Origin: Mytilus edulis
Lineage: Eukaryota
Direction of reading: 5' to 3'
Length of the DNA: 64,000 nucleotides
Assembly: GCF_963676685.1 (NCBI RefSeq)
Contig: NC_092355.1
Coordinates: 25,792,001 to 25,856,000 of the forward strand
The translations under genes were made by a program, and so were the position numbers. The stretch's first letter is position 1, and each line of letters begins with the position of its first letter. A model generated the notes under the pieces. That model saw only the letters and a program-made list of their open reading frames with translations, was not told the origin of the DNA and searched no databases. Positions 1-64,000 of the stretch are shown piece after piece.

Positions 1-868
1 AAAACTATGCATGCAAACTTCAATTAATAAAACCGTATTAAACTATGTTTCACTGGCCCGATCAAAACGTGTTAGGTGAGATATATTCGCAAGTTCAATG
101 TATTATATGAAAACAAACTCTTTAATTTAGTCGTCCGTTATTCCCTTTTCATGTCTAAATGAAGCAAAAACACCTGAAAAAAACCTTTTATGTTTCTTAG
201 TTTTATCTTTGCCTGTCAAAAAATCATATGTTATAAATCGTATTAAAACAGTAGATTAGAACCATAGTAAAAAACATATTTAAAACTTTTTAGTAAGCAG
301 TCAGTTATGTAATATATTGAAGAGGAAAAACAACCCAAAAAACCCATACAAATTTAAATGGAAATTGTACATTATAGCATTTTACAAGATCTTGTCTTTG
401 TGTGCTAAGTACTAGTACAGGGGAATTAATTAAGTTGATTGGTTGGTGTTTACCTTACGTCCAGTAGCAAATAGTTCATGGATGTTCATGACTATAGCAC
501 ATAAATTTTAAATACAATAGGTAGGTCGTGTAATAGGAGGTCGAGAGTGAGGTTGGACGTGAAACTTTTAAACACCACTGGAAAATGAGGGTATATTGAA
601 TACGGACAGAAAAGACTTGCAACAGCTGGTCACATTCGGACCAATCAAATAATAGATGCAAGACTTTTTAATTTGCCGAGAGCGTTGATCCATAAAATCT
701 ACCCTGAAGTCGATCATCGATGTTTACGTGTAGTTTACAATATCATTTCACGTATCCAATTTAGGTTAGATACTTTTAGCTCGCTTTAGTAACTGTGATA
801 ATTCTGTGAAACTGTATTGTGTATTGTACTTTAGTTTTTGGTATGATATTCTGTACTACCGATCACTG

Positions 869-1236
869 CCGCTCTCCTGGTTGGTCTCGTAGGGGTGTTC
901 GCCTCGAGACCTGGAGGTCATTTGTTTGAATCCCGAACGGGTCAAACAAATACGTTTATTAAATTGGTATTCTACTTCAACGCTAAACACGTGGCATCAT
1001 AGAGTAAGAGCACAGACTGGCCGGCTCAGAGTCGGAAAGGTATCTGGGTCGGGTGACTTTTCTTCCTGAGAACCAAAGTGAATATCTTGTGAACTTACAC
1101 TTGTGAACTTACACGATAAAAAAAAACGACTCAGCGGGTCAGTCTATTAAAAAACGGGGTTAATACTCTTATTATATTTACATGTTATCGTCCTGAATAT
1201 TAATTTTATTTGCCGCTGGTCGTCATCCATTATCAT
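869..1236 (+). mobile_element. Old tRNA-derived SINE (probably MetaSINE type)
   Basis: Degenerate A/B boxes (GTTTGAATCCC), then GGTCAAAC..AAATTGGTATT...CGCTAAACACGTGGCAT..AGAGTAAGAGCACAGACTGG, resembling the conserved central domain of bivalve SINEs. Confidence 0.6.
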
Positions 1237-1544
1237 GATTTATTTTTACGTTATATTGTACAGTGAAGTGTTTTTCTTTTACTGGTTTATATTACAGCTT
1301 CTTAAATTTTCACCGATAAAAATTAAAATAGGGCAGGTGAAATTTTTCAACCAAACACTTATGCTTTTGGGAATATCTTTGACGGTAAATAATATTAAAT
1401 CAAATGTGCCTTTTCGGATACATAATATTTGACGGTAAATATTATTGAATTTCTAAACTCCGTATAACTACTATTTAGTCATGGGTCGGTTTTGAGCTAA
1501 TTATTCTGTATTTATACGCATCTTTCTACATAAAAAGACTGAAT

Positions 1545-1758
1545 ATAAAAAAGAAGATGTGGTATGATTGCCAATGAGACAACTTTCCACAAGAGACCAA
1601 ACTTCCACAGAAATTAACAACTATAGGTCACCGTACGGCCTTCAACAATGAGCAAAGCCCATACCGCATAGTCAGCTATAAAAGGCTCCGAAATGACAAT
1701 GTAAAACAATTCAAACGAGAAAACGTACGCCTTATTTATATATATAAAAAAATGAACG
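1545..1758 (+). repeat. Interspersed repeat family A
   Basis: AAGAAGATGTGGTATGATTGCCAATGAGACAAC...GGCCTTCAACAATGAGCAAAGCCCATACCGC. Near-identical inverted copy at 47660-47853; fragments near 9200, 11722, 53590 and 55930-56060. Confidence 0.85.
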
Positions 1759-4700
1759 ATGACTCTAAATATTTTGATTTATCTGTGTCTTTGGGTTACT
1801 GTCGCATTAATGTATACCTTTATCTCTTTTTATTCAAAACCGAATGATTCACTTGGGTATAGAAATATTGACATCTCTGGACCTCTCCCGTCCCTCAGTA
1901 TACACTTGCTAAATGGGTGCGTTCGTTTGGCTTATCGGATATATAAATACGAAGCTTTGTCCGATCCAAATATAATAGGAATGTATATCCGATGCCTGGT
2001 GTAGTGAGAATTTTACGCCATCTATAACTTAAAAAAAAACATTAGAGGGAAAGATGATCTACGCACGAGTTGAATGATTTAAATGTGTAAACAACAAGAA
2101 AGGTCAGCTAAATCTTTTCAAATAAGTCGCATGGTTGATTTTAACAACATTTTTGTGACTTTTGCTAGGACAGTAGTAGATGAAAAATATAACAAAACCG
2201 ATCAGCAAGACACTATCAAAAAATTAAACGCCCAAAATAAGTTGAATCCTTTTATCAATTGTTGTCAACATTTTTTTATCAATTTTTTTGATGTTATTAC
2301 AACTATTATATACCATTCTGAGATATAAATAAACTTGAGACAACAAATGTTGTCACCTAGACGAGACAGCCGTCATTGTACGCTTCAATATATGATTTAT
2401 TGCCACTCAATGAAGATTGTTTTTTTCAGTTCTAATCCCCTCTCCTATTAGTTTTGCTGGAAAGGATACAATGTAACCCCTGATGTGTACTACGACAATG
2501 TTTTAATGTTTAATAAACAGATTAAATGCAGAGAGAAAAATGAGTGAAGAAATGCTAAGGTTTACGCTTAAAAATTTTAAATGTAAATAAAAATGAAATA
2601 TATAAAAAATGGAAAACTGACTGAGACAAATATCAACTGAAGACATCACTAAATGAAGCTGATTAATTTAATTTTAACAAGGCAGAGCGTTTGCTAGAGG
2701 TAAAACGTATGCCGTAATAGAATATATTAGAACCATGATGATCGAAATTCGTAAGTTAAGCTATTAGCCATCTTTCTCTCTTTTTCTCCACGATACACGA
2801 ATGCCATAAACAAAATGTCATGAATTTTAAATCAATAACGGCCACTAAAAGTAAATGAGATATGGACTTTTTTTATAAATAAATTCCTATTGCAGCCAAC
2901 ATCTCCCGGTTCGGGACAGGTCATTATTTTCACAAAATACCGTTTGATTATCGATCGGAGATATTTAAGCAACCAAAAGCACTTTGAATCAAAAAAATTC
3001 TTAAATTGTAAATTATGGTATTTTGCTTGGTGTTTTTTCCCGATCCTATTTCGGACCCCCTGATTTTAAGAGGGTTATCTAATAAGTCATGCCTGATTAA
3101 CTTTATGTAAATTGAACCTCAACTTGAAGACACTGGGAAAATACGTTCGAGGTACAATAAGTAGACAAAAGAAATCCTTTGTGAAATGAGATCGTCCCAG
3201 GTATCTTAGATAATTATTTTGCCTTGAATAACAATGAAAAATGCACGAGCAGGTTTGTTAGAACTTGTAAACGGTCGATATCCCTACCCCTAAAACATAT
3301 AAATTCATGCATTGGACAATATAACGAATCAAATAAAATATAGGGGCCATCATTTGGGTCACCCCACCCCTCCTGTTTGAGAACTTGCAAACGGTCGAGG
3401 TCCCTGCCCTAAACCACATATAGTATATGGGACAATATCGCTTTATCATGTTTATCTACACCAAAAAAATAGAAATATCAATGAAAATGTTATCAGAAAT
3501 ATTCATTGAAACTTATAGTACTACTTTCATTTACATATAGGTGTTCTTTTGTATATCTACTTTTTCGTGTAGATATATTTTGCCTTTTTATTTGCAAAAG
3601 ACATTCTAAATTTGCTGATGTAATTAAAAAACCGATCATTAAGTGACAAAGTATTAACAGCAGAGAAAAGATGTTACACGTTCGAAAAATATTTGCGTAG
3701 TCAGCTAATTAAACAACATATGCCACTAATCGTTGTTGCACACCTTGCAGAATATTTCATCAATTTCTTTAATTCAACTTGATATATCAGTAGGCAATTC
3801 ATTTTATAAGTAATCTTTCTATCTACAGGTCTTCTATTACACCTCGTGGTAAGTTTTGAAATATTTTCTTAGATACGAAGTTTTTGTGAATACAACAGTA
3901 TTTTCGAACATCGAAACAATGGTGACATTGCTTCGCAAAACTATCATTTTAAAGTCAACGTAGCGTAGTAAAGAAGACGCAACCGCTGTTTCGGAGATTG
4001 CAGTATTTTATCAAATAATGTTTAGCTCATGTTCTTTGCCGAGGGCTTTTGAAAATCACAACAAAGCTTTAATGCAATATTTCTTTTCTGTTATATATGC
4101 ATTATTAAAATAGAAAGAAGTCTACTGTTATGTTTTTTGAAAATCAGTCTCAATTTGCTGAAAATCCCGGGATCCCTTTATGTACTTGTATTGCGCAGGA
4201 AGAGATCACTGAAGTTTATGAAAGTAGTTTCGGAAACATGGTTTATCGAAGTGTAAACCAAGGGGAAAATGCAATTTACGTATTTAAAGATATGCAAATC
4301 ATATAAGAATTATTGATTTATAATATCGTCATATAATTTCCATTAACAAATTTAAATATGGTCAGTTTGAATGGATGAAGTCCTATATTCGATTATAAAC
4401 AAACCATCATGAAATAAGAAAGTATTTTTCGCGATAGTGCAGTACATCGAAAATAGAAAGAAACACTGATTCTCTTACTTCTAAGTTGAAATTTGTTTTC
4501 GGATTTGTGATACCGCTATTTCCCTGTCATACTCATGTGTAAATATTGTCAGCTTTGGTTTATGTGTTTTTTTATACAAACTGTGAAATCTACTAATAAT
4601 TTATTTCTGTGAAGTGTTCCGAGTAAAAAAAGGTAAAATTGCTTGTACAATTAATTGATACATTCAATGTTCTTGATTTTTTTACACAGATAGGGCTGTA

Positions 4701-6299
4701 ATTTGTATTAAAAATGTATTCTTAGTTAACAAGTTTGCTTATTTCTATTTCATATAAATATTTCCCCTATCTATCTCAAATGTATTTGCAATTGGATTAG
4801 GGACTTTCAGTTTCGAATTTTCCTGGGCATTCGGTATTTCTTATATTTCACTTCTTTTATATTTAACACGAGCATCTTTTGAAACATGAAGATGACCCAC
4901 AATGTTTACCTGCAAGTATACTATTAAACATTAATTAATTAATTGTATTGTCTCTGCTGATATTCGCAGGAAGTATTTCAATGTCAATCATGTCAATAAT
5001 ATGTATGATTTATTAAATAGTGTTCCAATTACAAATATTTTTCATTCTTAAAAGAAGTTGGAATAATTAATAAGATATAAAAATGTCATGTTATATTTAA
5101 AACTATTTTAATTTTTATCACGTTATCTTTATTTGACTTAGTCAAGAATCTTAGTTTATTGAAAGACCTGTTTTCTGATTTTTAAAATATACTTTAATTT
5201 GTAAAAATATTCGAATAAGCTCTCTGCCGCGATATAACCTTTTTTGTGCTAATGTGGCGGAAAGCAAACAACAATTAATCAATCAATCAATAGTCTGTAT
5301 TTACCCCTGTAGGATAACTTAAAAATTGACAACATGTACAAAAATGATCAGCTTTCAATGCTGAGGTCAATTTTTCTTATCTTAAAGAGTAACTATTGCA
5401 TGGCACTCTAAAATAATATTGCTGTCTATTGTCTCATATGAGCAATCTCGATTTTGAAAAAAAAGCATTATCAGAACTGATTTACGTACAAGGAAATTGT
5501 TTGAAATGTACTGTATTAATGGCAGGCAACACGCCTGAAACAGGGGGGACCAAAAAAAATAAACAAGACTTAAAAACAATTTTTGTCCAGACTTTGCAGA
5601 TGACGATCAAAATTAGGCAGTTTAAAAAGCTACCTGATGCTAGCATCCTATATCTGATGATAATTTATAAAGTCCGATTAAACAAAATATTGTTAATCAC
5701 GATAATATTTAAGTTTAAGAAGAATGTGATTATTTAATTGATTTCAATTTCAATTAAATGTATGCACATTTAAATTCCTTTCTATTATCAGATTATTTCG
5801 TTTATCTCATGAACAAAACGTTGACCAATCATGTCGATGTTTTAAGAAATGCGGAACAACTCGTCCCAGAGACAAGTCGGACCGTCTAAGATGACAACTC
5901 GGACCGCTTGTTAGATTTACGTAGGATTTCATAGAATGTACGACTAACTAGAGGATCCATCAATCTTTCGTTTGTGCATTCGGGACTATTTAAGGGGTAT
6001 TTTTAGGGGCCTTAAGTTGGCAGGGGTTGACTGTAGAACCCTATGGATTTTATTTATTTTTAAATGACTACTACTCGAAAACAGTAAGTGATAGACACAC
6101 GTATATAGTAGTCTTCAGTAATGAGATGAGGACAATAAAACAAATAAAAAATGTAGGGTGAGTCAACTGGGGTTATATCTTACCCCTTCAATTTGAAAAT
6201 TTGCTTTTATCGCAATCCCCACCCTGAACCGTATATATTCTTGTATAGAACAAACAAAGAAATAACATAAACTATAGGTTTAAATATAAACTATAGGAA

Positions 6300-6810
6300 A
6301 AAATATAAACTGAGGTCACCAAACCCTTCCTGTTTGAGGACTTGAAAACATCGAAATCCCCGACCCTAAACTATATACATTTATGTATGGGACAATTTAA
6401 CAAATCAAATGAAATGATGGGGTAATTATTTAGGTCACCCCCGCCTGTTTGAGAACTTGGAAACGGTCGATATCCCCACCCTTAACCACATATATTTATG
6501 AATGGGACAATAAAACATTGGGTCTCCAACCCACTCTTGTTTTAGAACTTGTAAACGGTCGATATGACCACCCCTAAACCATATATATATTCATGTACAG
6601 GTCCTAGACAATATAACAAAACAAATGAAATATAGGGGACGTCATTTGGGTCACCCCACCCCTCTTGTTTGAGAACTTGCAAACGATCGAGATCCCCGCC
6701 CTAAACCACATATATTCATAAATAGGACAAAATAAAATGGGGTTACCGAACCCGCTCTGGTTTTAGAACTTGTAAATGGTTGAGATACCCACTCCTAAAC
6801 CATATTTATT
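6300..6810. repeat. Degenerate tandem repeat (AGAACTTGTAAACGGTCGATATCCCCACCCCTAAACCA core)
   Basis: Five units of about 90-125 bp; two further units at 3250-3440. Confidence 0.8.
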
Positions 6811-7611
6811 TCTGTTCGTCATTTTAAAAAGATTTGAATGACATACAGGGTCAATCTCGTCGGCGTCACATACAAATGTTTGCATATCACTTGGTCATGT
6901 GTATCTACACTGAACCATTAAGTACTAGACTTAACCCAAAGTCAGGCGACCATAGGAATGACGAATTATGGCAGCTTTGTTTGGGAGACCTCGTTACAGC
7001 ATTCTGTTACAGTTATTTCTTGTTTATCATAAAATTTAATTGATGAAAAAAATGAATCTAGGTTGATTGAATTCACTTTAATTATCTTTTGAATATTTCT
7101 GGGCCTATAAAAAAATTCATTTGTTGCTCATTTTAAAGAAAACATATAAATTTTTCAAGCAGTGTAAAGCCCAAAAATGTTTGACCAACTGTTGTATAAT
7201 CACCTGTCATTTTATACCAAACTTGGTATGGAGTGACATCATGGACTTAGGGTGAAGGTTGGGGTCATTTACATTTACTATGGGGAGGTCAGTCAGACCT
7301 CACCCCTGATCCCCGTAGAAGTTAACATTTTTATGATATGTGTCTCATTACTTTCGTACTGAAGGACCGATGAATAATGTTCCTCCCTGGATAGCAAGTC
7401 CATTCATACTATTACAAACTCGTACTAGGTTAACGTATTCCACTAAACGTGGACTGGTACCAACGTTAACTACCAACTTGAATAACTGCAATAATTGCGA
7501 ACTTGTACCGCTGCAGATTCACCATTACAAATATTATTAGTTACATAGTGTGCTAGTGACCTAATACGATATATATGGGGTCAGTAAATTCCATATGGAG
7601 TGAGAGCGAAG

Positions 7612-7880
7612 CTGAATCCCAGGTCATTTTGTTTTTTGTTGTATTGCTGTCAAATTTAAGAACTAAATTAATCTAGCTAGGTCTAAAAAGCTAGGATTTG
7701 CAGTTTAGACAAAATAGAAATAGTTTGATGAAAATCCAAGTTGGTTTGAAAAAGTTATTAAAAAAATTAAAGTGTACTATCTCTATTTTGTCCGAATTGC
7801 AAATCCTTTTTTTACCAAGATTAATTTAATACTTAAATTTGACAGCCATACAACAAAAAACAAAATGACCTGGTATTCAG
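7612..7880. mobile_element. Small foldback/MITE
   Basis: CCAGGTCATTTTGTTTTTTGTTGTATTGCTGTCAAATTTAAG... is inverted at about 7780-7880; the central spacer recurs at 7912-7962. Confidence 0.75.
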
Positions 7881-8139
7881 TAAGATTAATATATATCTAA
7901 GATAGCTACATGGTTTGATGAAAATCCAGGTTGATTTGAAAAAGTTATAAAAAAATTTAAAGATGCCTATCTGAATTTGTATAATAATTTTCATTTTTTC
8001 CTATTGTAAAATTAAATTCTTTCATTTCTCAGCAATAAATCAAACTACCAAAAAAGCCTGAATTTTGTAAGATCAATATTTAATTTAGTTAGATGTTAGT
8101 TTACGTTAGTTTACACCAGTCAAAACTAAATTTGAAGGT

Positions 8140-8360
8140 CAAGACTAGTCTAGACAGGTTGAGACTGGTTGAGACTAGTAGAGACAGGTCGAGCCTTGGT
8201 CAAGGCCATTTAGACTACACCAAGATCATCAAGTACTGAATCAGACTTATTAAGTAAAGTCGAGACCTAGTTGAGTACACTTAAGTACAGTTAAGAATAG
8301 TCGAGACAAAGTCGAGACTAGTCGAGTAAAATGTGTACTCGATATTACTGGTCGAGCACA
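8140..8360. repeat. Short-period degenerate repeat (AGTCGAGACT-like)
   Basis: Recurring GAGACTGGTT/GTCGAGACTAG motifs. Confidence 0.6.
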
Positions 8361-11300
8361 AAAACTGGTCAATTCAGACTCTGAGCAGTTTGTAGTGATT
8401 GCAATAGTAACAAAAATTATTCTATTATTCAAAGCGCGTACCAAGCTGTACAGTGATATTTTTTTCAGAATTTTAAAAACAGACTGAAGGCGATATGACC
8501 CGTTTTGTAGTAGACATTAACACTAGTAGCACGATTTCAGTCTGAAACGGTCATTTTGGTCTGATCACATCTTGATTGACTGGATTTACCGCTAGAAAAA
8601 ATAGTCAAGATATTTAAGATCGTTAAGTCGCCGTTCAGATCGATAGCCTCATCAGGTAAATCAGTTCGTTAAGGCATGTCAAGACGGAAAAGACTGAATC
8701 GTCTAGCGGGTTGTTTAGACCCGTTAAGACCGCGTCAGACCAAAACAGACCATGGATACAAAAGAACGTTTAAAATTTTCAGACCCTGTTTAGATCCGTT
8801 CAGTATACCGGTTTGATACCACGAGTTGCGCCCCTTCTACTCGATAATGCATTTTAGATTAATACATGTATATATTATGTATTTTAATATTAGAATTTGA
8901 AGTATATTTTGATCAATTAAAAAAAAAAAGATTAAATCTTGTGTTGATTCTTTATTTCTTTTCTAGTTTTGTTGAGGAACTAATAAATTATTCGTCTATA
9001 TATGTTGTTTATTTTTTAATAAATGTTAGTTTATATAAATATATATTGATAATTAAATGCAAGGACGTATGTTAATTGTATACACACCAGAATGTATGCC
9101 ATAAATTTAACCTTGAAATGTTGTGAACACCGGTGAAAATGTTTTTTGTATTTGAAGATTAGTAACGGAAAATCCTAAACGTAACCTAAAAAAGTTAAGG
9201 AGATGTTGTATGATTGCCAATGAGACAATCCACAGAAATGCAACAGAGGTAAATTAACACAGTCATGCATATTTTTGTTTTATGCAAGACAGTTTCTTTA
9301 ATTCGTTTTCTGTTGATATATGTCCTAGTTTACCCTTGAAGCTGTTGCTTTTTTTGTATGTTTATTTTTTTCGTGCGAGTTACTCTATTAAAGTTGGAAC
9401 AAAAATTTCCCGACATCCGGAAATTCGAAAAAAGACTTCCCGGATCCCGAAACCTGATCATATACTGCATTCAGTCTCTGTCGAGACGATGTTAAAGTAT
9501 CACCGTATAAAAATGTTCATTCAAACAATATATCCTTATAATATTTATTTTCTTATCCATATTATATGTATATAGTACTTTGTCTATACTTTGTATATAA
9601 GTATATGGCGTTAATTTAAAATAAAATCTGTTTAGTTAAAATGGTCGAGTTCAATGGCACGTGCTAGTAATCAAACGGGTCAACAGGTAACAAAATCAAT
9701 GATCCATAACGTAAGAAAGTACATGCCTATTATATTTTACAATTACTCTCATCATCATTCTTGATGAAAAAGTCTAAACGTTAATAAAGAATGAATGAAT
9801 TTGTGTATACACGTATTAGTGATGTCTGACCTTCAGTTTTTAATATAAATTAATGCTTATGTTTTTTTTATATTGAGCAAAATAACGAATGTGAATCTAA
9901 TATACGTTAAAGGTTCTTATAATATCATATATGTCTAAACACTATACCAAAAGACCATGCAAAATATTTGAGTGCCGCATGGAAAACACTTAAAAAAAAA
10001 CATGTACTGTTAGGAAGTTTGTTTAGTATTCAAAAGAAACGTTTCGCTTCTCTACTTATATAGTTTAGAGAGTATTCCTTTAAATTGTGTCAGTTATATA
10101 AAGTAGTGTGTATTTGTATTCTATTTATTTATCTAAATGTATTATTATAATATACATTTTGTATTTCACAACTATATATACTATAAGTTGTAGTGTGATT
10201 GATTGTTGTTTAAAGTCCAGTGGCAAATACTTCATGCATGTTCAGGACCAGCTGTAAGTTTATGACATGTATGGAACTCACCGGTGTAGTTTTCACGTGT
10301 TATAATAGATAAAAGAATAATCAATTTTTAAGATATCGAAACATAAAGGAGGCAAGGCGCATGGATTACCCGCACTTATCAGTTCTTTTCTCTGTTTTGT
10401 CTTAAAAAAATAATGTTTTTTTTTTCGATTTGTTTTATATGTTTATATAATTTACGATAACTGTGGTGTATACGTGCTGTCAGACGAAAAATACATATGC
10501 GCCCTCTAAATATCTTTTTTACAATGGATTGTTTGCTTTCGTATTGACGTTTAACACACAACTTTAATTACTGACTGTGATGTATGTTGAAATTCAAACG
10601 TACTGGAGAATGAAGGATGCAAATCCAAGCTTTGAATTAAAATGTTCATTAAAATTGCCACACAAATAAAAGAACAAGTGTAAGTGTTGGAATGACATGT
10701 ACAATATATCACCATGTGCATTGTCGGAGAATTTAATTTTGATTTTACTTTGGTAACTGGACAAAATTGAAGAGAGGCAGCCCAATCTTTTCTCCTTTTT
10801 GTTACGAGTACAAATACACTGATCTTAGTTATTTCGTAAAGCATTTCCTTTAAATAATAAAATCGCGCGTGATTATCTAACAAATACTCACAGTGCAGTG
10901 TAATTCTGCTTTCGAGACAAATTATATCAAATTATAGAGCAGTCTAACGGCTCCAACTCAAAATTTGAACCCTGCTATGTTGGGGGTTGGGTCTACCATT
11001 TAGTTTGAAAGCTCCAATCATACAAGCTGTTTCACCCTTTTTATTGTGATAATTGGGAATTTGCATTAAGATCTTGGTCACGTGCCGAGTGGCACACGCT
11101 GATTAATAAGTCATTTAACTTCACAATTACTATATCTATTGATACCATAGATATGAGTTATATCCTAATAATTATATTCTCTTATATCCATGTTCTCTGG
11201 GGACATAAAACGTCGTTTTAGTGAGAGTCATTGGTGCTAAAACTTTCTTCTCAGTGCACTAAGAAATCCGTTGCGGTATATACACAACGGACTCGTTGGT

Positions 11301-11569
11301 CTTAATCACTACTTTATACCTTAGATTTTATCACCTTAATTTTCACATGTATAATACTACTTATTATTTGATGCATGACATATAAAGGAAGAAATTTGAA
11401 AGATTAAAGCCTGCATTATACATGTTATACACTAACAACTACCGAAGACTGATAAGTATGTCATCGAATCATTTGTCACTCATACACAAAATATTCACAC
11501 TGTCATTTGCTAAATATGGACAATGATATATAGAAGCGACGTAATCGGAAAGATAGATATAAGAACCTA

Positions 11570-11720
11570 GTTGGATTTAGGGGGCAGGGGACCCGGGCCT
11601 CCCTTTTTGGGAAAAAATTTGGTTGTTTATATAGGGAATCACTGAAGCGTGACTGAAACGAACACCCTCTTAGGTCAGTCCGTCGGCCCCCACTTATGAA
11701 AATTTCTGGATCCGCCACTG
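11570..11720. mobile_element. Short GC-rich MITE
   Basis: Ends in CTGGATCCGCCACTG (CAGTGGCGGATCCAG-type TIR); the left TIR is degenerate (GGATTTAGGGGG). Confidence 0.6.
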
Positions 11721-12204
11721 AAGAAGATATGCATTATGGTATGAGTGCCAATGAGTCAAAGATATTATTGTACAATAATTGGCTGATTGGCAATAAAATA
11801 GTTCCATGTTTATCAAAGGTTTTGGATGTCTTCGATTTCACCGTTCCTGGTGTAAAACAGTCCCTGACTATACCGAACGTTGACTTATATAAATATTTGC
11901 ATTAACCTTGTATCTATATCACTCTTAGATCCAGTGGACATGTATATTGTATGGTTTGTCACTTGTTTAGACTTGTTTGTATGATATACTTATTTCTAGT
12001 GACTGTATAATGAAACGAATCATGATCCTATATGATATATAAAAATTGTTGAGTTAGATTGCTGATAAATAATAAATACATTGTGTATGAAAATAATAAT
12101 ATAACATCTACACACGCTTAAAAAACACGTGTCTCATGTCTATCTCTAGATTTACCTTCCGTGACAAGGTAACACTACGACTATTGAAGTTATATTTTTA
12201 TATA

Positions 12205-12358
12205 GCGGATGTGGTCGAGTGGTCTAGAGCGCTGGACATGAGGCTAAGCGATTGGTGCTGTAGTGTATCAAAGGTGTGAGTTCGAATCCCGCTGAGGGAC
12301 GGACAAAAATTTGTCAGTAGAAAATCTAACTCTAACACTGTTTGGTGTAATTTTCAGA

Positions 12359-12360
<2 letters not shown>
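12205..12360 (+). mobile_element. tRNA-derived SINE ending in (TA)n
   Basis: A box TGGTCGAGTGG at 12212, B box GAGTTCGAATCC at 12278, no closed acceptor stem, (TA)n tail. Confidence 0.7.

Positions 12361-12420
<60 letters not shown>
12361..12420. repeat. (TA)30 microsatellite
   Basis: Direct read of the sequence. Confidence 0.98.
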
Positions 12421-12424
<4 letters not shown>

Positions 12425-12685
12425 TCTAAAGATTTACACAACGGTACTGATATAAGATGTTATAATACGAAATTGTTGTAATTAAATCGTGCTGACAAAT
12501 ATTTCGGCTCAACAAATGGCCTTCTTCAAGTGTCACAAGTTTTAACAATACTCAGTATTGTTAAAACTTGTGACACTTGAAGAAGGCCATTTGTTGAGCC
12601 GAAATATTTGTCAGCACGATTTAATTACAACATTTTCGTATTATAACATCTTATATCAGTACCGTTGTGCAAATCTTTAGACTGA
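12421..12685. repeat. 265-bp near-perfect palindrome with a hammerhead-like motif in each arm
   Basis: 132-bp arms centred on 12553, 2 mismatches seen, no indels. TGACA-CTTGAAGA-AGGC..GCC-GAAA-TATT-TGTCA at 12571-12613. Confidence 0.9.
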
Positions 12686-12754
12686 TATAATTTTTTCGTT
12701 ATCTGCATAGTATCGCCTATTCTAGACGATCCGGTACATAGTAAATTTGCTGGT

Positions 12755-12884
12755 NNNNNNNNNNNNNNNNNNNNNNNNNNNNNNNNNNNNNNNNNNNNNN
12801 NNNNNNNNNNNNNNNNNNNNNNNNNNNNNNNNNNNNNNNNNNNNNNNNNNNNNNNNNNNNNNNNNNNNNNNNNNNNNNNNNNNN
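12755..12884. other. Assembly gap (130 N)
   Basis: Run of N. Confidence 1.
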
Positions 12885-13616
12885 AATGCATTCATGTTCA
12901 CGTAATAAACGAATTTGGTAATTGTCAGTGTTTGTCGGGAATACACGTACTTGTCATAATTATCCCTACATTTGACTGTTTTCCCCAAGGGCTAATCATA
13001 ACCTATGCCATACGGCATGGAGAGATTTCTAGAATAGTTTGAAAGGGTTTAAGCTATTATTTCGTACCCAACTGTATTTAAATTTTAATTTATTTACTTA
13101 TTTACTTATTTATCAATTTTTTATTCATTTATTTATTCAAATTTTTGCTCTTTCAGTAAACTTTTATTAATATTTTTTTCATTCCAAATTATGTTAATTA
13201 CCACATGGTAAAAAAAAAAATTATTTAATGCCCAATAAGGCGCAAGCCAGGGCCGACCGTGCAAGGGCTGTATCTGTATAGCCAGTCAAGGTCGTTAAAA
13301 ACTTCAATTTGTTCAACTGTATTTGACACAAAATCAGTTGTATTGTACTCATTCTTCACTCAAAAAAATAGAAGTAGAGAACGAAGTCGACCTATGCATA
13401 AATAAAACTTATTTTCAAAGAAGATTGTTCACATGCTTGATCATTATCAAGCGTTTATTTTATCTTGAATTAAATCAAAATACCCAAATAAAGTTTTTAT
13501 GTCGTAGGGTTACGTATTTTCTCACATATTTGACAAATATATTTGAAATTTTTACTGGAAAATCGTCGTTTTTAGCGTCGTAAGAATATATATGCAGCAA
13601 TGGATGCAGACATTAT

Positions 13617-13716
13617 TTCTCGCTGCATTGAAGACCTTTTGGTGACCTTCTGTTGTTGTCTTCTCTATGGTCGGGTTGTTGTCTCTTTGACACATTCCCT
13701 ATTCCCATTCTCAATC
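13617..13716 (-). repeat. Interspersed repeat family B
   Basis: ATTGAGAATGGGAATAGGGAATGTGTCAAAGAGACAACAACCCGACC; plus-strand copies at 40606-40750 and 61434-61560. Confidence 0.75.
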
Positions 13717-14789
13717 TTATAATGACTTTTGTGTGTATGAACAATATTCTTTGAAAATTGTTATATATTTCAATGATTTCTAACGAACTATTAACAACAC
13801 GTTTGCCTTGTATTTTTATAATCAAATACTTTTATTGTCATATAAATAAAAAAAAAAACTAATCTCTGACAAACATAACATATATAAAAAAATTTACAGT
13901 ACAATATTAAAATACAGATGTAGCAGTTCAAATTATTGTTTTGGGTCTCCCGTCCTCAGTTCTAATGACTCTTATTAAGGAAGCTGTATTTTTTAATTGA
14001 CTGTGAGATGTGGGGTTTAGTATAAATATTGTAAGTTTAAGCATTTCATCTTTAACAGTGTTTTCCTCTCCGAATTGATTTTCGTTGAGTCAAAATATTT
14101 TTTTTCTATAAAAGTTATATTAAGAGCATTTGAGAAAGAAGTGTTTTTCGTCCTCAATCTCATTACAGAATTTGCAATATCTCTGATATCTAGGAATCTT
14201 AATATGTCTGACCTTTTCTATTAAAAGAGTGTATTCGCTAATGATGAATTTTGTTAATAGTTTTCTGGAGGCAGAATGGTTATGTTTTAGGTAATTATTG
14301 TTTCAAGTTAATCTTAATATTTTTGTATAGGAGAATTTTAATACTTTCATTTAAGTCCTTTATCTTTTTTTGCCAATATATTATTGAAATTAGATTTTAT
14401 TTGCTTTATAGTACGGCCGACACTCGGCTAACCGAGAGATTGGTCGGTTAATCTATATTGAGTATGCGGCTATATGGGCGATTGGTCTGTTAATCGGGTT
14501 GGTTATACGTCTGTTAAGAGTAAAACGCTTAATTTAATGTTAAACTCTATTAAATATACAGATTTTTGGCATGTTACAAGAACCAAATCAAGAAAAGAAA
14601 ATATACAGTATCACTCTGGTCCATTTGATGTTCCAAATATTTTTTAAACCAACAATTTAACTGCCGTTATAAAAATTAACTTAAGTAAAAGTGCTAGCAG
14701 AATTCATTCAGAACTTTCTAAAAGACAAACCGAAAAAGCACCTTGCGAAATTCTTTAATTTTCCTTTTATATAATATATTGGTGATTTC

Positions 14790-15245
14790 CTATCATTTAA
14801 TAACCCATATTTCTGCCAAAAATAACATCTCATATATCCCAGTGAATTTGAAATTAAGGATTCTACTGACACTAGAAGGACTGCTTCATACCTTGATTTT
14901 CTCCTCAATATTGACACAGATGAACGACTTCATACGAAAATCTATGATGAGCAGGACGATTTCAACTTCCCGATTATCAAATTCCCATTTCTCAGCAGGA
15001 ACACACCCTCTACCCCTTTGTATGGTGTTTGCATATCTCAGTTTATAGGTTATGCTCGTGCATGTTCACACTATACGGACTTCATATACAAAAGTGTGCT
15101 TCTAACACAGAAACTGCTGCAACAAAGTTACGAGGAGGACAGACTAAAAATATCACTTCGTAATTTTATGGACACAATCACGAATATGTTGATCTATACG
15201 ATGTGTTGTTGTCCAAACTAATTAAGGACATTTTTACCACGTGTT
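14790..15245 (+). mobile_element. Penelope-like RT C-terminal fragment (5'-truncated)
   Basis: IYPSEFEIKDSTDT..TASYLDFLLNID...LHTKIYDEQDDFNFPIIKFPFLS.N.P..PLYGVCISQFIGYARACSHY.DF...LLTQKLLQQ. Confidence 0.75.
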
Positions 15246-15794
15246 AGGTTTGTCATTACGTCGTCTGATCTTTTAAGTACCGAACGTAGCTAATTCACGA
15301 TTGCGAATGTTTTGCTGAGTGTGAATTCGAACTGTCACTGTATTTTGCTATCCAAAACTCATATATTTAGTTTTGATGTTATGATTGTTATTCTCATCGG
15401 ACTTTGTCAAATGTCTTATCGTTTTTTTTCTGTTCTTTTCGTGTGTTACGGAAACGATAATTAATCACCGAATTCATTTATACGGTTTTCGGTTTGGATC
15501 AACTAAATTACACACCATGTATTTGGTTTACTGTTTGATTTAGAAGAAATACCGACATAGCTAGATAATACAATTAATTATCTAATTACTACCAAAAATT
15601 TATATTAATTAGTATTGTAATTTACGTTGCTATTAATACATGCTATATCAGTATTACAAACCTAATCTTGAACTCTATCCTATTTTTTGGAAATGTTAAG
15701 AAATTTAAATTTGACGTCACTTTGTGGGTCGATCTCTTCGGATCACATATAATACATTGTTCGGGTTGTTTTACGTGTTCGTTTTTATTCTGTA

Positions 15795-16162
15795 GTTAGT
15801 CACCACTTCGGTGTTCACATGTATATCTTATATATCATCATATACATGTCATGTGTATAAATTTACTAATTGAAAAAGTATGAATTAATTCTGAATACTG
15901 AGGACTTTCTTATCCCAGGCAGATTAACTAAGCCGTATTTGGCACATTTTTTTGGCACTTTTGGTCCTCAATGCTCTTCAACTTTGAACTTGTTTTGGCT
16001 ATTGAACATTTTTTATCAGAGCTTCAATGATGAGTATTATGTAGACGAAACGCGCGTCTGGCGTATTAAAATGTAGACGAAACATGCGGACAGCGATTTA
16101 AAATGTAGACGAAAGGCTTCTTGCGTATTAAATGATAAGTCTGGTACCTTTTGATAGCTATT
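15795..16162 (+). mobile_element. Non-LTR retrozyme-like repeat unit (about 360 nt) with a degenerate hammerhead
   Basis: Homologous to 17186-17369(-) and 46650-46860(-). The core is mutated (CAATGATGAGTA..GACGAAACGCGCGTCTGGCGT), with local triplication of ATGTAGACGAAA. Confidence 0.7.
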
Positions 16163-16533
16163 ATTTGTGTGTTTCTTTGTCCTGTATGTTCTCCCATTTT
16201 TTGTATTGTAGTCCTATCATTTAATGTTGTCATTTGAATGTTTGAATTAACATTGCCATAAAAGCGCGAGGTTTGGCTAGTTACTAAACCAGGTTCAACC
16301 CACGATTATTTTTTTTCTAAAAATGTCCTGTACCAAGGCAGGAAAATGGCTATTGTTATATTATGGTTCGTTTCTGTGTGTATTACATTTTAGTGTTGTG
16401 TTTCTGTTGTGTTGTAGTTCTCCTAAAAATATTTGATGTGTTTCCCTCAGTTCTAGTTTGTAACCCGGATTTGTTTTTTTCACAATCACTTAATGAATTT
16501 CGAACAGTGGTATACTACTATTGCCTTTATTTA
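16163..16533 (+). repeat. Interspersed repeat family C
   Basis: Inverted homolog at 39865-40215; partial copies near 45730-45970 and 54000-54240. Confidence 0.7.
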
Positions 16534-17185
16534 TGATTATTTCCGAGAGAAGACTAGATTCATTTACGACATAATTTATTGATAACAAAGACATTTAAAA
16601 AGAAAAAAATTGTTACAGGGAATTTGTGAAATCAGAGATTTTGAAAAAATCACTGAAATTTCAGGGAATTTGTTAAATCTCTGAACTGATTATTGATTTT
16701 ATAAAATCCCTGAATTTGACTAGTGATTTTACTTAAAATAATTAAGATTTTTGTTTACAGATTCACTGACTAAATTCAGTGAATTTGTAAAATAAATTCA
16801 TTCATTTTTATAAGAATTTCTGTGAAAAATACATTTCAGAGCAAGAACATCTTGTTGTTGCATGAAAATTAATATATAAAAAAGCAAATAAGTATTGTAT
16901 TATTAAAATTTGCTGCCTTCAAAATAACAATTACATTCACAAAATAATAATATAAAAAGACAATAGAAAATATAGGTAAGAAGTTTATGAATAGGTTCTA
17001 ACGAAGCAAAAATGAAAACAGTTTTACTTACTTTGGTCATATATCAGTTACATGTACATTTTTTGTATTTGACCACAAAGTGAAATATCTGTTACTAAGT
17101 TTCTAAACTTTCTCAACTCTTTTAATCCAAATAAAAGTAGATACTTTGGTTAAATTATGTATAAAGTTCTTCAATGTGGAGATTT

Positions 17186-17369
17186 GAAATAGTTATCAAA
17201 AGTACCAGGATTATAATTCTATACGCCAGACGCGCGTTTCGTCGACATAAGACTCATCAGTGACGCTCAGATCAAAATAGTTAAAAAGCCAAACAAATAC
17301 AAAGTTGAAGAGCATTGAGGACCCAAAATTCCCAAAAGTTGTGCCAAATACGTCTAAGGTAATCTACTC
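17186..17369 (-). mobile_element. Partial retrozyme-like repeat carrying the intact hammerhead
   Basis: Reverse-complement match to about 15920-16160; nested inside the 16611-18097 TIR element. Confidence 0.75.
17223..17266 (-). ncRNA. Type I minimal hammerhead ribozyme (retrozyme type), intact core
   Basis: Minus strand reads GCGUCA-CUGAUGA-GUC uuauguc GAC-GAAA-C GCGC G-UC-UGGCGU: stem I, conserved core, stem II, palindromic stem III and a GUC cleavage triplet. Confidence 0.85.
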
Positions 17370-18493
17370 GTTTAAAAAATCGTTAAAAACGGTATAATTC
17401 ATTACAGAAAGATGTTTTAAAAATATTATGTAAGTCTTGAAGACATGTAAACTAGTTCTGAAAGTTCACAAATAAATTGGTCATGGTGGTAGTTACAAAA
17501 TGTTAGTAAAGGTACGCAAATAAAAATGGTGCAAATGTTTCAAACAAAGCTTTAGAATGTTTCAAAATTTTGAGAGGAATACCAACTACCGAGTAAAACA
17601 AACGTAGAGCTGCTACAGTAAAGGTATTTTCGTTAAGTCTATAATAAGCAAAGAGTTCAATTTTCCATAGGACAGGTTGATTTAATACAGACATGCATCG
17701 AAAAGCAGGGTAATTTTGTAACAGTAGAAGTTGTCCAAACTTGCCATGCATAAATAATTAAATTATCAGTGGTCTAAATATTCGTTTATATGCCTTTTAG
17801 TTATTATCATTATACACTAGTTCTAGCTCACAGTGTTTATTAAACAAATATATTTCAAAATCATTAGTGATCATTAGGCTATTCTTATATTAAGAAAAAC
17901 ACATTTCTGAAAGCAAATTATACTTAATTATAATCAGGGATTTTACAAAATCCCTAGCCCTATTTTCAGTGATTTTGGAAACTCCCTAACAATTTCGGGG
18001 ATTTTACAAAACCACTGAAACTGTTAGTGAGTTTACAAAATTACTGAATAGTCCAGTGATTTTACAAAATCCCTGGTTTTACAAATTCCCTGTAACATAC
18101 AAACTTGTTATCAAAGCTTTAGTGATACGGAAAACAAATTGCTCTTATTGCTCTGCAAAGTCTATTTTGTGCTTTACTAGTTCTCTCTTCATGATGTATC
18201 TATTAATGACCTTCTATGATTGATAAACAAGCAGTTATATATTCATTACGTTTGCACGAACCGTTTTTCTCATCCGTTTCAATACTTCATTCTCTGTACA
18301 ACTATCTGGAAACAACTGTTAATCAAGTCAATACAAACATACAGATTTAAAACCAGTAGCAAACTTTACAGACCAGTTTGCATTGATAGACTGAAATGAA
18401 AAGATGGTTTCATTGGTTGTATTCATTTGATAATTATTTAGAAATTGTTTAATTTGTTTTTGTTTTATCTACTTGGCATTCCATCTCCTTTGA

Positions 18494-18542
18494 TTTGAGC
18501 GTCACGGTTGTGTCTTGTGTAGATGAAACGCACGTCTGGCGA
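18494..18542 (+). repeat. Decayed hammerhead fragment of the retrozyme family
   Basis: TGAGCGTCACGGTTGTGTCTTGTGTAGATGAAACGCACGTCTGGCG aligns to the family hammerhead; the core is lost. Confidence 0.6.
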
Positions 18543-19018
18543 GCTTGGTTGTGTTTTGACATTTACTTCGAAGATAGTTTTTTTTTTAAATCAGAATTGA
18601 CCGACTGTGGATTTTTTTTTAAACACGGTTTTAAATGATAAATAATAAACTCGACTGTAATATTTTTGGCATTCGACAGACTAATTGCAAACCCTGGTTA
18701 ACGATTTCTTCTTTAAACATATGAAAATTGATTTTAAAATGTCGTAATAAGGTATTAAAATAATTCGAAAGCAAAATGTACATGATGTATAAGCCGCTTC
18801 AGTGCATACTACCTTGAAAGTGTTATATGAAACAATCCGAACCCGTCAGGTTGTCCTTATTGGTAAGTTTGGACTTTAGTTTTTTTTTTCGAGCTTGAAA
18901 TAGCAATCAAAATTGATCATTAAGGAAAACAAGTGCATTGCACTTGCTTCTGGCAATTAGCTCTTTCTCAATAATCCGGAATATAGAATTAATATAGAAG
19001 AATATCAATTTCAGAATT

Positions 19019-19082
19019 ATGATGAAGTTTTGTTGTTTGATTGTAATCATCCCCTGCATAATTTATGTGACTAATGGCGGCA
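19019..19082 (+). CDS. Exon 1 (signal peptide) of the defensin-like/MAM gene
   Basis: tttcag acceptor ends at 19014, ATG at 19019, hydrophobic 21 aa, donor A|gtaagt at 19083. A probable 5'UTR exon ends at 18862 (TG|gtaagt). Confidence 0.8.
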
Positions 19083-22000
19083 GTAAGTATGTCATAACTA
19101 CATGTAGTATAGCTTGTTCGCTCTTTGATCAAAGACGAATTTTTAGAATTGCTTTTTTGACCACAAAAAAATTATGTTTCGGCATGTACAGTGCTGAGAT
19201 TTGGAGCGAGGGTCAAAACAAGGTCCACGTGCAAGATAACTTTGAACTTGGTTTACCAAGCTAAACAGAGTTAAATCAAACTAGAATTAGCGTACAAGAT
19301 TGCTTGCAACCGATAAACTGTTTACAACATTTGTTAACACAAGAGAAGAGTTTAGAAGACATTTAAAGAGGAATAAAACCTCAGGTCGAAAAGTGTTGAT
19401 GTTCAAAAGACTCACCAGAGAAATGCGTATGATCGTTGTAAATATACCAGAAACTCCTTATTGGGGATGCTGACATTGATGAATAAGATTTTTCAAGTAA
19501 ATATTAATCAATTTACGTTTAATATTCAATTCAATACATTTCACCAGAAACAAAAACAACCTGTTTAGATGCATACGTATGCACATAATAAACAATTCGA
19601 ACAAATTGGCAATGGAACTTTAACTCATAATTTGCGTGTAAGTAAGGTGTCGTGTTACAGTAGCAATTGAAGAACACGTAGGTAGATACATACATTCTGA
19701 TTTCAGCTTTAAACCCCGCCAGCGGAGATTAAAATGAGAGGTGTGGTTTTCAAGAAATCATAAATACCACAATATCATAATACATTAAATGAATGTTAAA
19801 AATCAACACTTTTCTAAAAAATATCACATTTTTATTTATGTCCTATATTTTACGTGGGTAATATTGAAAATATGATTGTGAATCATACCACATCCTCTTT
19901 TTTAGATGTATTTTTTTCCATGTTTCCCTCAAAATTCTGTGAAATACCATGTTTGATCTGATAATTAGATATACTAGAGCTTGGAGGGTATATCTCTATC
20001 TATTTGCTAGAATAACTGCCGAAATAAATTTCAGCAATTTGACGGTAATATTTAGCACTTTTCCAATAATGGAATTGTTTACATTTTATGAACTTATATC
20101 TTTAGTATTAAAACATGTATCACATCATCACTGAATAAACAAGAGCAAATGATATCATATTGTATCGATGTACTGTTCTCTTTAGTACTCACTGGACAAT
20201 GTCTGGCTTCTAATGGTAAATGTGGAACAAAAGGTCTAACGTGTGAACAAAAGTTTGGACAAGGATGGATTAATAAGGGCAGATGCTGCAACGAAAAGCC
20301 GTGTTGCGGAGAGGAGGAATCCACAGGCAAGTGTTTGAATAAAATACCATGCTGCCACGTTGCAAATAATATTGAATTGAAAAAATTGTTTTTGAAACAA
20401 TTCATAGAAAAGTGTTTCCTCCTCTTTCATAGATAGTTTGTACTTGACTTCAAAGATAGTGGCGACAAGTGCATCCGACAACAACGTCATTTTAGATCTA
20501 AAATTAACATATTTATACAAACTATATCCGATTTGAACTTTTCCCGTTGAAGACCAAACAATTCAGGTAGATTGCTTATAGTTCGACCTTGTCCTTAATG
20601 ATGTCGTCATATTGCTATTTTATTTGTTTTGACTGTAACGTTAACTGCTAATTAAGTTATCAAATATAGTAGTAGTAGAATAAATCTAGCAAAAATGATC
20701 CCTGTATCACAGAACCAACGACGGATAATCATTTCAATTTGTATATGCTTATTGGTTGGAACAGATGCAAAATTAAAAGCGACAAATATGAACAGAAACA
20801 GTTTTTATTATAGTTTTCGACATGCTACATTGTACGCATGTTGTAGTAAAATATAAATCAAAATAGACAAAAGGACACCTCTGAATTAGATGTACAGTTA
20901 ACACTGATTGATCTTATTAATACATGATTCCATCGACTTAAACAATACGATTTAATATATTTTACAGTTAAACCAGAAATAAGCCATAGCTGTGGATTTG
21001 AGACAACTGAACAATGTTTTTTCAAACAAACTAGTAATGATGATTTTGATTGGACTCGGGGATCTGTAAGTTCCTTAAACACAGTCTATTTTTAACAAAA
21101 AGTCGTACAATCCCCGACCATTTCTCCATGATGTATATTTTTAAAAAGAGAGAAAGATATCAAATGGATATTTAGACACACAAGTTCAAAGCTAACTGGT
21201 AATGCTTTCGAATTAAAACAACAATTTGATTAGTATTTTGCTATCTTTAACAACTCAAATAAGCGTTAGATAAAAAGAATAGGAGGTTGTACAATGATGC
21301 AAAAACTAGATGCCTACCCACCAAAATCTAAACTGATTGCTAAATTGTTTGTTGCTTTACGCTATCTCAGCACAAAACGGCTTAAAAACTCATTTTGATT
21401 GGTTGATTGGTTGATTGTTTATCTATGTTAATCGCCACTATCAGAACTTTAATCGATTAACAAATACCGAGTAAATGGAGAGAAAATTGGATACTCTGTA
21501 GAAAATTAATACTCATATTCAATGACGATAAAAGTGGTCTCACTTTACCGAATCTGGGTTGAACATGCAAATCTAGAATAAAAGATTTCAATGATATTAG
21601 TTACTTATAAGCAAGAGATTGACTTTACTTGACTGAGAATGGACATAACCTGTGAGCTTACGAGGTGTAATTACAAAAAAAGACCGCAATCGATCCTGAG
21701 TTAACATGGCCATAGGTTAAGGTCATTGCGACATAGTTAACAACTGTAACAGTAATAAAAACGTGGTACGGTTACTAAATTATGGTATAAAACCAATAAT
21801 GTATAGCCCCTTAGCCTTTTATGTTAAAATATGCAATTTCAAGCATTAAAGTGGCAATCATTTCATGTCAAAACCATACCTTATCCTGACTTGTGATGAA
21901 AAATTCAACATACCGTTAATTGCATATAAGAGTGTACTTGTTCCCTGATGTTTGATAGTACAAAACAGGTACACGCTATCTGAACAACAGGGTAAATGTC

Positions 22001-25000
22001 CCTTCTTATTATAGTTTTATATACGTTTTTTAATAATCAAAAGAAACTTTTAATAAGGGTTCTACAGTAATCCATAATCCCCAAGCTTTCATTTGATACC
22101 AAAAAACTATTTAAATATTTAACCTATTGACAGTGATACAACTATGTGTAGGACATATATTGTTTAGAATATGTATTACTTTGTTGTATGTTCTTTCCGA
22201 CCGGGCCTGAATTAGTGGTCTTATATCTTTTATTTGGTATACAGTTGTATAAGTCTTTTCACATTTCGTATCTATAAACCTGATATGACATAACTTCATC
22301 AGTCATGGTCTATCGATTGAGACATGCACATTGTTTTACATGTTAGTTGTGTGAATTGAATAATTTATATGCTCATGATTTAAATTTTCAAAACCAAGGG
22401 GTTTAATCCCTTGAAATAGATTTCCATTCTCAATTTTATTTCTTAATTGTATAAGGAAAACCCTTTTGGAAAAATTGGTCGTCGATGCCCTGCAATGTCG
22501 TAATTTATAAATTTTAGAGTTCATGCGTTATTGATCAATCTAGTTGACAAAATTTTAATCCTGGTATCTATGATGAGTGTATTGCAGGGTTTCCCCTGGG
22601 TCAATCATTTTTTCGCCACCTCTTTCGCCAAAACATTATATGTTTCGCCACTTTATTTTTTTTTTCGCCAAGTAACATAAATATATTTTTCTTGTAAAAT
22701 TTACCTTTTTTCTACCCCCCCCCTTTTCCTCCCTTAAATAAGTCGATTTTGCATCATTGTGATCATTCTCTCAAACTTATTTTAGAGTCTACATTTTAAT
22801 GAATAAACACATCATTTTTTTTTTAAAACAACAGATTTTTTTTTAACTTTAAAGGGAAAAATACTCATTGTTTTTTAAACAACTTTTGTAAATAAGGGGG
22901 ACTATCCTTTTAATAATAAAGAAGATACGAGTCTTGGAATATAACAAAATTAATTAACATGTTTTGATCATATGATACCAGTATAGTTCGTAGGGAAAGT
23001 TTCTTTAAAAGAAAAATACTGATGAACCCTTTTGTACTAAGAAGTGGTTTTACAACAAAACAAAAGATTTTATCACATGAAATTGATCCCTCATTTTATG
23101 TGTAGTCATTACATTGAAGGGTTACTCTCATTCGAGGGCTTGTTTCAAACCTTTTTAACATATTTCTTTATAACGACAGTTTTCTTTTCTTGACCATCGT
23201 AAATGAAAAAGATTAGACGTAAAACTATGCTTGAAACACGTGTGTCTAAAGTATATACGTAGTCTCCCTAATCAATTACCTATATAAAAGTTAAAAAAAA
23301 ATCTTACTTTTGAACATTTTTCGTCACAACAACAGCTTTCTTTTCTAAACTATCTTTAAAAGGAGAGGAGACGTAAAAAGTTTGCTTTAAACACGTGCGT
23401 CGCAAAGTGGTAAATAAATTCTGTATGTGACATTTAGCAGAAGTCATTTAACCATATCATTTTGTCAAACAATTTAATCAACACCTTTATTAATTAGTCC
23501 TTTGTTGTCGATAGCTATAAAATGCAATCAGCTGATTATTGATTTTCTGTCCAAATATTAATGAGGTTAAGGTGAATTCCGAGTATTGTCTGATCGGGTA
23601 ACGTCCGAGAAACTCGAAAAAAGTAAATAAGCAAGATGGAGTAAAATAAATCGTTATATATATTTCTTTCGCCAAATTCTTTCCCTTTCATGAATTTGAC
23701 TGTCCCTCTGGTATCTTTCGTCCCTCTTTTACAATGATTGCTAGTTTCTAAGTTGATAAGGTACACCTTCAACATGTTTTTTATGCAAATAACGCAATGA
23801 ACGTGGATAGAAATAAATATTATTTTATTGGTTTTTATGTTTAAACTGTTGTCGCTTTAGGGTTTTACCCCTACCGCTTCAACTGGTCCCACATCAGCAG
23901 CCGAGGGGAAATACTACATGTTCATAGAGGCAACTGGAAATTTTGCTATAGAACAGGCTTCTTTCACTACAGATGGTACAAACTTTCAAGGTAGGACTTT
24001 CATAATTACTGGTTATTGTTTTTCCCCAGTTATTTTGTTCATTTTACTTTATGTTCACGAAATAACAGACTACTTGAAAGTATGAAGGTTATACCCGGAT
24101 GTTAGAAGAATGTTTGGGATTGACGTCGTCGCCTCTTCTTCAGGGTGTTTTGTAAAAGTTTTTTTCTCTATTAAAATGGGTTTCGATTAATGGATTATTT
24201 GTTTATACACAAATATGCCGAAATTAATGTCTTGGTTAGAGAGAAAAAAACTCATGAAATTGTATATCAGTAATCATTAATACATAAACATCATGTAAAA
24301 AGCAACCAAGGATTCAAAAGGCTTTTTGATAAAACCAATAAGAGTACCTCACTGTATTTTAGATTAAATATATCAGAGTTGATAACACAAATAAAATATC
24401 CATTTTATCCTGCACTACCGCCCGCTTATTACCAAAGTATTTCTATTCTATAAGTTAGTATTGGACATCATTCTGTCCCGTTTGAACAGGTTATAGTCAG
24501 TAAGAGTGGTGTAAAAGATATTGAGGTTACTAGTTTACAAAGTGTATACTCATTTAAATAGACATGATATATGCTCAATGATTCAATAAAAGAAATTGAT
24601 GTCAAAGATCATAAATTGATACCCAAGAATAAAAGTATCTACAAATCTTCTTTACAAATAGTCGTTCGTGTTTTAACGATAGGCAATAAGTAGAATTTCA
24701 ACTATTGTTCGATTTTTTTTAACTGAACGTTGTAAAGTGAAATGATACAACTTGTTGGTTCTTGGAATATATTTTCAGTTTGGTTTTTATATATGTCATT
24801 CAGTATTTCGTTATCCAGTTTATAGATTGTAGGCAGACAGTAGGCAGACAGTAGGCAAAGGGTGTTTTTATATATTGGTTTTCGTATTTGATGTATTTCG
24901 ATATTATTGAATACATTTGATCAAAGTTATCACTTGGTGTAAATTAACCAAATATCAGAACTGACGAACAGACCCCATTGATGCCTGGATTCGTATTTCA

Positions 25001-28000
25001 CTACACCAAATAACAAACACTGATTTTGTTTGGATATTGAATTGGCATGGCAACATTTAATCAAAATTCATTCAAACAACAACAACAACAGTACACAACA
25101 AAAATTTGTCAATTAATAAAATGTTGATGACGATTGAACTAATCATTGTATCACAGCTGGGCGATCCAAAGCTGGTGTACTGAAGGGCGGTCCATTCAGC
25201 AATATTTCAGAATTAGCAGTTGTTCTATCCATAGTCTGCATAAAATGAGTTAAATTTCGCACCGATTGTGTGACTGTGCTTCAGCATGTTTGTTACTATG
25301 ACGGATATTTGCATGAAGACTGGAGCATCTGAAAAATAAATAAAACCAGCAGCAAACAAAGTTCAATTCATAAGCATGATAAAGGTGGGAGAGGACGGGT
25401 CTTAGCTTGTTAACGTCCTCTCCGTTCGATTTTCAAGATAAATGTGACCGTTAATATGCACGGACTTTTACTACTCGGCTATCACATGCTCAAATTAGCA
25501 TAATAAGAGTAAAGGACGACTCGATTTGTCGAGTTTCAATACATGTATATGTTAATTCGATAAATGAATTTCATTTTCATTTAATTAAATTCTATAATTT
25601 CGTCAAAGTAGTTGTCGTTATTCATGTTGTACACATTTCATTGATTTAAATCATGGTATTTTTATGTTGATTTCTAGTTTTTCAACATAGTCTATTTCGT
25701 CGTTTGACTAATATTCACCCTCATTGGCGTAGTCGTTGTTATGTTCAACTACTGTAATGTTGTTCTTATCTGCGTTATTGCTAGTAATTGTTTGAATGTG
25801 TCGTGAAGTACGTATACATTGCAGTTCTTCTTTTGTCATGGTTTTTTGGGGGTTTTATTTGGTTTTTAATATGGAAGTTACATTTTTGTGTGGAATAAGC
25901 GTTCTATAGGATTGTCGCCTAAACTAGGAACACCAAATTGTCTGACTATTCTGTAAATGAATGATTAGGTGGCAGTACAATTTTCTATTCATAGAAGCAA
26001 TGCTTTCATCAGTTTTCTTGCGAATTTTATTTATATATCTTTAAGGATATTTTTCCTAGAGATTTTTCGCGTCGGTATAAAGTCCAAGGCTTAATTACCA
26101 CTGGTATAAAAGTGATAACCGTAACTATAATTATGACTTTCCCAATATGGCGACGGCAAATATAGGTAAAATATGTACAGTCATTTTTCGCAAATGTAGC
26201 ATGTTTGTTGTACATAGTTACTCAGCTGCAAGGTTTTTCTATACCATTACATCATATTTGAATCGTAACGGTGCTCTGAAATTGTCTAAGCTCTTTGAAA
26301 ATTGCTGTTGAAAAGTTTGGGATGGTCATCGTAACTCGGAAAAAAAGATAATCGTAATTATGGTATTAAAAATGAGAGGACCATCGTAATTGGATAGTGT
26401 TTTATTGTTATTGACACTGAAACGTATATCTGACAGCATACAATAAAATTATGGTGATGAATTAATCACGAAATCGTTCCAACAGCTTATGACATTTCTT
26501 TTTGTTCATGTATGAATAATAGTTTGAATGTAAACAGCTACGTACTAGTATATCATAAAATTGAAAGGGTGAACCGCAAGCTTCAGGAAATTAGGAATTG
26601 GGGAAAACACGAACTATGTTTAAATACAGAAATTTCCAAGAACTAGGAATGTCACAAAAAATGGGAATGAGCGAAGAGGCAATTTGAAGTTTATGAATTT
26701 AAATAGTAACAATTAACTTTTCTAGATCCTTTACCATCCACACTAGTATTGTTTAATGAAACGTCCTAACATACAGATTGAAATAAACAATTAATTTCCC
26801 CATAGGCGACAATGACAGCCTTTTTTGTGATACAGACTTTAGAAAGTCGATTTTTGTAACAAAACCTTGCTAGAATTACAGAAAAGTTATTCGGACAGTC
26901 ATTTTTGGTCCAAAAAATATAGGTTCGCGTTGCTTTTCTTAACGTATTTTGTACTTATCTCCCATGCCTATCAATTTTGCACTTAAAAAACGTGTATCGT
27001 CCTAGCATTGAAAAGACTTGTCATTTCTGTTATGCTCATAAAATGGCTGCGCCCATTCAATCTAATGGTGTATTGTAACCTACATGGGTATTTAATCAAA
27101 ACATGTGAATGTAGATTTTAAAATCATATTATTATATCAGTATAAAACAGAAAAAAAAATCCACGGGAAAAAATATGAACGACTATTTTATCCGTAATTA
27201 TACATTTCATTCCAAAATTAGACTATATGCATTTTTATTGAAATATCAGTGAAAGGGCAAATTGAACACTCATATCCAACTATAAAATTATCAACTGTTA
27301 AATCCGATAATGCAGTTATAAAGTAATTGTTGCACATTTCGCACAGAATATTAGTTTAAACGTGATATTTGAGGCAAAACATATGGTATATTAAAATGTG
27401 GTATACGGGACTTTCCTTTTGAGCAATGAATTGAAAGGATTGCACTTTTGGGATATGGAATATTGCTAATCCCACCTTTCCACCCCTCCTCCCAAAATAA
27501 AAAAAAAACAACAAAACAACAAAACAAACCGAAAATACCCTTAAACACAACATTGAAACTTTGAAAGAAATTAAAATATTTACTTACCACAATCACTGAC
27601 TCGACAGCTGCATTATTTTCCATGTCTTTAACAAGTACATGTATATATTAATTATATGTTTGACTGCTTGTCTTTTTCATATTTAGCCAGGCGTTATCAG
27701 TTTATTTTCGATTTATGTGTTTGACTGTCCCTTTAGTATCTTTCGTCCCTCTTTTAAATGGTTACGCATAGTATTGTCAGTTATAAATACACTATATAAG
27801 TAGTTTATACCTAGGTTAAAACCTGTAAGTTTCTACATTTATTTGTATTTTGCGTAAATGTCATCGTTTAACTGGACATTTGCATTATAATTACGATTAT
27901 CAAAAAAAGAAAAATGTCATTGAGTTACGATTATATCCCGAATTTTTTACGGCAATTTTCATAGCCTTTAGACAATTATATAGCACTTGAACGATTCAAA

Positions 28001-31000
28001 TATGGTGTAATGGTATCGAAAAACCTTGCAGATAAGTAACTATTGACAAAAAAAATGCTACATTTGAGAACAATGACTGTAAAGATTTTACCTATATCTG
28101 CCGTCGCAATATTGGGATTGTCGTAGTTCCAGTGACGGTTATCAGTTTAATATCAGTGATTACGAAACGTTATAATTTCTGTGTTTGTAAATTATTTATT
28201 TGAATGGTTAAACAGAAATTGTTTAACATTTTTTAGGTTGTTATTTTGTTAATTTAGCAATATTAAATCGCTGTTTTCTGTGAATGAATTTATAAGCATT
28301 CAAAACGTTCAAACTTATAATTTTGTCGGACAAAAAACCAAAATTTTTATACGTGTGCATGTAAAAAAAACCATCTTGGTAGCGATGACTCAATACAGCA
28401 CAGACAAAATTTTCAGAAAGAGCAGAAAAGTGGAAAGTATATTTTACCAAAACGCACAGATGTTCTTAAACCCTACTGATTGCCATTTCGATTGCCAAAT
28501 AAACGGATCACCAGAATAACGAAACGTGCTTAATTATCAATTTTATACCCAACAGAAAACAATAAACACATGATAAACTTGATCAAAAAATGGTATACTG
28601 CAAACATGAGGTGCAAAACACTGGTACATCATATCCGAATTTTGACAACTAAAACCTCTTCAGAGATGTAATGAATCAAAACAGTATTTTAAAGGCCATA
28701 TAATTACTTCGGTACTGACATGATTTAACGATCATAATCTAGGTTACTTGTATTGAATTAGCTGGTTGCATTCATGGTCCTTTTTATAGACTTCGTATTT
28801 TTTATAAAAAAAAAGCTTCTGCAATTTGATTTTCAATTATACGTCAGTTACGCCAGACGTCAATTTTACAATACAACATAATTATACCTCTTCAGTAAAC
28901 ATGGTAAATTTCTGAAAGAAGAACACAACATATATATTTAATTTCAAATCGAACTAGTAGCTAATGCCACTTTAAAACTATCTGCCGATGGGAAATTACC
29001 TTTGAGATGAACGAATAAGTAATCAAAATAGGCACGTGAATAATATTGCATTCTTCACATCTTAATTTCATGTCTCATTGATGTCGTTTCAATATATTGA
29101 TCATTTACTGATTTTTTCCAGCCTGTCCTTGGTGTCTGTCCTTCCAGTACCATATGAACGGAAAAGATACAGGAATTTTGAGAGTATTTGCAGGAGATAA
29201 AACATCTTCTTTGAGTAGGATATGGATTAAAAGTGGACAGCAACTTAATCCTACCTCTTGGAAAACTGCTACCATAAATATCCCACAATATAGTAATCTT
29301 CGTGTATGTATACTACGACTCATTTATAAACAATGTATGAAAAATAAGAGTTTAGAATGTACTTACGTGAGGTTTTGGAAATTGTGTCAAATATTCAGAC
29401 TCCTTGGTTTTTTTTCATACAATGCAATGTAAAACATTTTACCCTTTCCCAGCAATTTATCTTTTTATGTAGACTTAATAGGCCATAAAGGGTCATTTGC
29501 TTAAATTTAAGTAGATTTTAGATTTTTTTCTATGGATTGAGACCAAAATAATACCAATGTAACATAAGATAAAAGTCCGAGCTAGCTTTTTCCCGCCATT
29601 TATAAAAATAGTTATCTCGAAAGGAGCTCCATGACCTATGGATATTTTAGCTTAGTTTATTCCTTAACTAACGTTATTCTGACTTAAGGTATCAATTTTA
29701 AATTCTTGATTTTTGAATTCCACAAACCCTCACTTTAGTACATCCTTTAGCAGAAATTGCTATCAAAGTGTGTCATATTGCCGTTTAAATGTAAAAAACA
29801 CCCATTATATGGAAAAACGGAAAAGTGGTATCTATATATGATTGATAATCAGAAAAGTATCCATGACATGGATAAATATCACAAACACAAACATGAATGC
29901 CAAATTGAAATGACACAACGTCACTGAACTAAATCGAACATTCATAATGGTTTCCTTTGATCTGTTTGTTGTATTAATGTCGTAAGTATTCTGTTACCTA
30001 CGTGACTAAAGAAACTGCAATTGTAGACTTTCAACAATTCATTATCCATGTTGCAAGTATGCGTAACTTAAAATATCACTCTTTAAATCATCCTGAAAGT
30101 ATTATGTTACTTGACATACCACTCTTTAGTTATCATCCTGTAAGTATTGTGTAATTTGACACAGCAGCACTTTAGTTATCATCCTGTAAGTTTTGTGTAA
30201 CTTGACATACCAATCTTTCAATATCATGCTATAAGTATTGTTTAACTTGACATACCACACTTAAGTTATCATCCTGTAAGTATTGTGCAACTTGACATAC
30301 CACTCTTTAGTTATCATTCTGTAAGTATTGTGTAACTTGACATATCAGACTTAAGTTATCATCCTGTTACTATTGTGTAATTTGACATACCATACTTTAG
30401 TTATCATCTTGTAAGTATTGTGCAACTTGACATAACACCCTTAAATATTATCTTGTAAGTATTGTGTAACTTGACATACCACACTTTAGTAATCATCTTG
30501 TTACTATTGTGTACCTTGACATACTACACTTTATTTATCAACCTGTAAGTATTGTGTAACTTTACATACCACACTTTAGTTATTATCTTGTAAGTATTGT
30601 GTAACTTGACATACCACACTTTAGTTATCATCCTGTTACTATTGTGAAACTTGACATACAACACTTTATTAATCAAGTATTAAGTATTGTGTAACTTGAC
30701 CTACCACTTTGATCTGTTTCTTATATTAATGTTGTAATTATTGTGTTACTAACGTGACTAAAAACTGCTATAGTAGACTTTCAACAATTCATTAACCATG
30801 TTGCAAGTATTGTGTAGCTTAACATATCACTCTTTAAATCATCCTGTAAGTATTGTGTAACTTGAAGAACCACACTTAAGTTATCATCCTGTAAGTATTG
30901 TGCAACTTGACATACCACACTTTTGTTATTATCTTGTAATTATTGTGTAACTTGACATACCACACTTTAGTTATCATCTTGTAAGTATTGTGTAACATGA

Positions 31001-34000
31001 CATACCACACTTTAGTTATTATCTAGTAAGTATTGTGTACTTGACATACCACACTTTAGTTAGCATACTGTTACTATTGTGTAACTTAACACACCACACT
31101 TTAGTTAGCATCCTGTAAGTATTGTGTAACTTGACATACCACACTTTAGTTTTTATCCTGTTTCTATTGTGTAACTTGACATATCACACTTTACTTATCA
31201 TCATGTTTCTATTGTGTAACTTGACATACCACACTTTAGTTATCATCCTGTTTCTATTGTGTAACTTGACATACCAAATTTTAGTTATCATCCTGTAAGT
31301 ATTGTGGAACTTGAAATACCACACTTTAGTTATCATCCAGTAAGTATTGTGTACATTTACATACCAAACTTTAGTTATCATCTTGTAAATATTGTGTAAC
31401 TTGACATACCACACTTTACATGCTTTAGTTATCATCTTGTAAGTATTGTGTATTTTGACATACCACACTTTAGTTATCATCCTGTTACTATTGTGTAACT
31501 TAACATACCGCACTTTAGTTAGCATCCTGTAAGTATTGTGTAACTGAACATACCACACTTTAGTTTTCATCCTGTTTTTATTGTGTAACTTGACATACCA
31601 CACTTAAGTTGTCATCCTGTTTCTATTGTGTAAATTGTCATACCACACTTTAGTTTTCATACTGTTTTATTGTGTAACTTGACATACCACACTCTAGTTA
31701 TCATCCTGTTTCTATTGTATAAATTGACATACCGGACTTCAGTTATCATCCTGTTTCTATTGTGTAACTTGACATACCAACTTTAGTTATCATCCTGTAA
31801 GTATTGTGTAACTTGACATACTACACTTTAGTTATCATCTTGTAATTATTGTGTAACTTGACATACCACACTTTACATGCTTTAGTTATCATCTTGTAAG
31901 AATTGTGTAACTTGCCATACCACACTTTATTAATAGTCGTGTCCATTACCAATCCCAGCAAAACATATTAATACCTTTGTCAATAAGTGAATTATATATT
32001 GCTTCCTGTACAGACTTTTTTGTAAAATGTATTGCGTTAACTATACATTTATTTTGTAGTTATTTTCATCGTAGCCTGATTTGACCTTTCTTATGTAAAA
32101 TAATTACTGGTAGAAAGGTGTGTGTCTGTTATAAGCTGAGGTTATAAGATTATAATGATGTGTGGTAATCAAGTAGTGCCCTAAAAATAACACTACATTT
32201 GATATGTTACCAGAGCAAGAACTAATCAAATTGTAATTACATAGTATTTATAATGATACAAGGCTAGGGTACCTGATGAGGATTTACGGCCTTGGTCAAA
32301 AATGACCTAAATGATATCTGAAACACCAGGTGCAGCTTAATCATTTTTACATCACTGGAAATCGAAGACGTCTACTTGATTACCACACATAATCTTATAA
32401 CCTCAGCTTAAAACAGACACACACCTTTCTACCAGTTATTATTTTACATAAGAAAGGTCAAATCAGGCTACGATGAAAATAACTACAAAATAAAGGTATA
32501 GTTTACGCAATACATTTTTTCAAAAAAGTCTGTACAGGAAGCAATATATAATTCACTTATTGACAAAGGTATTAATATGTTTTGCTGGGATTGGTAATGG
32601 ACACGACTATTAATAAATATTATCTGGTACATGTAAGTATTGTGTACTTGACATACCTCACTTTAGTTATCATCCTGTAAGTATTGTGTACTTGACATAC
32701 CACACTTTAGTTATCATCCTATAAGTATTGTGTAACTGGATATACCACACTTTAGGTATCATCCTGTAAGTATTGTGTAAATTGACATACCACACTTTAG
32801 TTATCATCCTGAAAGTATTGTGTAACTTGACATACCACACTTTAGTTTTCATGTTGTAACCATTGTGTAACTTGACATACAACACTGTTGTTATCAACCT
32901 GTACGTTTTGTGTGACTTGATATACCACACTTTATGTAACATCCTGGTAGTATTGTGTAACTTGACATATCACACTTAGTTATCACTTTGTAAGTATTAT
33001 GTAACTTGATATATCCCAATTAAATTATTAATAAGTAATTATTGTGTATCCATGAAGAACCTGTTGACCGATATTTAAAAAAATGTTTCACAGATATGTT
33101 CACTGCATTTACTTTTTCTTGTTCCATGCTTTCTTTCATTGTGATATCACTAAAACTATTCACTGTATGTACTAATTATTGTAACTTGATATCTCAATTC
33201 ACTAAAAGATATTGGTATATATTGTTAATTCTTTTAAACAAAACAAACAAGATCAAGATCACGTATGAATTACAGCCATATAGAAAATAAATTAAATATT
33301 ATGGTAATTTTTTCTCAATGTAAAAAAAATAAAATTACAATTAACAATACATCAAAAAAAAAGTTTTTATTTAAAACGTAAAAGTGAAAAAAAAGTACCA
33401 ACGTATTTAATACAGTTTGTGTCAGTGTATTGCATTACCATTCACAAATGTTTTTTTTTGTTACAGATCATCATAAACGCGACTCGTGGTTACGGTGGTT
33501 CGTTGAGTGACATTGCTATTGATGATATCATTCTCAAATCTGGTACATGTACTGGTAAGTTTTACTTTATTATTGTCGTTATCATGAATATTCATGAGGA
33601 ATTTTCCTTTTAATGTTAAGCTTAAAATAATGGATCAATGTTTCCATTACCATTAATTAAAGAGAAGGAACTATGGTTACATGATGTTGCTTGGTTTTTT
33701 TTCAAATATTAAAAAAAAAAAAAAAAAAACCCGATCTAAACTCAAAATGGGAATAAAACCGACAACCATCCAAAGAAGTAGTATACTGAATGGAAAAATG
33801 TCTGCATGTTTTGCATTTAAAATTAATCGACCATTTCGTACTATATTCATTTTGCATTGGAAACTTTGATATATGTCTCAAGAGATTAATCGAAAACAAT
33901 CGATTTAAAATGTTTAATACTTCAAAATTGTCATGGGAGAAATAAGCTGATACAAAATTATATATAAACAAGATAAAAAATATTTATTTACAATCGTTGA

Positions 34001-35392
34001 GAAAATTTATTTTTTCTTTGATACCATTAATGGCACGAATTGTACTGCATCAGATGCTTATATTCGTCGGTAAATATTTAGTGACTCAAAGTTAAAATTC
34101 AGTTTGAAATGAATCGTAGATAAATGCTTGATACCCCATGTTTAACATGTATAAGTCGTTAATCCCTGCATATGGTCCGTCACACTATGTTGATATGTTT
34201 ATGTCTTTCAGTTTGGTTTCTTTAATTTGCCGTATCATAGATATATACCTTACATCGCGTTTAATTTGTATAGTATTCGCATTATAAAAATAATACATAT
34301 TTCATGATAAGAACTTATTACTTACTGAGACGTACTAACTTATTAAGATGGTCTCTGCCATAGTTTTAAGTCAAAGTAAAATCTCACAGATAACCCAAAT
34401 AACAGATAACTTTAATAAAATGCATATCTATGTTTTCCAAACATTTATTGGGCAATGTGGATTACAAGTGAAGAATAGTTTACGTTTTTTTTTAATGTAA
34501 AAAATGTTTTTTATTAAGTTTTTTGAAATATTCCATAAAGAATTTGATGATAGAAAACATCAAATATAACACCAATTGTTCAATAAATACAACAAAGTTG
34601 TTATTTTTTTTTTGAATTATAACATTTAAAGTGTTAACAAACAAATTGTTTGATTGTAAGAGTAAGTAACATGTTTATTACTCTATTAAAAACAAAACAA
34701 AAATGGAGTTAAATTTTACTTCTGCTGCAAAAATCGACAGGTATGGGACATTCTAGTTATCTGAAATATTGATTTATCAAAATTGACTCAACCATACCAA
34801 ATTCATACGCATTACTGTATTCAAAGGCATGAGATGCATTTGGTTTTGAACCTTAAGAGTTAAAATAGGTTTACATTGAAATTCTACAGATATTAATAAA
34901 GGCAAATCCATAAAAACATGCAAAATACCAAGAGAAGCAATTCAAAAGTCCAACAATAGGTTGGTGTTAAACTAGTTGTACAGTGAACAGATTTTTACCT
35001 TATTTTCATCGTGCCTTCTCTTGGTCTCATGTACGTTTGAATGAAACATCCTTGAGTAGTTACAAGTATATCATAAAGATTACACATTGAGTAAATCAAT
35101 CGACAAGCATAGTTCCGTCTCATAAAAGACTTACACAACTTAAGTAAAAATAAGGCTTGCAAAGAATATGAACACATGCTCTGTAAATTTTATTAGAAAG
35201 CAAGACAGTAAAAAAGACGTGTCTTTCATAATCTACATATTAGATAAATATTCTTTCTTCCGAAATGACATTAGATAATACAGTCGAGAATAAGACATTT
35301 ACATTCATAATGTTTCTCAATATCAGAAAATTCTCATAAAAAGGTTAGGGACATTGTGTAAAACTATTTGTTTCTCTTTTTTAGATCCTTGA
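19019..35392 (+). CDS. Secreted defensin-like Cys-rich module + MAM domain protein (236 aa, 7 coding exons)
   Basis: Exons 19019-19082, 20186-20326, 20968-21065, 23861-23990, 29122-29303, 33467-33554 and 35385-35392 join in frame (711 nt, phases 1,1,0,1,0,1). All acceptors are pyrimidine-tract AG. Donors are GT except CAG|GCAAGT after exon 2. Signal peptide MMKFCCLIVIIPCIIYVTNG; Cys module CLASNGKCGTKGLTCEQKFGQGWINKGRCCNEKPCC; MAM hallmarks SCGFE..C, DDFDWTR, TPTASTGP, GKYYMFIEA, CLSFQYHMNG, DIAIDDI...G.C. Confidence 0.88.
20186..20326 (+). CDS. Exon 2, defensin-like 7-Cys module
   Basis: ctctttag acceptor; encodes ILTGQCLASNGKCGTKGLTCEQKFGQGWINKGRCCNEKPCCGEEEST; GC donor CAG|GCAAGT; symmetric phase 1-1 exon. 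Confidence 0.85.
20968..21065 (+). CDS. Exon 3, MAM domain N-terminus
   Basis: tttacag acceptor; encodes VKPEISHSCGFETTEQCFFKQTSNDDFDWTRGS; gtaagt donor. Confidence 0.9.
23861..23990 (+). CDS. Exon 4, MAM domain
   Basis: ctttag acceptor; encodes GFTPTASTGPTSAAEGKYYMFIEATGNFAIEQASFTTDGTNFQ; donor AAG|gtagga. Confidence 0.9.
24105..24667 (+). repeat. Inverted copy of the NAT16-like 3' flank (40993-41553)
   Basis: Colinear reverse-complement match over about 560 bp. Confidence 0.9.
26097..28160. mobile_element. Old DNA element with diverged TIRs of about 270 bp
   Basis: 26097-26365 matches the reverse complement of 27880-28160 (e.g. GCGACGGCAAATATAGGTAAAAT vs ATTTTACCTATATCTGCCGTCGC). Confidence 0.7.
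29122..29303 (+). CDS. Exon 5, MAM domain
   Basis: ttttccag acceptor; encodes ACPWCLSFQYHMNGKDTGILRVFAGDKTSSLSRIWIKSGQQLNPTSWKTATINIPQYSNLR; gtatgt donor. Confidence 0.9.
30045..33020. repeat. 45-bp satellite array interrupted by a foldback element
   Basis: Unit CATCCTGTAAGTATTGTGTAACTTGACATACCACACTTTAGTTAT. A unique leader of about 100 bp is repeated at 29956 and 30708. Confidence 0.95.
31926..32617. mobile_element. MITE/foldback element with TIRs of about 245 bp
   Basis: 31926-32176 is the near-exact reverse complement of 32372-32617. Ends read TTAA-TAGTCGTGTCCA...TGGACACGACTA-TTAA. Confidence 0.9.
33467..33554 (+). CDS. Exon 6, MAM domain C-terminus
   Basis: ttacag acceptor; encodes IIINATRGYGGSLSDIAIDDIILKSGTCT; gtaagt donor. 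Confidence 0.9.
35385..35392 (+). CDS. Probable terminal exon (D-P-stop) of the MAM gene
   Basis: Strong acceptor tttctcttttttag at 35384; the phase-1 join gives GAT CCT TGA. Confidence 0.6.
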
Positions 35393-37045
35393 GAGAGAAT
35401 AGAAAACAGAAGAAAAAAAAACGATGACATTGATTGTAGGATATTCATAGTTGCTTGTTCATTATAATGATCATGGTGATATTTAGTAGTTAGTACTTTA
35501 TAATGAACGTGTGGTAATAACAGTTACCTTTTAATTATAATGATCAGATTATACAATGATGAAAAAAGATTAAAAAAAATAGCATAATTGAAATAGGTTT
35601 TCTTTATATATTGTTTTGCCTTAAAAGACAGGGGGTATAATGCTTCCTGTTAGTTTCTTTTATGGTCACTCATTCATCATAGCATGAGTCAATATAACCT
35701 CCATCGATTTCCATACTGCACTGAAACTATAAATAACAGGAAAGAGGCTGATCTTATTTTAATAGTTCATTGACTGCTTTGTTTTAGGTAATTTGCATAT
35801 TTATCGTGAGTAATAATTTTTCTAAGGATTTCTTGCAAGGTCTACATATTTATCAAGCAGAGTTCACCTCACCTCAACCTTATTCCATGGATCAGTTATA
35901 CAGGTTAAAATTACATAATTAGGGTTCATTTCGCAGATACTATTAATACAAGCAGAAGATACACTATATATGGTGTATGGAATGATCATAAGGTGTAATG
36001 TCACACTGGCAAGCTTTGTCTGATATTGGCCTAATTTGCATTTTTAATTTGACAATGTTATTATTTTTTGGTTTTGATCTGTTTTGCAGACACTATTTTC
36101 ATAAGGTACACTATAGTTGGTATATGAAATGAATATGAAATGTACATGTCCATCTGACAGGTATCATCTAACCATTACCCATGTGCATAAGTCAATGGTA
36201 TAATATCTACATTGCAGACCTTTTCGACGGTTCATTGGTTAGTGTTGAGGTTTCGTGTCAAAATGTGTAACTACATTCAAAAAGTTAATTATTTGTGTGT
36301 GTTTAAAATTATTGTAAGGTATATTTTTTTGTCTGAAGCGTACATCTGACTTCAACCTGATTAACAATGTTTATTGATAATCATCAGTTTATTTCAAATT
36401 TGTTTTAACGCCTTTGTCTTAGAGATTGCACCATCAAATTAATCGTGATCCCCCTTTTTAAAAGTAAAAAACACAAAAAATCATATCATAAATCGAACAT
36501 TGTTTCTGTTAGCGCTTTTATCGCATCTCCTGCTGTTCATCAGACAGAATTGTTATCGTTAATAGTAACGACTTGTGACGTTACGTTATAAACCATCAAA
36601 TAATAGAGCAGAGCAAAGTTCTTATAACCGTCCTGACGCTTTGCCGCAAAGACCTCGTATACAATGAAGGACACAGGAATGCTTATACTTATTAGCGTTC
36701 TAGAGATAGAACACCTATTCCCGGAAATAATCATTTTTTAGGGGAAGGTCAGATGTGGAAAAAACGAAGGAAAAAGTAATTTCCAATCTTCTCAAAGACA
36801 AAACCGAAGGTAATTAATCTATCAAGTGGAGATTTATCTGACCAGGAAATCAAACTTTTGGAACATGGTTTAAAATTTACCCCAACACCAATATCTGACA
36901 ATGTTGATCTTATAACCGATACCGATGAATTCTGCAGAAAACTCAGACTTCGTGAATTCTTTGAAAACACTAATCATGAAGATGGATCCCTGGTACGGAA
37001 CTAAAGGTTACTAATCCTCAACCGAATAGGGACAAACATTTAGAA

Positions 37046-37340
37046 GATATTGCTATTGATGATATCATTCTCAAATCTGGTACATGTACTAGTAAGTTTA
37101 ACTTTATTATTGTCGTTATCATGAATATTCATGAGAAATTTTCCTTTTAATGTTAAGCTTAAAATAATGGACCAATGTTTCCATTACCATTAATTAAAGA
37201 GAAGGAACTATGGTTACATGATGTTGTTTGGTTTTTTTTCAAATATTAAAAAAAAAACAAAAAAAAAACCGATCTAAACTCAAAATTGGAATAAAACCGA
37301 CAACCATCCACAGAAGTAGTATACTGAATGGAAAAATGTC
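37046..37340 (+). pseudogene. Duplicated fragment of MAM exon 6 plus intron (copy of 33509-33802)
   Basis: ATTGCTATTGATGATATCATTCTCAAATCTGGTACATGTACT...GGAAAAATGTC is near-identical to the original; it lacks the acceptor. Confidence 0.9.
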
Positions 37341-37356
37341 ATAAATCGAACATTGT

Positions 37357-37402
37357 TTCTGTTAGCGCTTTTACCGCATCTCCTGCGGTTCATCAGACAG
37401 AA
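37357..37402 (-). ncRNA. Penelope-associated minimal hammerhead motif (G12A variant)
   Basis: Minus strand reads UUCUGU-CUGAUGA-ACCGCA ggaga UGCGGU-AAAA-GCGC-UA-ACAGAA: perfect 6-bp stems I and II and a palindromic loop III, but GAAA reads AAAA. A more decayed copy lies at 36504-36549. Confidence 0.7.
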
Positions 37403-38719
37403 TTGTTATGGTTAATAGTAACGACTTGTGACGTTACGTTATAAACCATCAAATAATAGAGCAGAGCAAAGTTCTTATAACCGTCCTGACGCTTTGCCGC
37501 AAAGACCTCGTATACAATGAGGGACACAGCAATGCTTATACTTATTAGCGTTCTAGAGATAGAACACCTAATCCCGGAAATAACAATCATTTTTTAGGGG
37601 AAGGTCAGATGTGGAAAAAACGAAGGAAAAAAGTAATTTCCAAACTTCTCAAAGACAAAACCGAAGGTAATTAATCTATCAAGAAGAGATTTATCTGACC
37701 AGAAAATCAAACTTTTGGAACATGGTTTAAAATTACCCCAACACCAATATCTGACAATGTTGATCTTATAACCGTTACCGACGAATTCTGCAGAAAACTC
37801 AGACTTCGTGAATTCTTTGGAAACACTAATCATGAAGATGGATCCCTGGTACGGAACTAAAAGGTTACTAATCCTCAACCGAATAGGGACAAACATTTAG
37901 AAGAATATATCAGTTGTTTAAAACAAACCGCCAACACAAATAGTGTCGATTCACACGTAAAATCAAATATGCCGAAATCTCAGCAAAAGACTATAAAGAA
38001 ACTTCAAAATGATGAATCAATTATAATAAAAGAGGCGGATAAAGGCGGGGTATAGTGATTATGGACAAAGATCACTACAAAGAAATGTATTCTACCAAAA
38101 TCTGAATGGAAATAGAGACAAAAGCACAATGTCGAAAATAAAAAAACTAATAAAGGAATATTCTAACAACCTTACAATTAAGGAAATAGATTATCTTAAA
38201 AATTTTGAGGTTAAAACCAGCAATTTTTACGGCCTTCCGAAAATCCACAAATCCAAGGAAATTCAAGACCATATAATAAACTGTGATTCTATGTATATAA
38301 AAATCAACAGGCCTACTAATCTAAAAATAATACCGATTATTGCAGGACCTTCATGTAGTACACAAAGGCCAAGCAACCTCCTAGATATTCTGCTTAAACC
38401 ACTTTGTATAAAAGTGCCCAGTTTTGTCAGAGATGACATGGATTTTCTTAACTATATTCCAGACCGAGTATGTTTTGTGAATATTGTTTGTCAAATCGAC
38501 GTTAGTCATTTTTTCATTTGAGTTGTCAATATAGTCTGACTGATCGTTTGTAATTAATGCTTATGAACAAACCTGGTTTTGATTGTCTTGCAGTTTTGGT
38601 GCTTTTAAAGCACATACACAATTCTTGGAATATTACTTTTTTTTTAAAGGTTTTTGGGAATTAAACTTATATTGAACACATCTTTCCCATTGAACATAAA
38701 ATAAAAAAAGTAACAGATA

Positions 38720-39280
38720 ACAGATAATGTCAAGTGTACCTTTTATCTTGAAATTGACAATAAGAGTCGGATGAAAACAAAAGTTAACGACAAAACAAAT
38801 GATTGCAGCTTCCAAATTGTTAACTGTTCATTGGTATGCACCAACATTCAAGCAGCGCCTGTATGTTGAGTATATATGTCTCACGTGTAACGGTATTCAA
38901 GAACTTGCATGTCTCATCATGAAGTCCTTAAAAAAGGTTTCACAATTTTAAGAAAGTCATCAAACCAAGACCTCCAAGTATTGAAGTTGAAATGATCCAC
39001 CTTCGAAACTTTTACTAACACCATCACTAGTTGGTTGAATGTTATTGAATGTTTGTTCATCAGATGATGACGTATATGTTCTGATTGTCGTGACCAGAAT
39101 AAGTAAGTCTTATCTACGGGTTTGTATTTACAGGAGTAACACTACATAATCCACATATAAAACAGGCTCTGCTTTCACTTGGGGATTGTGTTGCTCTCTA
39201 TTTAGTTATCTATTATATGTGTTGTGTGCTGTGAGTCGTCTTTTCTGAATTTGAATGTCTCTTTAGTAATCTTTCTTTTT
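38720..39280 (+). mobile_element. Decayed Penelope-like RT C-terminal fragment with 3' tail
   Basis: LEIDNKSRMKTKVNDKTNDCSFQIVNC..VCTNIQAAPVC*VYMS..*RYSRTC, homologous to 14790-15245. Confidence 0.6.
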
Positions 39281-41578
39281 GTGCGTTTCATTGTACAAAA
39301 CAATATATACAAGAAAAAGGACCGATACATAATAAAAAGTTAAATATAAAGCGTCTACAAAAACATATGAGCATCATTTAGTTGGGTTATTTAATACTGC
39401 AAGGCTATTGTTAAATTGAAGTCACGGAATATCGGCATTATATCAAAACAGGGTAAAAATTGGTGATCATAATAAAAACGTTGATGCGTTGGCAGAGGTC
39501 TAAAAGGGAATAAATGTTACTGTCATTCACCTAACTGCAGTAATGTCACTTTCAAATGTCCCGAAAGCATTATTTATTTATAGTATTATTCTGGAAGAAA
39601 CCTGGTCCAGTTTTTTTAAACGCCTTTACAATATAACTGTAGTACATGACAAAAAAGTACAATGTAAAATGATTGATTTTGAATGAAATACAAAACAAAA
39701 TAAGCATAGTTTGTGTTCAAACTTAAAAAAAAGCGAGGCAGTATTCAGGCAAACGACTTCATTAGCGAAATAAGCAAAGATTATTTTTGTCCAACTGTGT
39801 AACTTTACTAAAATATCGGAGGACCAAAACCAATCTTAAGGGTTTTGCTAAATTTTATGGCAGTAAATAAAGGCAACAGTAGTATTTCGCTGTTCGAACT
39901 TCATAAATCGATTAGGGAAAAAAAAAAGGTTACAAACTTAAACTGAGGGAAACACATCAAATATATAAGAGATAAGAGGAGAAATACTACACAACACAAA
40001 AATGTAACACAACCAAAAACGAACTGTAAGATAACAATGACAATTTTCCTGACATGGTACAGTACATTTTAAGAAAAAAATGGTGTATTGAATCTGGTTT
40101 TGTGACTAACAAAACCTCCTGCTTTTATGGCAATGAAAAATATAACATTACATGTCAGGACTACAATACAAATAAATGGTAGAACATATAGCACAGCGAA
40201 ACATACGCATAATAGCTATCAGAAGGTACCAGGTTTATGATTTAATTCAATATATTACAATTCTATATACGGGCAAAATATATTGAAAAGATATAAGGAA
40301 AATGCCAAACCTGAAGTTAAATTCAAAAAGGAGAAGTGCATAAAACTAATTTAAGAATCCGTTAGTCCCATTATCAACAAACGGAAAGAAAAGAAAAACA
40401 CTAGCATATTTAAAGACATCAGATTTATATGACATGTTGACATTTGAACTCCTAACTATATTAAGACACCTGCTAAACAAAAAATAAAATAAATATATAT
40501 CATTTATTAGAAAGAGTTACTAGAAAGTCTGAAATAGAATAACGAATGTAAGTACCAAACAGTATTCTTAGAAAAAAACCAGCTACCTTGTCAGTACAAA
40601 ATATAGAATTGAGAATGTAAATGGGGAATACGTGAAAGAGACAACAATTCGACTACAGAGCAGTCAACAGCTGAAGGCCACCAATGGATCTTCAACGCAG
40701 CGTGAACATCCCGCAATCGCGGGTGTTTCTCAGCTGGCCCCTAAATACAATTACCAGCAAGTCCAGTGAAACTATAGTATATATGGAAAGTTATTTCTAT
40801 TTCCATCATCTGATATTGCCATGTTGTTGTCCGCTGTCCGTTGTATTGCTGTGTTACATCTCTCTAATATCCTTCCAATCTTAACAAATGTAACATTTTA
40901 ACTTCGAGTGCGGGATATTTATCGAAATTTATTTGTACGGTTAATAAACATGTAGGCAAACATTTCACGGAATTGACATTTTTGGGAAAAATGAACGACT
41001 ATTTATAAAGCAGATTTGTAGATACTTTTATTCTTGGGTACCAATTTATGATCTTTGACATCAATTTCTTTTATAAAATCATTGAGCATATATCATGCCT
41101 ATTTAAATGAGTATAAACTGTGTAAACCAGTAATCTCAATATCTCTTACTCCGTTCTTACTGACTAAAACCTGTTTAAACGGGACAGAATGATGTCCAAT
41201 ACTAACTTATAGAATAGAAATACTCGGGTAATAAGCGGGCGGTAGTGCATGATAAAGTGGATATCTCATTTGTGTTATCAACTCTAATATATTTAATCTA
41301 AAATATTGTGAGGTACTCTTATTGGTTTTATCAAAAAGCCTTTTGAATCCTTGGTTGCGTTTGCATGATGTTTAGGTATTATTGATAACTGATACACATT
41401 TCATGAGTTTTTTTCTCTCTAACCAAGACATTAACTTCGGCATATTTTTGTATTAACAAATAATCCATAAATCGAAACCCTTTTAATAGAGAAAAAAACT
41501 TTTACAAAACACCCTGAAGAGGAGGCGACCATGTCAATCCCAAATATTCTTCCAAAGCTGTAAATTATCGTATTTTTT

Positions 41579-42127
41579 CTACAGTTTGTGTTGTATTGTT
41601 CTTCTGGCACTGACTACACCTGTTCCAGATTCTATTCGTTTTAATCCTAATTCTGCGACGGCGTTGTCCAAAAACGTCCAATTAGTCCATTTGCTTGCTA
41701 TTCCACGAAGTACTATATAGTAACTCGTTGACCGACAAAGAAACTTAGCAAAGTGTAAAATGAGGTGCTCTTTGATATTATCAGACAAACAGCCATAAAT
41801 GTTGAGGACAAAAATCATTCCGATTGGTGCTTGATAGAAGTTACTTATTGAGAGTACAGTTTTTTGTGGACAATCAAAGTCAGACACGACAACTGCAGTT
41901 CGTTTTGAAACGATCAGTGGAGCATTAGATGTAATAGCCATATATGGTACGTAGTCAGCAACTATTTCATCCTCGGGGAATAAGTACTGCTTATGGTCAG
42001 TCGATGCCAGCACTTGACCTAGCATATTGACATCAATATGTTCAGCTTTTAAAGATTGATTTTTCTTCTTTATGACATTGTACTTTATCTGTAAGGTTGT
42101 TTTATGCGTGTCGGAAAATACAAAATC
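41579..42127 (-). CDS. NAT16-like terminal exon
   Basis: ttttcaacag acceptor; 182-aa open frame DFVFSDTHK...RRTIQHKL*; part of the longest ORF in the window. Confidence 0.85.
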   Translation of the reverse strand, partial: DFVFSDTHKTTLQIKYNVIKKKNQSLKAEHIDVNMLGQVLASTDHKQYLFPEDEIVADYVPYMAITSNAPLIVSKRTAVVVSDFDCPQKTVLSISNFYQAPIGMIFVLNIYGCLSDNIKEHLILHFAKFLCRSTSYYIVLRGIASKWTNWTFLDNAVAELGLKRIESGTGVVSARRTIQHKL

Positions 42128-45100
42128 CTGTTGAAAAGAATACATGTTTTTAATTAATTTTTAGCATATAACAGTCAGGATTCTACTTCGTCAAACTTAT
42201 CTCCCCATTACGCCAGTTCAATTTCACAATCGTAGAAATGGAAGCCATTGTAGGGATGACGCGCTACCAATTTTGCTCTTGGAAACCGATAAATTTATCC
42301 ACATTGCACCATTACGATCCTTATATGTCAGTTGTATTTCAAGACAAATGTATCAACTAGCTAATGAGCATCAGTTAATGATCTTGTCTGCATTGATTCA
42401 ACTTAAAACTGTTCGGTTGTCAGGTGGAATTTTCATAAACATTTAAAAAAAATTTTATTAAATATTTCGTGGAAGGACAGACTAGATTGTTTTAGTGGTT
42501 GAAGACTATAAACCCTAGTTATCACATACAAAAAATAATAATTTTTCGAAGATATGCGTTTTCATCATCCAACTTGAAAGACTGTCGTCAAGTTCTTTTA
42601 GTAAAACAATAGCTATTCGAACACACCTACTCTGTTTTTGTGATTCATTAGATAGGTATTTCACTTGATCCATATATTTCATCTTTAAGTACTGTGATTT
42701 TTTTATGTTATAAAGTCAACCTGTAGCTTTGATATACAAAAATGATAGAATTTGAAGCGAGACGATGTATGAAAAAGTCTTGCTTTGTACGATATCAAGA
42801 CAAAATATTCAACTGAAACACGCCTTAACATAAAAAGGTGCACTCGATTTTCTCTTTTCGATACAAATGTTACCCATTTTTTGGAATTTTTTCTTGAGTC
42901 ACATAATTGAAGGGCAGACACGAAAATCACTGAACTAATGGATTGATATGTTTTCCGTCCGTGGTGATTTTTAAAAAAAAAATCGGAGGTTATGCATTTT
43001 CTACATCCAACTTGAAAGATACGCATGTCGTCGACTTGATATCTAATTGTTCTACTTAGCTATGTACTAGATAAATTAAAAACTTATGCAAATGGTGTTT
43101 TTAAAATAAAACACTTCGTAATTGAGAAGAAAATTGTAATTTTGTTAGTTTCTATTAACTTTTAAAATTTGTGTCACTATAGTAAACATTTATTGCCTTC
43201 TCTAACAAAGAGCTTCGATTCTTTTGTTCTATTTCAACCGGGTTGCCGACTGATAAGTTATTACCATTACTAGTTCGTAAAGCGAAAAGTAATCAAATAA
43301 AACGGGCATCACTGGTGAACTATATCTCGCCAGCAGTATACAATTAAAAAAAAAGATTTACAGCAGCATTGTTTATTAGTTCAATCGCTGATCCAGTTGA
43401 CAAGGCCTGGATATTGTCGAAAACATGAGATCTACACACAGTAGTGTAGGAAATATTTTTTGCTATTGTAAGTAGCTGAACTGACTTCTGCAGATAACTT
43501 ATAACAGAAAACATCGAACATTGCTTGTTAATTCAAATTCATGGGACCATGCTATAGGTGGAATACTAATTAATATAGATTCATATCAAAGTAACTTAAG
43601 CAGAACTCTTTAAACTAATAAAAAGTAGCCAATTAAAAGTCTTTAAACTATGCCCCAGGAGACAGAGACTGATATAAGTCGTCAAACTGATACGTACTGA
43701 CAGTAATGCAACTTTATAGAACATATTATTGATCAATCGAAAGACGATCCTATCAAACTACTTAAGAGGAAGATGCAACATCATCTTTTAACTACAGAAA
43801 AAAATAGAATCGTCAATCCTGATAACTTTTGAGTAACTTTCATTTTTAAGCAGTAAATCATAAAAAAAAACGCGAGGACACGTTCACATGACAAACTAGG
43901 TCTATGTGTAACATTCAAAACCTTTTTCCTCAGAGTTCAGTTTTTTTGTGATTTTACTTTTTACCGTTATAGAATATCCGTTTCAAAGATGATGTCGGAT
44001 AATTATGTTTCTTATGTCGTGACTACAATCACATCCGATTTTTTCCGAATGTGACCAAGGGTTTCAATTGGTGAAGTTGATATCACCTCTTCGTAAATTG
44101 TACAGGCGCCATCTTTCGTTGGTTGACTATTATAGTATGCCAATACAATTCTGACCCCTTTTCTCGGAATGCAATCTACGAAATAAGACTAATTTATCCT
44201 GAAATATTAGCCAACAATTGTACAAATAACAGGAATACAATATAATTTTGCTTTATTTGTACCAGTACACATAATATCTCCTGTTACCCCACATTCACGT
44301 GAAGCAAGCGGTAAAATGGATATTTCTGTTTCCTAATCAGTTCATTTTGGTGTCCTCTTCTTAGTCCTCGTTTCAACTATGTCGATTTCTTGAGAAATTA
44401 TAGACAATGATTTTGACTTTGATAACTGAAGTTTCAAGTATTTTGATTAATTTCAGGATAAAAACAATATATGTACATAAAAAATATAAAATGTGTTTGT
44501 ACTCGCTAGGAAACAGTAGAAAATCTCGGCAGAGCATCGCTTTTCGTCTTGTTTCTAAAGTTCATTAATTCTTATATTTTCCAAAAGCATACATTAATTG
44601 CATAGTTACATGTTTGTGCTATCATGAGTAGCACAACAATTGACCTATGTGGAGTAGGATCTACTGAACCTTCCGGAGCACCTCATATCACCCATGTTTA
44701 AGTAGTAGCTACGTGCTCAATCTTTTAGCTTTTAGCTTTTATGTTGGGTTGTGTGCATGTTGTGTGTCTGTTGATTTTTTTTCTGTTAAGCTTTTGACAG
44801 TTTCTTTTCAACTTATGGGTTTGAATGTCCTTTGATAATTTTCGCGTCTTTTTTAACTGCGCATATTCATTAAATGTGTTGTCAAGTTCATGAATATAAT
44901 ACACAAAATGATTTTCCTACCTACCCCATTTTATAAGATTTGAGGTAGAAAACTTGATGAACTTACTTGTTCTGATGTTTTTATGTGGATTCCTTTGTCA
45001 GTCAGTTGAAGTAATGGTGAATGGGTTCTATTTGCAGTAAATTTATGCCAAATTACTTCCGGTCGGTAAAGAGGTCCTCCTATATCCATCCATTCAGACA

Positions 45101-46401
45101 TAATACCAGCGATTCCTTTACCAGCATATTTCTTTGAAACTCTCACTGCCCTAGTAACTACACTTCTACCATTATCTATCGTTGTCTTTAAAGTAAATCC
45201 TACCTAGAGTATGAAACATCATTTTATATCATCAACACTATATTTCAGGTTCCTAAATTGTTCTGTTCGTATCTATTTCAAAAATAAACAATTGACAAAA
45301 ATACTTAATAAGCCCAATCAACAATATATCAGTTTAAGAAAAAGACAATCAAAAGTCAACCATTCAGCACGAACAAAATATAAGCCACACGACCCCAAAC
45401 AGTAATGAATTCGTCCATTATCGATGAGTACGCGGTTTCTGTTCCTTGCCCGTCATGTAACTACTACTAAGATTCGTTGAACATATCCTGCTTAAAGAAA
45501 TTGACAAAATGTATAACCTGAAATATTGGGTTTTTATCAGGATAAGAACATTTGAATTGTTCATGTTGTTAGACACTGCTAACCAAAACAAAAGTCATCA
45601 GTAATGAGATGAGACAATAGGAAATATAAGTAAACAATGATAATGCATAAATCATTTTTTATTTTCTTTTTTTTAATTGTTTGAAGTGTTTACAAACATT
45701 GAATTGTCAAACAATAAACCTCATCTACCTATTATGTCTGTTTTGTTTACACTTCGTTGAAAATATAATTGAATTTGATTCATCTGTCATACAATTGAGA
45801 GGTTAAGCAATATAAAACCAGTTTCGATCAACAATTTTTTACATTTGAAAATTAATGTTGAAAATGTCTGTAACAAGTCAGGAATATGACAGCTGTTGTC
45901 CATTCGTTTATTGTGTTCTATTACTTTCCGGTTTTTTTTCATCGGAGTTCAGTATTTTTGTGAATTTACTTTCTACGTGTGTTAAAATCCTTCATTTCTT
46001 AAATTACACAAATTTGTCATGACTTTACAAACCAAGTGGAAGCTACCAGAGATAGGTAGATTGCATTTGTTTAATGAGTTTGTCTCAGCATCTCCTTGTA
46101 CTTCCGATGCACTATAGCCAACCTCGTTTTAAGATGTTAGATAGTGTTCTGTTAATTGTTTCCAAAAAGAAGTAGAGAAATAAACACTAGACTTCCCGAA
46201 ACTTAAATTAAAATATAATCATACAAATTTATCTCCTATGACAGCAGCATACATCTCGTTGTTTGGCATATCAATTAGTATATGGAAATAGTCGGGTAGA
46301 TAATCACCGCCATTATAGATCTCAGAGGGAGGTATGATAGCCATAACTTTCTCATAATCTTCTTTTGTCACCCTTTTACATCTTATCAGGCTGTTGTCCA
46401 T
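41579..46401 (-). CDS. GNAT-family acetyltransferase, NAT16/histidine N-acetyltransferase-like (320 aa, 3 coding exons)
   Basis: Exons 46401-46225, 45203-44967 and 42127-41579 with phase-0 GT-AG introns. N-terminal EDYEKVMAI...IYNGGDYLP and ID.GRSVV.RAVRVSKKYAGKGIAG (acetyl-CoA motif A) resemble NAT16-type enzymes. Confidence 0.85.
44630..44855 (+). repeat. SINE-like/retroelement 3' tail family D
   Basis: GTGGAGTAGGATCTACTGAACCTTCCGGAGCACCT...TTTGAATGTCC. Related copies at 56200-56420, 27655-27756 and 23690-23731; inverted near 56870-57070 and 62670-62860. Confidence 0.65.
44967..45203 (-). CDS. NAT16-like exon 2 (GNAT motif A)
   Basis: ctctag acceptor; encodes VGFTLKTTIDNGRSVVTRAVRVSKKYAGKGIAGIMSEW...KTSEQ; gtaagt donor. 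Confidence 0.88.
46225..46401 (-). CDS. NAT16-like first coding exon, proximal copy
   Basis: Encodes MDNSLIRCKRVTKEDYEKVMAIIPPSEIYNGGDYLPDYFHILIDMPNNEMYAAVIGDKF; gtatga donor. Confidence 0.85.
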
Positions 46402-46649
46402 TGTGGTTTCTGCTTCTTCTTTTCTGTATCTTCCTCCTGCTAATGAGGAGCATATCCAAACGGACTTTATTTTTTTCCGATATTAAACGGTCACAATATC
46501 CATGAATATTATCCATTTCAAATGTATGCCACATAGAGAGTCAATTAAAAACTTCTATCAGAAAAGTATGCACTGTTAAAAATGTTAATATATACATACA
46601 AATTAAAAATTTCAGACTGAAATATTTAAAAGTTTTTCATATAATCAGT

Positions 46650-46860
46650 AATCAAGGTACTATAATTATAATTAAGTAAGCCAGACGTGCGTGTCGTCTA
46701 CATAAGACTCATATCTCAATAGTTATAAAGTCAAGCAAGTACTAAGTTGAGAGCATTGAGGATCAAAATTAATTTCAAAGTATTATGCCAAATTCGGCTA
46801 AGGTAATATATGCCTGGGATAAGAAAAGCCTTAGTTTTTCAAAAAATGATAAACGGTTTA
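46650..46860 (-). mobile_element. Partial retrozyme-like repeat with a broken hammerhead
   Basis: GCCAGACGTGCGTGTCGTCTACATAAGACTCAT...AAGTTGAGAGCATTGAGG...GGGATAAGAAA matches the same family. Confidence 0.7.
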
Positions 46861-47604
46861 TTTGTTATCAGCACAACATAGCAAGACAAGGCCACTAATG
46901 TTACTGTTATTCTACCGAGAAAACCAAGCCACATAAAACGATTCATTAATGCTACGTTAAGCGTACAAAATTCCAAGCATACAGGTGATAATATTCAACG
47001 ACAGCTATATTGATTAGTCACTGCAGTTAATATTGAATACACATATATTCACTTCTCTTCCAAAAATAGTAGAACTGCCATAGACGGGATAATCCTTGTT
47101 AAAAGCCAAATTTTTTAGATGAGTTGTTATCAAGTTTTTAATAATTTTATTGAGTAATGCATGTTCAAATGTTTTCCCTAATATTGAGGAGCCTGTCAAT
47201 CCTCTATAGCTGTCTTACAGGCTGCTGTCTTTACCTTGTTTGCATACCAGGTTTTAATTCCGGTTTTGAGGTTTTCAGGAGTTTTCCTTTCTTTGATTAT
47301 TTTGTTGAAGACCAGTTTCAATACCGTAATAAAGGACATTCAAAATAAAGGGGGGGGGGGGTGGGGTACTTCCTATATCTTTAATGGTATATATCTTTCA
47401 TGTCCTGCTGATAAGAACAGGGTCACTTTTTCATGCCCTGCTGGTGAGAACAGTGTCTTTGTATAACAAAGTATTTGTTTAAAACATTATAACTTATATA
47501 ACTGTTTAGTATACAGTCTAGAATCCGGGTCTAGAACAGCATCTATTTTATAAGGTCTTGAACAGGGTATATTTTTCCATATATCTGTTAAGAACATGAT
47601 AACA

Positions 47605-47853
47605 GGATCCTGTAATTCAGTGGTTGTCGTTTGTTTATGTGTTACATATTTGTTTTTCGTTAATAAGGCCGTTAGTTTTCTCGTTTGAATTGTTTTACAT
47701 TGTCTTATCGGGGCCTTTTATAGCTGACTATGCGGTATGGGCTTTGCTCATTGTTGAAGGCCGTACGGTGACCTAAAGTTGTTAATGTCTGTGTCATTTT
47801 GGTCTTTTGTGGATAGTTGTCTCATTGGCAATCATACCACATCTTCTTTTTTA
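47605..47853 (-). repeat. Interspersed repeat family A (inverted copy)
   Basis: Reverse complement of 1545-1758. Confidence 0.85.
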
Positions 47854-48544
47854 TATGGTATGTTTTTCAATGTTTTCTGGTTAGAACAGGGTACGATTTT
47901 GCAAGTGCTGTCGGCACAGTTATACACAAAAGGATAGTCAGTAGCCCCACTACCCCCACCGGCATGGGTTTACCTTCCTTAATACTGGTTACTTATACAA
48001 TAACATTATAAGATTCTAGTTTTGTTGTTGTCAAGATAAATTAAGACATTGGTAGATTTTTGTTTTTTTTATCGATGGCAGATTAATGAATTATATAATT
48101 TTCCGGAGAAAAGTGTGAAATATAACGTCACAATAAAATAACGCCATGTAGCCTCTTAAACTTTCCTGAAGTCCTGTGTTTAAAATATTCAGAAAAAAAT
48201 CATACTGTTTAAAAGAAAATTGACTTTCTTGTTAAGGGATTTTCATTTTTTGTAGTCATTTGGATTAATGGGTTGAACATGCCATGCAGAGATTAGGAAA
48301 TGCTTTTTTCCGGAGACGATCATTTTAATCTTCATTTCTGTATTATGGTATATCACTTTTACACTTTTATATGGTTGACATCACGACTTGGTTGATCTTT
48401 ATATATATTTTTATTTATCTCAAATGTGTATAGACATGCTCACCTTGTCGTACATTTCAACTTATTCAAGTCAGGTCAGTGCTTGTATTTGTACTCAGCA
48501 TTGTTCTTCCTTTGCACAAAATTTACCATAAATTAAAACAAAAA

Positions 48545-48670
48545 TCGGCCACAGATTAGGCTTATAAAAATCCGCCATAGATTAGGATTGTATAAATCTG
48601 CTATAGATTTCGTCACATTTGCCATAGATTAGAAATTTGTCATAGATTTGGAACACACTATAGATTTGAG
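48545..48670. repeat. Short tandem repeat (CCATAGATT core)
   Basis: Six copies at roughly 20-27-bp spacing. Confidence 0.65.
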
Positions 48671-50720
48671 TTCTACATATATAAGGCGTACATTTATCCA
48701 TTGTGTACAGTATCGTTATGATAAGACGTGCTCGTACGAAAGACAGTTTTTTTGTAGATCATAGAATGTTATATGTAAGCTTCTTATATCTAAGGGGTTT
48801 GGTCCGTGAGATATAAGTCAATTACAAGCAATTAAATTTGATATAAGACAAACAAGGTTCATTGTCTCAAATGTTCAAGATGCAGTACACATTTCAATTG
48901 GTCAAAATTGATACATAATCACTGCTTTTGTATGGCATTATACATTGCTGTATAACCTTGTAATATTTTGGTTTAATTGCGAAAGGTTTTTTGCTAATGA
49001 ATTATAACAAATCTATGTGAATATACAAATAACACCAATACCACTAGTGACTGTAATGTTGATCCATTTACTACACCCTTCATTTCAAATTTAAGGTATT
49101 CGACTATTTTGTATTCGTATATTTCGTGCTTTAATCGACAGTGATATAATAAATAACTTACAAGACATAAATATATACATTTAGTCAGGACATAATCGCA
49201 AATTTGCGGAAGAGTACTTCTTTTATAAATACTCACAGTTTTAAATTGCGTCTGAATTCAGCTAGGAGGTTTATTGTTTTATTATCTATCATTATCTTGA
49301 AGGTGTAGTAAAGAATTACGCAGAAGGTTATCAGCGTATATATAATGAGAAAGATTAAGCATATTCATTATTAAGGGTAGATAATACATGTATCTCGTTT
49401 GGCCATTTTCCCAAGTTAGTTTTCTTATACTCTTTTACTTCTCAAGATATCAATTAAAACTGTAATTTTAAATCGAAACCGAAAAGTTGCATAGTGAATT
49501 AAGTGGGTGGAAGAGACAAACTTCGATATCATTCCATTGAACAGTTTCGGAATTGAGGAGTTGAAAGGCAAACTCTGGACAGCAGACCTAGATAGAGGTA
49601 TGACGGACGCCAAGAAATGGTAGAAGCTCACATTACCCTATGTCAAATTTATTCAAAATCAGCGTCATAATGTGCTGGCTACTACAAGAAGCTTAAAATG
49701 TGTTATATTATGGACCTCATCATTTAACTTTAGTTTTTAGTTTGAGAACTAGCTCATGAAAACCTGTCTAACATAAACGACTGTTTTTAATCAGACAGAG
49801 AGTAAACAAAAAAAGTGTTTCTGGAAAAAATTGCGCCATAAATTATTTTTGGTCGTATAAGTTACTGGTCAAAATGATCTCATAATTCATAAAATATGTC
49901 CTAGTCACATTGGCGAATAACAAACAGGTGTCAAGTACTAGTACTCTTATACCGGGTCACATTTTCAGAAATGACATTGATTGTGTCGTGAAACCTGCAC
50001 AGATATTTCTCAACGCTTTGTAAATTTCTTCTTAAAATCTTTTAAGGGTCTCTCGACTATGTGACGATTAGGGCGTCGTCAATAAACTGAAAGTTTTGCC
50101 TTTGTTTGGGAACTAGCTCATTAAAATGCGTCTGAGATGAACGACAGCAGATAGAGAGTTAAAAAAAAACATTTACAGACATATCACGTATAACCATTTG
50201 AAACTGAATTACATATATAGTATATATATTCTAAATACATGTATAGAACAATTAGACTCTGTCAAAACACTGATAACCTAAGCAACAGTCATTTGTAATG
50301 AGAAGAGAGGAAGGGGAACATTTGTAATTTAGTTTAAAGACAAATTTGGAAAGATATATAATGGTAATAAAACAGCATTTTTAAATGTTTGAAGTGTTTA
50401 CAAACATTTAATTGTCTAGCAATATACCTTATTTACATGTATTTCCAATCCTGAGTTCTGAAAGTACACACATTTGACATGACGTCACACACCAGTCGCA
50501 GCTTACAGAGAAATAAATATTGCACAGGATCTCAAAATCCCTCTAGACCACCCTAGACAACCCGTTTTTTTTTTATTGGATTTAATGATGATCCGCCTTT
50601 TTTTTTTTGCAATGATTTTTTTTTATGTTTCTCTTGATTTCAATCCATTTTTCTAAATCGTGCATTGTTTATAATTGAATAAATAGCTATGACGAAGCTT
50701 AAGTTAAAATTTAATCATAC

Positions 50721-50897
50721 AAATTTATCTCCAATTACAGCAGCATACATCTCGTTGTTTGGCATATCAATTAGCATATCGAAATAGTCAGGTAGATAGT
50801 CGCCGCCATTATAGATCTCAGATGAGGGATATATAGCCATCACTTTTTCAAAGACTTCTTTTGTCACCCTTTTACATATTATCACGCTGTTGTCCAT
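50721..50897 (-). CDS. Duplicated NAT16-like first coding exon, distal copy (alternative first exon or truncated paralog)
   Basis: Encodes MDNSVIICKRVTKEVFEKVMAIYPSSEIYNGGDYLPDYFDMLIDMPNNEMYAAVIGDKF; same length, open frame and same gtatga donor as 46225-46401. Confidence 0.7.
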
Positions 50898-53689
50898 TGT
50901 ACAGTTAAAGTTAATAAGCTGTTTTTTTTAATCTGTCAAGATGTTAACACTAATCATGATAATTTTAGACAATTTGAAACCTCTTATTCTTAAATTTCTA
51001 TGATTTTCAAACAGAGAAGTAAAACAAAAACAATGAAAAGTAGCTAGCATTATCCTTTACTGTTTCATTCTTCATCAAACATGATGATCTCATGATATTT
51101 ACTTATGTGTATCTCCATATATGATAATATTCAAGATAATAACCAAAACCTGCAAAATTTCCCCAAAATTACTAATTCAGGGGCAGCAACCCAACAAGGG
51201 GTTGTCTGAATCATCTGTAAATTTCAGGGCAGATATATCTTGACCTGATAAACAATTTTATCTAGTCAGATTTGCTCTAAATGCTTTGATTAGATATAAG
51301 CTAAAATCTACATTTTACCCCTATGTTTTTTAGCCATGGCAGCCATCTTGGTTGGTTGGCCGGGTCACTGTAAACAGTTTGTCTACAAAGATTTCGGCAA
51401 AACATTAAACATGTAATATTTTTTCATTACAAATTTTATTTATAACACTATCAGTTATTACTTTATGATATGGTACAAAAATCAACCAACAAAATCGATT
51501 CGGTTTGGCCCAGATGACTTTTAAAATGTTTTTGTCATTGAAAAAAGCTCTAAATTATCTCCCTTTGGTGCAAAAAAAGCCATTTTTGAGCATTTAAATT
51601 GAAATATCTTTTTTAACTCATCGGTGACCTATATTTTTAATTATTGTTTTCAAATAAGCTAAACAATTGTAAAATTTTAGCGATTTCTGTAATTTAGTTC
51701 ATAAATTTTTTTATTTCGATATTACCTTTATGTCTCCTATAAGTTCAACAGAAAAAAAGGACATTAACAAAAATGTATGTTTCCTTCGAAGGCAGATTGT
51801 GAGCTTAAATGAACGGTGACCCCATGTTTTTATTTCGTTTTTCTATTAAGTATATGATAAAGTTCATTGATGAAAAAATATAGAGAAATCCTAAATTAGG
51901 AAAAAAAATGATTTAGACCCGCCATTTGTACCAGATTTGATATTTACGACAAATAATTTTTTTCTGAAGCTGAATAATCTATATATAATTTAAGATATTG
52001 AAATTCCATGAGGTTTTTAGGTAATTTAAACTTGTTAACTAAGCGACTTTATCAACGTTCGCCGCTCCACTATATTAGTGATTATCATTTTGACTTGTTA
52101 AATGTTTTGCATTTTATTCGGCAGGGAAAGTAAAATAAATATTTAATAAGCATTTAATCTGCAAATGCAACCAAAATTTTACAGAAGAGTACAATTTGCA
52201 TTAATAATATTACTTACTTTGATCCACTTTGAGTCTGAAGTCAATAAGGTAGTTTATTTATTGATTATGTATCGTCATCTGGATATCCTAGTATAGCAGT
52301 TGTAGTGAAAAGTAACGGCGGCAGTAATGAAAAGTAACGGCGGGAGTAATGAAAAGTATCCGCGGGAGTTGTGAAAATTAAGAACATATAACACTGTTTG
52401 AACAATGTTGCTGAATAAAGTAAAATAGCAAAAATACTGAGCTTCAACTTTGAAGACATTTTTTTTTCTTCATTTCTGGTGACCTGTATTCTCTATTCTT
52501 ACCATTGAAGCACTCTTATATTCTCAATTCTCCTTTTTGATCTTTAATTTTATAAGCACAATTGGCCGTTCATTTTGTACTTCTTGCAACCAACCTTACA
52601 AAATATCAACAATTCAGTCTATTTCTGGATATTTCCTCTGGATGGTTATTAATATCAATACTTCAAATTTGTTATATAGATAAAGTCGAAATATTATTCA
52701 TAACATCATCAGAAAAACGCCATTTTAATAAGAAAAGTTACACTTGTGCACTGGTTATTTATGGCAAAAGAGAAGTATATTTCTGACCATTTTCATTGGA
52801 TAGTTGATTTATTCTTGTAATTTGTTTTAAGCTTGACTAAATATTTTTTATCAGATCTATAGACAATCGACATTTTGTTTCAAAAAGTACATAGTTATTT
52901 ATTGCAAAAAAGAAGTCTTTTGTTGTCTATTTCCTCGCTGAATGGTTGAATGATACTTACAAATTGATATAAAGCTAGTCGAAATATTATTCATAAGATC
53001 TTAAGAAAAGAGACATTTAAGGTACATAAGTGGTTTATGGATTATTAGACATTTTCTCGTCTAAATAATCAAAGGATGAAAAGAAAGATTTCACGCATAT
53101 TTCAATACACGTATACTGATCTAGAAGTAGGATGTCCATGATTAATGTAACACGTGAAAAAGGAAGCTGTTGAAATACAGAACCTCTTACTGTTGAATAA
53201 GTAGTTTTTCTGATCATAAAGCATGCATAAATATAATCAATTTACCATTTCTCTTTTTAGAAACACGAATATGTACTTTAAAGAAGTTAGATGGCGTCAT
53301 GCTATCATTGTAAAGATTTTGGAAGGGGTCCTTTATTTCTGTAAACTTTTAACCTAATGTTCCCCCGGCCGTTATTTATTTATTTGTATCCTTATTCTCT
53401 ATTCTTTTTGTTTCACTATTCCATTATTATCTATTCTTTTCTATTTTGTGTCCATATTCCTCAATTCTTATTATTAATTTCAATGTTTTCTTCTCTTTTC
53501 CCTTTTTCTCTATTTATTAAAATCCCTTTTCGTAGGTATTCAATAATTGGATTTTACATAAGATTCTGAAACGCGTATAATGACCTTGTTGTCTCATTGG
53601 CACTCATACCACATCTTCATATATCTAAAAAGGGCTTACATATAGTTGTGTGTTAATGACATGCATTGTTTAGACTGTTGTAAGACAAC

Positions 53690-53970
53690 ATGTTTAATTT
53701 TCCTTTTTGGACGATGATGCTCCTTTGGCACCGTCTTACGGTATTTATATCCGAACTCGCCTTGTCTGTAGAGAAGTATATTGGATTTCAATGAGCGTTA
53801 TTTATATATTACTGGTACATGTATATTATAAAACCAGGGATGTTATTATCACAAATGATTTAAATCTTTGCTTCAGTCTCCCATAGATACATAGATTTGG
53901 TTTGGAAGCATGACTGTACTTAAAAAAAACAGATTCAAATCGGAAAAGCACATCCTAATTTTTAGGGTAT
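53690..53970 (+). mobile_element. Highly decayed Penelope-like fragment
   Basis: A frameshifted NFPF/DDDAPLAPSYGIYI motif of the same RT C-terminal family. Confidence 0.45.
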
Positions 53971-54539
53971 TTACAATTCTTGATTTGTCTTATGTTTTAT
54001 AAGAACATGTTTTGCTCACACATAATTGTCAGTATAATGTACCTTTATGCGATTGTCATTCAAATCAGAGGTCTAGCTAACTGTAAACCCAGTTTTATTT
54101 CACCGTATTCTATATAACAAATTCTTGTATCAAGTCAGGTAAATGACAGTTGTTTTTCATTCGTTTAATGTGTTTGAGGTTTGATTTTGCTTTTTTGTTA
54201 AAGGACTTTTTGTTTTGCATTTTCCTTGAGTTCGTTTTACAATTGAGATAGTTTTGATCAGGGTAAACCTATCAACCCAACATCCGATGGTGTTTCGAAC
54301 AAATTATGTGTACTCTAAGAACCGAGTAACGTTGAATTAACAAGAACCCAGGCCTTCCGGGCATAAAAGTTTGTTCAGTACTCGGGATAATTTCTGCAAA
54401 TTTTGATTTGTGCTCAAAAGTCATATTTAAATATGTAAATTGTGCTCAACATTATTGAGTATACTTCAGAAATTTGAAGCTCCATGTCTTGAATCTCGTG
54501 TTTAAGAAGGAAAATGCCGGCTATCGGTTACCGAGAGAT

Positions 54540-54730
54540 ATGGCGGCGGTGTAAAAGAATTCAAGCACCACTTCCGCGACGTTTCGAATCCTTTGGAATA
54601 TCTGTCATCTGAAGAGGTGTTTACTAGTAACAGATTCGCCTGAATATAATCAGATTCATAACTGGTCTGATTTATTGTTCTTTCCTCAAATCCATGAGGA
54701 ATCTAGCAATAACACCAGCTTTTTTCAAGT
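54540..54730 (+). mobile_element. PIF/Harbinger (HARBI1-like) transposase N-terminal relic
   Basis: FRDVSNPLEYLSSEEVFTSNRF, then frameshifted IIRFITGLI...RNLAITP, resembles the HARBI1 N-terminus. Confidence 0.45.
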
Positions 54731-55540
54731 GTTGACCCGTCAGCGTGCTTAGCATGGTTTGAAATTTAACGGGGATCATAGTTGGTAGTGTCGATAGATC
54801 AGTTAAGCCTATGTGTAGGTCACTGTTTAGATTGACAAGCAATTGTGTCGTCCACTGCTGCCATACCCTGGTTGTCTGCAAGGGTCTCCATTTTAAATAG
54901 AATAACCAAAAATAAAGTGAAAAATTCATCATCAATGTTTCTTAGCTTATTGTGAGAAAAGTCCTTACAGACAGCTTACAGCGATATATTATTTCACTAT
55001 TTCACTATTTCACTTAAAAAAAATCATATCTCATATTTTTTATATATCTCGTAGCTAGTACATGTACTCCTTTAAAATTAATTGTATGAATTATTTGGAT
55101 GTACAAAATCCAAGAAGCATACGATCTGAGCAACAATTTGAACATTTCAATATTTCTAGAAAATGTTCCATGAGTTTTTTTTAATATAAGTAATTATAAG
55201 CTGTTGGTAGTGCTACGAATAGTTTGTTTGATCGTTGTATCAACCATAATTTCACAAAGGATAATAAAAAAGGAATATAAAGAAATATGTATTTTACAAG
55301 TCACTTATCTTTTTAGTAACAGTTTTTATGATATTTGTAAGATGTTGGTAATGCTATAGATAGTTAGTTTGATCATTGTATAAACCATAATTTAACAAAG
55401 GAAAATAAAAAAAAATATTAGAAAAATTACGTATTTTACAAGTGACTGTTTCCTTTTTAGTAACTGTTAAACAATGTATAAGTGTGTGATTTAATTAGGT
55501 TCAAAGAGAAATCATCAAACAGATGTGAATGCAGTATCGG

Positions 55541-55575
55541 TATAAAGCAAGAGATAGTGTTCAGTTTATCAATTC
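55541..55575 (+). promoter_or_regulatory. Candidate TATA box and initiator
   Basis: TATAAAG at 55541 followed by TCAGTT/TCAATT initiator-like sequences, about 50 nt upstream of the ATG at 55590. Confidence 0.55.
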
Positions 55576-55589
55576 CATTTGAAACGAAG

Positions 55590-55629
55590 ATGCTGTTGTT
55601 TTTTGTAGCTAGCCTAATAGTTGGTTCAG
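55590..55629 (+). CDS. Exon 1 (signal peptide) of the secreted protein
   Basis: ATG at 55590; encodes MLLFFVASLIVGS; donor CAG|gtatgt. Confidence 0.75.
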
Positions 55630-58600
55630 GTATGTTTTTAAAAACACTAATTTAAATTTGCTCGTTACTATTCCATGAATAGAGTTTAAAGAATTTAATA
55701 CTTAGAGGATGGTTCAACTTCTCTGCATTTGGCCAATATCTCAACATTGCAGGAATAATTTACTTAAAGATATTCAATTATCTTATATAGATGCAAAAAT
55801 ATGCAATGTTTAAGGAAATTTTTATAGCAAAATGGAAATTTTCCAAGTTTTTTAAAATATTGATTCCATGACACTATTATTCCAAATGAATCGATTTATA
55901 TTTAAAAGGTAACGAGTGAATTGTTGTTTCAATTGGTTTAAATTTTTCATTTTGGGGGACTTTTATAGCTGCATATGCGGTGTACTTTACGATGACTTAT
56001 AGTCACTAACTTCTATAGGTCATTTGGACTCTGGTGGAGTCACACCACATCTTCCTATTTTCAACAACGGTGTTGTGAGTTCTGACGTGGTAGTAGGGGA
56101 CGAATGAGTTAATTGGAGGTAGATCTGATAGTAACGAACATGATACCACCAGTACTAGTGATATATTGATATATTTCTCGATAATGTACGACCGCCACAT
56201 ATTGAGCATGATCTACTTACCCTTCGGAGCACCTAAAATCACCCTAAGTTTTTGATGGAGTTCGTTTTGTTTAGTCTTTCTTTTTCTATATTGTTTGTTT
56301 TCATTAATTTTGTTTGTTTGTTTGTTGGATGTTTGTTTTGTTTTTTTTATAATAATGGCGTTTGGAATTTAAGTTCGATTTATGAGTTTGAATGTGCCTT
56401 TGGTATCATTCGCCCCTATTTGAGTGTTTGTTTACATGACATACATATATTTTTCACGTTTATTAAAATATCTGAGCTACATAGGACATTTTATAAAGAT
56501 ATTTTTTCTAACAGCGGTTTTATTCTTGTGACTTGCTTTAAATTGTTTTTCAGATGCCAACTGCAGTTTTCCAAATGAAGTAATTGGCATCGAATACATC
56601 GAAAATATTTCAAATGCAGACGGTTATAACGGTTTTGGCGTTGATATTGAAACAAATGTAGTTTGGAATGGAACAGTCTTACCACAAAATATAGTTAGTC
56701 TCTTCATACTATCCACTGGAAGTTATTTACTTGAATGCATTGAAAGGGATGGAGACTTTTACATGTTAAGGTACTTTTAAATTTGTTTGTGTTCCCTTTT
56801 CATGCTTTTTTAAAGTTTGGCATTTGAAGCTTTGTGGAATTTTTTTTTTTATTAAACGTGATGTAAAAGTTTAAAAAAGATAAAAAAGATACTTGAGGTC
56901 ATCTTCATAAATTCAAAATAAAAAAATGGAAATCACCATTGCAAAGAAATTTAAAACAGAAAGTCAAAAAACAATTACAAAACGTAACACAGAGGCCACA
57001 GACTAAACATTGTAAACCCAACTAAAGAAACCGGGTAGAATTACATGTGGTTCTGAAGGTTAGGCTGTTTACACAGCAAGTAAAATTCGGTAATAAAATT
57101 ATGTACCGACTTAAACTATAACATTATATACCATACTTAAGTTCCCAATGATATACATTTTGTATATGAATTTATAAGATTTTTATAATAAGGGTATCAA
57201 CGTCCTCATGCCACGTACATTGTGAAAAAACCCACATCATTTTAAGTGGTATGAAACGGACTGAACACAAATGGATTTCAAAATTTTTAATTCCAGGTTT
57301 CGACTATCACATAACATTTTGTACTGTTTGTTATGATCGTGTCTTCAACTTATTTGTCAATTTCGTATCGATAATTATTTGTTTCAGGCCCTTGTTGGTA
57401 AGCGGTGAACATTTATATTGGTGCTTCAAAATAAGAGTTATCTTTAGTGACTTTATTGAAATCGCAATATTTACGATAAACAGAGCAGGTAAGATATTTG
57501 TTTTACCTGATCAATAAAGTGACGATGTTTTCGAAGGCAACAGCATGACATAATTAGAACATTCACTGAATTAATATTTCATCTTATATCACAGAAGAAA
57601 CTGAACAAAAATTCATCACACGAATGTTTTACTTCACAGTTTGATGAGATAAAATTTTATGATTTTATTTAAAAGGATTTAAGTATATAGTCATTTAAGG
57701 TTTACGAATGATTGCCAGAAGTTCGAACTCCTAGTTTGTTTTTTTACGTTTTCGTACAACGCAGGGTAAAATATTTCCCCCCGTTTTATCCACTTTTCTT
57801 TTCATAGCAATAGTATCACAAAGGTCATCTTAAATGATGCTTAAATAAGCAAAATTCATATGTTTGTAACGAAATGTTCTGGTAATAGCTTCCTGCGCAT
57901 TTTGATTGATGTATATGCTATCTTTTGTTTCAGATCCATTTTCACCGCCGAAAACATTGTATGCTAGTGAACCTCTTCTTTGTGATATATGCAGACCTGT
58001 GAATGATAATGGAATTCCTAATCCATCTGACGTTGACGTGCGACTTCTAAGATGTACGTATTACTTTTGTCTCGAGTGGTGCATTGGTGCAAGGGTAGTC
58101 TAAGAAGTTACTATTGTAATCACTTGACTGTAAGGTCAGTAGATTTCTAAAGGCTACCCCCAAAAACAAAAATCTGGCCGCCCGGAATAGCCCGAAGGTG
58201 GTGCTTAAAAGTGGCATTTAGAACAAAAAAACAAATCACATCCTTGTTTCAAGTACCGCATTTTTTTTATTTACCTTAAAAATGCGACATACATGTACTT
58301 TCGGTCAACAAGCTATGAGAACATTCTCCTAAAACCTAACAAAAGCTGATAAAAATGTAAACTTGAATAGAAATGTGTAGACAACAAACAAAAACAACAT
58401 GTTTATCCGATACACTTTTTAGCGTATACATAATATTTATCTTTTAAGCGTTTCTTTTTTATATTACAGCCAGAACTGCTATAGAAAATAATGGTAAGTT
58501 TTGAGTAGCTACAAGCAATGATTTTCTTTCAATAGAGATAGATAAGATAAGATAAAGATTAATTTATTTTATTAAAGTGTCACGTGTTGATCTTACACAA

Positions 58601-61043
58601 TAGTAAAATATTTACACAAGTACAATCACATAAAAAAAAGAAAGATCAATTCCCACCCTAAATAGACTTATGAGACACTGTTATATATGTTGTGTACAAG
58701 TTATCATTTTGTACAAATTATAATTTGTACATTATAATTTGTACAAAAATATTGTACAAATTATAATTTGTATTTTGACTTTGTACAAATTACAATTTGT
58801 GCAAAATGTGCCTGTACAAATTACAATTTGTACAAAATTTGACCAAAATTCACTTATAACTTGTACAACAGTTTTAAATATTGATTTTGTTGAAAAATTA
58901 ATTGATTCACATAATAGAACCGTAATTAACTGACCACACAATAAACCTTATAACAAAATACACTGTTTTACACAACTACAAAAGACACATTGATCTTCGA
59001 AATTTTTGAAAGAAAAAAAAAGGAAAGAAGTATGATATTTTTTTCAAATTTTTCATTCATAAACTACTTTTTCTTAAAAAATATCATTCAATAGTACTGC
59101 TTGATTAGCTCTTATCGTTATTTGGAAGATTTTTCTTTTATTCAGAAACTTTGCAAAAACGGTAATATTTGTAAAAAAATGATATTTTGGATTGTGAAAG
59201 ATCATGTAGAGCATTTTGATGATCGTGAAAAGGATCAAGAAAGATTTTTTACCACTTATTAGTTATTTCAAAAAGTCTATGAAAACAATCAAAACATGTC
59301 GTCATCAATGTTCTTTCATGTTAAAGCAACACTTGGTACAGCACTTCTTAATTTAGAAGTGAGAGTCAAAAGATGTTGTGCAATACCTGATTCCATGACA
59401 TCACCTGCAGAAACGAATGATAAAGAACGACTTTTGAATTTTGTAACTTAGATGTACTGTGAGGTCATTTAATAGCAATTCAATAATGTGTATCAATGCT
59501 TTTTTTTTTTACCAAAATCCATATGATAAATTATTGTACAAGTAATAAGTGAATTTTTGTCCATTTTTGTACAAATTGTAATTTGTACAAGCACTTTTTG
59601 TACAAATTACAATTTGTACAAGGTCAAAATACAAATTATAATTTGTACAATATTTTTGTAAAAATTATAATTTGTACAAAATGATAACTTGTACACAACA
59701 TATACATATAAAACAGCTCAATCACAAAAAAAAAGAAAAAAAAGAAAAGGAAATGATAAGAAATCTCATATATTTATCTTGCAAACCTGATAAATTAAAC
59801 GGACTAATAAAAATTAGATTTTAAAGAAATGTAAGAATGTTAAATACACCTAGTTTAAAAAAATTGCGTTTAACGACTAAAACAAAAATTATGGGTAAAA
59901 CTGCGATAAGAATAAAATATTTCTATATATTATAAATTGAAATAATAAAAGATTTACTTTAACAGAAAGATAACGGTCAATTAAAAACTTAATAATTAGT
60001 ACAAATATAATCAGGCTTGTTGAGAGTTTACCTTATATAATTTTAGCATTAACGGTACCATGATTTATAATATTTTTAAGAGTAAAGCGGAAAATGAAAG
60101 TACTTCAATTATTGTAATCGATTAGAAACTTAACTGCTTACACATGAGAGTTTGTACCAAATAATACGTAGCATTTAGTATACTAAGGATTCACAAAGTT
60201 AAGTTTTTTGTTTTGGTTCGTCTCAAGGGAAAATAGTTTGCCCCAACCAAGCATTTATCTTTTCTCATAATACTTCAATAGCGCATATACAAAATAAAAA
60301 AATAAGTAGATTCTAGATTTCTTTAAGAGAGGACATAATCGATATAGCAACGACATGATTCAACATGGTATTGTCCTCTCCTTCTCATTCAATTACATTC
60401 AAAATTCGGTCGGTCGGTCGGTCTGTCTAATTATATTCATCTGTGTGTTTACCCGCTGTTGCTGATTTTAATTTATCGTATGAGATGTATTTGCAAAATA
60501 TCTGGGTACAAACTAAGTCATAGATGGAAATAGATGTGGAAGGAGTGAAAATGAGAAAACTCCCCATCTAAGTCACAATTTATAAAACGAAACATTAAAG
60601 GTCAAAGCAAGGTCTTAAACAACAATTACCAAAGTCGAAAAAGTAGTTATACATACTAACTTATTGAATCTATTTGAAAAATCAGTGAAGTATGTCAAAA
60701 ACAAACACTTATCATTTCAGTCACTGCTCCGGTCCCTGGACCAATTGTTTGCAACATTCCAGATGGTTGTAACATCCAAGACCCGTCAATTGAAATGGCC
60801 GGATGTAATCCTGTAATTGAGACTCCTCTTGAATCTTTTTGCCGTAAACTCATTGCCCTTATAAATGACAGTGCTAATGAGGATAAAAGTGCTAGTCGCA
60901 GCTCTAAACAAGGAAAGAAAAAAGGCTATAGAAAGTATGGTAGATATGGTCGTAAAAGAAAGAACAAACGTAAGCAGTGCCCAATTGACAACGATTTACG
61001 ACAGGAGATAAATGCAACTTGTGGACAATTTACCACTGTATGA
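55590..61043 (+). CDS. Uncharacterised secreted Cys-rich protein with a basic K/R/Y/G patch (274 aa, 6 exons)
   Basis: Exons 55590-55629, 56554-56770, 57388-57488, 57934-58053, 58470-58493 and 60721-61043 join in frame (825 nt) with all GT-AG introns. Signal peptide MLLFFVASLIVGSDA, then NCSFP...W...C.....FY.LR...YWC...LCDIC. TATAAA upstream and AATAAA downstream. Confidence 0.85.
56554..56770 (+). CDS. Exon 2 of the secreted protein
   Basis: tttttcag acceptor; encodes DANCSFPNEVIGIEYIENISNADGYNGFGVDIETNVVWNGTVLPQNIVSLFILSTGSYLLECIERDGDFYML; donor AG|gtact. Confidence 0.85.
57388..57488 (+). CDS. Exon 3 of the secreted protein
   Basis: tttcag acceptor; encodes RPLLVSGEHLYWCFKIRVIFSDFIEIAIFTINRA; donor CAG|gtaaga. 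Confidence 0.85.
57934..58053 (+). CDS. Exon 4 of the secreted protein
   Basis: tttcag acceptor; encodes DPFSPPKTLYASEPLLCDICRPVNDNGIPNPSDVDVRLLR; gtacgt donor. Confidence 0.85.
58470..58493 (+). CDS. 24-nt microexon (exon 5)
   Basis: Acceptor tttcttttttatattacag, then CCAGAACTGCTATAGAAAATAATG, then gtaagt; phase 1-1; encodes SRTAIENN. Confidence 0.7.
58688..59700. mobile_element. Non-autonomous TIR element (TGT...ACA ends, flanked by TATA)
   Basis: TGTTGTGTACAAGTTATCATTTTGTACAAATTATAAT... has an inverted copy ending at 59700. TIRs of about 180 bp are built of TTGTACAA repeats; lies in intron 5 of the secreted-protein gene. Confidence 0.85.
60721..61043 (+). CDS. Terminal exon 6 of the secreted protein
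   Basis: tttcag acceptor; encodes VTAPVPGPIVCNIPDGCNIQDPSIEMAGC...KQGKKKGYRKYGRYGRKRKNKRKQC...TCGQFTTV*. Confidence 0.88.
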
Positions 61044-61075
61044 GTGATTATTATTATGACCCTCGAGCATCATGG

Positions 61076-61081
61076 AATAAA
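61076..61081 (+). terminator. Polyadenylation signal
   Basis: AATAAA 33 nt after the stop codon, with a U/GU-rich tract downstream. Confidence 0.6.
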
Positions 61082-61569
61082 TATTCTCAAAATATCTCAA
61101 TGAATCGTTTTTATTGTGTATAGCATTTTATAAGATAGGAATTTTTGACCTTGAAAAAATGACGGACTGGCAAGATCTCAGTTTGTCTTTGAGGGATTTT
61201 TTGTCATTGTAAACACTGTGCATGTTACATCCCATTTCAACAAATTAATTTGAGTTAGTTTCTGCATGGTCACTCGCCTTTCTAGTTGAATCTCCAGTAG
61301 TCAGTAAACATATCTACTAATCTGTGTGTATGATCACAAATCCTGCATGTTTACCATATTGTGTATGCACTCATCAGTCTTCTAATCTGTGTGTATGTTC
61401 TACATATTTTGTATGTACTGACCAGTCTATGTAAAATTGAAAATGGAAATGGGAAATGTGCCAAAGAGACAACAACCTGACCAAAGGGTCACCAACCGGT
61501 CTTCAATGCAACGAGAAATTCCCGCACCCGGAGGCGTCCTTCAGCTAGCCCGTAAACAAATATATACTT

Positions 61570-62180
61570 GTCTGTCGATCTACCAGCCTCTCGTCGTGTT
61601 CAACAGTTTAAATGTGTCCACCAGTCTGTGTTGTACTCACAAGTCTCTACGCGTCCACCAGTCATTCGACATGTTCACCAGTCTATCTATGTGTTTCTCA
61701 GCTGAATGATCACTAGTCAGTCTTCTCGTCCAGTAGTCTGTAAACATGTCAACTGATCTGTGTGTGTATGTTCTACATATTTTGTATGTACTTAGCAGAC
61801 TATCTACGTGTATTCATGCCTGTCAACACCACTATGTAAGTATCCACCAGCCTTCCGTCATATTCAACAGTGTATATATTAACCAGTCTGTATATGTGTC
61901 CACCAGTCTGTACATATGTCCACCAGTCTGTGTATGTGTCCACCAGTCTGTCAACGTGTTTGCCAGTCTGTCTACGTGACCCCAAATAGTTAACATGTTC
62001 ACTAGTTTGTCTACATGATTACCAGTCTGTCTACGTGTCCACCAATTAGCCAACATGTTAACTAGTCTATCTACGTGTTTGCAAATATGTCTACGTGTCC
62101 ACCAATTAGTCAATATTTTAACTAGTCTATCTATGTGTTAAGAATCTGTCTACGTCTCCACCGATTAGTCAACCTGTTCA
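61570..62180. repeat. Degenerate minisatellite of about 20 bp (GTCCACCAGTCTGT core)
   Basis: Direct read; it explains the repetitive ORFs at 61746-62113. Confidence 0.85.
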
Positions 62181-64000
62181 GGCAACGGTCTTCTGCAGTA
62201 ATGCGTTCATTATTCTTTTAAATGTCTACACGTCTGTCTATAAATTCAATAGTTTGTTGACATATTAAAATGCAGCCTGTCTATGGATCGACTAGTGTGT
62301 GAATGTATTTCCTGGTATGTGTATGTGTCCACGATGATTGTATGATATCTCTAAAGTAATTTCAAAAATGATTACTTCCCTTTAACGGTTAATTCATTTC
62401 CAACTGACGTTGTCCACGCTTCAATAAAGGGAAGATGCTTCTCGTGTTACCTTGGGGGATAACATGCTCCATGTTTCCTTTTATCACGCTTTGGGGGAAA
62501 GTAGGATCATGTCTATTTTCCCGAGAGGGAAATGGACCGAACCATTTCTTCCTCATGGAAAAATTCGCATAGGGGAAAGTAACTACAGTTATTGTTTATT
62601 TATTCAAATGCCCAAACAAGAACGATAATTAAATCTCGACGGCAATTTGTTACACATATGACATTTTGTATGAACAGAGACAAAAGATACCAAATGGAGA
62701 TTCAGCCTCAAAAGTCCACAAAATAAACATTTTGGCAAATCAAAAATTCCGACAAAATAACAGTTCAATAAACACAGCATAAAAAAACTAACGACTGAGA
62801 AACAAAACCAAGCAAAATACCGGGGTCGATATCAGGTGCACCAAATAAGCAGAACAGGCTCCTCATATGGCCTCCATATTGTTCCTCAAGTAACAGTTGA
62901 ACACATTAAATGATAAAACTATCACTGTAACGTTTACACCAACAATTCTTTTGAAAATATACTCATAAACGAAAAACAAATTAGATATACAATAAGTACT
63001 AAGTACTTCATGTTCATGAACTACAGACTCTTGACCTGTAACAGGCACATACAGAATGTAACTTACATTGACGTTGGCTGAGTGTCAGAATTTATATGTC
63101 ATATGCGACTTTTTGTTTTATCCGTTTATATAAAACTTAAGAGTTTTAAATCCGAATATATCATATTGGTAAGATTTCTACATTCATTAGAAAATAATGT
63201 CAAAAATATTTATTATACTTCATGGTAATATGCTATATTTTGATTGGCTAAGAGGGGGTATTAATTTACTCTAGCAAGTGGTGGAGCGAGTAACAATTTT
63301 TTTTAATGTCACCCTCTCGTTCGGACCAATCAAAATCGAAAATTTAAAGGACAATGAATTGAATTTACATGAAATAATTCAAAACAATGCTTAAGTTCTG
63401 CGTTTTGGAGCGGATTTTAGTATTTAACTGTCAAAATAAAAGAAATAAAACATCTTGCCTAATTTTTTTTTTCTAATACCTGTAACGTTGTTGTGTACGC
63501 GACGTCACATGAAATACTTTTAAAATAAAACTAATTAGTGAAAGACAATAATGAAGCAGAAACAACGCAAATCAGTAGTTACAGACATCTGTTTCTAAAC
63601 GTTTATTACAGTTACGGATATCAGACTATACAGTTACCCATATCCTCACAATTTTTTTTTCAAATGATTATTATATCCATTTAACGGTTGGACTATGAAA
63701 AGAAGCTTTGTATTTCAGTTTCAAACTGAGTAATACTTTAATACGAAATACCGAATAATGATTATTACAGAATTGAGAAAAGAAATATTGAACAGTGACA
63801 TCGTCCGTCATCTTCTGATATATATACGTAACTGCAGTAATACTAGTACAAGTACTTCCGCCTATTTTTTTTTCTTCGCAAGATGTCGCTTAGATATTTG
63901 GAATATGATATCGAACAGTTAATACGCTTTTGAAACCAACTCTACTTACCAGAATACTTTCCCATGTAAGAGTTATCTCCCGAAACACTGTTTTCCTTGT

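What the first reader, a model, noticed from the sequence alone, without database searches (positions are those of the whole stretch)
20278..20436. GC-AG donor whose read-through encodes a second copy of the defensin C-terminal motif (possible MAM-less isoform)
Seen: the only phase-compatible donor I found is CAG|GCAAGT at 20326/20327. The frame stays open for 36 more codons and begins GKCLNKIPCC, echoing GRCCNEKPCC 16 residues upstream, then runs into a hydrophobic/basic tail (KKLFLKQFIEKCFLLFHR*). Inference: intron retention would give a 104-aa secreted Cys-rich peptide without MAM, so the weak donor could switch between a free peptide and the fusion. Alternatively it is the remnant of an ancestral second Cys module cut off by a new GC donor.
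Basis: partly seen in the sequence, partly recalled or inferred. Interest (0 to 1): 0.7.

Follow-up and report, generated by a model that had tools for sequence, protein, structure and literature searches.

The report
Splice donor recruited from duplicated relic
In a mussel defensin-like/MAM gene the unusual GC splice site is real and is used, and the cysteine 'echo' behind it is a decayed duplicate of the exon's end that also sits inside the introns of related genes, so it is likely an evolutionary leftover rather than a second, MAM-less protein.

Summary
CAG|GCAAGT at 20326/20327 is a GC-AG donor of a 641-nt intron, joined to the first MAM exon in RNA-type contigs of three studies; a fourth study's contigs end there and continue into that exon. 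The GKCLNKIPCC echo is not chance (0 of 20,000 null draws). The isoform reading is poorly supported. The 36-codon frame is open in 1 of 6 close copies: four stop after 18 codons, and one gene with all coding exons frameshifts after 4 residues. The echo is a decayed tandem copy of exon end, donor and intron start that lies 54-76 nt inside the intron of GT-donor paralogs, cut off there by stops or frameshifts. This subfamily likely lost the ancestral GT donor with about 55 nt and recruited the G|GC of the relic's glycine codon: intron sliding on a duplicated proto-splice site. Against me: three substitutions among frame-intact copies are all synonymous (p about 0.04), and contigs drop rare isoforms. 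More interesting in passing: the beta-defensin-like exon has 118 matches in this genome and heads MAM, C-type lectin, Sushi and fibrinogen proteins.

The parts
3829..3848 (+). 5' UTR mini-exon (20 nt, AG..GT flanks)
   Evidence: loose end of an X2 contig before 19014 found here
19015..19082 (+). signal-peptide exon, ATG at 19019, phase-1 GT donor
   Evidence: joint 19082-20186 in X24 reads and X2/X4/X10 contigs
20186..20326 (+). Cys-rich exon, 7 Cys, predicted beta-defensin-like fold, ending in acidic linker GEEEST
20278..20307 (+). GRCCNEKPCC, the coding original of the echo
20308..20326 (+). 19 nt that replace the ancestral AAAT|GTAAGT donor and about 70 nt of intron; likely partly exonized intron
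   Evidence: alignment; origin inferred
20327..20967 (+). GC-AG intron, 641 nt
   Evidence: 641-nt joint in contigs of X2, X4, X10; X1 contigs end at 20326 and go on with 20968
20322..20437 (+). stretch colinear with intron sequence of GT-donor paralogs; holds the decayed copy of exon end and dead donor
20326..20355 (+). GKCLNKIPCC echo (relic codons); its Gly codon G|GC supplies the donor
20380..20436 (+). tail of the read-through, open only in this copy (AAA at 20380-20382 where the five other copies have TAA)
20968..21065 (+). MAM exon 1
23861..23990 (+). MAM exon 2
   Evidence: loose ends of X2/X4 contigs at 21066; model P0013
29122..29303 (+). MAM exon 3
   Evidence: Pfam MAM E 3.6e-07; P0013
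33467..33554 (+). MAM exon 4
   Evidence: P0013
35385..35392 (+). last coding bases and TGA stop
   Evidence: P0013 ends in TDP

Best explanation
The GC donor is spliced to the MAM exon, and the echo behind it is a decayed tandem copy of the exon's end that likely became the donor after a deletion removed the ancestral GT site and is likely not translated. Steps. Shown: most family members end this exon at PCC-K-T|GTAAGT; one group of them carries, 54-76 nt into the intron, a copy of the last about 34 exon nt, the donor (decayed to GAAATT or TAAATT) and the intron start. Shown: the window's donor and read-through align with that intronic copy, now 18 nt behind PCC. Inferred: a short duplication across the exon-intron junction made the copy; it was intronic from birth and decayed; in this subfamily a deletion of about 55 nt took out the GT donor; the AG|GC of the copied glycine codon, a proto-splice site in the same phase, took over and left the linker GEEEST. 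Inferred: the frame match is inherited from that history, and the 36-codon length comes from a recent loss of a TAA in this one copy. The product is the 236-aa secreted defensin-like/MAM protein.
For: 641-nt joint in contigs of X2, X4, X10 (three studies), continuing in X2 and X4 into this gene's exon at 23861; three X1 contigs end at 20326 and continue with 20968. RefSeq model P0013 matches my gene model; 11 of 18 fetched subfamily proteins read ..ST/SK-V.., the GC splice, in M. edulis, M. galloprovincialis and a third record set. Close copies: TAA after 18 codons in L002-L005, 2-nt deletion and stop after 4 residues in L006, which has signal, Cys and four MAM exons. Window 20322-20437 aligns with L009 intron (score 66; best of 53 distant loci; p 0.01, the floor of 100 shuffles). 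An exon-end matrix trained without the six close copies scores the window relic 19.7 bits, L009 intron 19.2, L059 9.9, L019 0.0 (each p 0.005). L009 intron matches L011 exon end plus donor at 38 of 47 nt. In 15 of 15 GT-donor paralogs examined for it, the relic lies behind a stop or in another frame. Only the six close copies of 60 loci have the GC donor; at least 29 have GT at +4.
Against: Among the frame-intact copies the three substitutions in the 17 codons after the donor are all synonymous; 18 of 51 transitions there would be, so p = 0.044 (0.005 if all changes are weighted alike); adding L006's non-synonymous change gives 3 of 4, about 0.13 by hand. The first 56 intron nt vary less than the rest (5 of 56 against 77 of 509 columns; not significant by hand estimate). 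The window copy keeps PCC better than L009 or L059. RNA evidence is contigs, which drop rare variants, at depth 9-16; raw reads were too few. The exon-end matrix found the relic at p <= 0.005 in only 3 of 53 distant loci; the rest need gapped alignment. The exon tree is open at its base, so polarity rests on counts and decay, not on a rooted test.
Confidence: 0.85

Rival explanations
1. A regulated MAM-less isoform: intron retention with intronic polyadenylation gives a secreted peptide, 104 aa here and 86 aa (10 Cys after the signal peptide) in four sister copies.
For: 18 codons open in 5 of 6 close copies with 3 of 3 substitutions synonymous; AATAAA at 20679 behind the stop; one 151-nt intronic contig at depth 2 in X1; human GC-AG introns are enriched for alternative 5' sites and polyadenylation (PMC7242645, passages); read-through unchanged in DNA-like run X15.
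Against: Contigs of three studies join across the intron; frame broken in the otherwise complete gene L006; tail private to one copy; relic non-coding in 15 of 15 GT-donor paralogs; the copies are about 93% identical, so a kept frame is expected; full retention would leave four downstream junctions and likely trigger NMD (own knowledge); the only database proteins with the read-through (P0009, P0010) start inside the upstream intron, i.e. gene calls on unspliced DNA.
Confidence: 0.06
2. The ancestor of this subfamily translated a longer exon with a second, partial Cys module, which a later GC donor cut off.
For: The relic is in frame here and retains G-C-N-P-C-C; four of the six shared residues use different synonymous codons.
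Against: The copy includes the donor and intron start, lacks Cys 1-3, and had already lost the second Cys of CC in L009, L059, L019 and L046 as well; no fetched protein codes it as a spliced exon. The copy's own donor is dead in the aligned carriers.
Confidence: 0.06
3. The echo is a chance resemblance in AT-rich intron.
For: G and K are forced by the donor letters; many junctions are scanned genome-wide.
Against: 0 of 20,000 null draws; 19.7 bits on an independent matrix; homologous copy in paralog introns.
Confidence: 0.02

Closest known systems
Near intron pairs: intron sliding and intron gain by tandem duplication of a proto-splice site (PMC2891723; abstract and section 10 read)
   Same: Old and new donor positions lie 15 nt apart in the coding frame; the new site is an AG/GY proto-splice site inside duplicated sequence.
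   Different: Here the duplication spans an existing exon-intron junction, no intron is gained, the new donor is GC, a deletion is needed, and the footprint is still visible in paralogs.
GC-AG U2-type introns (PMC7242645, passages)
   Same: GC at +1/+2, AG end, otherwise full consensus.
   Different: No alternative use seen in the RNA runs laid here; that paper covers human and mouse.
[quoted passage not shown]
   Same: Small secreted Cys-rich module in its own exon; model matches beta-defensin structures weakly; profile hits a defensin-like peptide at E 0.017.
   Different: Seven Cys, not six; no Pfam match in 41 of 41 members; fused N-terminally to MAM or lectin-type domains.
Double beta-defensins such as avian AvBD11 (PDB 6qeu, listed)
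   Same: A second Cys motif would follow the first.
   Different: The read-through holds only a C-terminal fragment, without Cys 1-3, and is spliced out.

Membership tests
GC-AG intron | GC donor and AG acceptor used in spliced RNA | tested here: met
   641-nt joint, 4 letters of slack, fits 20327 GC..AG 20967; loose ends
GC-AG intron | Strong consensus at the other donor positions | tested here: met
   CAG|GCAAGT, best of 15 phase-1 sites
Functional retained-intron / intronic poly(A) isoform | Transcripts that read through the donor | tested here: inconclusive
   Contigs join across the intron; contigs drop rare forms; raw reads too few
Functional retained-intron / intronic poly(A) isoform | 104-aa read-through frame conserved in relatives | tested here: not met
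   Open in 1 of 6 close copies
Functional retained-intron / intronic poly(A) isoform | Purifying selection on the first 18 codons | tested here: inconclusive
   3 of 3 synonymous among frame-intact copies, p 0.044; frameshift in L006
Functional retained-intron / intronic poly(A) isoform | Peptide detected | not testable with these tools
   No proteomics tool
Intron sliding on a duplicated proto-splice site | Old and new intron positions under 32 nt apart | tested here: met
   GT at +4 after PCC in at least 29 of 60 loci, GC at +19 in 6
Intron sliding on a duplicated proto-splice site | New site lies in recognisably duplicated sequence with AG/GY | tested here: met
Intron sliding on a duplicated proto-splice site | New position is derived (rooted polarity) | tested here: inconclusive
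   Tree of 56 exons is open at the base; polarity from counts and decay
Beta-defensin | Beta-defensin fold | tested here: inconclusive
   Model pLDDT 87.8; best Foldseek E 0.19, top 10 all beta-defensins; best Z 4.4, rmsd 1.4, 33 aligned
Beta-defensin | Six-cysteine array | tested here: not met
   Seven invariant Cys in 41 members
Beta-defensin | Pairing 1-5, 2-4, 3-6 and host-defence activity | not testable with these tools
   Pairing as given in PMC7203481; the model output lists no disulfides
Double beta-defensin | Second complete Cys domain | tested here: not met
   Read-through has 4 Cys and no counterpart of Cys 1-3

The most novel reading that the evidence does not exclude
After the deletion brought the dead duplicate into frame, the subfamily co-opted it: retention plus intronic polyadenylation makes a free secreted 86-104 aa peptide with extra cysteines alongside the MAM fusion, switched at the GC donor. 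This would be a new defence-peptide isoform born from an intronic relic.
Probability: 0.06. Interest if true: 0.65.

Novelty: new member of a known kind. Interest (0 to 1): 0.27.

Why it matters
As it stands, it is a clean, traceable case of a GC donor arising from a duplicated proto-splice site, with the steps still readable in paralogs; it also explains why 7 public models of this subfamily are mis-spliced or read through. It is a caution that an in-frame motif echo behind a donor can be a duplication footprint. If the isoform were real it would give mussels a switch between a free defensin-like peptide and a MAM fusion. The broader lead is the mobile beta-defensin-like exon itself, which heads several lectin-type families in Mytilus and which I did not find described in the searches run.

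Tried and rejected
One search listed no holder on record as RNA; 14 runs are guessed RNA, and I laid 4 of them (X1, X2, X4, X10), 3 of 4 raw-read runs (X21, X22, X24) and X15. X21 and X22 had no reads on the exons; X24 had 13 reads on the stretch, with only the first coding intron reaching the listing threshold. X1 shows depth 0 in 20363-20439 against 144-356 on the exon bins; as a part without cover in contigs this is only a hint. X15 held 76% of the words but covers introns continuously, so it is DNA-like and no sign of retention. P0009/P0010 (104 aa by coincidence) carry the read-through but begin in the upstream intron and lack the signal peptide; rejected as isoform evidence. My first idea, that ATACCATGC matches the start of paralog introns, was replaced by the longer colinear match further downstream. 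Metagenome scans: no relative by protein (106 candidates, none confirmed); 13 of 13 pattern hits had unrelated flanks. ESM Atlas gave no usable hit. Earlier-findings look-ups were empty. The donor tally puts 16 loci under 'other', some through my pattern catching an earlier GT, so 29 is a lower bound; one locus had no motif. I examined 60 of the 118 own-genome matches. P0038 and P0039 look unrelated and were dropped. Orthologous introns of other mussel species could not be fetched. Paper searches listed no paper on this gene or junction; subscription journals are not covered and no supplements were read, which may bear on the claim about the module.

Full report
Gene. The window holds a secreted protein gene on the + strand: a 5' UTR mini-exon (3829-3848), a signal exon (19015-19082), a Cys-rich exon (20186-20326), four MAM exons and a short last exon. 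The spliced product matches the named model P0013, Mytilus edulis XP_071144191.1, 236 aa, Pfam MAM at 77-234.

Observation. The donor, the 36-codon frame and the echo are as described. The echo shares 6 of 10 residues and 19 of 30 nt with GRCCNEKPCC; 0 of 20,000 null draws reach its score. The GC site is the best of 15 phase-1 GT/GC sites; a poor GT at 20333 is also in phase and is used by 5 of the 8 models. A 36-codon open frame occurs at 9.4% of positions in this window.

RNA. Contigs of X2, X4 and X10, three studies, join across a 641-nt gap that fits GC..AG, and X2 and X4 go on into this gene's exon at 23861. In X1, three contigs end at 20326 and continue with the 20968 exon; by their differences they stand for the window copy and two sister types. 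These runs are labelled RNA by guess, but the joins across introns show spliced RNA. Contigs drop rare forms, depth is 9-16, raw reads were too few, and tissue and treatment are unknown, so low or induced retention is not excluded.

Close copies. The genome has six copies of this intron type. All keep the GC donor. Four stop at TAA after 18 codons and carry a further 1-nt indel in the tail; L006 has a 2-nt deletion right behind the donor and stops after 4 residues, although it has a signal exon, the Cys exon and four MAM exons. The tail KKLFLKQFIEKCFLLFHR is therefore private to the window copy, by loss of a stop. Against my reading, the three substitutions among frame-intact copies within 17 codons are all synonymous (p = 0.044 for transitions), and the first 56 intron nt vary at 5 columns against 77 of 509 further on. 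This is a weak, post hoc hint and is the reason I keep the isoform at 6%.

Origin of the echo. I examined 60 of 118 own-genome matches to the exon. At least 29 end it with a GT donor 4 nt behind PCC; only the six close copies use GC, at +19. The window's 20322-20437 aligns colinearly with intron sequence 70-171 nt behind PCC in L009 and, more weakly, in L008, L012-L015. A matrix of exon ends trained without the close copies scores the window relic 19.7 bits and finds the same element in the introns of L009 (19.2), L059 (9.9) and L019 (0.0), each above 200 of 200 shuffles; it misses the indel-bearing copies. The L009 element matches the exon end, donor and intron start of L011 at 38 of 47 nt, with GTAAGT decayed to GAAATT. 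The multiple alignment shows the element in the chromosome-7-type group and in L046, and in 15 of 15 such genes it lies behind a stop or out of frame. So the duplicate covered the junction and was non-coding there.

Mechanism. Inferred order: junction-spanning tandem duplication; decay of the second copy and its donor; in this subfamily a deletion of about 55 nt that removed the first GT donor; use of AG|GC in the copied glycine codon, which is phase 1 like the old donor and keeps MAM in frame. The exon tree separates the six copies from the relic-bearing GT group but is open at its base, so the order rests on counts and decay. Named models of other mussels also read the GC splice (P0004, P0011, P0012, P0057 from M. 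galloprovincialis; P0027, P0043), so the switch is not private to this genome. Full retention would place a stop before four junctions, a likely NMD target (own knowledge); a stable short form would need the AATAAA at 20679, since the one at 20338 precedes the stop.

The defensin label. A model from 41 members has pLDDT 87.8; its best matches are beta-defensins, weakly (E 0.19; Z 4.4, rmsd 1.4, 33 aligned). It has seven invariant Cys and no Pfam match: it resembles a beta-defensin in fold but fails the six-Cys test.

Known kinds. The case fits intron sliding on a duplicated proto-splice site (PMC2891723, abstract and section 10). PMC7203481 (passages), PMC5549309 (passages) and PMC10140915 (passages; no occurrence of 'defensin' or 'MAM') did not describe this gene or module in what I saw; other papers were seen as search listings only.

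Verdict. Real donor, real echo, most likely a duplication relic and an ordinary single product. Interest 0.27; the mobile exon family deserves its own look.

Noticed in passing
window 20186-20326; G000 118 matches; P0015-P0037: The phase-1 Cys exon is a mobile N-terminal module with a predicted beta-defensin-like fold. Relatives fuse it to MAM, C-type lectin, Sushi plus C-type lectin, Sushi alone and fibrinogen C; all named sources seen are Mytilus. Not found described in my paper searches.
   Followed up: partly
window 20333: Five public models use this weak GT and insert GKF at the junction; RNA contigs support the GC site instead.
   Followed up: yes
L008, L012-L014, L031 (+16); L020, L044 (+22); L055 (+7); L019: The donor behind this exon has moved several times in the family; in L019 an insertion lies between the exon end and the relic.
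   Followed up: partly
P0013: Seven Cys in the module plus five in the MAM part make twelve; the odd Cys may pair across domains (speculation).
   Followed up: no
window 20669-20819: One 151-nt intronic contig at depth 2 in X1; pre-mRNA, retention or DNA cannot be told apart.
   Followed up: partly
window about 30080-33000: Long tandem array with a unit of about 40 nt inside an intron, interrupted by an inverted pair at about 31930-32160 and 32380-32620 (read by eye).
   Followed up: no
window about 12420-12690: Near-perfect palindrome with arms of about 135 nt beside a TA microsatellite (read by eye).
   Followed up: no
window about 12205-12280: tRNA-like head with A and B box look, possibly a SINE (recalled resemblance).
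   Followed up: no
window 14826-15221: 131-aa open frame that looks like a decayed reverse-transcriptase element fragment (recalled resemblance).
   Followed up: no
G000:C7:23777556-23787806: A single open frame of 3519 aa holding many tandem MAM-like repeats without introns.
   Followed up: no
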